Part shown: piece after piece, positions 1-28,526 of the stretch
Numbering within the stretch: position 1 is the first letter of the stretch
Layout: every line of letters starts with the position of its first letter
Assembly: GCA_002792135.1 (NCBI GenBank)
Contig: PFNU01000141.1
Coordinates: 1 to 28,526 of the forward strand
Direction: 5' to 3'
DNA length: 28,526 nucleotides
Source of the DNA: a bacterium (Candidatus Torokbacteria) CG_4_10_14_0_2_um_filter_35_8
GTDB taxonomy: Bacteria; Patescibacteriota; GCA-2792135
The notes under the pieces: model-generated
What the model saw: only the letters and a program-made list of their open reading frames with translations
What the model was told of the DNA's origin: nothing
The model's database searches: none
Made by a program: the position numbers and the translations under genes

Positions 1-6
1 TACCAT

Positions 7-876
7 CTAAGTTTTAACGTTAACTATTTGATTTACACTTATCAAGTTATAATCTTCAAGAAGTTTCCCTAAATTACTAATAACTACTTTTCTTTCTTTA
101 CGAAAAGAATGAATTACTTTATTTTCTCCAACATAAATTCCAACGTGTCTTCCTTTTGTTTCTTTGTTTCTCAAGAAAATTAAATCTCCTGACTTTGCAT
201 TCTCCAAATCAATTTGTATCCCCACTTTCATTTGGTCTAAAGTATGCTTTGGTAAAATTATTTCTGCTTCCTCCCAATATACGCGTTGAACAAAATCAGA
301 ACAATCTATTCCTTCTCTTGATGCTCCTCCCCAAAGATAGGGTACTTTTAGATAAGATTTCGCTCTTTTTATAATATCATCTCGACTTGCTTCGGAGCCT
401 GCTATCCTATCTTTTTTTGCTATTTTCAAGCCTTTCCAATAATTTTTAGTCTCAACCTTAATAATATCCTTCTCTTCAATCCACCCTAAAGTCAGATCCC
501 AAAGCTCTATAAGATAAGAATTGCCTTTTTTATGAATTATTTTAAAAGGAATGTCGCTAGATACAATCTGAGCTGTAAATTCTTTTTGAAAAGGATCTCG
601 ATAAATATTAGTAAGACGTCCTACCCTCCCCCAACCGAAGATGGGTTTAGCTTTAGGGTTACTTAAAACTTTAATTTGCTCTTGAAAGCTAAAACCTTGT
701 AATCTTTCAATAATATCTTTTTTTTGTTTTGGTAGCAGGACTTCTCCTTTTAATACCAATTCCGAATCACTCTTTTCTATAACATCAACATCAAAAATAA
801 CCGTTTGGTAGCGGGATTGGTAGCCTTTTTTGAGATTTTGTAATATTTTCTCAATTTTCTCTTTTTTGTTACGCAT
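7..876 (-). CDS. NlpC/P60 (C40) cell-wall peptidase with probable SH3-like middle domain (YkfC-like)
   Basis: C-terminal YLKVPYLWGG...GIDCSDF (catalytic Cys), RHVGIY (His) and IHS match the NlpC/P60 Cys-His-His triad. Confidence 0.88.
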   Translation of the reverse strand: MRNKKEKIEKILQNLKKGYQSRYQTVIFDVDVIEKSDSELVLKGEVLLPKQKKDIIERLQGFSFQEQIKVLSNPKAKPIFGWGRVGRLTNIYRDPFQKEFTAQIVSSDIPFKIIHKKGNSYLIELWDLTLGWIEEKDIIKVETKNYWKGLKIAKKDRIAGSEASRDDIIKRAKSYLKVPYLWGGASREGIDCSDFVQRVYWEEAEIILPKHTLDQMKVGIQIDLENAKSGDLIFLRNKETKGRHVGIYVGENKVIHSFRKERKVVISNLGKLLEDYNLISVNQIVNVKT

Positions 877-907
877 TTGTTAACATCAATTCACTTTAGA
901 CGTTGCG

Positions 908-935
908 GTAGAACGTTGCAATGCAACGTTCCTAC
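908..935. repeat. GTAG-type REP palindrome
   Basis: gtagaacgttgcaatgcaacgttcctac; near-identical core at 14986-15013 beside the RAYT remnant. Confidence 0.75.
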
Positions 936-987
936 AGGTTCCTACAAGCTACAAACTAATTCATTTTGCATTTTAAATTTTGAATTT

Positions 988-1803
988 TTAATTTATCTCA
1001 CTAGCCCCTGGTCCCTGATACCTAATTATTCCAATAACCGACAACATTCTTCTTTTAGTTGGCTTTCTTTTATCAGAAATCTCTCTAGTATAGTAGCAAG
1101 AGGGGTATTTGTCATGCTCACAGCAAGTACAAATTTTCGAGTCCTGAATATTTTCAGGTAAAACTCCAACTCCAGTAAGTTGAATCTTAATAGCAGAGAT
1201 AATATCTAAAAACTTTCTGTTTTTCAGACCAAAAAACTTATTATTATGAACTTTTATAACCTCTTTTTCAAATACATCTGAAAATTTCTTTAACCTTTCT
1301 GGAACTTCTGTAAGATCATAGCAACAACTTCGAATACCCGGACCCAATAGAACTTGTAAATCTTTAGAGTCAGAATCAAAGTTTCTTTGCATAACTTTCA
1401 CTAGCTTTTGACAAACTAAACTTAAAACTCCTGGCCAACCAGCATGTGCAAGACCAACCACTTTCTTCTTAGGATCATAAAAGAAAACAGGAAAACAGTC
1501 TGCGGTTCCGATAATAAGAAAAGTGTTTTTTGTAGAAGTTACCATCCCATCTATATTGGCAAGAGAGGAATTACTATCAAAAGCACCCTTTCCTCTATCT
1601 TTTTCTGTAACTAAAGAAACTTTACTTCCATGAGCTAAACCTGCAAAAACTGTGTTTTCTAATCTAATTCCTAATCTGGTAAAAAACTTATGACGATTCT
1701 TTATAACTTTCTCCTTTAGTACATCATCTAAAAAAACAAGCGTGCCATAACTTAAGTCAGAACATCCACAGACAATATTCTCTTTTCCGAATTTAAATTT
1801 CAT
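988..1803 (-). CDS. pgeF: YfiH/PgeF family purine nucleoside phosphorylase / peptidoglycan editing factor (laccase-domain protein)
   Basis: LAHGS, TADCFPV, AHAGWPG, LGPGIRSCCY and CTCC motifs are typical of the YfiH/DUF152 family. Confidence 0.85.
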   Translation of the reverse strand: MKFKFGKENIVCGCSDLSYGTLVFLDDVLKEKVIKNRHKFFTRLGIRLENTVFAGLAHGSKVSLVTEKDRGKGAFDSNSSLANIDGMVTSTKNTFLIIGTADCFPVFFYDPKKKVVGLAHAGWPGVLSLVCQKLVKVMQRNFDSDSKDLQVLLGPGIRSCCYDLTEVPERLKKFSDVFEKEVIKVHNNKFFGLKNRKFLDIISAIKIQLTGVGVLPENIQDSKICTCCEHDKYPSCYYTREISDKRKPTKRRMLSVIGIIRYQGPGASEIN

Positions 1804-1821
1804 TTTTAATAAATTTTCTTA

Positions 1822-1877
1822 GTCAGCAAACTTGACTTTAGTCGAACTCATATCGGACTAAAGTCCAACTTGCTGGC
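1822..1877. repeat. 56-bp REP-like hairpin with GACTAAAGTC cores
   Basis: gtcagcaaacttgactttagtcga...tcggactaaagtccaacttgctggc is an imperfect inverted repeat between murJ and pgeF. Confidence 0.65.
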
Positions 1878-1967
1878 GGGCTTAGACGTTACAGTACAAT
1901 ATCTCTACTCTACAATAACTACAATAACATTCTAAACTCCTACTCCCTATTACCTACAACCTAATCC

Positions 1968-3554
1968 CTAATTCCCATTCTTAAAATCCCCTATCTTCAC
2001 AAACCTTCTAATAAACCTATTTAAAAAAGCAACTTCTCCACATCTCAATGCAAAAGCAAGAGTAATATAAGAAAATGCAAAAACTAGACCTGCGCCTAAA
2101 GCCTGTATTAATATTCCAATTCCGGTTGTCATATCAACTTTTGGTGCAATAGCATAAAGAGAACCATACGCGAAAATCCCTGAAAGCGTGGATGCCAGCA
2201 TAATTCTAACAGCGGAATTAATAATTGTGGCATCATTAAGATTACCAACTCTTGTTCTTAAAATCGCGAGTAACAAAAACATATTAACAAAAGATGAAAT
2301 GGAAAATGCTAGAGCAAGCCCTCCTACTCCCAACACTCGTGATAAATATAAAGCAAGAAAGATATTGCAAAATACAGAAACAACAGAGATTTTAACAGGA
2401 GTTTTTGTATCCTGCATAGCATAAAAAGAACGTGCAAGAAGGGGAACAAGACTTTGCGCAAAAAGACTTAGGGTAAAAAAGCCTAGTGCAGATGCAGTAC
2501 GACGAGTATCTTGCCAGTCAAAATGTCCTGCACCTAAAATAATCCTTACAATTTGTGCTCTCAAAATAAGCATAAGAACACTTATTGGTACGACTAAGAA
2601 AAGAATCTGTCTAAATGTCTTAGAAAAAGTATTGACAAATTCCTTTGTTCTTTTTAAGGAAAAGGTCTCAGACAAAACTGGAAAAGAGGCAATAGCAAAA
2701 GAAATCCCAAAAAGACCCAAAGGTATACTTTGTAAATTATTGGCAAAATTATAAACGGAAACTGCACCACCAGAAAGTGTAGAGCCAATAATAGTACTGA
2801 TAGTCAAATTAATCTGATGCACAGCAAGTCCTAGACTTCTTGGGATCATAAGCCTTCCTATCTTCCTTACCTTCTTATTTTTAATATCAAAAATAAAACT
2901 ATATCTAAAACCAAGATGGACAGTTGCGATAAGTTGAACCACCATATGCAGAAAAGCACCCAAGACCACTCCCAAGGCCAGACCCAAGTTTCCAAAAGTG
3001 GGAACAAACACAAGCACTCCAAAAATAATCCCTAAATTATAAAAAATAGGAGCGATACTATATGCTAAGAATTTCTTAAAAGAATTAAGAATTGCTCCTG
3101 CAACGTTTGATATTCCAAAAAGAATCGGTGACAAAAGCATAATTCTTGCAAGATCCACTGTAAGCTCTCTTTTTTCAAGGGAAAATCCTGGGGTAATCAG
3201 CTTGATAAAAAATGGCATAAAAATAAAAAGAACAAAGGAAGATACTAGGAGAACAAAAATTATGATATTTAAAATAGAGTTTGCAACCTTGAAAGCCTCT
3301 TTTATTCTTTTGTGAGAAATCAAGTCGGTGAAGATTGGAATAAAGGCTGCAGATAGTGCTCCAAGTACTAAAAGATTAAAAATAAGATCAGGAATTCTAA
3401 ATGCTGCAAAATAACTATCAAGAATATCCCCTGCTCCAAAGTGAGAAGCAAAGATCCTATCTCTTACCATACCTAAAAAACGACTCGCAAAGGACATTAC
3501 CGCAAGAAGTAAGGCTGATTTGGTAATTGAAAAAGCTTTATTGTTCTTAGTCAC
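1968..3554 (-). CDS. murJ: Lipid II flippase MurJ (MviN)
   Basis: SRFLGMVRD, FGAG, AFRIPDLIFNLLVLGALSAAFIP, LQSIPLGLFG and LLARSFYAMQDTKTPV; multi-TM, 528 aa; GTG start. Confidence 0.96.
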   Translation of the reverse strand: MTKNNKAFSITKSALLLAVMSFASRFLGMVRDRIFASHFGAGDILDSYFAAFRIPDLIFNLLVLGALSAAFIPIFTDLISHKRIKEAFKVANSILNIIIFVLLVSSFVLFIFMPFFIKLITPGFSLEKRELTVDLARIMLLSPILFGISNVAGAILNSFKKFLAYSIAPIFYNLGIIFGVLVFVPTFGNLGLALGVVLGAFLHMVVQLIATVHLGFRYSFIFDIKNKKVRKIGRLMIPRSLGLAVHQINLTISTIIGSTLSGGAVSVYNFANNLQSIPLGLFGISFAIASFPVLSETFSLKRTKEFVNTFSKTFRQILFLVVPISVLMLILRAQIVRIILGAGHFDWQDTRRTASALGFFTLSLFAQSLVPLLARSFYAMQDTKTPVKISVVSVFCNIFLALYLSRVLGVGGLALAFSISSFVNMFLLLAILRTRVGNLNDATIINSAVRIMLASTLSGIFAYGSLYAIAPKVDMTTGIGILIQALGAGLVFAFSYITLAFALRCGEVAFLNRFIRRFVKIGDFKNGN

Positions 3555-3996
3555 GGGGTTAAATTCTAGATTAAAGCTTTTGATTGTATCAAAAAAACAT
3601 AAGAAATAACAACCAGTTTGAATTATGAATTATGAATAAGGAGTAAGGGGGCTTTACTTCAAACACAAAATATAACGTAAAGCATTCCAAGTCTTTCTTT
3701 ATTATTACTGAAAAGATACGACATTGTGTCGTTTTCCAAGAATCCTAAAATATAGCCTCCATTCTTAAGGAGAAAATATCAACAATCTACTTCTTTTTTT
3801 ATAAAAATTAGGTTTTCTAATACTCTATTCGATTATTATAACACCATATAAAACAGCAAAGATTACCCCCGCTTCCACAATCCATAATTCCTGATTCGTA
3901 ATTCCTGATTCATCACGTATTACGTGATTCATTACTCGCAAGGCAGCAGACCTCTGCTTAACACATTAAATTAAGACAATTCACATCTTCTGGTAT

Positions 3997-6393
3997 TCAC
4001 CTACCAACAACAAATCCAAACACTTTATCAGTATCCAATACGCCTTTGTAGTAAACTTCATTATCACTCTTTTTTTCTACATCAGAAGATTTCCATAAAA
4101 CTTCCCAATCTCTCGGATAGGAAATATTACTCTCAAAAACAACATTATCTCTTCCCGGCTGTTTTTGGATAACTAGCGAATAACTGTCAACTGGTTTTTC
4201 GTTATTAAGATTTAAAATAAAAGGAAGTTCGTATCTAACTGTAACCCTTTTTATTTCTTCTACGTTCAATTCAAGCCAATTACCAAAAACAGTATAGCCT
4301 GACTCTTCAAAAATATCTGTATCACTTTCAAGATCTTTTTTTACATTACCAAATATTTTTTCTAAATCAGGATCTTGAACATAATACTCAAACTCTGCAA
4401 CAGAAAGTTTATCACGTGCATCTTTATAGGAAATTTCCGAAAACCCTTCCGCAGAGATAAGAGTGCTTCCTTTAGGGACGAAAATTCTCATATAATGTAA
4501 ATTTCTTCCATTTGGCCATCCGGGATCCCCTGCATTCTCTCTTATTACAGTAACTTCATTGATAATCTCGCCATTATCTGCAATTTGAACCTTATGTTCA
4601 ATTTTTTCTTCTATCATTAAGTCGTTTTTCATTCCTCCAATATTTGTCTGTACTACATTTAAGTAATCTTTAGGAGCTTCCTTTACCTCTCCTGCTATAC
4701 CAAGAAGTCTTGCTTTATCTTGAATCTCTTGGTTTTCAAAGAAAAAGAGAATGTGTTTTTTCTGCATTAGCTCTATAAAATTATCTACCACATCCACCCA
4801 CCTAGCAGAAGAAATTTCTTTAAACTTTTTAACAAGACGGGGAGCAAGAAGCGAAATAATTTTCTTATGTCTTAAAAGATCTTCTTTATCTCTCACGAGC
4901 TCAGGATCCATATGCAGGGTTTCTTTGACAAAATTTTCTGAGTCTATCGTAAGATCAAGTTCAGGAAGGTAAATCTCACCAGTTACTTTCAAAAGTTCTA
5001 TTGCAACTTGAGGAGTAATAGCAATCATTCCATCAGGCTTCTGCCTCCCGCAATGCTCATACATCCAAGAAATTTTCTTAGCTGATAAAGGAAAGTCTAG
5101 AAACCAATTAGCATCTTGGAGCATCCATTTATCATTAACGCGAGCGATTGGCGGGGGAGGAACAATTTTTGTATCAACCAAATGAGAAGGATTATAAATG
5201 TTATCTACTTTAAGTTCTTTTATCTGAAAATTCTCAGTCCTTAATTCTCCATACGTGCCAATAAAACCCCCTGTTGCTCTCATTTGAGCATTGTTTTGGA
5301 AAATAAGCAAGAAAAATTTAGGCTCTTCTCTCCCCAAAACCTCAGAAAATACCTCTGAAAAATCTTTGACAAATAAAAGGCTCTTTCTTAATCTTGGAAG
5401 TTCTTCCTGCAAAGTAACTACCTGTTCCCTTATATCTTCCGGTAAATCTCTGGCATCAACTTGAGAAAGCTCCCCCTGAATTCCACTAAGATAATTTAGG
5501 CTAATACTTAAGTTCTCTTCGCAAGAAGCTATAAATTCCGAAAACTCCATTTCTTTTGTCGATGCACCTAATACCGTTGGGTCTCTTTCACCTAAAACCA
5601 ACTCTTCATTTTCAGAAGAAAAAGCTAAAGGAACATAAGGAGAAGAAAGGACTGGGTTAAGACCCAAAGAAAGATGATACCCCATTGACGACAGTTTCTC
5701 TCCGGCTTTAACTAGGTGTTTTCCTGATTTAATCTTTTTCCCTTGAGGAAGAATTTTCACAAGATAGGAAAAATCATTTTCTACTTTTTGGACTTGCTTG
5801 TGAATAGATTCAAAAATATTTTCGGCTTCGGCAAATTCCTCTTGTGCCATATTGAGCCTCAAACCTTCAATGTTGTTCTTAGCTTGCTCTAGGTGAGAAT
5901 AGGCAAGATCAGCCTGGGAATAAATATTTTCTTTTTTGTTAATTACATCTCCATAAAGATTAAAAATCCCAAAACTAGAGTAAATTAAAAGACATATGAC
6001 AACAAAAACAAGGATACTCTTATTGATAACAAATTTTTTGGGAAAGACAAGATTAATTTGAGAACGAGAATGAAAAATAGGCGGCTTCTTATTAAAACTA
6101 AAGATATCAATAAACTTTCTCTTTTTAGAGGGTGAACTAACTGTAGAAGGTTTAACTTTAATGAATCTAGTTCCTTTTTTGTATTTTGGTCTTATAATCA
6201 ACCTTTTCTTGTTTTTAGCAGGACCATAAGATTCATACTTTTCTTTGATATCAGCATTAAGTTTCTCCTCTACTGGTATAGAATAACTTTTTCCTCTTAC
6301 GTCAAAGAAGCTCAGTTCTATTTTCTGAGGTTTTTGGAAAATTTTTGGTACAAGATGAATGTCAAAGAATTTTTTAATAGGTTTTTTTGACAT
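3997..6393 (-). CDS. DUF4012 domain membrane-anchored protein
   Basis: N-terminal basic region followed by one TM segment (SILVFVVICLLIYSSFGIF), a helical region, then FQNNAQMRATGGFIGTYG, DANWFLDFPLSA and QKQPG motifs recalled for DUF4012. Start codon uncertain. Confidence 0.8.
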   Translation of the reverse strand: MSKKPIKKFFDIHLVPKIFQKPQKIELSFFDVRGKSYSIPVEEKLNADIKEKYESYGPAKNKKRLIIRPKYKKGTRFIKVKPSTVSSPSKKRKFIDIFSFNKKPPIFHSRSQINLVFPKKFVINKSILVFVVICLLIYSSFGIFNLYGDVINKKENIYSQADLAYSHLEQAKNNIEGLRLNMAQEEFAEAENIFESIHKQVQKVENDFSYLVKILPQGKKIKSGKHLVKAGEKLSSMGYHLSLGLNPVLSSPYVPLAFSSENEELVLGERDPTVLGASTKEMEFSEFIASCEENLSISLNYLSGIQGELSQVDARDLPEDIREQVVTLQEELPRLRKSLLFVKDFSEVFSEVLGREEPKFFLLIFQNNAQMRATGGFIGTYGELRTENFQIKELKVDNIYNPSHLVDTKIVPPPPIARVNDKWMLQDANWFLDFPLSAKKISWMYEHCGRQKPDGMIAITPQVAIELLKVTGEIYLPELDLTIDSENFVKETLHMDPELVRDKEDLLRHKKIISLLAPRLVKKFKEISSARWVDVVDNFIELMQKKHILFFFENQEIQDKARLLGIAGEVKEAPKDYLNVVQTNIGGMKNDLMIEEKIEHKVQIADNGEIINEVTVIRENAGDPGWPNGRNLHYMRIFVPKGSTLISAEGFSEISYKDARDKLSVAEFEYYVQDPDLEKIFGNVKKDLESDTDIFEESGYTVFGNWLELNVEEIKRVTVRYELPFILNLNNEKPVDSYSLVIQKQPGRDNVVFESNISYPRDWEVLWKSSDVEKKSDNEVYYKGVLDTDKVFGFVVGR

Positions 6394-6420
6394 TAAAAAT
6401 GAATGAGGAATTAGGAATTA

Positions 6421-6562
6421 GGAATTTCCGCTCCGCCTGAGGCGGACGGATCAGCCTAGGGCTGAAGGGACTTTGGATTCAAGAGTAAGTTAGGAATTCT
6501 CCAAGTATTACAGGAATGAGATGTGGTATTCCCCTCCTTACCAAGGAGGGGCTAGGGGAGGT
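6421..6562. repeat. Composite dispersed repeat (TCCGCC/GGCGGA + TCAGCCTAGGGCTGA + CCCCTCCTT..AAGGAGGGG.TAGGGGAGG), copy 1
   Basis: Collinear block similarity to 28278-28448. Confidence 0.75.
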
Positions 6563-6616
6563 TCTGGAAATTGGCAGCTTTTAGTACTTAGGTTTCTATT
6601 TGTTAGTTATCACTAT

Positions 6617-7756
6617 CTAGATCTCTTCAAAAACCTTCAGCAATTGCCTCGCTCCTTCTTTCCAACTAAACTTGCTTGCTTGCTTAAATCCCCTTTCTAT
6701 CAAGGTTTTTCTTAAATCCTTATCTTCTAAAAGTTCTTTTATTGCTAAAGTAAGTTCGCTAATCTTGTAGGCATCGACCATGAAACCTGCGTTTCCTATT
6801 ACTTCTGAAAGAGAAGAATTATTGGAAGCAACAACTGGTGTGCCGCAAGCCAAAGCTTCAAGCACTGGTATACCAAAGCCTTCATAAAAGCTTGGGTAGA
6901 CAAAAACTTCTGCTAAACTTAAAAGGGCAGGCTTATCTTTTTCATCAATGTATCCTGTTAAGATTATATCATCTTTAGAGTCAGGTTGAAATAAAGCTTT
7001 TTCTACTTGTCTAAACCGCCAGGCTTTTTTCCCAGCAATAACTAATCTCACATCCTTATTATACTCTTTTTTTAATTTTTCGAAAGCATGGATGGTTGCA
7101 AGATGGTTTTTTCTTGGCTCAATATTACCTAACTGCAAGATAAACTTCTCTGGTAAATCATATTTATCTCGGACTTTAGCTAATTTCTTTTTGCTAGTTA
7201 TGGGTTTAAATTCTTTTCCACAAGCAGGGTAGATTACTGTGGTTTTGTCTTTTGGAACTTTATATAAACTTATAAGATCATTTCTTGAAGATTCTGAGTC
7301 AGTAATAATATACTCTGGGGTGTTTGCTTCTTTTCTAGGAGCAAGCTTGTGAAAAATCTTGTTTTTCAGCTTAAAAAATTCTGGATAATATTCAAAAGAA
7401 AGATCATGGATAGTAGTAACTTTTTTACAAGAAGAGGATATAGGTAAAATATGGAAAAATGGGGTAAAGAAGATATCTATCTTTTCCGGCATTACTCTCT
7501 CATCTATCTTTGGATAGTTAAAAAGAACCCCTGACAAAGCAATAATTTTTTTAGGATAGAAGGAGAAAACTTTTTTTACATTGGAAAAATCAAAAGAAGG
7601 TAGGTCCTCCGGTTCTTCTCGCATCTGGTTATACCACAAAAAATACTGATTTTTCTGATCAATTTCAAAAAGACTCTCCATTAAGTGAATTGCATACCAT
7701 TCCACTCCTGAATACTTTCCTTGGATAAGCACACGACAATCTATTGCGATATTCAT
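6617..7756 (-). CDS. Glycosyltransferase family 4 (GT-B, mannosyltransferase-like)
   Basis: NIAIDCR, SGVEWY, TTIHDLSF, LGNIEPRKN and PSFYEGFGIPVLEALACGTPV (EX7E motif). Confidence 0.93.
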   Translation of the reverse strand: MNIAIDCRVLIQGKYSGVEWYAIHLMESLFEIDQKNQYFLWYNQMREEPEDLPSFDFSNVKKVFSFYPKKIIALSGVLFNYPKIDERVMPEKIDIFFTPFFHILPISSSCKKVTTIHDLSFEYYPEFFKLKNKIFHKLAPRKEANTPEYIITDSESSRNDLISLYKVPKDKTTVIYPACGKEFKPITSKKKLAKVRDKYDLPEKFILQLGNIEPRKNHLATIHAFEKLKKEYNKDVRLVIAGKKAWRFRQVEKALFQPDSKDDIILTGYIDEKDKPALLSLAEVFVYPSFYEGFGIPVLEALACGTPVVASNNSSLSEVIGNAGFMVDAYKISELTLAIKELLEDKDLRKTLIERGFKQASKFSWKEGARQLLKVFEEI

Positions 7757-7822
7757 TATATAAGATCAATAATTATTTGCTTTTTTAATATTATTATAAA
7801 TAAAATTAACAAGCAATATAGT

Positions 7823-8938
7823 TTAATGCGGCTGAAGGCAACACGACATCGTGTCGCCTTCAGTTTTGACAAACTCCTTAAATTTTCTCCTAAAATTTTC
7901 AACATCAAACTTTCTTACGCTTCTTCTTATAACTTCTGAATTAAACTCCATTGTATCAAATCTTTTTATAGCTTCAACCAAACTCTTGGGACACTGCTTA
8001 TCAAAAAACAAACCTGATACCCCTTCTTCTATAGTCTCAGTTGCACCTCCTTTTTTATAAGCAATAACCGGTCTTCCTGATGCCATGCATTCTATGGCGG
8101 TCAAACCAAAATCTTCTTCCTGAGGATAAATTAAAGCTCTGCAGGAAGAATACAGTTCTCTTAATCTCTTATTAGGTACCCAATCTAAAAATTCTATCTT
8201 CTTTCCTGCAATTTTTTGTAAATAAGATTTCTGACTGCCTGTACCGACAATTTTTAAGGGGAGCCTTAGTTCATTAAAAGCATAAATTGCAAGATCGACT
8301 TTTTTGTGAGGGCGTAGGCGAGAGGGGAGTAGGAAATAGTCTCCCCTTTTTTTTGAAATTTTGAATAGGGGAGTGTCAATTCCTGGATAAATTACTTTGG
8401 AATTTCTTTTATAATATTTTTTGATCCGCATTTGGCAAGTTTTTGAGACAGAGATAAGCTTATCAACTTGGCTAACACAATTTGTATCCCATTTCTCCAT
8501 TTCTCTTAAATAAGCACTTACTACCCCCTTCATACCAAAGGGAATTTCTTTTAAATAAGACTCTCGATCTACCCAAAGAAACCTTGTTGGTGTGAAAAAA
8601 TAACAAATATGTTTTGCATCTTTTCTTTTCTTAATACCTTTAGAAAAAACATGATTAAAAGAGATTATTAAGTCAAACTCTGATAAATCCCATTTCCTGA
8701 CAATTTTAGGCCATAACAAAATCAGCTTTCGATAATTACTTTTTATAAACTTAGATTTTTGCAAAGAGGAAGTATGAATTCTGGGTTCTAGATCTTTAAA
8801 AAAACTCTTAGTTCTTCCGCGATCATAAAGCAGAGTATAAACTTGAGCATTAGGAAAAAGATCACAAACTTCTTTAAAAACCTTCTCCCCTCCTCCTAAA
8901 ACCATTAGGAAATCAAATATTATGGCGATTTTTTTCAT
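7823..8938 (-). CDS. Glycosyltransferase family 4
   Basis: GGGEKV, SRLRPHK, PQEEDFGLTAIECMASGRPVIA (EX7E motif). The last ~12 codons are encoded by a palindrome. Confidence 0.92.
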   Translation of the reverse strand: MKKIAIIFDFLMVLGGGEKVFKEVCDLFPNAQVYTLLYDRGRTKSFFKDLEPRIHTSSLQKSKFIKSNYRKLILLWPKIVRKWDLSEFDLIISFNHVFSKGIKKRKDAKHICYFFTPTRFLWVDRESYLKEIPFGMKGVVSAYLREMEKWDTNCVSQVDKLISVSKTCQMRIKKYYKRNSKVIYPGIDTPLFKISKKRGDYFLLPSRLRPHKKVDLAIYAFNELRLPLKIVGTGSQKSYLQKIAGKKIEFLDWVPNKRLRELYSSCRALIYPQEEDFGLTAIECMASGRPVIAYKKGGATETIEEGVSGLFFDKQCPKSLVEAIKRFDTMEFNSEVIRRSVRKFDVENFRRKFKEFVKTEGDTMSCCLQPH

Positions 8939-9175
8939 ATAATGCTAATGAAATATATACCTAAAAGTATCCTTGCTTTACAACAATACATTCAACCGTA
9001 AAGCTGCAAATGTCGAATTAAGAATCATGAATCACGAATTCTAGATATGCAATAAAACAGATAGACGAGAGTTCTGCTTTCACCCTAGCGTTTCAGAAGG
9101 CCTCTCTCAATACTTAAACCTTCAACTCTCCATTCCTAATGCCCCAATAACCCAATATCCTAACCTCCTAACTTC

Positions 9176-10639
9176 CTATGTCTTCTTCCTCCCAAACATC
9201 CTAAAAGGTGTCTTAAGCAATATCTGCAAATCCAAAATCATACTCCAATTTTCCATATAAAAAGTATCAAGCTTTATTTCTTCTTCAGAGTCAAGATCTG
9301 ATCTTCCAGAAATTTGGGCAAGACCGGTAATCCCTGGTTTTATTGACAATATTCTTTTGTAATAATCTTTGTATCTGGCAACCTCTCTTAGCTGATGAGG
9401 ACGAGGTCCTACAAAGCTCATATTACCTATTAGAACATTAAATAATTGGGGAAGTTCGTCTAAACTTGTTTTCTCTAAGAAATTTCCAATTTTTGTATTA
9501 CGAGGATCTGGGTAAATTTTGTACAAAGGTCCTTTTCTTTTATTTGTTTTTTTAATTAATTTTTTCTCAAATTCCTCTGCCCTTTCACCGCCATATTCTT
9601 CACCTGTGCAATATTCAAGTTTCATTCTTCTAAATTTATAAAGAAAAAACTTACCCTTTGCGCCTTCCCTTTCGTTCTTATAAATTACAGGCCCTTTTTT
9701 ATCATCTAATTTTATTAAAAGAGCAATAACAAGCATTGCTGGAGAAAAAAGGATTAAAGCTACCAAAGAGACTATAATATCAAAAATTCTCTTATAAAAT
9801 CTTCTCCATCCTTCAAGGGGGGTTTTTTTAAGCTCAATAATAGAAACACTGCCAATGACCTCCATCTCCATCCAAGAGGTTCTTGTCTCAAGAAGCGAAG
9901 GAGCAAAACGAAAACCAAGCTTGTTCTCTTCGCAAAAATCAATTAGTAATAGAATTTTTTTCTTAGGTAGTTTTGATCCTAAATACCAAACTTCATCTAA
10001 ATTCTTTTTAGAAATATTTTTAATTTTTTTAAGAAGGTATTTTAAACTCTCAGTGTCTTTTAAACGAAAGCTTATTTGGTAACCCAAATACGGATTAGCA
10101 TTAATTTCTTCTTCTAAAACTTTCTCCTGCTTCCCTTGACTTTCTATTAAAGCAATTCTCTGGAAACCTATACCAGTTGCAAAAAGGAATCTTTGTAATC
10201 TTCTTATTAAAATTCTAAAAATGATAACGAAAATAATACAAGAAATCCAAGAACCTAGAATAATAAATCGTGACGATAAAACTTTAGCTGGAAACATGAA
10301 AACAATTAATATTACCCCAAAAATTCCCACTGATACTGCATTTATAACCCCTAAAATCTCACGACTTAGTTTCTCGTTACTTTTTAATGAATAAAGTCCA
10401 AAAAATGCAAAAATCAAAATCCAAAAAGGCAAAATCAAAAGTTCTATTTTAATAAAGTCCTGTGCAGAGAGCTCATACTTTGGATAGTAAACACTTAAAA
10501 AAAGCTTCTCAGGATGAAAACGGACATAATAGACAAGAAAGGAAGCTAAAAAACATGCGATAAAATCCACAGGAATTCTAATAAGTCCAAAAAGTATTTC
10601 AAATCTTTTCATAGAGGTTTTAAATTTATCCAGAGACAC
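9176..10639 (-). CDS. Polyprenyl-phosphate glycosylphosphotransferase (WcaJ/WbaP/CpsE-like sugar transferase)
   Basis: N-terminal TM helices; C-terminal [49 protein letters not shown] and [13 protein letters not shown]. The true start may be ATG at 10612. Confidence 0.93.
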
Positions 10640-10695
10640 AGGAAATTGTGCCCTTACTATTTCTTAAATCATAAAACTCTGAGGTCTTTTTGGCA

Positions 10696-10733
10696 AACCC
10701 CGTAAAACGGGGTAAGCCCCATAAAACGGGGTA
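10696..10733. repeat. Tandem CCCCGTAAAACGGGG hairpins just downstream of rnpB (possible terminator role)
   Basis: aaccccgtaaaacggggtaagccccataaaacggggta: two copies of a GC stem-loop. Confidence 0.6.
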
Positions 10734-10737
10734 AACA

Positions 10738-11209
10738 AAAAACCAGGCGATGAATAAGCCGGATTTTGTATGGGGGCCCGTAGAACGGGCCAGGCAATCA
10801 TTTATCTAGGCCCTAAATTACTCCAGGGCTCAAGCGGTTAATCCTCCGTAGCTTCATATGAAGGAGGACACTAACCTCGCACCAGGTAGGGTTTACCACA
10901 TCCTGATATTGCTACCAAGATAAGAGGATTTTACCCCTCACTTTTCACCTTTTGCCGACAGGCATCCGCCGAAGTCCGCCTGTGGCGGACGAAGGCGAAA
11001 CCCACCAACTGTATAGTCTCTGTGGCACTTTCCCTAGGATTTGAAATCTTTAAAAGAAGTCTATAGAACTTCTGTTAAAAATTTTTCTCTCGCCAGCCGT
11101 TAGCTGGTACCCTTTTTAATGCGCTTAAAGCGCGCATATGGTGTCCGGACTTTCCTCCCCTGCACTTATTGCAGTACAGAGGCGATTACCTTATTGCCTA
11201 GTTTTTTGC
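10738..11209 (-). ncRNA. rnpB: RNase P RNA
   Basis: Reverse strand contains GAGGAAAGUCCGG, AGUGCCACAGA, GGUAAACCC, GCUUGAG, UAGAUAAAUGAU and ACAAAAUCCGGCUUA. The 5' end (AAAACUAGGCAAU) pairs with the 3' end (AUCGCCUGGUUUU) as P1. Confidence 0.96.
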
Positions 11210-11215
11210 AGATAT

Positions 11216-11244
11216 AGTATATAATAATAATGGACTTTTGTCAA
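11216..11244 (-). promoter_or_regulatory. sigma70 promoter of rnpB
   Basis: TTGACA (11244-11239), 17-bp spacer, TATACT (11221-11216), ending about 7 nt upstream of the P1 5' strand. Confidence 0.85.
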
Positions 11245-11253
11245 AAATGCACT

Positions 11254-11439
11254 CTATACCATTCTTTTCAAAGTTTTTATAGCTTCTTCTGTGCTATCAA
11301 ACGGACCGACTAACCTTCCTTTTTTAATATCTTTATCCGCCTCTTTCTCTATTTTCTGCCATCTTTTACTCCAATACCACATCTGATCTTCAATAATATT
11401 TTGTTTAATATCTGTGTTCTTTATTCTTTTAAACTTCAT
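11254..11439 (-). CDS. Small protein resembling the C-terminal part of AbrB/MazE-type type II antitoxins; no DNA-binding domain
   Basis: DQMWYWSKRWQKIEKEADKDIKKGRLVGPFDS resembles the DQxWFWxxxWQxxExEAxxDIxxGRxxGPF tail I recall from such antitoxins. Confidence 0.55.
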   Translation of the reverse strand: MKFKRIKNTDIKQNIIEDQMWYWSKRWQKIEKEADKDIKKGRLVGPFDSTEEAIKTLKRMV

Positions 11440-11633
11440 AGTATCTTCTTATTTAAATCAAATTAAATAAGCTAATTAGAATCTGAACTCTTTTTTTATT
11501 CTTGGGTTCCTCAACAAAACCAGAATATACCATTTTACGGTTTCTTTTAAATCTAATTCTAGCTTGCTAATCACCTTCCTCTATTCTTTATTCGTGATTC
11601 ATGATTCATGATTCTTTTTTGAATTTTACATTT

Positions 11634-12047
11634 TTAATTTTTAATTTTATTGTCAATCGCCTCATTAACTAATTTATCAGCCCCTTTATTCTCTTCTCTC
11701 GGAACACCTCGAAAAACAACAGAATCAAAATTATCTAAAAGTTCTCTTGCTTTAATATGTAAGGATTTTACATTATTACTCCTTACTTTCCACCCAGAAG
11801 ACATCTGTCCTACTAAGAGTTCCGAATCAGAAAATATTTCTAAATTTTTTGCCTTCAGTTTTTTTGCCTCTTTGAACGCCAAAACCAAAGCCTCATACTC
11901 TGCTTGATTATTTGTCTTTGTTCCGAGAAATTTGCTTTTCTTTAAAATAATCTTTCCTTGTTCATCTTCAATTATAATCCCAATTCCAGCGGGTCCAGGA
12001 TTTCCTCTTGCACCACCATCAGTATGAATATAAAACTTATTAAACAT
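11634..12047 (-). CDS. rnhA: Ribonuclease HI
   Basis: TDGGARGNPGPAGIG, TNNQAEYEAL, SDSEL and REENKGADKLVN provide the D-E-D-D catalytic set. Confidence 0.93.
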   Translation of the reverse strand: MFNKFYIHTDGGARGNPGPAGIGIIIEDEQGKIILKKSKFLGTKTNNQAEYEALVLAFKEAKKLKAKNLEIFSDSELLVGQMSSGWKVRSNNVKSLHIKARELLDNFDSVVFRGVPREENKGADKLVNEAIDNKIKN

Positions 12048-12168
12048 AATTATTAGGTTAAATTTTAATGTTTCCTAAAATCTCTAATAAAATTCCAAAC
12101 CTCAAATCCCAAATTACAAACAAACCCATTAGCCTGGGGCTGACAAAATTCAAAACATCCTTTTAAGT

Positions 12169-12290
12169 GTCATTGCCATTCTATTCCGCCTGCAGCAGAG
12201 AAGAATCTTGCAACGTCATTGGACCTGACGGGATCCTTCTCCTCCTTCGCCTGCGGGCTACGGAGGATCAGGATGACGTGGTGTTTGGCA
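12169..12290. repeat. GTCAT(T/C)CTGA-type MITE-like palindromic element, copy 1
   Basis: gtcatt...gagaagaatc...gggatccttctc...ggatcaggatgacgtgg; shares long blocks with 14346-14470 in the same orientation. Confidence 0.75.
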
Positions 12291-12401
12291 GGCGTTTTTT
12301 GGGCATTAGTCATTCAGTCATTGGGATTTGATTAGAAATTGCTAATTGGAAATTGGACATTTGCAACCTCAATTCACAAATCAAAATTTCGGACTTAGAA
12401 T

Positions 12402-14228
12402 TTATCTCACGACAAAATCTACCATTCTAAGTTCTAGCCCCCTTGCCCCATTCCACTCATCACATATCAAATTAAACACCAAATCAATCCTTTTACCGAT
12501 TCTTAAACTAGCACATTTTTCTACCATATTAAAGCCAATGGCTTTAAAATAACGACTATTCTTTTTAATTTCCATCTTAAGATGATTTTCAGCTCGACCC
12601 ACTCTTCTCAAATTCACAATTTCTACATTTTTAATTAGAAATTTGGGTTCAGGGTTTCCTTCTCCAAAAGGTTCAAGCCTTGCGACATCATCAAACAGTT
12701 CTATATTAAGACTTTTTTCTTCCACTTCTTTTTCTATTTTTAAAACTTCTTTTAAATCCTGAGGTTTAATTTTTTTATTAGCAATTTTAGTAATTTTCTT
12801 TTTAAACTCTTCAAAATTCTTCTGCCTAATGTCCATTCCTGCTGCTTGACTATGTCCACCAAACTCCAGTAATAAATTAGAGAGTTTTTCTAAGGCTTTA
12901 GTAATATGAAAGGTAGGAATACTCCTTGCAGAGCCTGTTAAAATATTTCCTCTTTTCTCAAAAATTAATACTGGTCTAGAATACTCTTCCATAATTTTTC
13001 CTGCAACAAGTCCACAGATCCCTGAAGGCCAATTCTCATCATAAGCAATCAAAATTTTTGGAATGCGTTTTGCTTTCTTTGTTAGTCCTAACTTCGCCTT
13101 TGCTTCCCCTATAATTTTATTTACTAAATCCTGCCTATTAACATTTAAAATATTAAGCTTTCTTGCAAGCGGCCTCACCTTATCCTCTCTTTTAATATTT
13201 AATAAATAATAAGCAGAATTCGCATGATCCATTCTGCCTGCAGCATTAAGCCTAGGACCAATTTGGAAGCCTAGAGTATAAGTTGATAAACTCGATCTTA
13301 ATTCATCTGCCTTACTAATTTTTCTAACTTTATCCTCAACTCTAATTCCTGCAAGATTCATAAGTTCCCTTAAACCCAATCTTTGAGTTTTTTCTAAAAC
13401 CTTTAAACCATATTTTACAAAAACTCTATTCTCAGAAATAATTGGCGCACAATCACAAACAGTGCCAAGTGCCACAAGATCCAAAAACCACTTTTCCCGT
13501 CCTTGAGAAATATCAACTTTAGGAATATTTAAAGGCTTCTTTGCTTTTAATTTTGAAGCAAACTTAGAATCACTTGCAGCTCTAATTAAAGCCTGACTTA
13601 ACTTAAAAGCAATTCCCACACCTGTCAACTCTTTAAATGGATACTTACTATCTTTTCTTTTAGGATTAATTATTGCAAGAGCCTTAGGAAGTTTTTTTCG
13701 ACAATGATGATGATCAGTGACAATTATTTTCATTCCAATCTTATTTGCAAGTTCTATCTCTTTAAAATCTGTTACTCCTAAGTCCACTGTGATTATTAAA
13801 TCCGTTCCATTCTTTTCTAAACCCTTGATTACTTTCTCGTTTAATCCATATCCTTCTTTAATCCTATCTGGAATATAAACTGAAACTTTTGCTCCTAGTC
13901 TTTTTAAAGTCTCCGATAAAACTACAGACGCAGTAACCCCATCCACATCATAATCTCCAAAAACAACAATCTTTTTCTTTTCTTTAATAAATTTAAAAAT
14001 CTCCCTGATAACTTTCTTTATATCAGGAAGTAGGAGAGGATCGTATAGATCCTGTCCAAAATCAGGAAGCAGAAAATGATCCACCCCTTTCTGAGTTGTA
14101 ATCTTTCTATTATAAAGAAGCTGAACTAGGGTAGGATTTAGTTCAGGAAATCTATCTAAAATTTTCTTTGGAACCTTTGGGAGGACTTTCCAGGTTTTTT
14201 GAGTTTTTGTGGACACAATTAAATTCAA
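12402..14228 (-). CDS. recJ: ssDNA-specific exonuclease RecJ
   Basis: GDYDVDG, TVDLG, TDHH, ALGTVCD, GPRLNAAGR, GSARS and GGHSQAAG. The listed TTG start lies in a repeat arm, so GTG at 14216 is more likely. Confidence 0.96.
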   Translation of the reverse strand: MNLIVSTKTQKTWKVLPKVPKKILDRFPELNPTLVQLLYNRKITTQKGVDHFLLPDFGQDLYDPLLLPDIKKVIREIFKFIKEKKKIVVFGDYDVDGVTASVVLSETLKRLGAKVSVYIPDRIKEGYGLNEKVIKGLEKNGTDLIITVDLGVTDFKEIELANKIGMKIIVTDHHHCRKKLPKALAIINPKRKDSKYPFKELTGVGIAFKLSQALIRAASDSKFASKLKAKKPLNIPKVDISQGREKWFLDLVALGTVCDCAPIISENRVFVKYGLKVLEKTQRLGLRELMNLAGIRVEDKVRKISKADELRSSLSTYTLGFQIGPRLNAAGRMDHANSAYYLLNIKREDKVRPLARKLNILNVNRQDLVNKIIGEAKAKLGLTKKAKRIPKILIAYDENWPSGICGLVAGKIMEEYSRPVLIFEKRGNILTGSARSIPTFHITKALEKLSNLLLEFGGHSQAAGMDIRQKNFEEFKKKITKIANKKIKPQDLKEVLKIEKEVEEKSLNIELFDDVARLEPFGEGNPEPKFLIKNVEIVNLRRVGRAENHLKMEIKKNSRYFKAIGFNMVEKCASLRIGKRIDLVFNLICDEWNGARGLELRMVDFVVR

Positions 14229-14345
14229 AATCTAAAATTTAAAATGCAAAAATAATGAGTAAGCTGAAGAAATGCGAATGATACGAATGCTATGCGAATC
14301 CGCCTGCGGCGGACGAATATCTGTACGAATTCTGCTAAACACCTC

Positions 14346-14470
14346 CGTCATTCTGATCCGCCCGCGGCGGAGAAGAATCCCACTGAATCTTGCAACGTCT
14401 TTTACCGCACGGGATCCTTCTCTGCCTTCGTCTGCGGACTTCGGCGGATCAGGATGACGTGGCGTTTGGC
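14346..14470. repeat. GTCAT(T/C)CTGA-type MITE-like palindromic element, copy 2
   Basis: Terminal inverted repeats cgtcattctga / tcaggatgacg. It supplies the TGA stop (14449-14451) of the NUDIX ORF. Confidence 0.78.
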
Positions 14471-14949
14471 AAAAGATTCTTCTGTCGCGGACCTTTTAGT
14501 ATCTCTTCAGCTTTTTCTAAAATCTTTCTCGTCTCTTTATATTCAATCTTTTTCTTTGCCTGCCTAAAACTTACCCATTTAAATTCTACAAAACCTTCTT
14601 CTTTCTGTAGCTTGGGCTTCTCTTTTCCTACAAATTTAAAAAGAAAATAATGGACAAATTTATTGTGTAAAATATTCTTTTCTTTTTCCATCTTAAAAAA
14701 ATAATGCTCTTGTCCTATCTTCTCCTCTGTTTTTAGGTGTTTTAAGCCAGTCTCTTCTGATACCTCTCTTTTTGCAGCATCTTTCAAAGATTCTTCCTTT
14801 TCAATCTGACCTTTGGGAAGAGTCCATCTTTTTTCGGTTTTAATCAATAGGATCTTTGGTTCGGTCTTTGTCTTTTCGTAAATTATGCCTCCTGCACTAA
14901 TGTCTAGAATGACTTTGGGTTTCTTTTTTGTTTTGTGAGGTTTGTTCAT
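14449..14949 (-). CDS. NUDIX hydrolase (Ap4A hydrolase-like)
   Basis: Nudix box GQIEKEESLKDAAKREVSEETGL = GX5EX7REUXEEXGU, plus SAGGII and WTLPKG. Probable start ATG 14949 (MNKPHK), within the longer ORF 14449-15105. Confidence 0.88.
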   Translation of the reverse strand: MNKPHKTKKKPKVILDISAGGIIYEKTKTEPKILLIKTEKRWTLPKGQIEKEESLKDAAKREVSEETGLKHLKTEEKIGQEHYFFKMEKEKNILHNKFVHYFLFKFVGKEKPKLQKEEGFVEFKWVSFRQAKKKIEYKETRKILEKAEEILKGPRQKNLLPNATSS

Positions 14950-14985
14950 GTTGCGAATTAGGAATGGAGGATTAATACCGCTGTA

Positions 14986-15105
14986 GTAGGAACGTTGCAA
15001 TGCAACATTCTCCTTAAGCTTTGTGCAGATAGTTACAAAATAATATCTATTCTGAGAATAATCATAACCAGGAAGACGGTATTGCTTTTGGTATTTATAG
15101 GACAT
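14986..15105 (-). pseudogene. 5' remnant of a REP-associated tyrosine transposase (RAYT / Y1_Tnp) ending in its REP palindrome
   Basis: YRLPGYDYSQNRYYFVTICT matches the RLxGYDYSxxGxYFVTICT N-terminus of RAYT-type Y1 transposases. The HUH and catalytic Tyr regions are absent. It is followed by gtaggaacgttgcaatgcaacattctcc. Confidence 0.75.
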
Positions 15106-15170
15106 GGGGTTAAAAGGTTTTTTGTCATAAATATTCTATATTCCATATTCTAAATTCTTCATTCTCAATT

Positions 15171-15208
15171 CCCTAGTAGCCTAGTAGTCCTAGTTGCCTA
15201 GTAGCCTA
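15171..15208. repeat. CCTAGTAG(C/T) tandem arm overlapping the ackA 3' end
   Basis: ccctagtagcctagtagtcctagttgcctagtagccta; encodes NRLLGN plus the TAG stop. Confidence 0.85.
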
Positions 15209-16233
15209 TTCTTTATTTCCCTTGCGATCATCAATTCCTCATCAGTCTTAACAGCAAAAACCTTTACACCTTTTAAAGAGTTTTTAATATCCTTTATAAT
15301 TTTGCTTCTAATTAATCTGCTTCTAAAACCAATGGCACCAGTAAAAACTAGAGCATCTACTCTGGATAGAACAACTAAGTAAGACCCGATGTATTTTTGA
15401 ATTCTATAGACATACATATCTAGTGCTAATTTCGCTTTTTTATTACCCTGTCTAACTTTGGTTAAAACCTCTTTCATATTAGATGTTCCACAGATTCCTT
15501 TCATACCGCTTTCATAATTCAACATTTGATCTATTTTTTTAAAATCCCATTTTTTCTTCCTTGTAAGATAAATCAAAATTCCAGGATCAATATTTCCACC
15601 CCTACTCATCATCATTAAACCCTCAAGAGGAGTGAAACCCATTGATGTATCAATTACTTTTCCTTTTTTAATAGCTGAAATACTTGCACCACCTCCAAGA
15701 TGAATAGTAATTAAATTTAAATCTCCCAACTTCTTACCAAGTTTTTTAGCAACTTCTTCGGAAACAAAATTATGGGAAAGTCCATGAAAACCAAAGCGTT
15801 CGATTTTTAACTTTCTGGTTAATCTCCAAGGAAGGGCATAAAAGTTTGCTTTATCTGGAATCGTGGCATGAAAAGCAGTATCAAAACAAGCAACATTTTT
15901 TACCCTCGGCAAAAGCTCTATGCAAGCCCGAATTCCAGCCAGATTTGCAGGATTATGAAGTGGTGCAAGATCAGAAAAATTTTCTAACTCTTTTAGAACT
16001 TTTTTATTAACTACTGTTGGCTTAATAAACTTCCCCCCTCCATGAACAACCCTGTGGCCGATAGCTTTAATCTCCTCAATATTTTTAACTTCCCGTAAAG
16101 CCTTTCTCACTGCCTTTTTATGATCAGTAATGTGTTCAAAATAATTCTCCTGAATAAGTTCTAGGGAATTAAGGCCAAAGAGTTTATATTTTAGAGAAGT
16201 GCTGCCGGAGTTTAAAACTAAAATTTGAGACAT
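15190..16233 (-). CDS. ackA: Acetate kinase (compact, 347 aa)
   Basis: VLNSGSTSLKY, GHRVVHGG, APLHNP, FDTAFH, FHGLSH, HLGGGAS, TSMGFTPLEG and TDEELMIA. Confidence 0.96.
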   Translation of the reverse strand: MSQILVLNSGSTSLKYKLFGLNSLELIQENYFEHITDHKKAVRKALREVKNIEEIKAIGHRVVHGGGKFIKPTVVNKKVLKELENFSDLAPLHNPANLAGIRACIELLPRVKNVACFDTAFHATIPDKANFYALPWRLTRKLKIERFGFHGLSHNFVSEEVAKKLGKKLGDLNLITIHLGGGASISAIKKGKVIDTSMGFTPLEGLMMMSRGGNIDPGILIYLTRKKKWDFKKIDQMLNYESGMKGICGTSNMKEVLTKVRQGNKKAKLALDMYVYRIQKYIGSYLVVLSRVDALVFTGAIGFRSRLIRSKIIKDIKNSLKGVKVFAVKTDEELMIAREIKNRLLGN

Positions 16234-16310
16234 AAGATAATTTTAAGGCTTTAAAAAATAATTTAAAGTGTTATAATCTTTATAGCCTGGGTAAAAGGGG
16301 GTATATAAAA

Positions 16311-16586
16311 ATGAGACTATTTGGATTATTATTTGGGAGAAGAACTACGAGAGATAAATCCAAAACACCTGAAACAAAAGACGAGTTGGTTAAGAGGCTT
16401 GTGACTCTCTTATTAAATGAAGGACAAGCCGAACTCGCGAACATAATCAGCCAAGAGCCAAAAGATAAAATAATAATAGAGGCACAAGATGGCAAGATTA
16501 TTTTTCGCATTACACCGATTGAAGGAAGGGGAAAAAGGATTACGGTTCAGACTGACCAAGAATGTACAAAGCTCTTAACTTCGTAA
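16311..16586 (+). CDS. Hypothetical protein (91 aa), opposite strand
   Basis: ATG preceded by a GGGGG SD-like run and an extended -10 (TGtTATAAT, 16269-16277). It fills the pduL-ackA gap. No family recognised. Confidence 0.65.
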   Translation: MRLFGLLFGRRTTRDKSKTPETKDELVKRLVTLLLNEGQAELANIISQEPKDKIIIEAQDGKIIFRITPIEGRGKRITVQTDQECTKLLTS

Positions 16587-16603
16587 AAACTGCCCGGGCT
16601 TTT

Positions 16604-17200
16604 TTATTTTTCTAAAATAATTCCTACTCCTTCATTGACAATTCCTGCGGCATTTCCTTCATCAGTATCAATATGCACTGCGAGTTTAAAATCTTCATTT
16701 ACCCTTACTTCAACATTATTAAAAACTAATCCTCTTTCACCCCCTATTTCTACAGAAATCTTATCACCACTATCTATTCCTAAAATTTCAGCATCTTTAG
16801 GTGATGTATGCAAGTGCCTTTTAGCAACTATAAGGCCTTCATTTAAAACTGCCTCTCCAGCAGGACCTATTACTCTAAAACCAGGAGAGCCTTCAATATT
16901 ACCAGAAAGCCTAAGAGGAACATCATATCCTAGTCCCAGAAAAAACGCATCTGTTCTAGAAATCTCCACTTGAGCATACTCTCTACAAGGACCAGTCACT
17001 CTTATGCTATCAAAACTTTTCAGCATACCTTTATCATCCTTAACTTCGATTTTTACTATCTCTTTTGCAGCAAACTGCCCTGGTTGAGACAAGTCTTTTA
17101 ACTTTTCCAGCTCGTACCCTTCTCCAAATAATTTTTGTAAAACATCACAAGAAAGATGAATATGACGAGCGGAAACCTCTATAAGGACTTCATTAGCCAT
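16604..17200 (-). CDS. pduL: Phosphate propanoyltransferase / phosphotransacylase PduL
   Basis: SARHIHLS, LSQPGQFAA, GPCREYAQVEISRTDA, LRLSG, VAKRHLH and HIDTDEGNA (metal-binding HxH motifs). Confidence 0.95.
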   Translation of the reverse strand: MANEVLIEVSARHIHLSCDVLQKLFGEGYELEKLKDLSQPGQFAAKEIVKIEVKDDKGMLKSFDSIRVTGPCREYAQVEISRTDAFFLGLGYDVPLRLSGNIEGSPGFRVIGPAGEAVLNEGLIVAKRHLHTSPKDAEILGIDSGDKISVEIGGERGLVFNNVEVRVNEDFKLAVHIDTDEGNAAGIVNEGVGIILEK

Positions 17201-17367
17201 AAATGTAAGTAAATTAAAAATTAAAAATGCAAAATTAAAAAATAGTTTATGAATCTAAGACAATACAAACGATACGAATGCTTTGCGAATAGGACACGAA
17301 TAACTGTACGAATTATATGTGAACCAAGGAAGAATTCGAAATTAAAGATAATACAAGCATAATAAGT

Positions 17368-17404
17368 CCTAGTAGCCTAGTTACCTAGTAGCCCTAGTAG
17401 CCTA
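17368..17404. repeat. CCTAGTAG tandem arm starting at the pfkB stop codon
   Basis: cctagtagcctagttacctagtagccctagtagccta; the final cta is the TAG stop. Confidence 0.85.
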
Positions 17405-18400
17405 ACTTTTCACCCACTTTCTCTCTTTCTCTATAATTTCGTTTCTTGTCAGAAGTCCATTTTGAGCTCCAAATTCTCTTACTACACCAGCGCCATTTAA
17501 GACTCCCCAGTGTAAAGCTTTCTTTATATCTTCACCGTTAATAATTATACTTGCAAGAAAAGCAGCAGAAAAAGCATCACCTGCGCCAAGAGTACTTACT
17601 TCTTTTACTGGATACGATGGAGTCTTAAAAAATTTATTTTCAAAACGCGCAAAAGCACCTTTTTTCCCATCTGTAATAACAGTAATTTTAGAACCAAGGA
17701 AAGATAAAGCCTGGGTGAGACTTTGAAAATTTCTTTTCTCAAATTTCTTTCCGAGAATTTCTACAGCTTCTTCTCTATTTACAATAAAGCAATCGGTCAC
17801 TTTTACAAATCGGGACATTAAACTTCCCTCTTTCCAATTTTCCTTAAGCTCAGTAGCTCCTGGATTCCAGGCAATTTTAATTCTGGGATGGTCTTTTTTA
17901 AACTGTAAGAGATCCTTTATAACTCTATTGGATCTGCCACTTAAGTGACTTATAAAAATCCACTGTGCTTTTTGTAAAGCTCCTTTCTTCAAATAAGCCT
18001 TACAAAGAAAATCACTTACACCTCGATAAGTAAAAACTGTTCTTTCTCCCAAAGGATCGCTTAGAATAATAGAAAGAGCAGTCTTAAGACCAGCTTTTTT
18101 TGTAATTTGGATCAAAGAAGTATCTATTTTCTTTCTATCAAACTCTTTAATAACTGTTTTTCCCATATTATCATTAGAGATAACCCCTAGCGGTACGCAA
18201 TCTATACTAAGTTTCTTTAAAGCGCAAGCAGTATTTCCCCCACCTCCGCCAGTGGAAAAGAAAACATCCTTTGCTACAATCTTCGTACCAAGATTAAAAC
18301 AAAGAAAAGGAGCCTCTTTTCCTCTTTTTAAAATTTTCACAGATGATGTTTTGATAAAAATATCGTAGACAATGCCACCGATGGTTATTACTTGAGACAT
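17402..18400 (-). CDS. PfkB/ribokinase-family carbohydrate kinase
   Basis: GGGGGNTA, NPG, NREEA, TDGKKGA and STLGAGDAFSAAF (PfkB signature with anion-hole GAGD). Confidence 0.9.
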   Translation of the reverse strand: MSQVITIGGIVYDIFIKTSSVKILKRGKEAPFLCFNLGTKIVAKDVFFSTGGGGGNTACALKKLSIDCVPLGVISNDNMGKTVIKEFDRKKIDTSLIQITKKAGLKTALSIILSDPLGERTVFTYRGVSDFLCKAYLKKGALQKAQWIFISHLSGRSNRVIKDLLQFKKDHPRIKIAWNPGATELKENWKEGSLMSRFVKVTDCFIVNREEAVEILGKKFEKRNFQSLTQALSFLGSKITVITDGKKGAFARFENKFFKTPSYPVKEVSTLGAGDAFSAAFLASIIINGEDIKKALHWGVLNGAGVVREFGAQNGLLTRNEIIEKERKWVKS

Positions 18401-18456
18401 GTGAAAAAATTAAAAATTAAAAATGCAAAAATGAGAACTAGGAACCACCTGCGCTT

Positions 18457-18568
18457 TGTCATTCCCGTCCCGTACTAAATACGGGATAAACTCCAGCGGG
18501 AATCTACATTCAGAGTGATGGATTCCTGCTGGAGTTTACCCCATACTTGATACAGGGCAGGAATGACA
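18457..18568. repeat. TGTCATTCC(C/T)G-terminated MITE-like long hairpin, copy 1
   Basis: Two ~50-bp inverted arms (tgtcattcccg...ataaactccagcgggaatct / ggattcctgctggagtttac...caggaatgaca). Confidence 0.82.
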
Positions 18569-18574
18569 TTCTTT

Positions 18575-20188
18575 CTAGTACCTATCCGTCCGAGGCGAAC
18601 TAGTGCCTTCTTTCTCAACCAAATACGACATCAAACTTCTCCCAGTCATCTCTGCTGGTTTTTCAATCCCCATTAAATTCAAAACCGTTGGCGCAACATC
18701 AGAAAGAAACCCTAAGGTAGGAGGAATAAACCCTTCTTCCTTTTTTTCTGGCTCTTGTTTCTTAAAATCACTTCCAACTAGAATAAACGGAACAGGACTT
18801 GTATTATGTTTTTTATCCATCTCTAAAGTTTGAGGATCTAGCATTACTTCTGCGTTGCCGTGATCTGCGGTAATCAATGCTACACCATTTTGGGCAAGTA
18901 CTTCTTTTATAACATCTCCTAAACATTTATCAACTGCTTCACAAGCTTTTATACCAGCAGATATATTTCCAGTGTGCCCTACCATATCAGGGTTGGCGAA
19001 ATTTACAAGAACAAAAGCATATTTATCCTCTTGAATAGCCTGAATGAGTCTATCGCGTACCTTAAAAGCACTCATCTCTGGTTTTAGATCATACGTGGCT
19101 ACATCCGGAGAAGGAATAACAACTTTTACTTCCTCAAAAAAACCCTCTTCGTTTCCACAATCAAAAAAATAAGTTACATGAGCATATTTCTCAGTCTCAG
19201 CAATATGAAATTGTTTTAGACCCTTAAGACTTACAACTTCAGTAATGGAGTTTTTAATTTCTTCCTCAGGAAAAGCAACTTCACAATTAAGACCTTTTTC
19301 ATATTCCGTCATAGCAGTAAAGAATATATTTTTAGGCCGTACTAATAGATCAAACTCCTTAAAATCAGGATTTATAAAAGCTTTTGTGATTTGACGCGCC
19401 CTATCAGATCGAAAATTAAAAAAGATAATACCATCATTGTCTGAAATTTTAGCAACTAGTTTTTTATCTTTTAAAGTAACAACTATGGGCTGAATGGTTT
19501 CGTCATATATTCCTCTGTCATAAAAATCTTGAATAGCAGATAAGGAATCTTGAAAAAAAATACCTTCTCCCAAAACCATAGCTTGATAAGCTTTTTCTAC
19601 TCTCCACCAATTATTGTCTCTGTCCATAGCAAAGTATCTTCCGGAGAGGGTAGCAATCTTGCCCACACCTGATTCTTCCATGCGTTTTTCTAGCTCCTCT
19701 ATATAAGAAAGAGCAACTTTTGGCGCTGTATCTCTTCCATCTAAAAAAGCATGCACAAAAACTCTCTCTACATTTTCTCTCTTTGCTAGCTCCAAAAGAG
19801 CATAAAGATGATCTTGGTGACTATGAACTCCCCCAGGGCTTACAAGCCCCATCAAATGCAAGCTTGAATTGTGCTTTTTAACATGCTCTACTACCTTTAA
19901 AAAAGCTTGGTTCTTAAAGAAAGAACCATCTTTAATACTATTGGTAATCTTTACTACATCCTGAAAAATAATTCTTCCCCCACCCAAATTCATGTGTCCT
20001 ACCTCAGAGTTTCCAGGCTCTCCCCAGAAAAGACCTACTGCTTCTCCTGATGCTTGCAAGCTAATAAAAGGATAGTTTTCTTTTAAATTATCAAAGTTGG
20101 GAGTATACGCAGACTCTACGGCATTACCCTGCCCAGGTGGCGCAAGACCCCAACCGTCTAATATAATAAGGACTATGGGTTTACTCAT
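18575..20188 (-). CDS. gpmI: 2,3-bisphosphoglycerate-independent phosphoglycerate mutase, paralogue 1
   Basis: ILDGWG, GNSEVGH, GGVHSH, DGRD, GRYFAMDRD, RSDRARQ, ETEKYAH, NPDMVGH and TADHGN. ATG 20188 (MSKP) chosen by homology to paralogue 2. Confidence 0.95.
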   Translation of the reverse strand: MSKPIVLIILDGWGLAPPGQGNAVESAYTPNFDNLKENYPFISLQASGEAVGLFWGEPGNSEVGHMNLGGGRIIFQDVVKITNSIKDGSFFKNQAFLKVVEHVKKHNSSLHLMGLVSPGGVHSHQDHLYALLELAKRENVERVFVHAFLDGRDTAPKVALSYIEELEKRMEESGVGKIATLSGRYFAMDRDNNWWRVEKAYQAMVLGEGIFFQDSLSAIQDFYDRGIYDETIQPIVVTLKDKKLVAKISDNDGIIFFNFRSDRARQITKAFINPDFKEFDLLVRPKNIFFTAMTEYEKGLNCEVAFPEEEIKNSITEVVSLKGLKQFHIAETEKYAHVTYFFDCGNEEGFFEEVKVVIPSPDVATYDLKPEMSAFKVRDRLIQAIQEDKYAFVLVNFANPDMVGHTGNISAGIKACEAVDKCLGDVIKEVLAQNGVALITADHGNAEVMLDPQTLEMDKKHNTSPVPFILVGSDFKKQEPEKKEEGFIPPTLGFLSDVAPTVLNLMGIEKPAEMTGRSLMSYLVEKEGTSSPRTDRY

Positions 20189-20279
20189 AAATTTAGCTGT
20201 TAGTTTTCTCGTCAAAGATATTAAGTTAGCGAACTTAAGGCTACTAGGTTACTGGGGCTACTGGGAACTAGAGTATTTG

Positions 20280-20663
20280 TTACTGGGGTCTTTTGACTTT
20301 CCTATTATAGTACCTAATGTAGCCATTTATCATTTTAACAAGAGTTGAATATTTTGAGATTAATTTATCCGCTAGTTCTTTATTGATATATTTTTTATCT
20401 TTTGCTTCGCAGAGCTTGCTTACTACTTCTAACACTTCCCCTCTTGCAACACTAAAGCAGTAATTTTTTTCTTTAAAATAATATCTACCGTAACCTTCTG
20501 CTATATTATTTGCTACAGAAGAAGCCGATCTTCTTAATTGTGTTGATAAATTGAATTTCTCTTTTGGAGGAAATCTCTCTATTTCTTTATGGATAATGAG
20601 CATTAAAACATGAGCACCTTTCCATATCTTTAAACCATCAAGACTATATTTATCTTCCTCCAT
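20280..20663 (-). CDS. Four-helix-bundle protein (23S rRNA IVP / bAvd-like), copy 1
   Basis: LKIWKGAH, FPPKEKFNLSTQLRRSASSVANNIAEGYGR, ARGEVLEV and LVKMING match the four-helix-bundle family pattern. Confidence 0.9.
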   Translation of the reverse strand: MEEDKYSLDGLKIWKGAHVLMLIIHKEIERFPPKEKFNLSTQLRRSASSVANNIAEGYGRYYFKEKNYCFSVARGEVLEVVSKLCEAKDKKYINKELADKLISKYSTLVKMINGYIRYYNRKVKRPQ

Positions 20664-20730
20664 ATATTTAAAAGACTTCTAACAATTACCCTAATTTCTA
20701 ACTCCCTAGTAGCCTAGTAGTCCTAGTTGC

Positions 20731-22263
20731 CTAAACCATCAAACTCTCCTCCGTTCCTTTCGGTTTCTCAATATGTAAAATATCTAAAATCGTAGGAGCA
20801 ACATTTGCTAAAACTCCCTTTTTAAGTTTAACACTCTGAAAACTATCAACAAGAATAAAAGGAACAGGGTTTCTAGAATGAGTTGTAGAGGTATCACCAG
20901 TGTCAGGATAAATCATTTCTTCAATATTGCCATGATCTGCTGTAATGACGGCTTCACCTTTTTTCTTTAAGATACTGCTCACAAGCTTACCTAAGCATTC
21001 GTCAACTACTTCACAAGCCTTAATTCCAGCTTTTAAATCTCCTGTATGACCAACCATATCAGGATTTGCATAGTTTACAACGATAAAATCATAGATACCT
21101 TCTTTAATATACTTAACCAAAGTATCTGTTAGTTCAAAAGCACTCATCTCTGGTTTTTCTGCGTAACTTTTGACAATCGGAGAATCAATTTTAATTCTTT
21201 CTTCGTGAGCAACAGGATCTGCAAAACCTCCATTAAAAAAATAAGTAACATGAGCATATTTCTCACTTTCTGTAATATAAAGCTGTTTTATGCCCTTTTT
21301 ACCTAAAATCCTAGGCAAGGTATTCTTAATAGTCCTTGCAGGATAAGCAGTAATGGTATCAAGATCAGGACCAAACTCTGTCATCGCAACAAACAAGATA
21401 TCGCTAAGTCTTTCTTTTATTTTAAAACCTATAAACTCCCTCTGAGCAAAAGTTTTGGTAAGCTGCCTTGCTCTATCTGAGCGAAGATTAACAAAAACAA
21501 TAGAATCTCCTGATTTTATCCTCGGTACCATCTTACCATTTTTATAAATCACAGTTGGCTCTATAAATTCATCTCCAATTTTCTTTTTATAATTTTCTTT
21601 AATTGCTTTTCTTGCTGAGCTTGATTTTTCCCCTTTACCATAAACTAAAGCGTTGTAAATCTTTTCTGTTCTTTCCCATTTTTTTACTCTATCCATTGCA
21701 AAGTACCTTCCTGAAATGGTGCCAATATCAACTTCTATTTTTTCTTTTCTAACAAAATTCTCTAGATCTTTAAGAAACCACAGACCATTATGAGAAGGTG
21801 CATCTCTTCCATCAGTAAAAAGATGAAGAACTGCGCCTTTTACCTTATTATCTTTTATAAATTTCAAAATTTTTTTCAAATGGAAGGGGTCTGCATGAGC
21901 ACTCTGATCTCCTGTAATAAGACTCATAATATGCAGTCGGGACTTCAAAGCCTCGATATGCTTTAAGGCAGCAATAAATGCCGGGTTTCTAAAAAAAGTA
22001 CCATCTAGAATTGAACAGGAGACGTAACAAGAGTCTTGGGTAATAACCTTTCCAGCACCCAAATTCATGTGTCCTGCCTCAGAATTTCCTATTTGATTAT
22101 CAGGAAGTCCTACATACTTTCCTGATGCTTCCAGGCTCGTATGAGGATACTCTCTCCAATATTTATCAAAGTTTGGAGTCTTTGCTTGAGAGATAGCGTT
22201 TCCTTTTCCAGACGGTGCAAGTCCCCAACCGTCTAAGATTATTAAGACTAAAGGTTTAGACAT
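20731..22263 (-). CDS. gpmI: 2,3-bisphosphoglycerate-independent phosphoglycerate mutase, paralogue 2
   Basis: Same catalytic motif set (ILDGWG, GNSEAGH, DGRD, RSDRARQ, ESEKYAH, NPDMVGH, TADHGN); GGVHSH is replaced by DQSAHAD. Confidence 0.93.
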   Translation of the reverse strand: MSKPLVLIILDGWGLAPSGKGNAISQAKTPNFDKYWREYPHTSLEASGKYVGLPDNQIGNSEAGHMNLGAGKVITQDSCYVSCSILDGTFFRNPAFIAALKHIEALKSRLHIMSLITGDQSAHADPFHLKKILKFIKDNKVKGAVLHLFTDGRDAPSHNGLWFLKDLENFVRKEKIEVDIGTISGRYFAMDRVKKWERTEKIYNALVYGKGEKSSSARKAIKENYKKKIGDEFIEPTVIYKNGKMVPRIKSGDSIVFVNLRSDRARQLTKTFAQREFIGFKIKERLSDILFVAMTEFGPDLDTITAYPARTIKNTLPRILGKKGIKQLYITESEKYAHVTYFFNGGFADPVAHEERIKIDSPIVKSYAEKPEMSAFELTDTLVKYIKEGIYDFIVVNYANPDMVGHTGDLKAGIKACEVVDECLGKLVSSILKKKGEAVITADHGNIEEMIYPDTGDTSTTHSRNPVPFILVDSFQSVKLKKGVLANVAPTILDILHIEKPKGTEESLMV

Positions 22264-22336
22264 AAATTTAGCTGTTAATTTTTTCGTTTAAGATACTAGA
22301 ATTGATAAATTTAAGGTTACTAGGTTACTGGGATTA

Positions 22337-22738
22337 CTAGGAACTAGGGTGTTTGTTAGAATGTTTCTTGGCTTTCTTATTGTAGTACCCAATGTAACCA
22401 TTTATCATTTTAACAAGAGTTGAATATTTGGAAATTAACTTATTTACAAGTCTTTTGTTGATATAGTTTTTGTCTCTTGCCTCACAAAGCTCACTTATTA
22501 CTTCTAAAACTTCCCCTCTTGCAATACTGAAGCAGTGATTTTTTTCTTTAAAATAATATCTACCATAACCTTCTGCAATATTATTTGCTACAGAAGAGGC
22601 TGCTTTTCTTAATTGTGATACCAGATTAAATTTTTCTTCTTCAGGAAACTTCTGTATCTCCTTATGGATAATCAGCATTAAAACATGAGCACCTTTCCAT
22701 ATCTTTAAACTATCAAGACTATATTTATCTTCCTCCAT
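22337..22738 (-). CDS. Four-helix-bundle protein (23S rRNA IVP / bAvd-like), copy 2
   Basis: About 81% identical to copy 1 by manual alignment (24 differences in 127 positions). Confidence 0.9.
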   Translation of the reverse strand: MEEDKYSLDSLKIWKGAHVLMLIIHKEIQKFPEEEKFNLVSQLRKAASSVANNIAEGYGRYYFKEKNHCFSIARGEVLEVISELCEARDKNYINKRLVNKLISKYSTLVKMINGYIGYYNKKAKKHSNKHPSS

Positions 22739-22840
22739 ATATTTAAAAGATTGCTAACAATCATCCTAATTTCTAACTCCCTAGTAGCCTAGTAGTCCTA
22801 GTAGTCCTAGTAGCCTAACACTATAGTACAAAACAACATT

Positions 22841-24097
22841 TTAATCCTTCACTTTCTCTTCAATCCTAAGCAACCTATTATATTTACAAATCCTCTCGCC
22901 CCGAGAAAGCGACCCTGTCTTCATATTATTTGTTCCCATGCCTACTGCCAAATCGGAAATAAAGACATCTTCTGTATCTCCTGATCTATGAGAGGTAACT
23001 GTAGTAAATTTTTTATCTTGTGCCTTTTTAACAAATTCAAACATCTCTGTTATCGTTCCAATCTGATTTGGTTTAATCAAAACGGAATTAACACAATCTT
23101 CTAAAATTGCTTTCTCAAGCCTTTTTGGATTGGTAACTAAAAGATCATCTCCTATTAAATCAATGTTATCACCCAATTTTTCTTTTAACATCTTCCAACC
23201 AGAAAAATCATCTTCAAAAAGACCATCTTCTATTTTTGTTATTGGAAATTTCTCTATTAGTTTCGAGTAATAATCAATCAATTTCTCATTACTAAACTTT
23301 TTCTTTCCTCCATCTAAAATATATTTTCCGCCTTCATAAAAACTAGTCGCGGCACTATCAACCCCTAAGAAAATTTCTTGTCCTGGTTTGTAACCTGATT
23401 TTTCTATGGCTTGCATTATAAATTCTAAAGCTTCTTCGTTTGATTTAAGTTCTGGTGCATACCCACCCTCATCTCCTACATTTGTAGTAAACCCTTTTTC
23501 TTCTAAAAGTTTTTTTAGAGTATGGAAAATTTCTGATCCTGCTCGAAGCTGCTCCTTAAAACTTTTGATCTCTTGGGGAATAATCCAAAATTCCTGAATA
23601 TCAAGATTATTTGATGCGTGCTTTCCACCATTTATGACATTAAACAAAGGAATAGGAATTTTATATTCAGTATTTTCTGAATTAAAAATACTCCTTATAT
23701 ATTCATAAAGCTCCAAACCGGAAAATACCGCGCTTGCCTTACAATAAGCAATGCTCACAGACAAAATCGCATTTGCCCCTAATTCCTCCTTATTTTCTGT
23801 ACCGTCTAATTCTAGCATAATTCCATCAACTTCCTTCTGCTCTCCTGGATCTTGACCTACTAATTTAGGGAATATTATTTCATTAACATTTTCTACTGCT
23901 TTTAAAACACCTTTGCCATGATACCGGCTTCCATCACCATCTCTTAATTCTAAAGCTTCATATTTACCTGTCGATGCACCCGATGGAACTTGCGCAATTC
24001 CTGTTGAACCATCGTCAAAGGTAACTTCAGTTTCAATAGTAGGATTCCCTCTAGAATCTAAAATCTCTCTTGCAGAGATTGATTTTATAGTCGCCAT
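22841..24097 (-). CDS. eno: Enolase
   Basis: REILDSRGNPT, PSGASTG, NVINGGKH, GDEGG, GDDL, LIKPNQIG, SHRSG and KYNRLLRIEE. Confidence 0.98.
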   Translation of the reverse strand: MATIKSISAREILDSRGNPTIETEVTFDDGSTGIAQVPSGASTGKYEALELRDGDGSRYHGKGVLKAVENVNEIIFPKLVGQDPGEQKEVDGIMLELDGTENKEELGANAILSVSIAYCKASAVFSGLELYEYIRSIFNSENTEYKIPIPLFNVINGGKHASNNLDIQEFWIIPQEIKSFKEQLRAGSEIFHTLKKLLEEKGFTTNVGDEGGYAPELKSNEEALEFIMQAIEKSGYKPGQEIFLGVDSAATSFYEGGKYILDGGKKKFSNEKLIDYYSKLIEKFPITKIEDGLFEDDFSGWKMLKEKLGDNIDLIGDDLLVTNPKRLEKAILEDCVNSVLIKPNQIGTITEMFEFVKKAQDKKFTTVTSHRSGDTEDVFISDLAVGMGTNNMKTGSLSRGERICKYNRLLRIEEKVKD

Positions 24098-24205
24098 GAG
24101 AATAAGTTAAAAGTTTTCCACCTTCTTCTGCCACGGGCGGACGGATTCGGCGGATCAGCCTAGGGCTGAAAAATAAAAAATCAAAAAAACATTAATTTTA
24201 TTTTG

Positions 24206-24234
24206 ATTATAACATTCAAAATCTGTAAATACAA
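24206..24234 (-). promoter_or_regulatory. Putative sigma70 promoter of eno
   Basis: TTGTAT (24234-24229), 17-bp spacer containing the extended TG, TATAAT (24211-24206). Confidence 0.55.
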
Positions 24235-24283
24235 AAAAGAATTGGCTTTTAGTTTTCTACAATTTTTTAAAACCAGTTTTTAT

Positions 24284-24311
24284 TTGACTTTTAAGACAAA
24301 CTGTCTAAACT
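24284..24311 (+). promoter_or_regulatory. Putative promoter of the 75-aa orphan gene
   Basis: TTGACT, 16-bp spacer, TAAACT; the spacer contains the dyad AGACA-aac-TGTCT. Confidence 0.4.
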
Positions 24312-24373
24312 TTGATTAGATTATTATTATCGTCACCAAAAAGCTAAACTTAGCAAGAAGGAGGAAAGAGAGT

Positions 24374-24601
24374 ATGTCTTTAAACGAAAAATATACCTGT
24401 AAAGGCGGAAAAGTGATAAACGTGGGGTTCAAGTTCCCCCCGGAGAAAGCCTTGAAAGATAAGGTTAAAAAGGCTCTCGAAGAAGGTGTTATAGATCCGA
24501 TTAAGAATGACATCTTTCTTCTTTCTGTCTCTCCTCTTCAAGAAGGTGGAATAGATATCTGCTATCAAGAAGGCAGGGAGACAAAGAATATAAAAATATA
24601 A
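24374..24601 (+). CDS. Hypothetical protein (75 aa), opposite strand
   Basis: Strong AGGAGG SD at 24359-24364, an upstream promoter candidate and a downstream hairpin. No family recognised. Confidence 0.65.
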   Translation: MSLNEKYTCKGGKVINVGFKFPPEKALKDKVKKALEEGVIDPIKNDIFLLSVSPLQEGGIDICYQEGRETKNIKI

Positions 24602-24639
24602 AACCAGCTTCTAGTCTTTTAAGGCAGGCTGGTTCTTTT
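24602..24639 (+). terminator. Putative intrinsic terminator between the convergent orphan and pgk
   Basis: aaccagc...gctggtt stem followed by ctttt. Confidence 0.45.
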
Positions 24640-24648
24640 CATATATCA

Positions 24649-25752
24649 TTATATTTTTAACACCTCGACCCCCAGAAGCTTTTTTCCTGATAAAAACTCC
24701 AGCATTGCTCCTCCACCAGTTGAAACGTGATTCATCTTATCAAAAGTTTTTGTATCTAAAAGAGTATTGACAGTCTCTCCTCCTCCGACGACTTTAAAAG
24801 CTTTAGATTTAGAAATTGCTTTTGCTATTTTAAAAGTTCCATCCCTAAAACGCTTATCTTCATACATTCCAAGAGGTCCATTCCAAACTATTGTTTTAGC
24901 TCTCTTAATATAATCTTTAAAAAGTTTAATTGACTTTTTGCCAGTATCAAAAACTCTACCTTTATCCCATCTGTAATCAACAGGTAAAATAATATTAGAA
25001 TAATTTTTTGGAACTCTATCTTGAAGATCTTCTTTGCCTTTTTCTAGTTTTATCTTATTTTCTTTAAGAAATTCATACGAGATCGCGCTACTCAGTAAAA
25101 TATGATCGAATTTATCTTTTAAATTATCTATTACTGGAAGCTTGGTTTCTATCTTTATACCACCAATAATCGCAATTGCGGGTTTTTTAGGCTTCTTCAT
25201 AACTTTTTCTAAGACCTTTACTTCTTTTTCTACAAGTAAACCCGCTGCACTTCTTAAATATCGAGGGATAAAAGTTACGGAAGAATGATCTCTGTGGCAT
25301 ACTCCAAAAGCATCTTGTACAAAGAAATCTGCATAGCTTGCAAGTTTTTTAGCAAAACTTTGAGAGCCATGTTCTTCTTCTGGATGGAATCTAAGATTTT
25401 CAAGTAAAATAATTTCTTTTGGTTTTAATTCCGAGATAATCTTAGAAGTCTTTAGACCAATACAATCATTAGAAAATTTAACTTTCCTTTTTAATAATTT
25501 CTCCAATCTATCTCTTACAGGCAGTAGGCTAAACCTCTTTACTCTTCTCCCTTCAGGTCTTCCTAAATGGCTTATCAGAATAATTGAACAATTATTTTTT
25601 AACAAATACTTAATCGTAGGAAGAGTCTGTCTAATTTTATAATCCTCGGATTTGTTAACCTTGTTATCAGATCCTAACGGAACGTTGAAGTCGCAACGGA
25701 CGAGGATTTTTTTATTCTTTATATGAAGGTTTTTTAAAGTTCTAAGTTCCAT
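24649..25752 (-). CDS. pgk: Phosphoglycerate kinase (compact, 367 aa)
   Basis: VRCDFNVP, SHLGRPEG, LLENLRF, DAFGVCHR, GGIKIETK, WNGPLG, GGGET and STGGGAMLEFL. Confidence 0.97.
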   Translation of the reverse strand: MELRTLKNLHIKNKKILVRCDFNVPLGSDNKVNKSEDYKIRQTLPTIKYLLKNNCSIILISHLGRPEGRRVKRFSLLPVRDRLEKLLKRKVKFSNDCIGLKTSKIISELKPKEIILLENLRFHPEEEHGSQSFAKKLASYADFFVQDAFGVCHRDHSSVTFIPRYLRSAAGLLVEKEVKVLEKVMKKPKKPAIAIIGGIKIETKLPVIDNLKDKFDHILLSSAISYEFLKENKIKLEKGKEDLQDRVPKNYSNIILPVDYRWDKGRVFDTGKKSIKLFKDYIKRAKTIVWNGPLGMYEDKRFRDGTFKIAKAISKSKAFKVVGGGETVNTLLDTKTFDKMNHVSTGGGAMLEFLSGKKLLGVEVLKI

Positions 25753-25863
25753 AAATTGGAATTATGAATCAGAAATTTTTACATTCTAAATTTTAAAATT
25801 ATTAGTCACTAATAATTCCCAATTTTCAACCATTAACAATTTTAAATTTTTATTTTTAATTTT

Positions 25864-26889
25864 TTAATTTACTTTAGATCCTACCATTCTCGCCATATCC
25901 ACAAGTCTACAAGAATATCCCCACTCATTATCATACCAGGAAATTACTTTTAAGAAATTTTTACCAATCATTTGAGTAAGAGTACCATCAACAATTGCAG
26001 AGCGAGGATCTTTAATATAATCAGAAGAAACTTTTGGTTCATACTCTATAGCTAAAATACCTTTCATTTTTTCTGATTTAGATGCCTCTTCAAATTTTCT
26101 ATTTACCTCTTCTACTGCTGTATCTTTTGTAATATGACAAGTAACATCGGCAAGAGAAACACAAGGTGTGGGAACTCTTACCGCAAAGCCATCAAAAATT
26201 TCTGAAAGCTTAGGGATTGCTTTTCCTACAGTTTTAGCAGCACCAGAGGTGGTAGGAACTAAATTTATTGCTGCAGCCCTTCCTCTTCTAAAATCTTTTT
26301 CACAAGGGCTATCAACAATACTCTGCGTGCTGGTATAAGAGTGAATGGTATTCATTAAAGCTTGCCTAATATCAAAATGATCATCAATTACTTTCACAAC
26401 CGGAGCAAGACAATTTGTAGTACAAGAACCATTGGAAATAAGATCATCTTTTCCAGAATTATATTGTTCTTCATTAACTCCCATAAGATAAGTTGGAATA
26501 TCTTCTGACTTGGAAGGAGCGGAAATAATTACTTTTTTAGTACCTGCTTTAAGGTGTTTTCCAGCACCTTCTTTTTCTGTAAAAAATCCTGTGCATTCTA
26601 AGACTAAATCAACACCTAAATCCTCCCAAGGAAGCCTTTCTGGATCTTTTTCCGCTAGAATTTTGTATTCTTTACCATCTACAATTATTGCATTTTTTTT
26701 AGAGTTTACATCTCTCTCGTATCTTCCGTAAACAGAATCATACTTTAGTAAATAGGAAAGAGTCTTCGCATCTGTAAGGTCGTTAATCGCCACAATTTCA
26801 ATATCATTAAATTCTAAGGCTCTTTGGAAAGTAGTCCTCCCTATTCTTCCAAATCCATTGATGGCAATTTTTATTTTTTTACTAATCAT
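25864..26889 (-). CDS. gap: Glyceraldehyde-3-phosphate dehydrogenase type I
   Basis: INGFGRIGR, SNGSCTTNCLAP (catalytic Cys), PTTSGAAK and WYDNEWGYS. Confidence 0.98.
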   Translation of the reverse strand: MISKKIKIAINGFGRIGRTTFQRALEFNDIEIVAINDLTDAKTLSYLLKYDSVYGRYERDVNSKKNAIIVDGKEYKILAEKDPERLPWEDLGVDLVLECTGFFTEKEGAGKHLKAGTKKVIISAPSKSEDIPTYLMGVNEEQYNSGKDDLISNGSCTTNCLAPVVKVIDDHFDIRQALMNTIHSYTSTQSIVDSPCEKDFRRGRAAAINLVPTTSGAAKTVGKAIPKLSEIFDGFAVRVPTPCVSLADVTCHITKDTAVEEVNRKFEEASKSEKMKGILAIEYEPKVSSDYIKDPRSAIVDGTLTQMIGKNFLKVISWYDNEWGYSCRLVDMARMVGSKVN

Positions 26890-27024
26890 AGAGTTGGATT
26901 AAAAATTAAAAGTGAGAAACATCAAAAAAACTTGATGCGAATTAATACAAATGATACGAATCCGCCCTGGGGACGTAGTATGTCCCTGGGAACGTTCTAC
27001 GTTCCTGGACGGAGAATTGGATAC

Positions 27025-27149
27025 TGTCATTCCCGCGAGGGACGTTAAACGTCCCGAAAGCGGGAATCCATACCAGAGTCTATCACAATATTAAAGGCAT
27101 GGATTCCTGCTGGAGTTTACCCCGTAATCAGTACGGGGCAGGAATGACA
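27025..27149. repeat. TGTCATTCC(C/T)G-terminated MITE-like long hairpin, copy 2
   Basis: Right half nearly identical to 18520-18568. Left half is GTCATTCCCGCGA[gggacgttaaacgtccc]GAAAGCGGGAATCCA. Confidence 0.82.
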
Positions 27150-27265
27150 ACTTTGTCTTTGTACAGAAGCTCGCATTTAATTCGTTCCTCTCATCCCGTT
27201 CAACGGGACTTAGTGTGGAATTCGAAACTAATTCGTATTCGGCCGTATAGCTCTTAATTCTAAAT

Positions 27266-28526: not shown

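What the first reader, a model, noticed from the sequence alone, without database searches (positions are those of the whole stretch)
10738..11209. RNase P RNA peripheral helices appear built from the genome's mobile mini-hairpin repeats
Seen: (a) In the P15/P16 position, the rnpB strand reads tcctccttc-atatgaa-gctacggagga (10868-10842). The intergenic element at 12240-12267 reads tcctccttc-gcctgcgg-gctacggagga, with 9+11 identical flanking nt. (b) The P12 tip carries gccttcgtccgccacaggcggacttcggcgga (10996-10965), matching gccttcgtctgcggacttcggcgga at 14424-14448. (c) The P19-position hairpin ggcccgtagaacgggcc (10775-10791) resembles the CCCGT/ACGGG hairpins at 10696-10733 and 27190-27212. 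Inference: selfish palindromes have colonised or been domesticated as variable helices of an essential ribozyme.
Basis: partly seen in the sequence, partly recalled or inferred. Interest (0 to 1): 0.75.

Follow-up and report, generated by a model that had tools for sequence, protein, structure and literature searches.

The report
Genome's hairpin repeats inside RNase P RNA
In this small groundwater bacterium, three outward-pointing helices of the essential tRNA-trimming ribozyme RNase P carry copies of the genome's own short GC-rich hairpin repeats; this adds a case to a known kind of event and shows how such RNAs can gain helix extensions.

Summary
rnpB is a type A RNase P RNA at 10739-11201 on the minus strand (165.6 bits). 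The only GC-rich repeat words in it lie at the P12 tip (10999-10965) and the P15/P16-17 arm (10868-10842). The P19-position hairpin (10791-10775) belongs to a 17-locus CCCGT-N3-ACGGG family.

These families have 14, 17, 75 and 17 loci in the 0.89 Mb genome. A reversed-genome control gives 0-1. Almost all copies lie outside long ORFs. Twenty-nine other rnpB genes of the phylum share 0-2 such words with this genome; this one shares 12.

The genome encodes one clear REP-associated tyrosine transposase and two weaker ones, so a REP-like mobile origin is plausible.

I could not show an empty site for this gene. The lineage is alone in its class, and six assemblies from other samples are identical. 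Other genomes of the phylum do show the process: one has an rnpB P12 insert with 75 further genomic copies, and congeneric or confamilial rnpB genes differ by inserts at P12, P15-17 and P19.

The kind is already known (Rickettsia RPEs in M1 RNA; STRR repeats in cyanobacterial P12). Earlier notes of this scan report similar cases in other genomes. Domestication is untested.

The parts
10739..11201 (-). rnpB, bacterial type A RNase P RNA, 463 nt
   Evidence: RF00010 at 165.6 bits (gathering score 100), E 5.7e-52, full model 1-367. The sequence is identical in six contigs assembled from other samples by ENA, Logan and JGI.
10954..11009 (-). Helix P12, a long hairpin. The proximal ~10 bp look native. 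The distal part is the repeat element.
   Evidence: Infernal alignment and ViennaRNA fold at -32.0 kcal/mol. P12 measures 67 nt between anchors, against 16-213 nt in relatives, mostly 20-40.
10965..10999 (-). Family B-type hairpin at the P12 tip: TTCGCC-TTC-GTC..GAC-TTC-GGCGGA
   Evidence: 12+13 flanking nt are identical to C112:4271-4299. The 16-nt right arm GCGGACTTCGGCGGAT is built of 11-mers with up to 16 genome copies. Family B has 17 loci, 0 in the reversed control. The segment is covered by a metatranscriptome contig spanning 10878-11124.
10975..10989 (-). Nested family C mini-hairpin TCCGCC-ACA-GGCGGA, in place of the TGCG loop of family B
   Evidence: 75 loci of TCCGCC-N3-4-GGCGGA, 0 in the reversed control, 72 of them outside long ORFs. 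An exact 17-nt copy lies at C137:2007.
10836..10876 (-). P15 arm. Without the 27-nt element it reduces to a plain P15 hairpin (GGTTA-GTGT-TAACC).
   Evidence: Infernal alignment and fold. Several rnpB genes of the phylum have only a 19-27-nt P15 hairpin at this position.
10842..10868 (-). Family A-type hairpin in the P16/P17 position
   Evidence: 9+11 nt are identical to 12240-12267 and to seven further copies. Family members have variable centres, for example C121:2687. 14 loci, all outside long ORFs, 0 in the reversed control.
10775..10791 (-). Hairpin at the P19 position (between P2' and P4'), a member of the CCCGT-N3-ACGGG family
   Evidence: 17 loci against 1 in the reversed control. The 13-nt core is identical at C35:4105 and C63:8293. 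Four loci carry the longer GCCCGT/ACGGGC stem, one of them at the 3' end of a RAYT-like ORF on C107.
10696..10733 (-). Two tandem CCCCGT-TTTA-YGGGG hairpins just 3' of rnpB, terminator-like and related to the same stem family
   Evidence: Sequence reading. One of the two is in the family list.
11119..11137 (-). Extra hairpin between P5 and P7. Not a repeat.
   Evidence: A 19-nt insert relative to the model, folding at -8.7 kcal/mol. No repeated words and no BLAST copies.
11040..11086 (-). AT-rich 47-nt extension of P9. Not a recognisable repeat.
   Evidence: A 47-nt insert in the Infernal alignment. No GC-rich repeat words and no BLAST copy over this stretch, RNA positions 116-162, other than one 20-nt AT-rich match at E 0.095.
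12240..12267 (+). Intergenic consensus copy of family A, inside a ~100-nt composite element (about 12200-12295)
   Evidence: No Rfam family matches at E<=1.
14422..14448 (+). Intergenic copy of family B, inside a composite element (about 14370-14475)
   Evidence: No Rfam family matches at E<=1.

Best explanation
The gene is a working-looking type A RNase P RNA whose outer helices have taken up copies of the genome's REP-like mini-hairpins.

Shown: three hairpins of the RNA are members of dispersed, almost entirely extragenic hairpin families of this genome. They are the P12 tip, the arm on P15 at the P16/17 position, and the P19-position hairpin.

Inferred: the hairpins entered the gene as DNA, into or next to existing terminal loops. 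They were probably moved as single-stranded hairpins by a REP-associated tyrosine (Y1/HUH) transposase. Copying from other loci by template switching or gene conversion is a possible alternative.

A palindrome placed in a terminal loop simply lengthens that helix coaxially, away from the catalytic core, so the ribozyme tolerates it. The P12 tip is a nested or hybrid copy, with a TCCGCC-type hairpin sitting where the TGCG loop of the outer hairpin should be. This matches the nesting seen in intergenic copies.

The P15 loop was probably free to accept an insert. Only 4 of 32 tRNA genes encode CCA, and the CCA-binding motif of that loop is not evident.

Whether the inserts are now useful, for stability or tertiary contacts, is not known.
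For: 1. rnpB identity, and placement of the three segments in peripheral columns.

2. The families are real. A has 14, B 17, C 75 and CCCGT-type 17 loci, against 0-1 in the reversed genome. 14/14, 15/17, 72/75 and 15/17 lie outside ORFs of 100 or more codons.

3. With rnpB masked, rnpB has 12 GC-rich 11-mers that occur 3 or more times elsewhere in the genome. Twenty-nine other rnpB genes of the phylum have 0-2. By the related unmasked count (4 or more copies), rnpB has 14/453, 16S 4/1486, 23S 5/3087 and tmRNA 1/421, against a genome background of 0.7%.

4. Long exact flanks: 9+11 nt for family A, 12+13 nt for B, a 17-nt exact copy for C and a 13-nt exact copy for the P19 hairpin.

5. The rnpB copies are the deviant ones. 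The intergenic copies share the consensus, with compensatory stem variants: TCCTCC/GGAGGA against TCCGCC/GGCGGA, and GCC/GGC against GTC/GAC. Similar hairpins with the same TGCG loop occur singly in another family of the phylum, outside rnpB. This argues for repeat-to-rnpB transfer.

6. The genome has a RAYT gene on C140 (NF047646, 108 bits, cut-off 80), flanked by inverted REPs. Two weaker RAYT-like ORFs exist, one ending in a GCCCGT-type hairpin.

7. The same process is seen in the phylum:
- The G008 rnpB P12 insert has 75 further copies in its genome.
- The G006 P19-position insert has 6 further copies and is absent from confamilial G033.
- The G022 P9 insert has a 90% identical copy elsewhere.
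- Congeneric G008 and G035 share a 93% identical core but carry different inserts at P12 and P15-17.
- A compact control rnpB has no extra copies.

8. It is not an assembly artefact. Six contigs from other samples are identical over 660 nt.

9. 4 of 32 tRNA genes encode CCA.

10. RNA-library contigs cover the P12 element with 0-1 differences.
Against: No empty site was found for this gene. The genome is the only member of its class among those held. The nearest neighbour-gene homologues are at most 49% identical. Strain variants are identical. Insertion and its direction are therefore inferred.

The elements are very short, and BLAST support alone is marginal.

Families A-C and the CCCGT family have not been shown to flank a RAYT gene, and no target-site duplication was seen, so the link to the transposases is circumstantial.

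CCGCC/GGCGG stems are common in P12 of many bacteria (Rfam consensus). The innermost 15-nt hairpin alone is therefore weak evidence.

The centre of the P16/17 element differs from the family consensus in one block, not by scattered changes. That pattern could also mean an old native P17 with repeat-like flanks.

The RNA evidence is from contigs at depth 2.6-2.8 and does not cover the P16/17 or P19 elements.
Confidence: 0.7

Rival explanations
1. Reverse direction. The P12 tip and the P16/17 arm are native rnpB helices, and fragments of them were captured and amplified as dispersed repeats, or copied outward by gene conversion.
For: No empty site is available. CCGCC/GGCGG-type P12 stems are typical of bacterial RNase P RNA. 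P16/P17 exist in some relatives.
Against: The rnpB copies are the odd ones out: a block-replaced centre in A and a nested loop in B. Meanwhile 8 intergenic A copies and 9 or more B copies share one consensus with a TGCG loop. Related hairpins occur in another family of the phylum, outside rnpB. No other rnpB of the phylum carries them.
Confidence: 0.1
2. Shared functional RNA motif. The hairpins have a 6-bp stem, a 3x3 internal loop UUC/UWC, a 3-bp stem and a UGCG loop. They could be a binding site or stabilising module selected independently in many transcripts, RNase P RNA among them, and not selfish DNA.
For: The stems show compensatory changes while the internal loop and tetraloop stay constant, also across genomes. 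Copies sit in conserved ~100-nt composite elements.
Against: The rnpB copies lack the conserved inner stem and UGCG loop that would define such a motif. Orientation relative to neighbouring genes is not fixed: 12240-12267 is antisense to its flanking genes. No Rfam family matches. Structure conservation is equally expected for hairpins recognised as DNA by a Y1 transposase (established for REP/RAYT, PMC3116915).
Confidence: 0.12
3. Chance or compositional convergence. In an AT-rich genome, stable helices of structural RNAs must be GC-rich, so they resemble other GC-rich hairpins.
For: The stems are short (5-6 bp). BLAST E-values are only 0.008-0.3. A TCCGCC-type hairpin also sits at the tip of a 16S helix.
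Against: Exact flanks of 20-25 nt with the right spacing. 12 shared words against 0-2 in 29 control rnpB genes, and far fewer per base in 16S, 23S and tmRNA. Reversed-genome controls give 0-1.
Confidence: 0.04
4. Assembly artefact. Repeat hairpins were wrongly joined into the rnpB contig of a metagenome bin.
For: The genome is a 148-contig bin and the repeats are abundant.
Against: Six contigs from other samples and other assemblers are identical over rnpB plus flanks. The elements, at 15-35 nt, are shorter than reads. DNA and RNA-library contigs span the P12 element.
Confidence: 0.02

Closest known systems
Rickettsia palindromic elements (RPE) inserted in the tmRNA and M1 (RNase P) RNA genes (Ogata et al. 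2002, as reviewed in PMC2229807)
   Same: A genome's dispersed palindromic repeat sits inside the rnpB gene and is tolerated. The repeats also occur elsewhere in the genome.
   Different: From my own knowledge, RPEs are about 100-150 bp and often lie in frame inside protein genes. Here the units are 15-35-nt mini-hairpins that are nearly all extragenic. They occupy three helices of one gene, and one copy is nested. The host is a groundwater Patescibacteria-like lineage.
[quoted passage not shown]
   Same: The lineage's own short repeats make up the distal part of P12. P12 length is dispensable there.
   Different: STRRs are tandem heptamers, not palindromic hairpins, and involve P12 only. I could not read the paper itself.
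REP / REPIN elements mobilised by RAYT Y1 transposases (PMC3116915, PMC3337134)
   Same: Short GC-rich extragenic palindromes in tens of copies, forming composite and nested arrays. A RAYT gene flanked by inverted REPs is present in the genome.
   Different: Families A-C and the CCCGT family are not the REP that flanks the clear RAYT. REPINs are described as extragenic, and residence inside a ribozyme gene is not part of that description.
Diverged RNase P RNAs of CPR bacteria with large helix extensions and a missing UGG motif (Lui et al. 2021, PMC8172020)
   Same: Same radiation, judged by neighbour names, genome size and habitat. Enlarged or missing peripheral helices and no obvious CCA-binding motif.
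   Different: In the passages I read, that paper describes the extensions but does not trace them to genomic repeats.
Accretion / expansion-segment model of RNase P RNA (PMC12974513)
   Same: Helices grow by insertion at loops while the older core stays unchanged.
   Different: That model is phenomenological and concerns deep time. In a term search of its text I found no mention of transposons or palindromes as the source of the inserted RNA.

Membership tests
Bacterial RNase P RNA class A (RF00010) | Covariance-model score above the curated gathering score over the full model | tested here: met
   165.6 bits against 100, model positions 1-367.
Bacterial RNase P RNA class A (RF00010) | Conserved core strands: P4 (GAGGAAAGUCCGG and ACAnAAnCCGGCUUA), J11/12, J12/13 and J18/2 | tested here: met
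   All are aligned with high posterior probability.
Bacterial RNase P RNA class A (RF00010) | L15 GGU/UGG motif that pairs with the tRNA 3'-CCA | tested here: inconclusive
   No clear motif next to P15. This fits 4 of 32 tRNA genes encoding CCA and the motif's absence from 23 of 35 CPR RNAs (PMC8172020).
REP/REPIN-RAYT system | Short imperfect palindromes, many copies, extragenic | tested here: met
   14-75 loci per family, 0-1 in the reversed control, 88-100% of loci outside long ORFs.
REP/REPIN-RAYT system | A RAYT (Y1/HUH) transposase gene in the genome | tested here: met
   C140:69-629 scores 108.4 bits on NF047646 (cut-off 80). Two further ORFs score 69 and 56 bits, below the cut-off.
REP/REPIN-RAYT system | The repeat family flanks its RAYT gene in inverted orientation | tested here: not met
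   This holds only for a different REP, the AGTCCCCTGACT type with ~9 copies. It does not hold for families A-C. One GCCCGT-type hairpin lies at the 3' end of the weak RAYT-like ORF on C107.
REP/REPIN-RAYT system | Insertion or excision polymorphism, or transposition intermediates | tested here: inconclusive
   No variation among six assemblies of this locus. Presence/absence is seen only in other genomes' rnpB genes.
Repeat insertion in rnpB (RPE-in-M1-RNA type) | The segment inside rnpB is a copy of a repeat found elsewhere in the same genome and is absent from other rnpB genes | tested here: met
MITE | Terminal inverted repeats plus a target-site duplication | tested here: not met
   The elements are plain hairpins, and no duplication is seen at the three rnpB sites.

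The most novel reading that the evidence does not exclude
In Patescibacteria, mobile palindromic repeats could be the main present-day source of RNase P RNA expansion segments, with hot spots at the P9, P12 and P15 loops and the P19 position. Some inserts could then be co-opted. In this gene the family A hairpin would have rebuilt a P16/P17-like arm on a reduced P15. Its changed centre, CAUAUG at 10860-10855, is complementary to CAUAUG at 11140-11135 between P5 and P7, so it could restore a P6-like pseudoknot.
Probability: 0.2. Interest if true: 0.7.

Novelty: new member of a known kind. Interest (0 to 1): 0.5.

Why it matters
The finding gives a concrete, recent mechanism for how an essential ribozyme gains helix extensions: hairpin repeats land in terminal loops. 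It also offers an explanation for the unexplained 'large helix extensions' reported for CPR RNase P RNAs.

There is a practical side. Such inserts lower covariance-model scores and can hide rnpB in genome annotation. Because the inserts are genome-specific, they could serve as strain markers.

The idea itself is not new. Rickettsia and cyanobacteria are precedents, and this scan has noted similar cases in other genomes.

Tried and rejected
- **Closer relatives for an empty-site test: none found.** The class holds only this genome. Metagenome loci with the neighbouring sugar transferase are 41-46% identical and have no rnpB nearby. RecJ patterns found nothing in genome contigs. GAPDH relatives are at most 57% identical. 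The best homologue of the transferase among 5.8 billion proteins is 49% identical.
- **Strain variants:** six contigs from other samples are identical over 660 nt, so there is no polymorphism.
- **Laying runs:**
  - No contig lacks the hairpins.
  - Most short pieces come from other organisms' conserved rnpB segments.
  - The P16/17 and P19 elements have no RNA-contig cover from this organism. That is a gap in cover, not evidence.
- **Not found, no conclusion drawn:** rnpA (PF00825) and SRP RNA in this 85% complete bin.
- **Rfam** at E<=1 on the two composite intergenic elements: nothing.
- **BLAST** of rnpB against its own genome gives only marginal E-values. The case rests on word counts, patterns and controls.
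- **P6 pseudoknot idea (CAUAUG pair):** only suggestive. Part of the 5' partner is also predicted to pair in the P5/P7 hairpin, and a 5-6-nt AU-rich match is not improbable. I do not use it as evidence.
- **Generality is not universal.** G020's large rnpB has no genomic copies. G019 is borderline. G035's two inserts have no further copies in its genome.
- **Vioque 1997** could not be read.

Full report
**What is there.** Infernal finds one Rfam family in the window, bacterial class A RNase P RNA, at 10739-11201 on the minus strand. It scores 165.6 bits against a gathering score of 100 and covers the full model. The RNA is 463 nt, against a 367-position consensus. The extra length lies in five places:
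- a 19-nt hairpin between P5 and P7 (11137-11119);
- a 47-nt AT-rich extension of P9 (11086-11040);
- a 34-nt insert at the P12 tip;
- the arm on P15;
- a hairpin in the variable stretch between P2' and P4', the P19 position.

The core strands are intact.

**The host.** The genome is an 889,721-base, 148-contig bin with 34% GC, about 85% complete. It comes from groundwater or aquifer metagenomes. It is the only member of its class among the genomes held. Its phylum-mates are 0.4-2.1 Mb genomes. The nearest protein homologues carry names such as Patescibacteria, Parcubacteria, Falkowbacteria and Moranbacteria. I therefore read it as a CPR/Patescibacteria lineage, by inference.

**Checking the observation.** All three sequence claims are correct.

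The genome carries several families of GC-rich mini-hairpins.
- Family A is TCCTCC-TTC-GCC-TGCG-GGC-TAC-GGAGGA.
- Family B is TCCGCC-TTC-GTC-TGCG-GAC-TTC-GGCGGA.

A and B have the same architecture: a 6-bp stem, a 3x3 internal loop, a 3-bp stem and a TGCG loop. The two stems differ between the families by compensatory changes.
- Family C is TCCGCC-N3-4-GGCGGA.
- A further family is CCCGT-N3-ACGGG.

Locus counts are 14, 17, 75 and 17. A reversed-genome control gives 0, 0, 0 and 1. Between 88% and 100% of loci lie outside ORFs of 100 or more codons.

GC-rich 12-mers with many copies occur in rnpB only at the P12 tip and the P15 arm. With rnpB masked, it has 12 GC-rich 11-mers present three or more times elsewhere in the genome. 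Twenty-nine other rnpB genes of the phylum have 0-2. By the unmasked count (four or more copies), rnpB has 14/453 such words, 16S 4/1486, 23S 5/3087 and tmRNA 1/421.

**The three elements.**
- *P12.* The distal 35 nt (10999-10965) are a family B hairpin. Its flanks match C112:4271-4299 over 12+13 nt. Its TGCG loop is replaced by a family C hairpin (10989-10975), which has an exact 17-nt copy at C137:2007. The same nested design occurs at C17:6297 and C139:3574.
- *P15 arm.* The 27-nt element 10868-10842 shares 9+11 nt with family A. Other family members also have variable or nested centres. Without it the arm becomes a plain P15 hairpin, as several rnpB genes of the phylum have.
- *P19 position.* The hairpin 10791-10775 has a 13-nt core identical to two other loci. 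It shares its 6-bp stem with three more, one of them at the end of a RAYT-like ORF.

**Is it real DNA and real RNA?** Six contigs from other samples (ENA, Logan, JGI) are identical over 660 nt spanning rnpB. That excludes a binning or assembly artefact, but it also leaves no polymorphism to use. Contigs from two metatranscriptome libraries cover 10878-11124 and 10980-11156 with one and no differences. This includes the P12 element, but the depth is low and DNA carry-over cannot be excluded.

**Mobility and mechanism.** The genome encodes a clear REP-associated tyrosine transposase on C140 (108 bits against a cut-off of 80). It is flanked by inverted REPs of its own type. Two weaker RAYT-like ORFs are also present. 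REP and REPIN elements are thought to move as single-stranded hairpins through such enzymes (PMC3116915, PMC3337134). The link between these enzymes and families A-C is circumstantial.

I infer that hairpins landed in or beside terminal loops of the rnpB DNA. A palindrome placed there extends the helix coaxially and leaves the core unchanged. Only 4 of 32 tRNA genes encode CCA, so the P15 loop was probably under relaxed constraint. This fits the frequent loss of the UGG motif in CPR RNase P RNAs (PMC8172020).

**Direction of transfer.** Three points favour repeat-to-rnpB. The rnpB copies deviate from otherwise uniform consensus copies. Similar hairpins occur as single copies in another family of the phylum, outside rnpB. 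No other rnpB of the phylum carries them. No empty site is available for this lineage.

**The process seen elsewhere in the phylum.** I used each oversized rnpB as a query against its own genome.
- G008: the P12 insert has 75 further copies.
- G006: the long hairpin at the P19 position has six further copies, and it is absent from confamilial G033.
- G022: the P9 insert has a 90% identical copy elsewhere.
- G008 and G035, of the same genus: the core is 93% identical, but the P12 inserts differ. G035 also has an insert of about 100 nt in P15-17 that G008 lacks. The two G035 inserts share their termini.
- G019 is borderline, G020 has none, and a compact control has none.

Repeat insertion at these same rnpB positions is therefore recurrent in the phylum, though not universal.

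**Comparison with what is known.** Dispersed palindromic repeats inside rnpB are already reported for Rickettsia, where RPEs sit in the tmRNA and M1 RNA genes (PMC2229807). The lineage's own repeats are reported in the rnpB gene of heterocystous cyanobacteria (Vioque 1997, cited in PMC2858038). CPR RNase P RNAs with large helix extensions are described without an origin being given (PMC8172020). The accretion model of RNase P RNA describes growth by insertion but, in a term search of its text, names no source for the inserted RNA (PMC12974513).

Earlier notes of this scan report similar repeat-in-rnpB cases in other genomes, among them CPR, WOR-3, Clostridia and Planctomycetes. I did not test those and do not count them as support.

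**Verdict.** This is a new member of a known kind. Its particular features are three helices affected in one gene, very small REP-like units and one nested copy. The possible P6-like pairing of two CAUAUG blocks is speculation.

Noticed in passing
window 12200-12295 and 14370-14475; also C35:8686, C63:8384, C103:3548, C112:4272, C73:4702, C101:6859: The family A/B hairpins are usually the second stem-loop of a conserved ~100-nt composite element. The first is a 13-bp stem-loop, either GAAGAATCTCAAC..GTTGAGATCCTTC or a covarying GAAGGATCCCGTT..AACGGGATCCTTC. The hairpin follows, then TCAGGATGACG. No Rfam match. It could be a structured small RNA or a larger REPIN-like unit.
   Followed up: partly
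L015 (G008), L064 (G035), L010 (G006), L063 (G033), L030 (G022): Other genomes of the phylum have rnpB inserts at P12, P15-17, P9 and the P19 position. Some are copies of genomic repeats (75 copies in G008). The inserts differ between congeneric or confamilial genomes. G035 carries two inserts with the same termini, at P12 and at P15-17.
   Followed up: yes
L032 (G365:C3:61581), L042 (G286:C21:1569), L033 (G243:C12:38410): Single family A/B-like hairpins with the same TGCG loop but different outer stems occur in another family of the phylum. One follows a 12-nt duplicate of the 5' end of a tRNA gene that lies about 65 nt downstream. One is about 55 nt upstream of a tRNA-Leu-like gene (my reading of the sequence). 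One seems to lie inside an ORF.
   Followed up: no
C140:1-720 (L057): A REP-associated tyrosine transposase gene (187 aa), flanked by inverted REPs of the type GGGTA-GGCY-AGTCCCCTGACT-RGCC. This REP has about 9 copies in the genome.
   Followed up: partly
C25, 16S rRNA positions about 66-95: The tip of an early 16S helix reads TCCGCC-TTTT-AGGCGGA, which resembles the family C hairpin. This may be coincidence or another colonised loop.
   Followed up: no
window 10965-10997, runs X12 and X20: A 44-nt contig at 27-68x depth matches the P12 tip with 2 mismatches and 1 gap. This organism's own contigs are at about 4-5x. The same hairpin type is therefore abundant elsewhere in the community.
   Followed up: no
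window 11140-11135 and 10860-10855: CATATG occurs both right after P5 and in the centre of the P16/17-position hairpin. Being self-complementary, the two could pair as a P6-like pseudoknot.
   Followed up: partly
C121:2687-2880 and C25:12999-13199: Two tRNA-Ala genes are each followed, about 90 nt downstream, by a family A variant within similar flanking sequence. This looks like a duplicated segment and not two separate insertions.
   Followed up: no
window 11254-11439: A 61-aa ORF without a Pfam match lies just upstream of rnpB. It is called as a gene in the assemblies from other samples too.
   Followed up: no

What the first reader, a model, noticed from the sequence alone, without database searches (positions are those of the whole stretch)
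20189..22840. Four-helix-bundle genes enclosed in ~50-bp inverted tandem-repeat arms: IVS-like cassettes inside a glycolytic operon
Seen: both four-helix genes are bracketed by the same short-period repeat in opposite orientations. Upstream arms are 20679-20733 and 22754-22817 (ctaacaa..cctaatttctaactccctagtagcctagtagtcctag). Downstream arms are 20239-20282 and 22315-22359 (reverse complement: ctaacaaacaccctagttcctagtaatcccagtaacctagtaacc). In the mRNA these could pair into an imperfect ~50-bp stem with the ORF in the loop. Known: this family was first found in 23S rRNA intervening sequences excised by RNase III, and its DGR homologue Avd binds nucleic acid. Inference: these are mRNA-level IVS-like selfish or regulatory cassettes that insert at gene junctions. 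They could be excised or processed without disrupting the flanking genes, with the protein possibly binding its own arms.
Basis: partly seen in the sequence, partly recalled or inferred. Interest (0 to 1): 0.85.

Follow-up and report, generated by a model that had tools for sequence, protein, structure and literature searches.

The report
Hairpin-armed four-helix-bundle cassettes in operon
Two copies of a small gene, of the family first found inside ribosomal-RNA "intervening sequences", have been inserted between the genes of an otherwise tightly packed glycolysis operon, each enclosed by mirror-image runs of an 8-9-base repeat that can close into a long hairpin; this gene-in-a-hairpin design is shared across the gene family in many phyla, but what moves or processes it is still unknown.

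Summary
On the minus strand the order is eno, 4HB-A, gpmI-A, 4HB-B, gpmI-B. Both small genes are PF05635/TIGR02436 four-helix-bundle (4HB) proteins. Each lies between inverted arrays of a CTACTAGG(N) unit that pair into a 51-64-bp imperfect stem.

- **Derived insertions.** None of 86 eno|gpmI and gpmI|gpmI junctions from other lineages holds such a gene. Their median gaps are only a few bases.
- **Constrained.** dN/dS between the copies is 0.18, and the arms are more conserved than synonymous sites.
- **Family trait.** In 111 cassettes, each upstream arm pairs preferentially with its own downstream arm (permutation p <= 5e-5, two sets).
- **Turnover.** One related genus shows a filled site, an ORF-less hairpin, an empty site and a swapped cassette at orthologous positions.

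The IVS-like reading is only partly supported. Arm mismatches show no G·U bias on the sense strand, so RNA-stem selection is not shown. No mobility enzyme, target duplication or population polymorphism was found. The same repeat also occurs alone at about 20 other junctions.

This scan has reported the same class on other DNA several times. I found no description of the operon-borne form in the searchable literature.

The parts
22841..24097 (-). eno (enolase), the gene upstream of cassette A
   Evidence: Pfam Enolase_N and Enolase_C, 4e-56 and 4e-108
22753..22836 (-). Cassette A 5' arm; its core is a 4.5-copy array of a 9-nt unit at 22780-22817
   Evidence: TRF; long-range pairs in the MFE structure
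22337..22738 (-). 4HB-A, a 133-aa four-helix-bundle protein. Its last codons and stop lie inside the 3' arm.
   Evidence: PF05635 9e-29; TIGR02436 3e-27; alignment with B
22284..22372 (-). Cassette A 3' arm, the inverse array (core 22314-22341)
   Evidence: TRF; duplex with the 5' arm -60.6 kcal/mol, 64 bp
22264..22313 (-). About 50-nt leader between the 3' arm and the gpmI-A start codon. It is homologous to the leader of cassette B.
   Evidence: A/B alignment: 3' non-coding part 81% identical
20731..22263 (-). gpmI-A, cofactor-independent phosphoglycerate mutase (510 aa)
   Evidence: Pfam iPGM_N and Metalloenzyme; 47% identical to gpmI-B
20673..20730 (-). Cassette B 5' arm (array 20705-20733). 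It starts at the stop codon of gpmI-A.
   Evidence: TRF; MFE long-range pairs
20280..20663 (-). 4HB-B, a 127-aa four-helix-bundle protein
   Evidence: PF05635 4e-27; TIGR02436; nearest solved structure 2GSC XCC0516, 1.4e-9
20229..20291 (-). Cassette B 3' arm (array 20239-20265). It overlaps the ORF stop codon.
   Evidence: TRF; duplex -53.9 kcal/mol, 51 bp
20189..20238 (-). About 50-nt leader between the 3' arm and the gpmI-B start codon
   Evidence: A/B alignment
18575..20188 (-). gpmI-B, the second and ancient paralogue of phosphoglycerate mutase (537 aa)
   Evidence: Pfam. The gpmA-type/gpmB-type tandem pair recurs in many lineages.
15170..15208 (-). Solo array of the same unit directly after a stop codon, with no four-helix gene. 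It is 31/31 identical to the 5' arm of cassette B.
17368..17406 (-). Solo array of the same unit after the stop codon of the pfkB-family gene
27266..27300 (-). Solo array of the same unit after a stop codon

Best explanation
These are two sister copies of a hairpin-armed four-helix-bundle gene cassette. It uses the same gene family and the same ORF-in-a-stem layout as the ORF-bearing intervening sequences of 23S rRNA, but here it sits between protein-coding genes.

Shown:
- Each unit runs from the stop codon of the upstream gene to the start codon of the next gene. It consists of a 5' array of CTACTAGG(N) units, the ORF, the inverse array overlapping the ORF's stop, and a ~50-nt leader.
- Both units were added to an ancient, normally gap-free eno-gpmI-gpmI operon.
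- They are older than the present population but younger than the gpmI paralogues.
- The protein and the arms are both under constraint.
- Cassettes of this class are gained, lost, swapped or replaced by ORF-less hairpins at fixed intergenic sites in related genomes.

Inferred:
- The cassette has no promoter or terminator of its own and is transcribed with the operon. In that transcript the arms can close a 51-64-bp stem that hides the cassette's ribosome-binding region and could be cut by a double-strand RNase, as in rRNA.
- The arms are kept complementary by a DNA-level process rather than by base-pair-wise RNA selection. That process could be inverted copying or recombination among the genome's dispersed arrays of the same unit. 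Such recombination at arrays is the likeliest route by which the cassette was copied from one junction to the next.
For: Family. Stem.

Insertion: 0 of 44 eno|gpmI and 0 of 42 gpmI|gpmI junctions elsewhere hold a 4HB, with median gaps of a few bases and the conserved order pgk-eno-gpmA-gpmB.

Age: 4HB A vs B has pS 0.405; gpmI A vs B has pS 0.604 and 48% aa identity.

Constraint: dN/dS is 0.18. The non-coding cassette parts are 91% and 81% identical against 59.5% at synonymous sites (p 9e-9 and 7e-6).

Arms specific to each cassette: the own partner ranks first in 14 of 34 and 19 of 77 cassettes, permutation p <= 5e-5 in each set.

Co-orientation with neighbours: 10/10 in this genome, and 20:1 and 64:12 upstream elsewhere. 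No terminator and no promoter excess.

Turnover in genus g9: at one site, a 4HB in G008, an ORF-less heptamer hairpin in G035 and a GIY-YIG gene in G084. At a second site, filled in three species and only 78 nt in G060. At a third site, cassettes of different subfamilies.

DNA-level symmetry of the arms: 88 G·U-type against 94 A·C-type mismatches.

Arrays shared with other junctions: 31/31 identity to 15170-15200. An ORF-less hairpin of the same unit lies at G000:C30:9405-9685.
Against: No enzyme for movement was identified. There is no PF13366 gene, and the Y1-transposase-like and small GIY-YIG genes of the genome are flanked by different, GC-rich hairpins.

No target-site duplication is visible. 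No empty or variant allele appears in four runs or ten assemblies of this population.

Homology between A and B runs past the 3' arm to the next start codon, so the copied unit does not end at the arm.

A close paralogue (77% aa, pheS|pheT junction, G000:C125) has arms of a different unit.

No close homologue of this 4HB clade was found outside this organism. RNase III was not found in this incomplete genome. A vs B arm differences are a mix of kept and broken pairs, with only 1-2 double compensatory changes.
Confidence: 0.6

Rival explanations
1. Coincidence of context. The four-helix genes are ordinary accessory genes that lie in intergenic DNA, which in this genome is full of short tandem repeats. 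The 'arms' are generic spacers in opposite orientation, with no functional tie to the gene.
For: The same unit occurs at about 20 other places without a 4HB gene, typically 1-68 nt after a stop codon or 52-78 nt before a start codon. The genome has 670 arrays of period 6-9, and 71% of them lie outside ORFs. Some non-4HB genes also have flanks that pair well.
Against: Upstream arms pair best with their own downstream arms in two independent sets, including within-genome comparisons. Arms abut the start and stop codons. 4HB genes rank 1, 4, 6, 17 and 23 of 633 genes for flank pairing. Arms are more conserved than synonymous sites. Every subfamily in the genome has its own matched unit.
Confidence: 0.1
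2. Segmental duplication only. One cassette was present upstream of a single gpmI, and a tandem duplication of [cassette + gpmI] produced the second copy. Nothing moved on its own.
For: The two units are direct repeats 2075 nt apart, and homology runs from the 5' arm to the gpmI start codon.
Against: The gpmA-type/gpmB-type pair is ancient and lies adjacent without any cassette in 42 junctions of many lineages. Synonymous divergence of the gpmI pair (pS 0.60) exceeds that of the cassette pair (pS 0.405). The first 24 gpmI codons show no shared synonymous sites: 6 of 18 identical codons against 128 of 216 elsewhere.
Confidence: 0.08
3. Host-serving RNA device. Inverted-array hairpins are intercistronic processing or stability elements of this lineage. 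The four-helix protein is a domesticated RNA-binding factor that acts on such hairpins genome-wide, and its gene simply resides in some of them.
For: Purifying selection on the protein (dN/dS 0.11-0.18). Eleven family members in a 0.89-Mb reduced genome. Regular placement of arrays after stops and before starts. ORF-less hairpins at junctions here and elsewhere. Strong co-orientation with operons. The locus is fixed and invariant in the population.
Against: No G·U over A·C bias in the arms. Two of 11 copies are broken. Cassettes are swapped or absent at orthologous sites in sister species. Most orthologous operons work without any such element.
Confidence: 0.17
4. Non-autonomous DNA element. 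The arms are ssDNA or cruciform hairpins recognised by a nuclease or transposase encoded elsewhere (Y1/RAYT-like or Ssn-like GIY-YIG). The four-helix gene is cargo.
For: Arm mismatches are strand-symmetric. The genome encodes 5 Y1_Tnp-like and 5 small GIY-YIG genes. A GIY-YIG gene occupies the orthologous site of a 4HB cassette in a sister species. Ssn nucleases are known to be framed by the repeats they cut (PMC11893778).
Against: Those genes are flanked by GC-rich hairpins unrelated to the tandem arrays. The unit sequence differs between cassettes of one genome, which a single sequence-specific enzyme would not explain. The strong orientation bias is not expected from a DNA transposon unless selection removes the other orientation.
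Confidence: 0.12

Closest known systems
ORF-bearing intervening sequences (IVS) of 23S rRNA (Leptospira; Coxiella burnetii S23p IVS, PMC4990558)
   Same: Same protein family (PF05635/TIGR02436). The ORF sits in the loop of a long stem made by terminal inverted repeats. Short tandem repeats lie directly upstream of the ORF (GACAGAT x3 in Coxiella). The ribosome-binding region lies inside the stem. Long proposed, but never shown, to be mobile.
   Different: Here the host is a polycistronic mRNA region between glycolytic genes, not helix 45 (or any other part) of 23S rRNA. RNase III excision is shown for the rRNA IVS but untested here. The ORFs here are under purifying selection, whereas the Coxiella ORF is described as decaying and untranslated.
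Avd, accessory protein of diversity-generating retroelements
   Same: Homologous four-helix-bundle fold family; it binds nucleic acid and the DGR reverse transcriptase (established knowledge, PMC5758913 lists it).
   Different: No reverse transcriptase or template/variable repeats are nearby; all neighbours are glycolytic genes. The NCBIfam Avd model does not match A or B. It matches other copies of the genome only far below its cut-off (29 and 25 bits against a cut-off of 80).
Intergenic heptamer simple-sequence arrays (GGGAATC/GGGGAYT in Xanthomonas and Nostoc, PMC4692102; heptanucleotide elements of Geobacter metallireducens, PMC2700814)
   Same: Arrays of 7-9-nt units of a few copies. They are G-rich on the sense strand within about 50 nt after stop codons, or on the antisense strand shortly before ORFs. 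This genome shows the same placement (against the abstract).
   Different: Those papers describe arrays without linking inverted pairs to an enclosed gene family. They favour G-quadruplex or regulatory roles.
REP/RAYT and NTS/Ssn systems (PMC11893778)
   Same: A small gene framed by dispersed repeats that also occur in many gene-less copies between genes.
   Different: Those genes encode the nuclease or transposase that acts on the repeats. A four-helix bundle has no known catalytic activity, and the repeat unit differs from cassette to cassette.
Integron gene cassettes (attC)
   Same: Promoter-less single-gene units in one orientation. An imperfect inverted repeat folds as a hairpin, and cassettes are exchanged at fixed sites.
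   Different: attC lies only at the 3' end of the cassette, and an integrase with an attI platform is required. Neither is seen here. The cargo here is always the same gene family.

Membership tests
PF05635 / TIGR02436 four-helix-bundle (23S rRNA IVS protein) family | Profile match above the curated cut-off | tested here: met
   PF05635: 100.2 and 95.1 bits against a cut-off of 33.8. TIGR02436: 94.9 and 93.1 bits against a cut-off of 24.
PF05635 / TIGR02436 four-helix-bundle (23S rRNA IVS protein) family | Conserved R-x3-S-x3-N-x2-E core motif (PMC3936711) | tested here: met
   Q42, S49, N53, E56 and E79 are invariant and R45 nearly invariant in 21 aligned cassette proteins.
PF05635 / TIGR02436 four-helix-bundle (23S rRNA IVS protein) family | Sequence relative with a solved four-helix-bundle pentamer | tested here: met
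   2GSC XCC0516, E 1.4e-9. The fold of A and B themselves was not modelled.
23S rRNA intervening sequence (IVS) | Inserted in a 23S rRNA helix | tested here: not met
   Both cassettes lie between protein-coding genes. All ten other family loci of the genome also lie between protein genes.
23S rRNA intervening sequence (IVS) | Terminal inverted repeats form a long stem enclosing the ORF | tested here: met
   MFE and centroid folds; 51-64 bp duplexes.
23S rRNA intervening sequence (IVS) | Excised from the precursor RNA by RNase III | not testable with these tools
   No RNA data could be laid. RNase III was not found in this 85%-complete genome but is present in 53/53 high-quality genomes of the phylum.
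DGR accessory protein Avd | Adjacent reverse transcriptase and template/variable repeats; match to the Avd equivalog model | tested here: not met
   Neighbours are eno, gpmI, pgk, gap and pfkB. NF033474 gives no hit for A or B.
Transposon / MITE | Terminal inverted repeats plus a target-site duplication, and a transposase in cis or trans | tested here: not met
   Inverted arms are present. By inspection of the outer borders there is no duplication beyond the arms. A/B homology continues 50 nt past the 3' arm. The candidate enzymes have other flanking repeats.
Integron cassette | Single 3' attC site and an integron integrase platform | not tested
   The architecture differs (arms on both sides). 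No integrase search was run.

The most novel reading that the evidence does not exclude
Hairpin-armed four-helix-bundle cassettes are a distinct, widespread class of exchangeable gene cassette. Inverted tandem-array hairpins between genes serve as landing and exchange sites. The four-helix protein itself promotes or protects this exchange, or the processing of the hairpin. The classical 23S rRNA intervening sequences are then just the subset that landed in rRNA.
Probability: 0.3. Interest if true: 0.85.

Novelty: new variant of a known kind. Interest (0 to 1): 0.6.

Why it matters
The function of the 23S rRNA IVS protein family, and the origin of rRNA intervening sequences, have been open since the early 1990s.

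If the rRNA IVS is one landing place of a general gene-in-a-hairpin cassette that also enters operons, the question can be studied in ordinary mRNAs and in many phyla. This window gives a clean case:
- an ancient operon with dozens of empty reference junctions;
- two sister cassettes that share arms;
- solo arrays and an ORF-less hairpin of the same unit in the same genome.

It also bears on how genome-reduced Patescibacteria tolerate and organise inserted DNA inside essential operons.

Tried and rejected
1. Strain-level filled/empty test. Contigs of four groundwater runs and ten assemblies carrying the exact protein all show the same filled locus with identical arms, so no polymorphism was seen. 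Contigs show presence, not absence.
2. Close relatives. The best gpmI-A relative in the metagenome contigs is 54% identical, and the genome set holds only 'same phylum' kin. Empty sites therefore come from distant lineages.
3. Close homologues of this 4HB clade in 5.8 billion proteins. Only the genome's own three copies were found, so there is no evidence of transfer between organisms for this clade.
4. Gene-conversion tract into the gpmI 5' end. Rejected, because synonymous sites there are not shared.
5. Compensatory changes between A and B. There are too few differences: 1-2 double changes against 7 broken pairs.
6. Sense-strand wobble bias as a test for an RNA stem. None was found, 88 against 94.
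7. RNase III in the genome. Not found with PF14622 or PF00636. This is probably incompleteness.
8. A trans-acting nuclease tied to the arms. PF13366 is absent. The Y1-like and GIY-YIG genes have unrelated flanks.
9. Arms as intrinsic terminators, or a cassette with its own promoter. No terminator and no promoter excess were found.
A five-sequence alignment was used instead, so the 77-locus sample is biased toward one subfamily.
11. RNA reads could not be examined.
Full report
**What is there**

The window is a whole 28.5-kb contig of a 0.89-Mb, 34% GC, 85%-complete genome of the Patescibacteria. Public runs that hold the sequence are groundwater and aquifer metagenomes.

All genes of the region lie on the minus strand, in this order:

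| Gene | Coordinates |
|---|---|
| gap | 25864-26889 |
| pgk | 24649-25752 |
| eno | 22841-24097 |
| 4HB-A | 22337-22738 |
| gpmI-A | 20731-22263 |
| 4HB-B | 20280-20663 |
| gpmI-B | 18575-20188 |
| pfkB-family kinase | 17402-18400 |

Both small proteins match PF05635 (1e-28 and 4e-27) and TIGR02436 'four helix bundle protein'. Their nearest solved relative is XCC0516 of Xanthomonas campestris (2GSC).

- Tandem Repeats Finder reports arrays of period 8-9 at exactly the four places named.
- The unit pattern occurs 9 times in the window against 0.43 expected.
- Folding each cassette as RNA pairs the outer arms in both the minimum-energy and the centroid structure.
- The arms alone give duplexes of 64 bp at -60.6 kcal/mol (A) and 51 bp at -53.9 kcal/mol (B).
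- The 5' arm starts at or just after the upstream gene's stop codon and ends 9-24 nt before the 4HB start codon. The 3' arm overlaps the 4HB stop codon. In copy A a one-base difference lets the ORF run on into the arm.
- The locus is real. Contigs of four DNA runs cover each cassette/flank junction, and ten independent assemblies carry it with identical arms.

**The cassettes are derived insertions**

The order pgk-eno-gpmA-type-gpmB-type recurs in dozens of metagenomic and genomic loci from other lineages. I scored 44 eno|gpmI and 42 gpmI|gpmI junctions there. None contains a four-helix gene, and the median gaps are only a few bases. These loci are not all independent.

The two gpmI genes of the window are ancient paralogues: 47-48% aa identity and pS 0.60. 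The two cassette ORFs are much closer: 81% aa identity, pS 0.405, dS 0.58. The first 24 gpmI codons share no excess of synonymous sites, so the similarity of the two units stops at the gpmI start codon.

The inserted unit is therefore arm-ORF-arm plus a ~50-nt leader. One junction was most likely seeded from the other after the paralogues had diverged.

**Both parts are constrained**

dN/dS between A and B is 0.18. The non-coding parts are 91% (5') and 81% (3') identical, against 59.5% at synonymous sites (p 9e-9 and 7e-6).

A third, broken copy (TAA at codon 30) lies between pheS and pheT on another contig. It is 77% identical in protein yet has arms built from a different unit of the CCTAAT type.

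**The design is a trait of the gene family**

The genome has 11 PF05635 loci. The copies belong to several subfamilies, and each has its own matched pair of arms built from a different short word. They sit between co-oriented housekeeping genes such as dgkA|ftsA, two pilin genes, and GT2|galT.

I asked whether an upstream arm pairs better with its own downstream arm than with those of other cassettes.

| Set | Cassettes | Own partner ranks first | Mean duplex, own vs other (kcal/mol) | Permutation p |
|---|---|---|---|---|
| This genome plus other Patescibacteria | 34 | 14 | -33.2 vs -19.4 | <= 5e-5 |
| Independent set from many phyla, one archaeon among the 80 loci fetched | 77 | 19 | -31.2 vs -19.9 | <= 5e-5 |

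Cassettes are strongly co-oriented with their neighbours.

**Turnover in a related genus**

- At one site next to a tRNA gene, G008 has an armed 4HB cassette. G035 has an ORF-less hairpin of inverted heptamers. G084 has a small GIY-YIG gene with a duplicated tRNA 3' end.
- At a second site the cassette is present in three species of the genus, while a neighbouring genus has only 78 nt with a short array.
- At a third site G008 has a broken 4HB, and G035 has a 4HB of another subfamily with different arms.

These are class-level observations, not about the window's own copies.

**What argues for caution**

1. The arm unit is not private to the cassettes. About 26 arrays of it occur genome-wide, usually 1-68 nt after a stop codon or 52-78 nt before a start codon.
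   - One at 15170-15200 is 31/31 identical to the 5' arm of B.
   - One junction on contig C30 has both orientations around ~100 nt with no ORF.
   - The genome as a whole carries 670 arrays of period 6-9, mostly outside ORFs. This placement echoes what was described for heptamer arrays in Xanthomonas and Nostoc (PMC4692102).
2. In a neutral DNA alignment of the arms of the 69 cassettes that score above the null, G·U-type mismatches on the sense strand (88) do not exceed A·C-type (94), and transversions dominate (239).
   - So there is no sign that the complementarity is maintained by selection on a sense-strand RNA stem.
   - It looks instead like DNA-level inverted copying or homogenisation followed by decay.
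3. No mobility enzyme, target duplication or polymorphism was found. This 4HB clade has no close relative outside the organism.
4. RNase III was not found in this incomplete genome, although it is universal in high-quality genomes of the phylum.

**Mechanism: what is shown and what is inferred**

Shown:
- insertion into an ancient operon;
- a stable potential stem enclosing the ORF;
- constraint on both protein and arms;
- cassette-specific complementarity across the family;
- turnover at fixed sites in relatives.

Inferred:
- co-transcription with the operon, since there is no terminator and no promoter excess;
- masking of the cassette's translation start by the stem, and possible double-strand RNase processing as in rRNA IVS (PMC4990558);
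- copying between junctions by recombination at dispersed arrays.

I put about 0.85 on 'derived insertion of a family-typical armed cassette'. I put about 0.35 on RNA processing at the stem. I put about 0.3-0.4 on the cassette being a mobile element in its own right.

**Comparison and novelty**

The closest known thing is the ORF-bearing 23S rRNA IVS. It shares the gene family, the stem and the tandem repeats before the ORF, but it has a different host molecule, and processing is unproven here. The cassette is not a DGR Avd, since there is no reverse transcriptase and the Avd model is not matched. It does not fit transposon or integron definitions.

Papers in the searchable library note the family in rRNA IVS, in cas loci (PMC3936711) and in DGRs, and describe heptamer arrays separately. 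I found none that describes the gene-plus-inverted-array cassette at operon junctions.

Earlier reports of this scan describe the same class on other genomes. Their later checks left the observation standing and priced the 'mobile insert' reading at 40-50%, which is in line with my own estimate.

What this window adds:
- a pair of cassettes that do share arms;
- a very well-supported empty ancestral state;
- the conservation of arms above synonymous sites;
- the negative wobble-bias test.

Noticed in passing
whole genome G000; in the window e.g. 963-994, 3619-3637, 6401-6426, 9014-9039, 12331-12361, 14221-14251, 28195-28282: Nearly every intergenic region carries short tandem arrays. TRF finds 1109 arrays in 0.89 Mb, with period 7 the mode (361). 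Of the 670 arrays of period 6-9, 71% lie outside ORF calls that cover 68% of the genome.
   Followed up: partly
window 15170-15208, 17368-17406, 27266-27300; G000 contigs C5, C14, C17, C36, C73, C112 and others: Arrays of the cassette's own unit occur without a four-helix gene and in a regular position. The G-rich sense orientation lies 1-68 nt after stop codons (the TAG is often part of the first unit). The inverse orientation lies 52-78 nt before start codons. This is the same placement reported for heptamer arrays in Xanthomonas and Nostoc (PMC4692102).
   Followed up: partly
G000:C30:9405-9685: An ORF-less hairpin: both orientations of the CTACTAGG-type array around ~100 nt between two co-oriented genes. 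It includes the GTAACAAATAC word that carries the stop codon of 4HB-B.
   Followed up: partly
window 18457-18568 and 26890-27300; also G000 C5:5300-5500 and C71: A different, GC-richer MITE-like hairpin family (48-nt arms, 81% complementary, 16-nt loop) lies between pfkB and gpmI-B. Related copies stack in the 400-nt gap upstream of gap.
   Followed up: no
G000:C140:69-629, C11, C92, C17:6355-6600, C66:510-1169: Five Y1-transposase-like (RAYT/IS200-like) genes and five small GIY-YIG genes. Several are flanked by GC-rich inverted hairpins; the C140 flanks pair at -58.7 kcal/mol. This looks like a separate REP/RAYT- or Ssn-like repeat system in the same small genome.
   Followed up: partly
L029 1392-1905 (G008), G035:C10:32577-32665, G084:C7:25550-25999: One orthologous site next to a tRNA gene holds three different things in three species of a genus. 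They are an armed 4HB cassette, an ORF-less inverted-heptamer hairpin, and a GIY-YIG gene with a ~25-nt duplication of the tRNA 3' end.
   Followed up: yes
G000:C125 (gene orientation 5431-5820), between pheS and pheT: A third member of the window's 4HB clade (77% aa identity to B) is broken by a TAA at codon 30. Its arms are built from a CCTAAT-type unit and abut the pheT start codon directly.
   Followed up: yes
window 20371-20598 joined to 22674-22884 (run X13, record 10): One low-depth contig (3.5x) joins the 5' part of cassette A to the body of cassette B. That would delete gpmI-A. It is most likely an assembler path through shared 31-mers, but a recombinant between the two direct repeats is not excluded.
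   Followed up: no
L061 3892-3973, L073 5334-5476, L056 502-607 (metagenome contigs): In a few other lineages the same eno|gpmI or gpmI|gpmI junctions hold 80-160-nt ORF-less hairpins made of inverted short words.
   Followed up: partly
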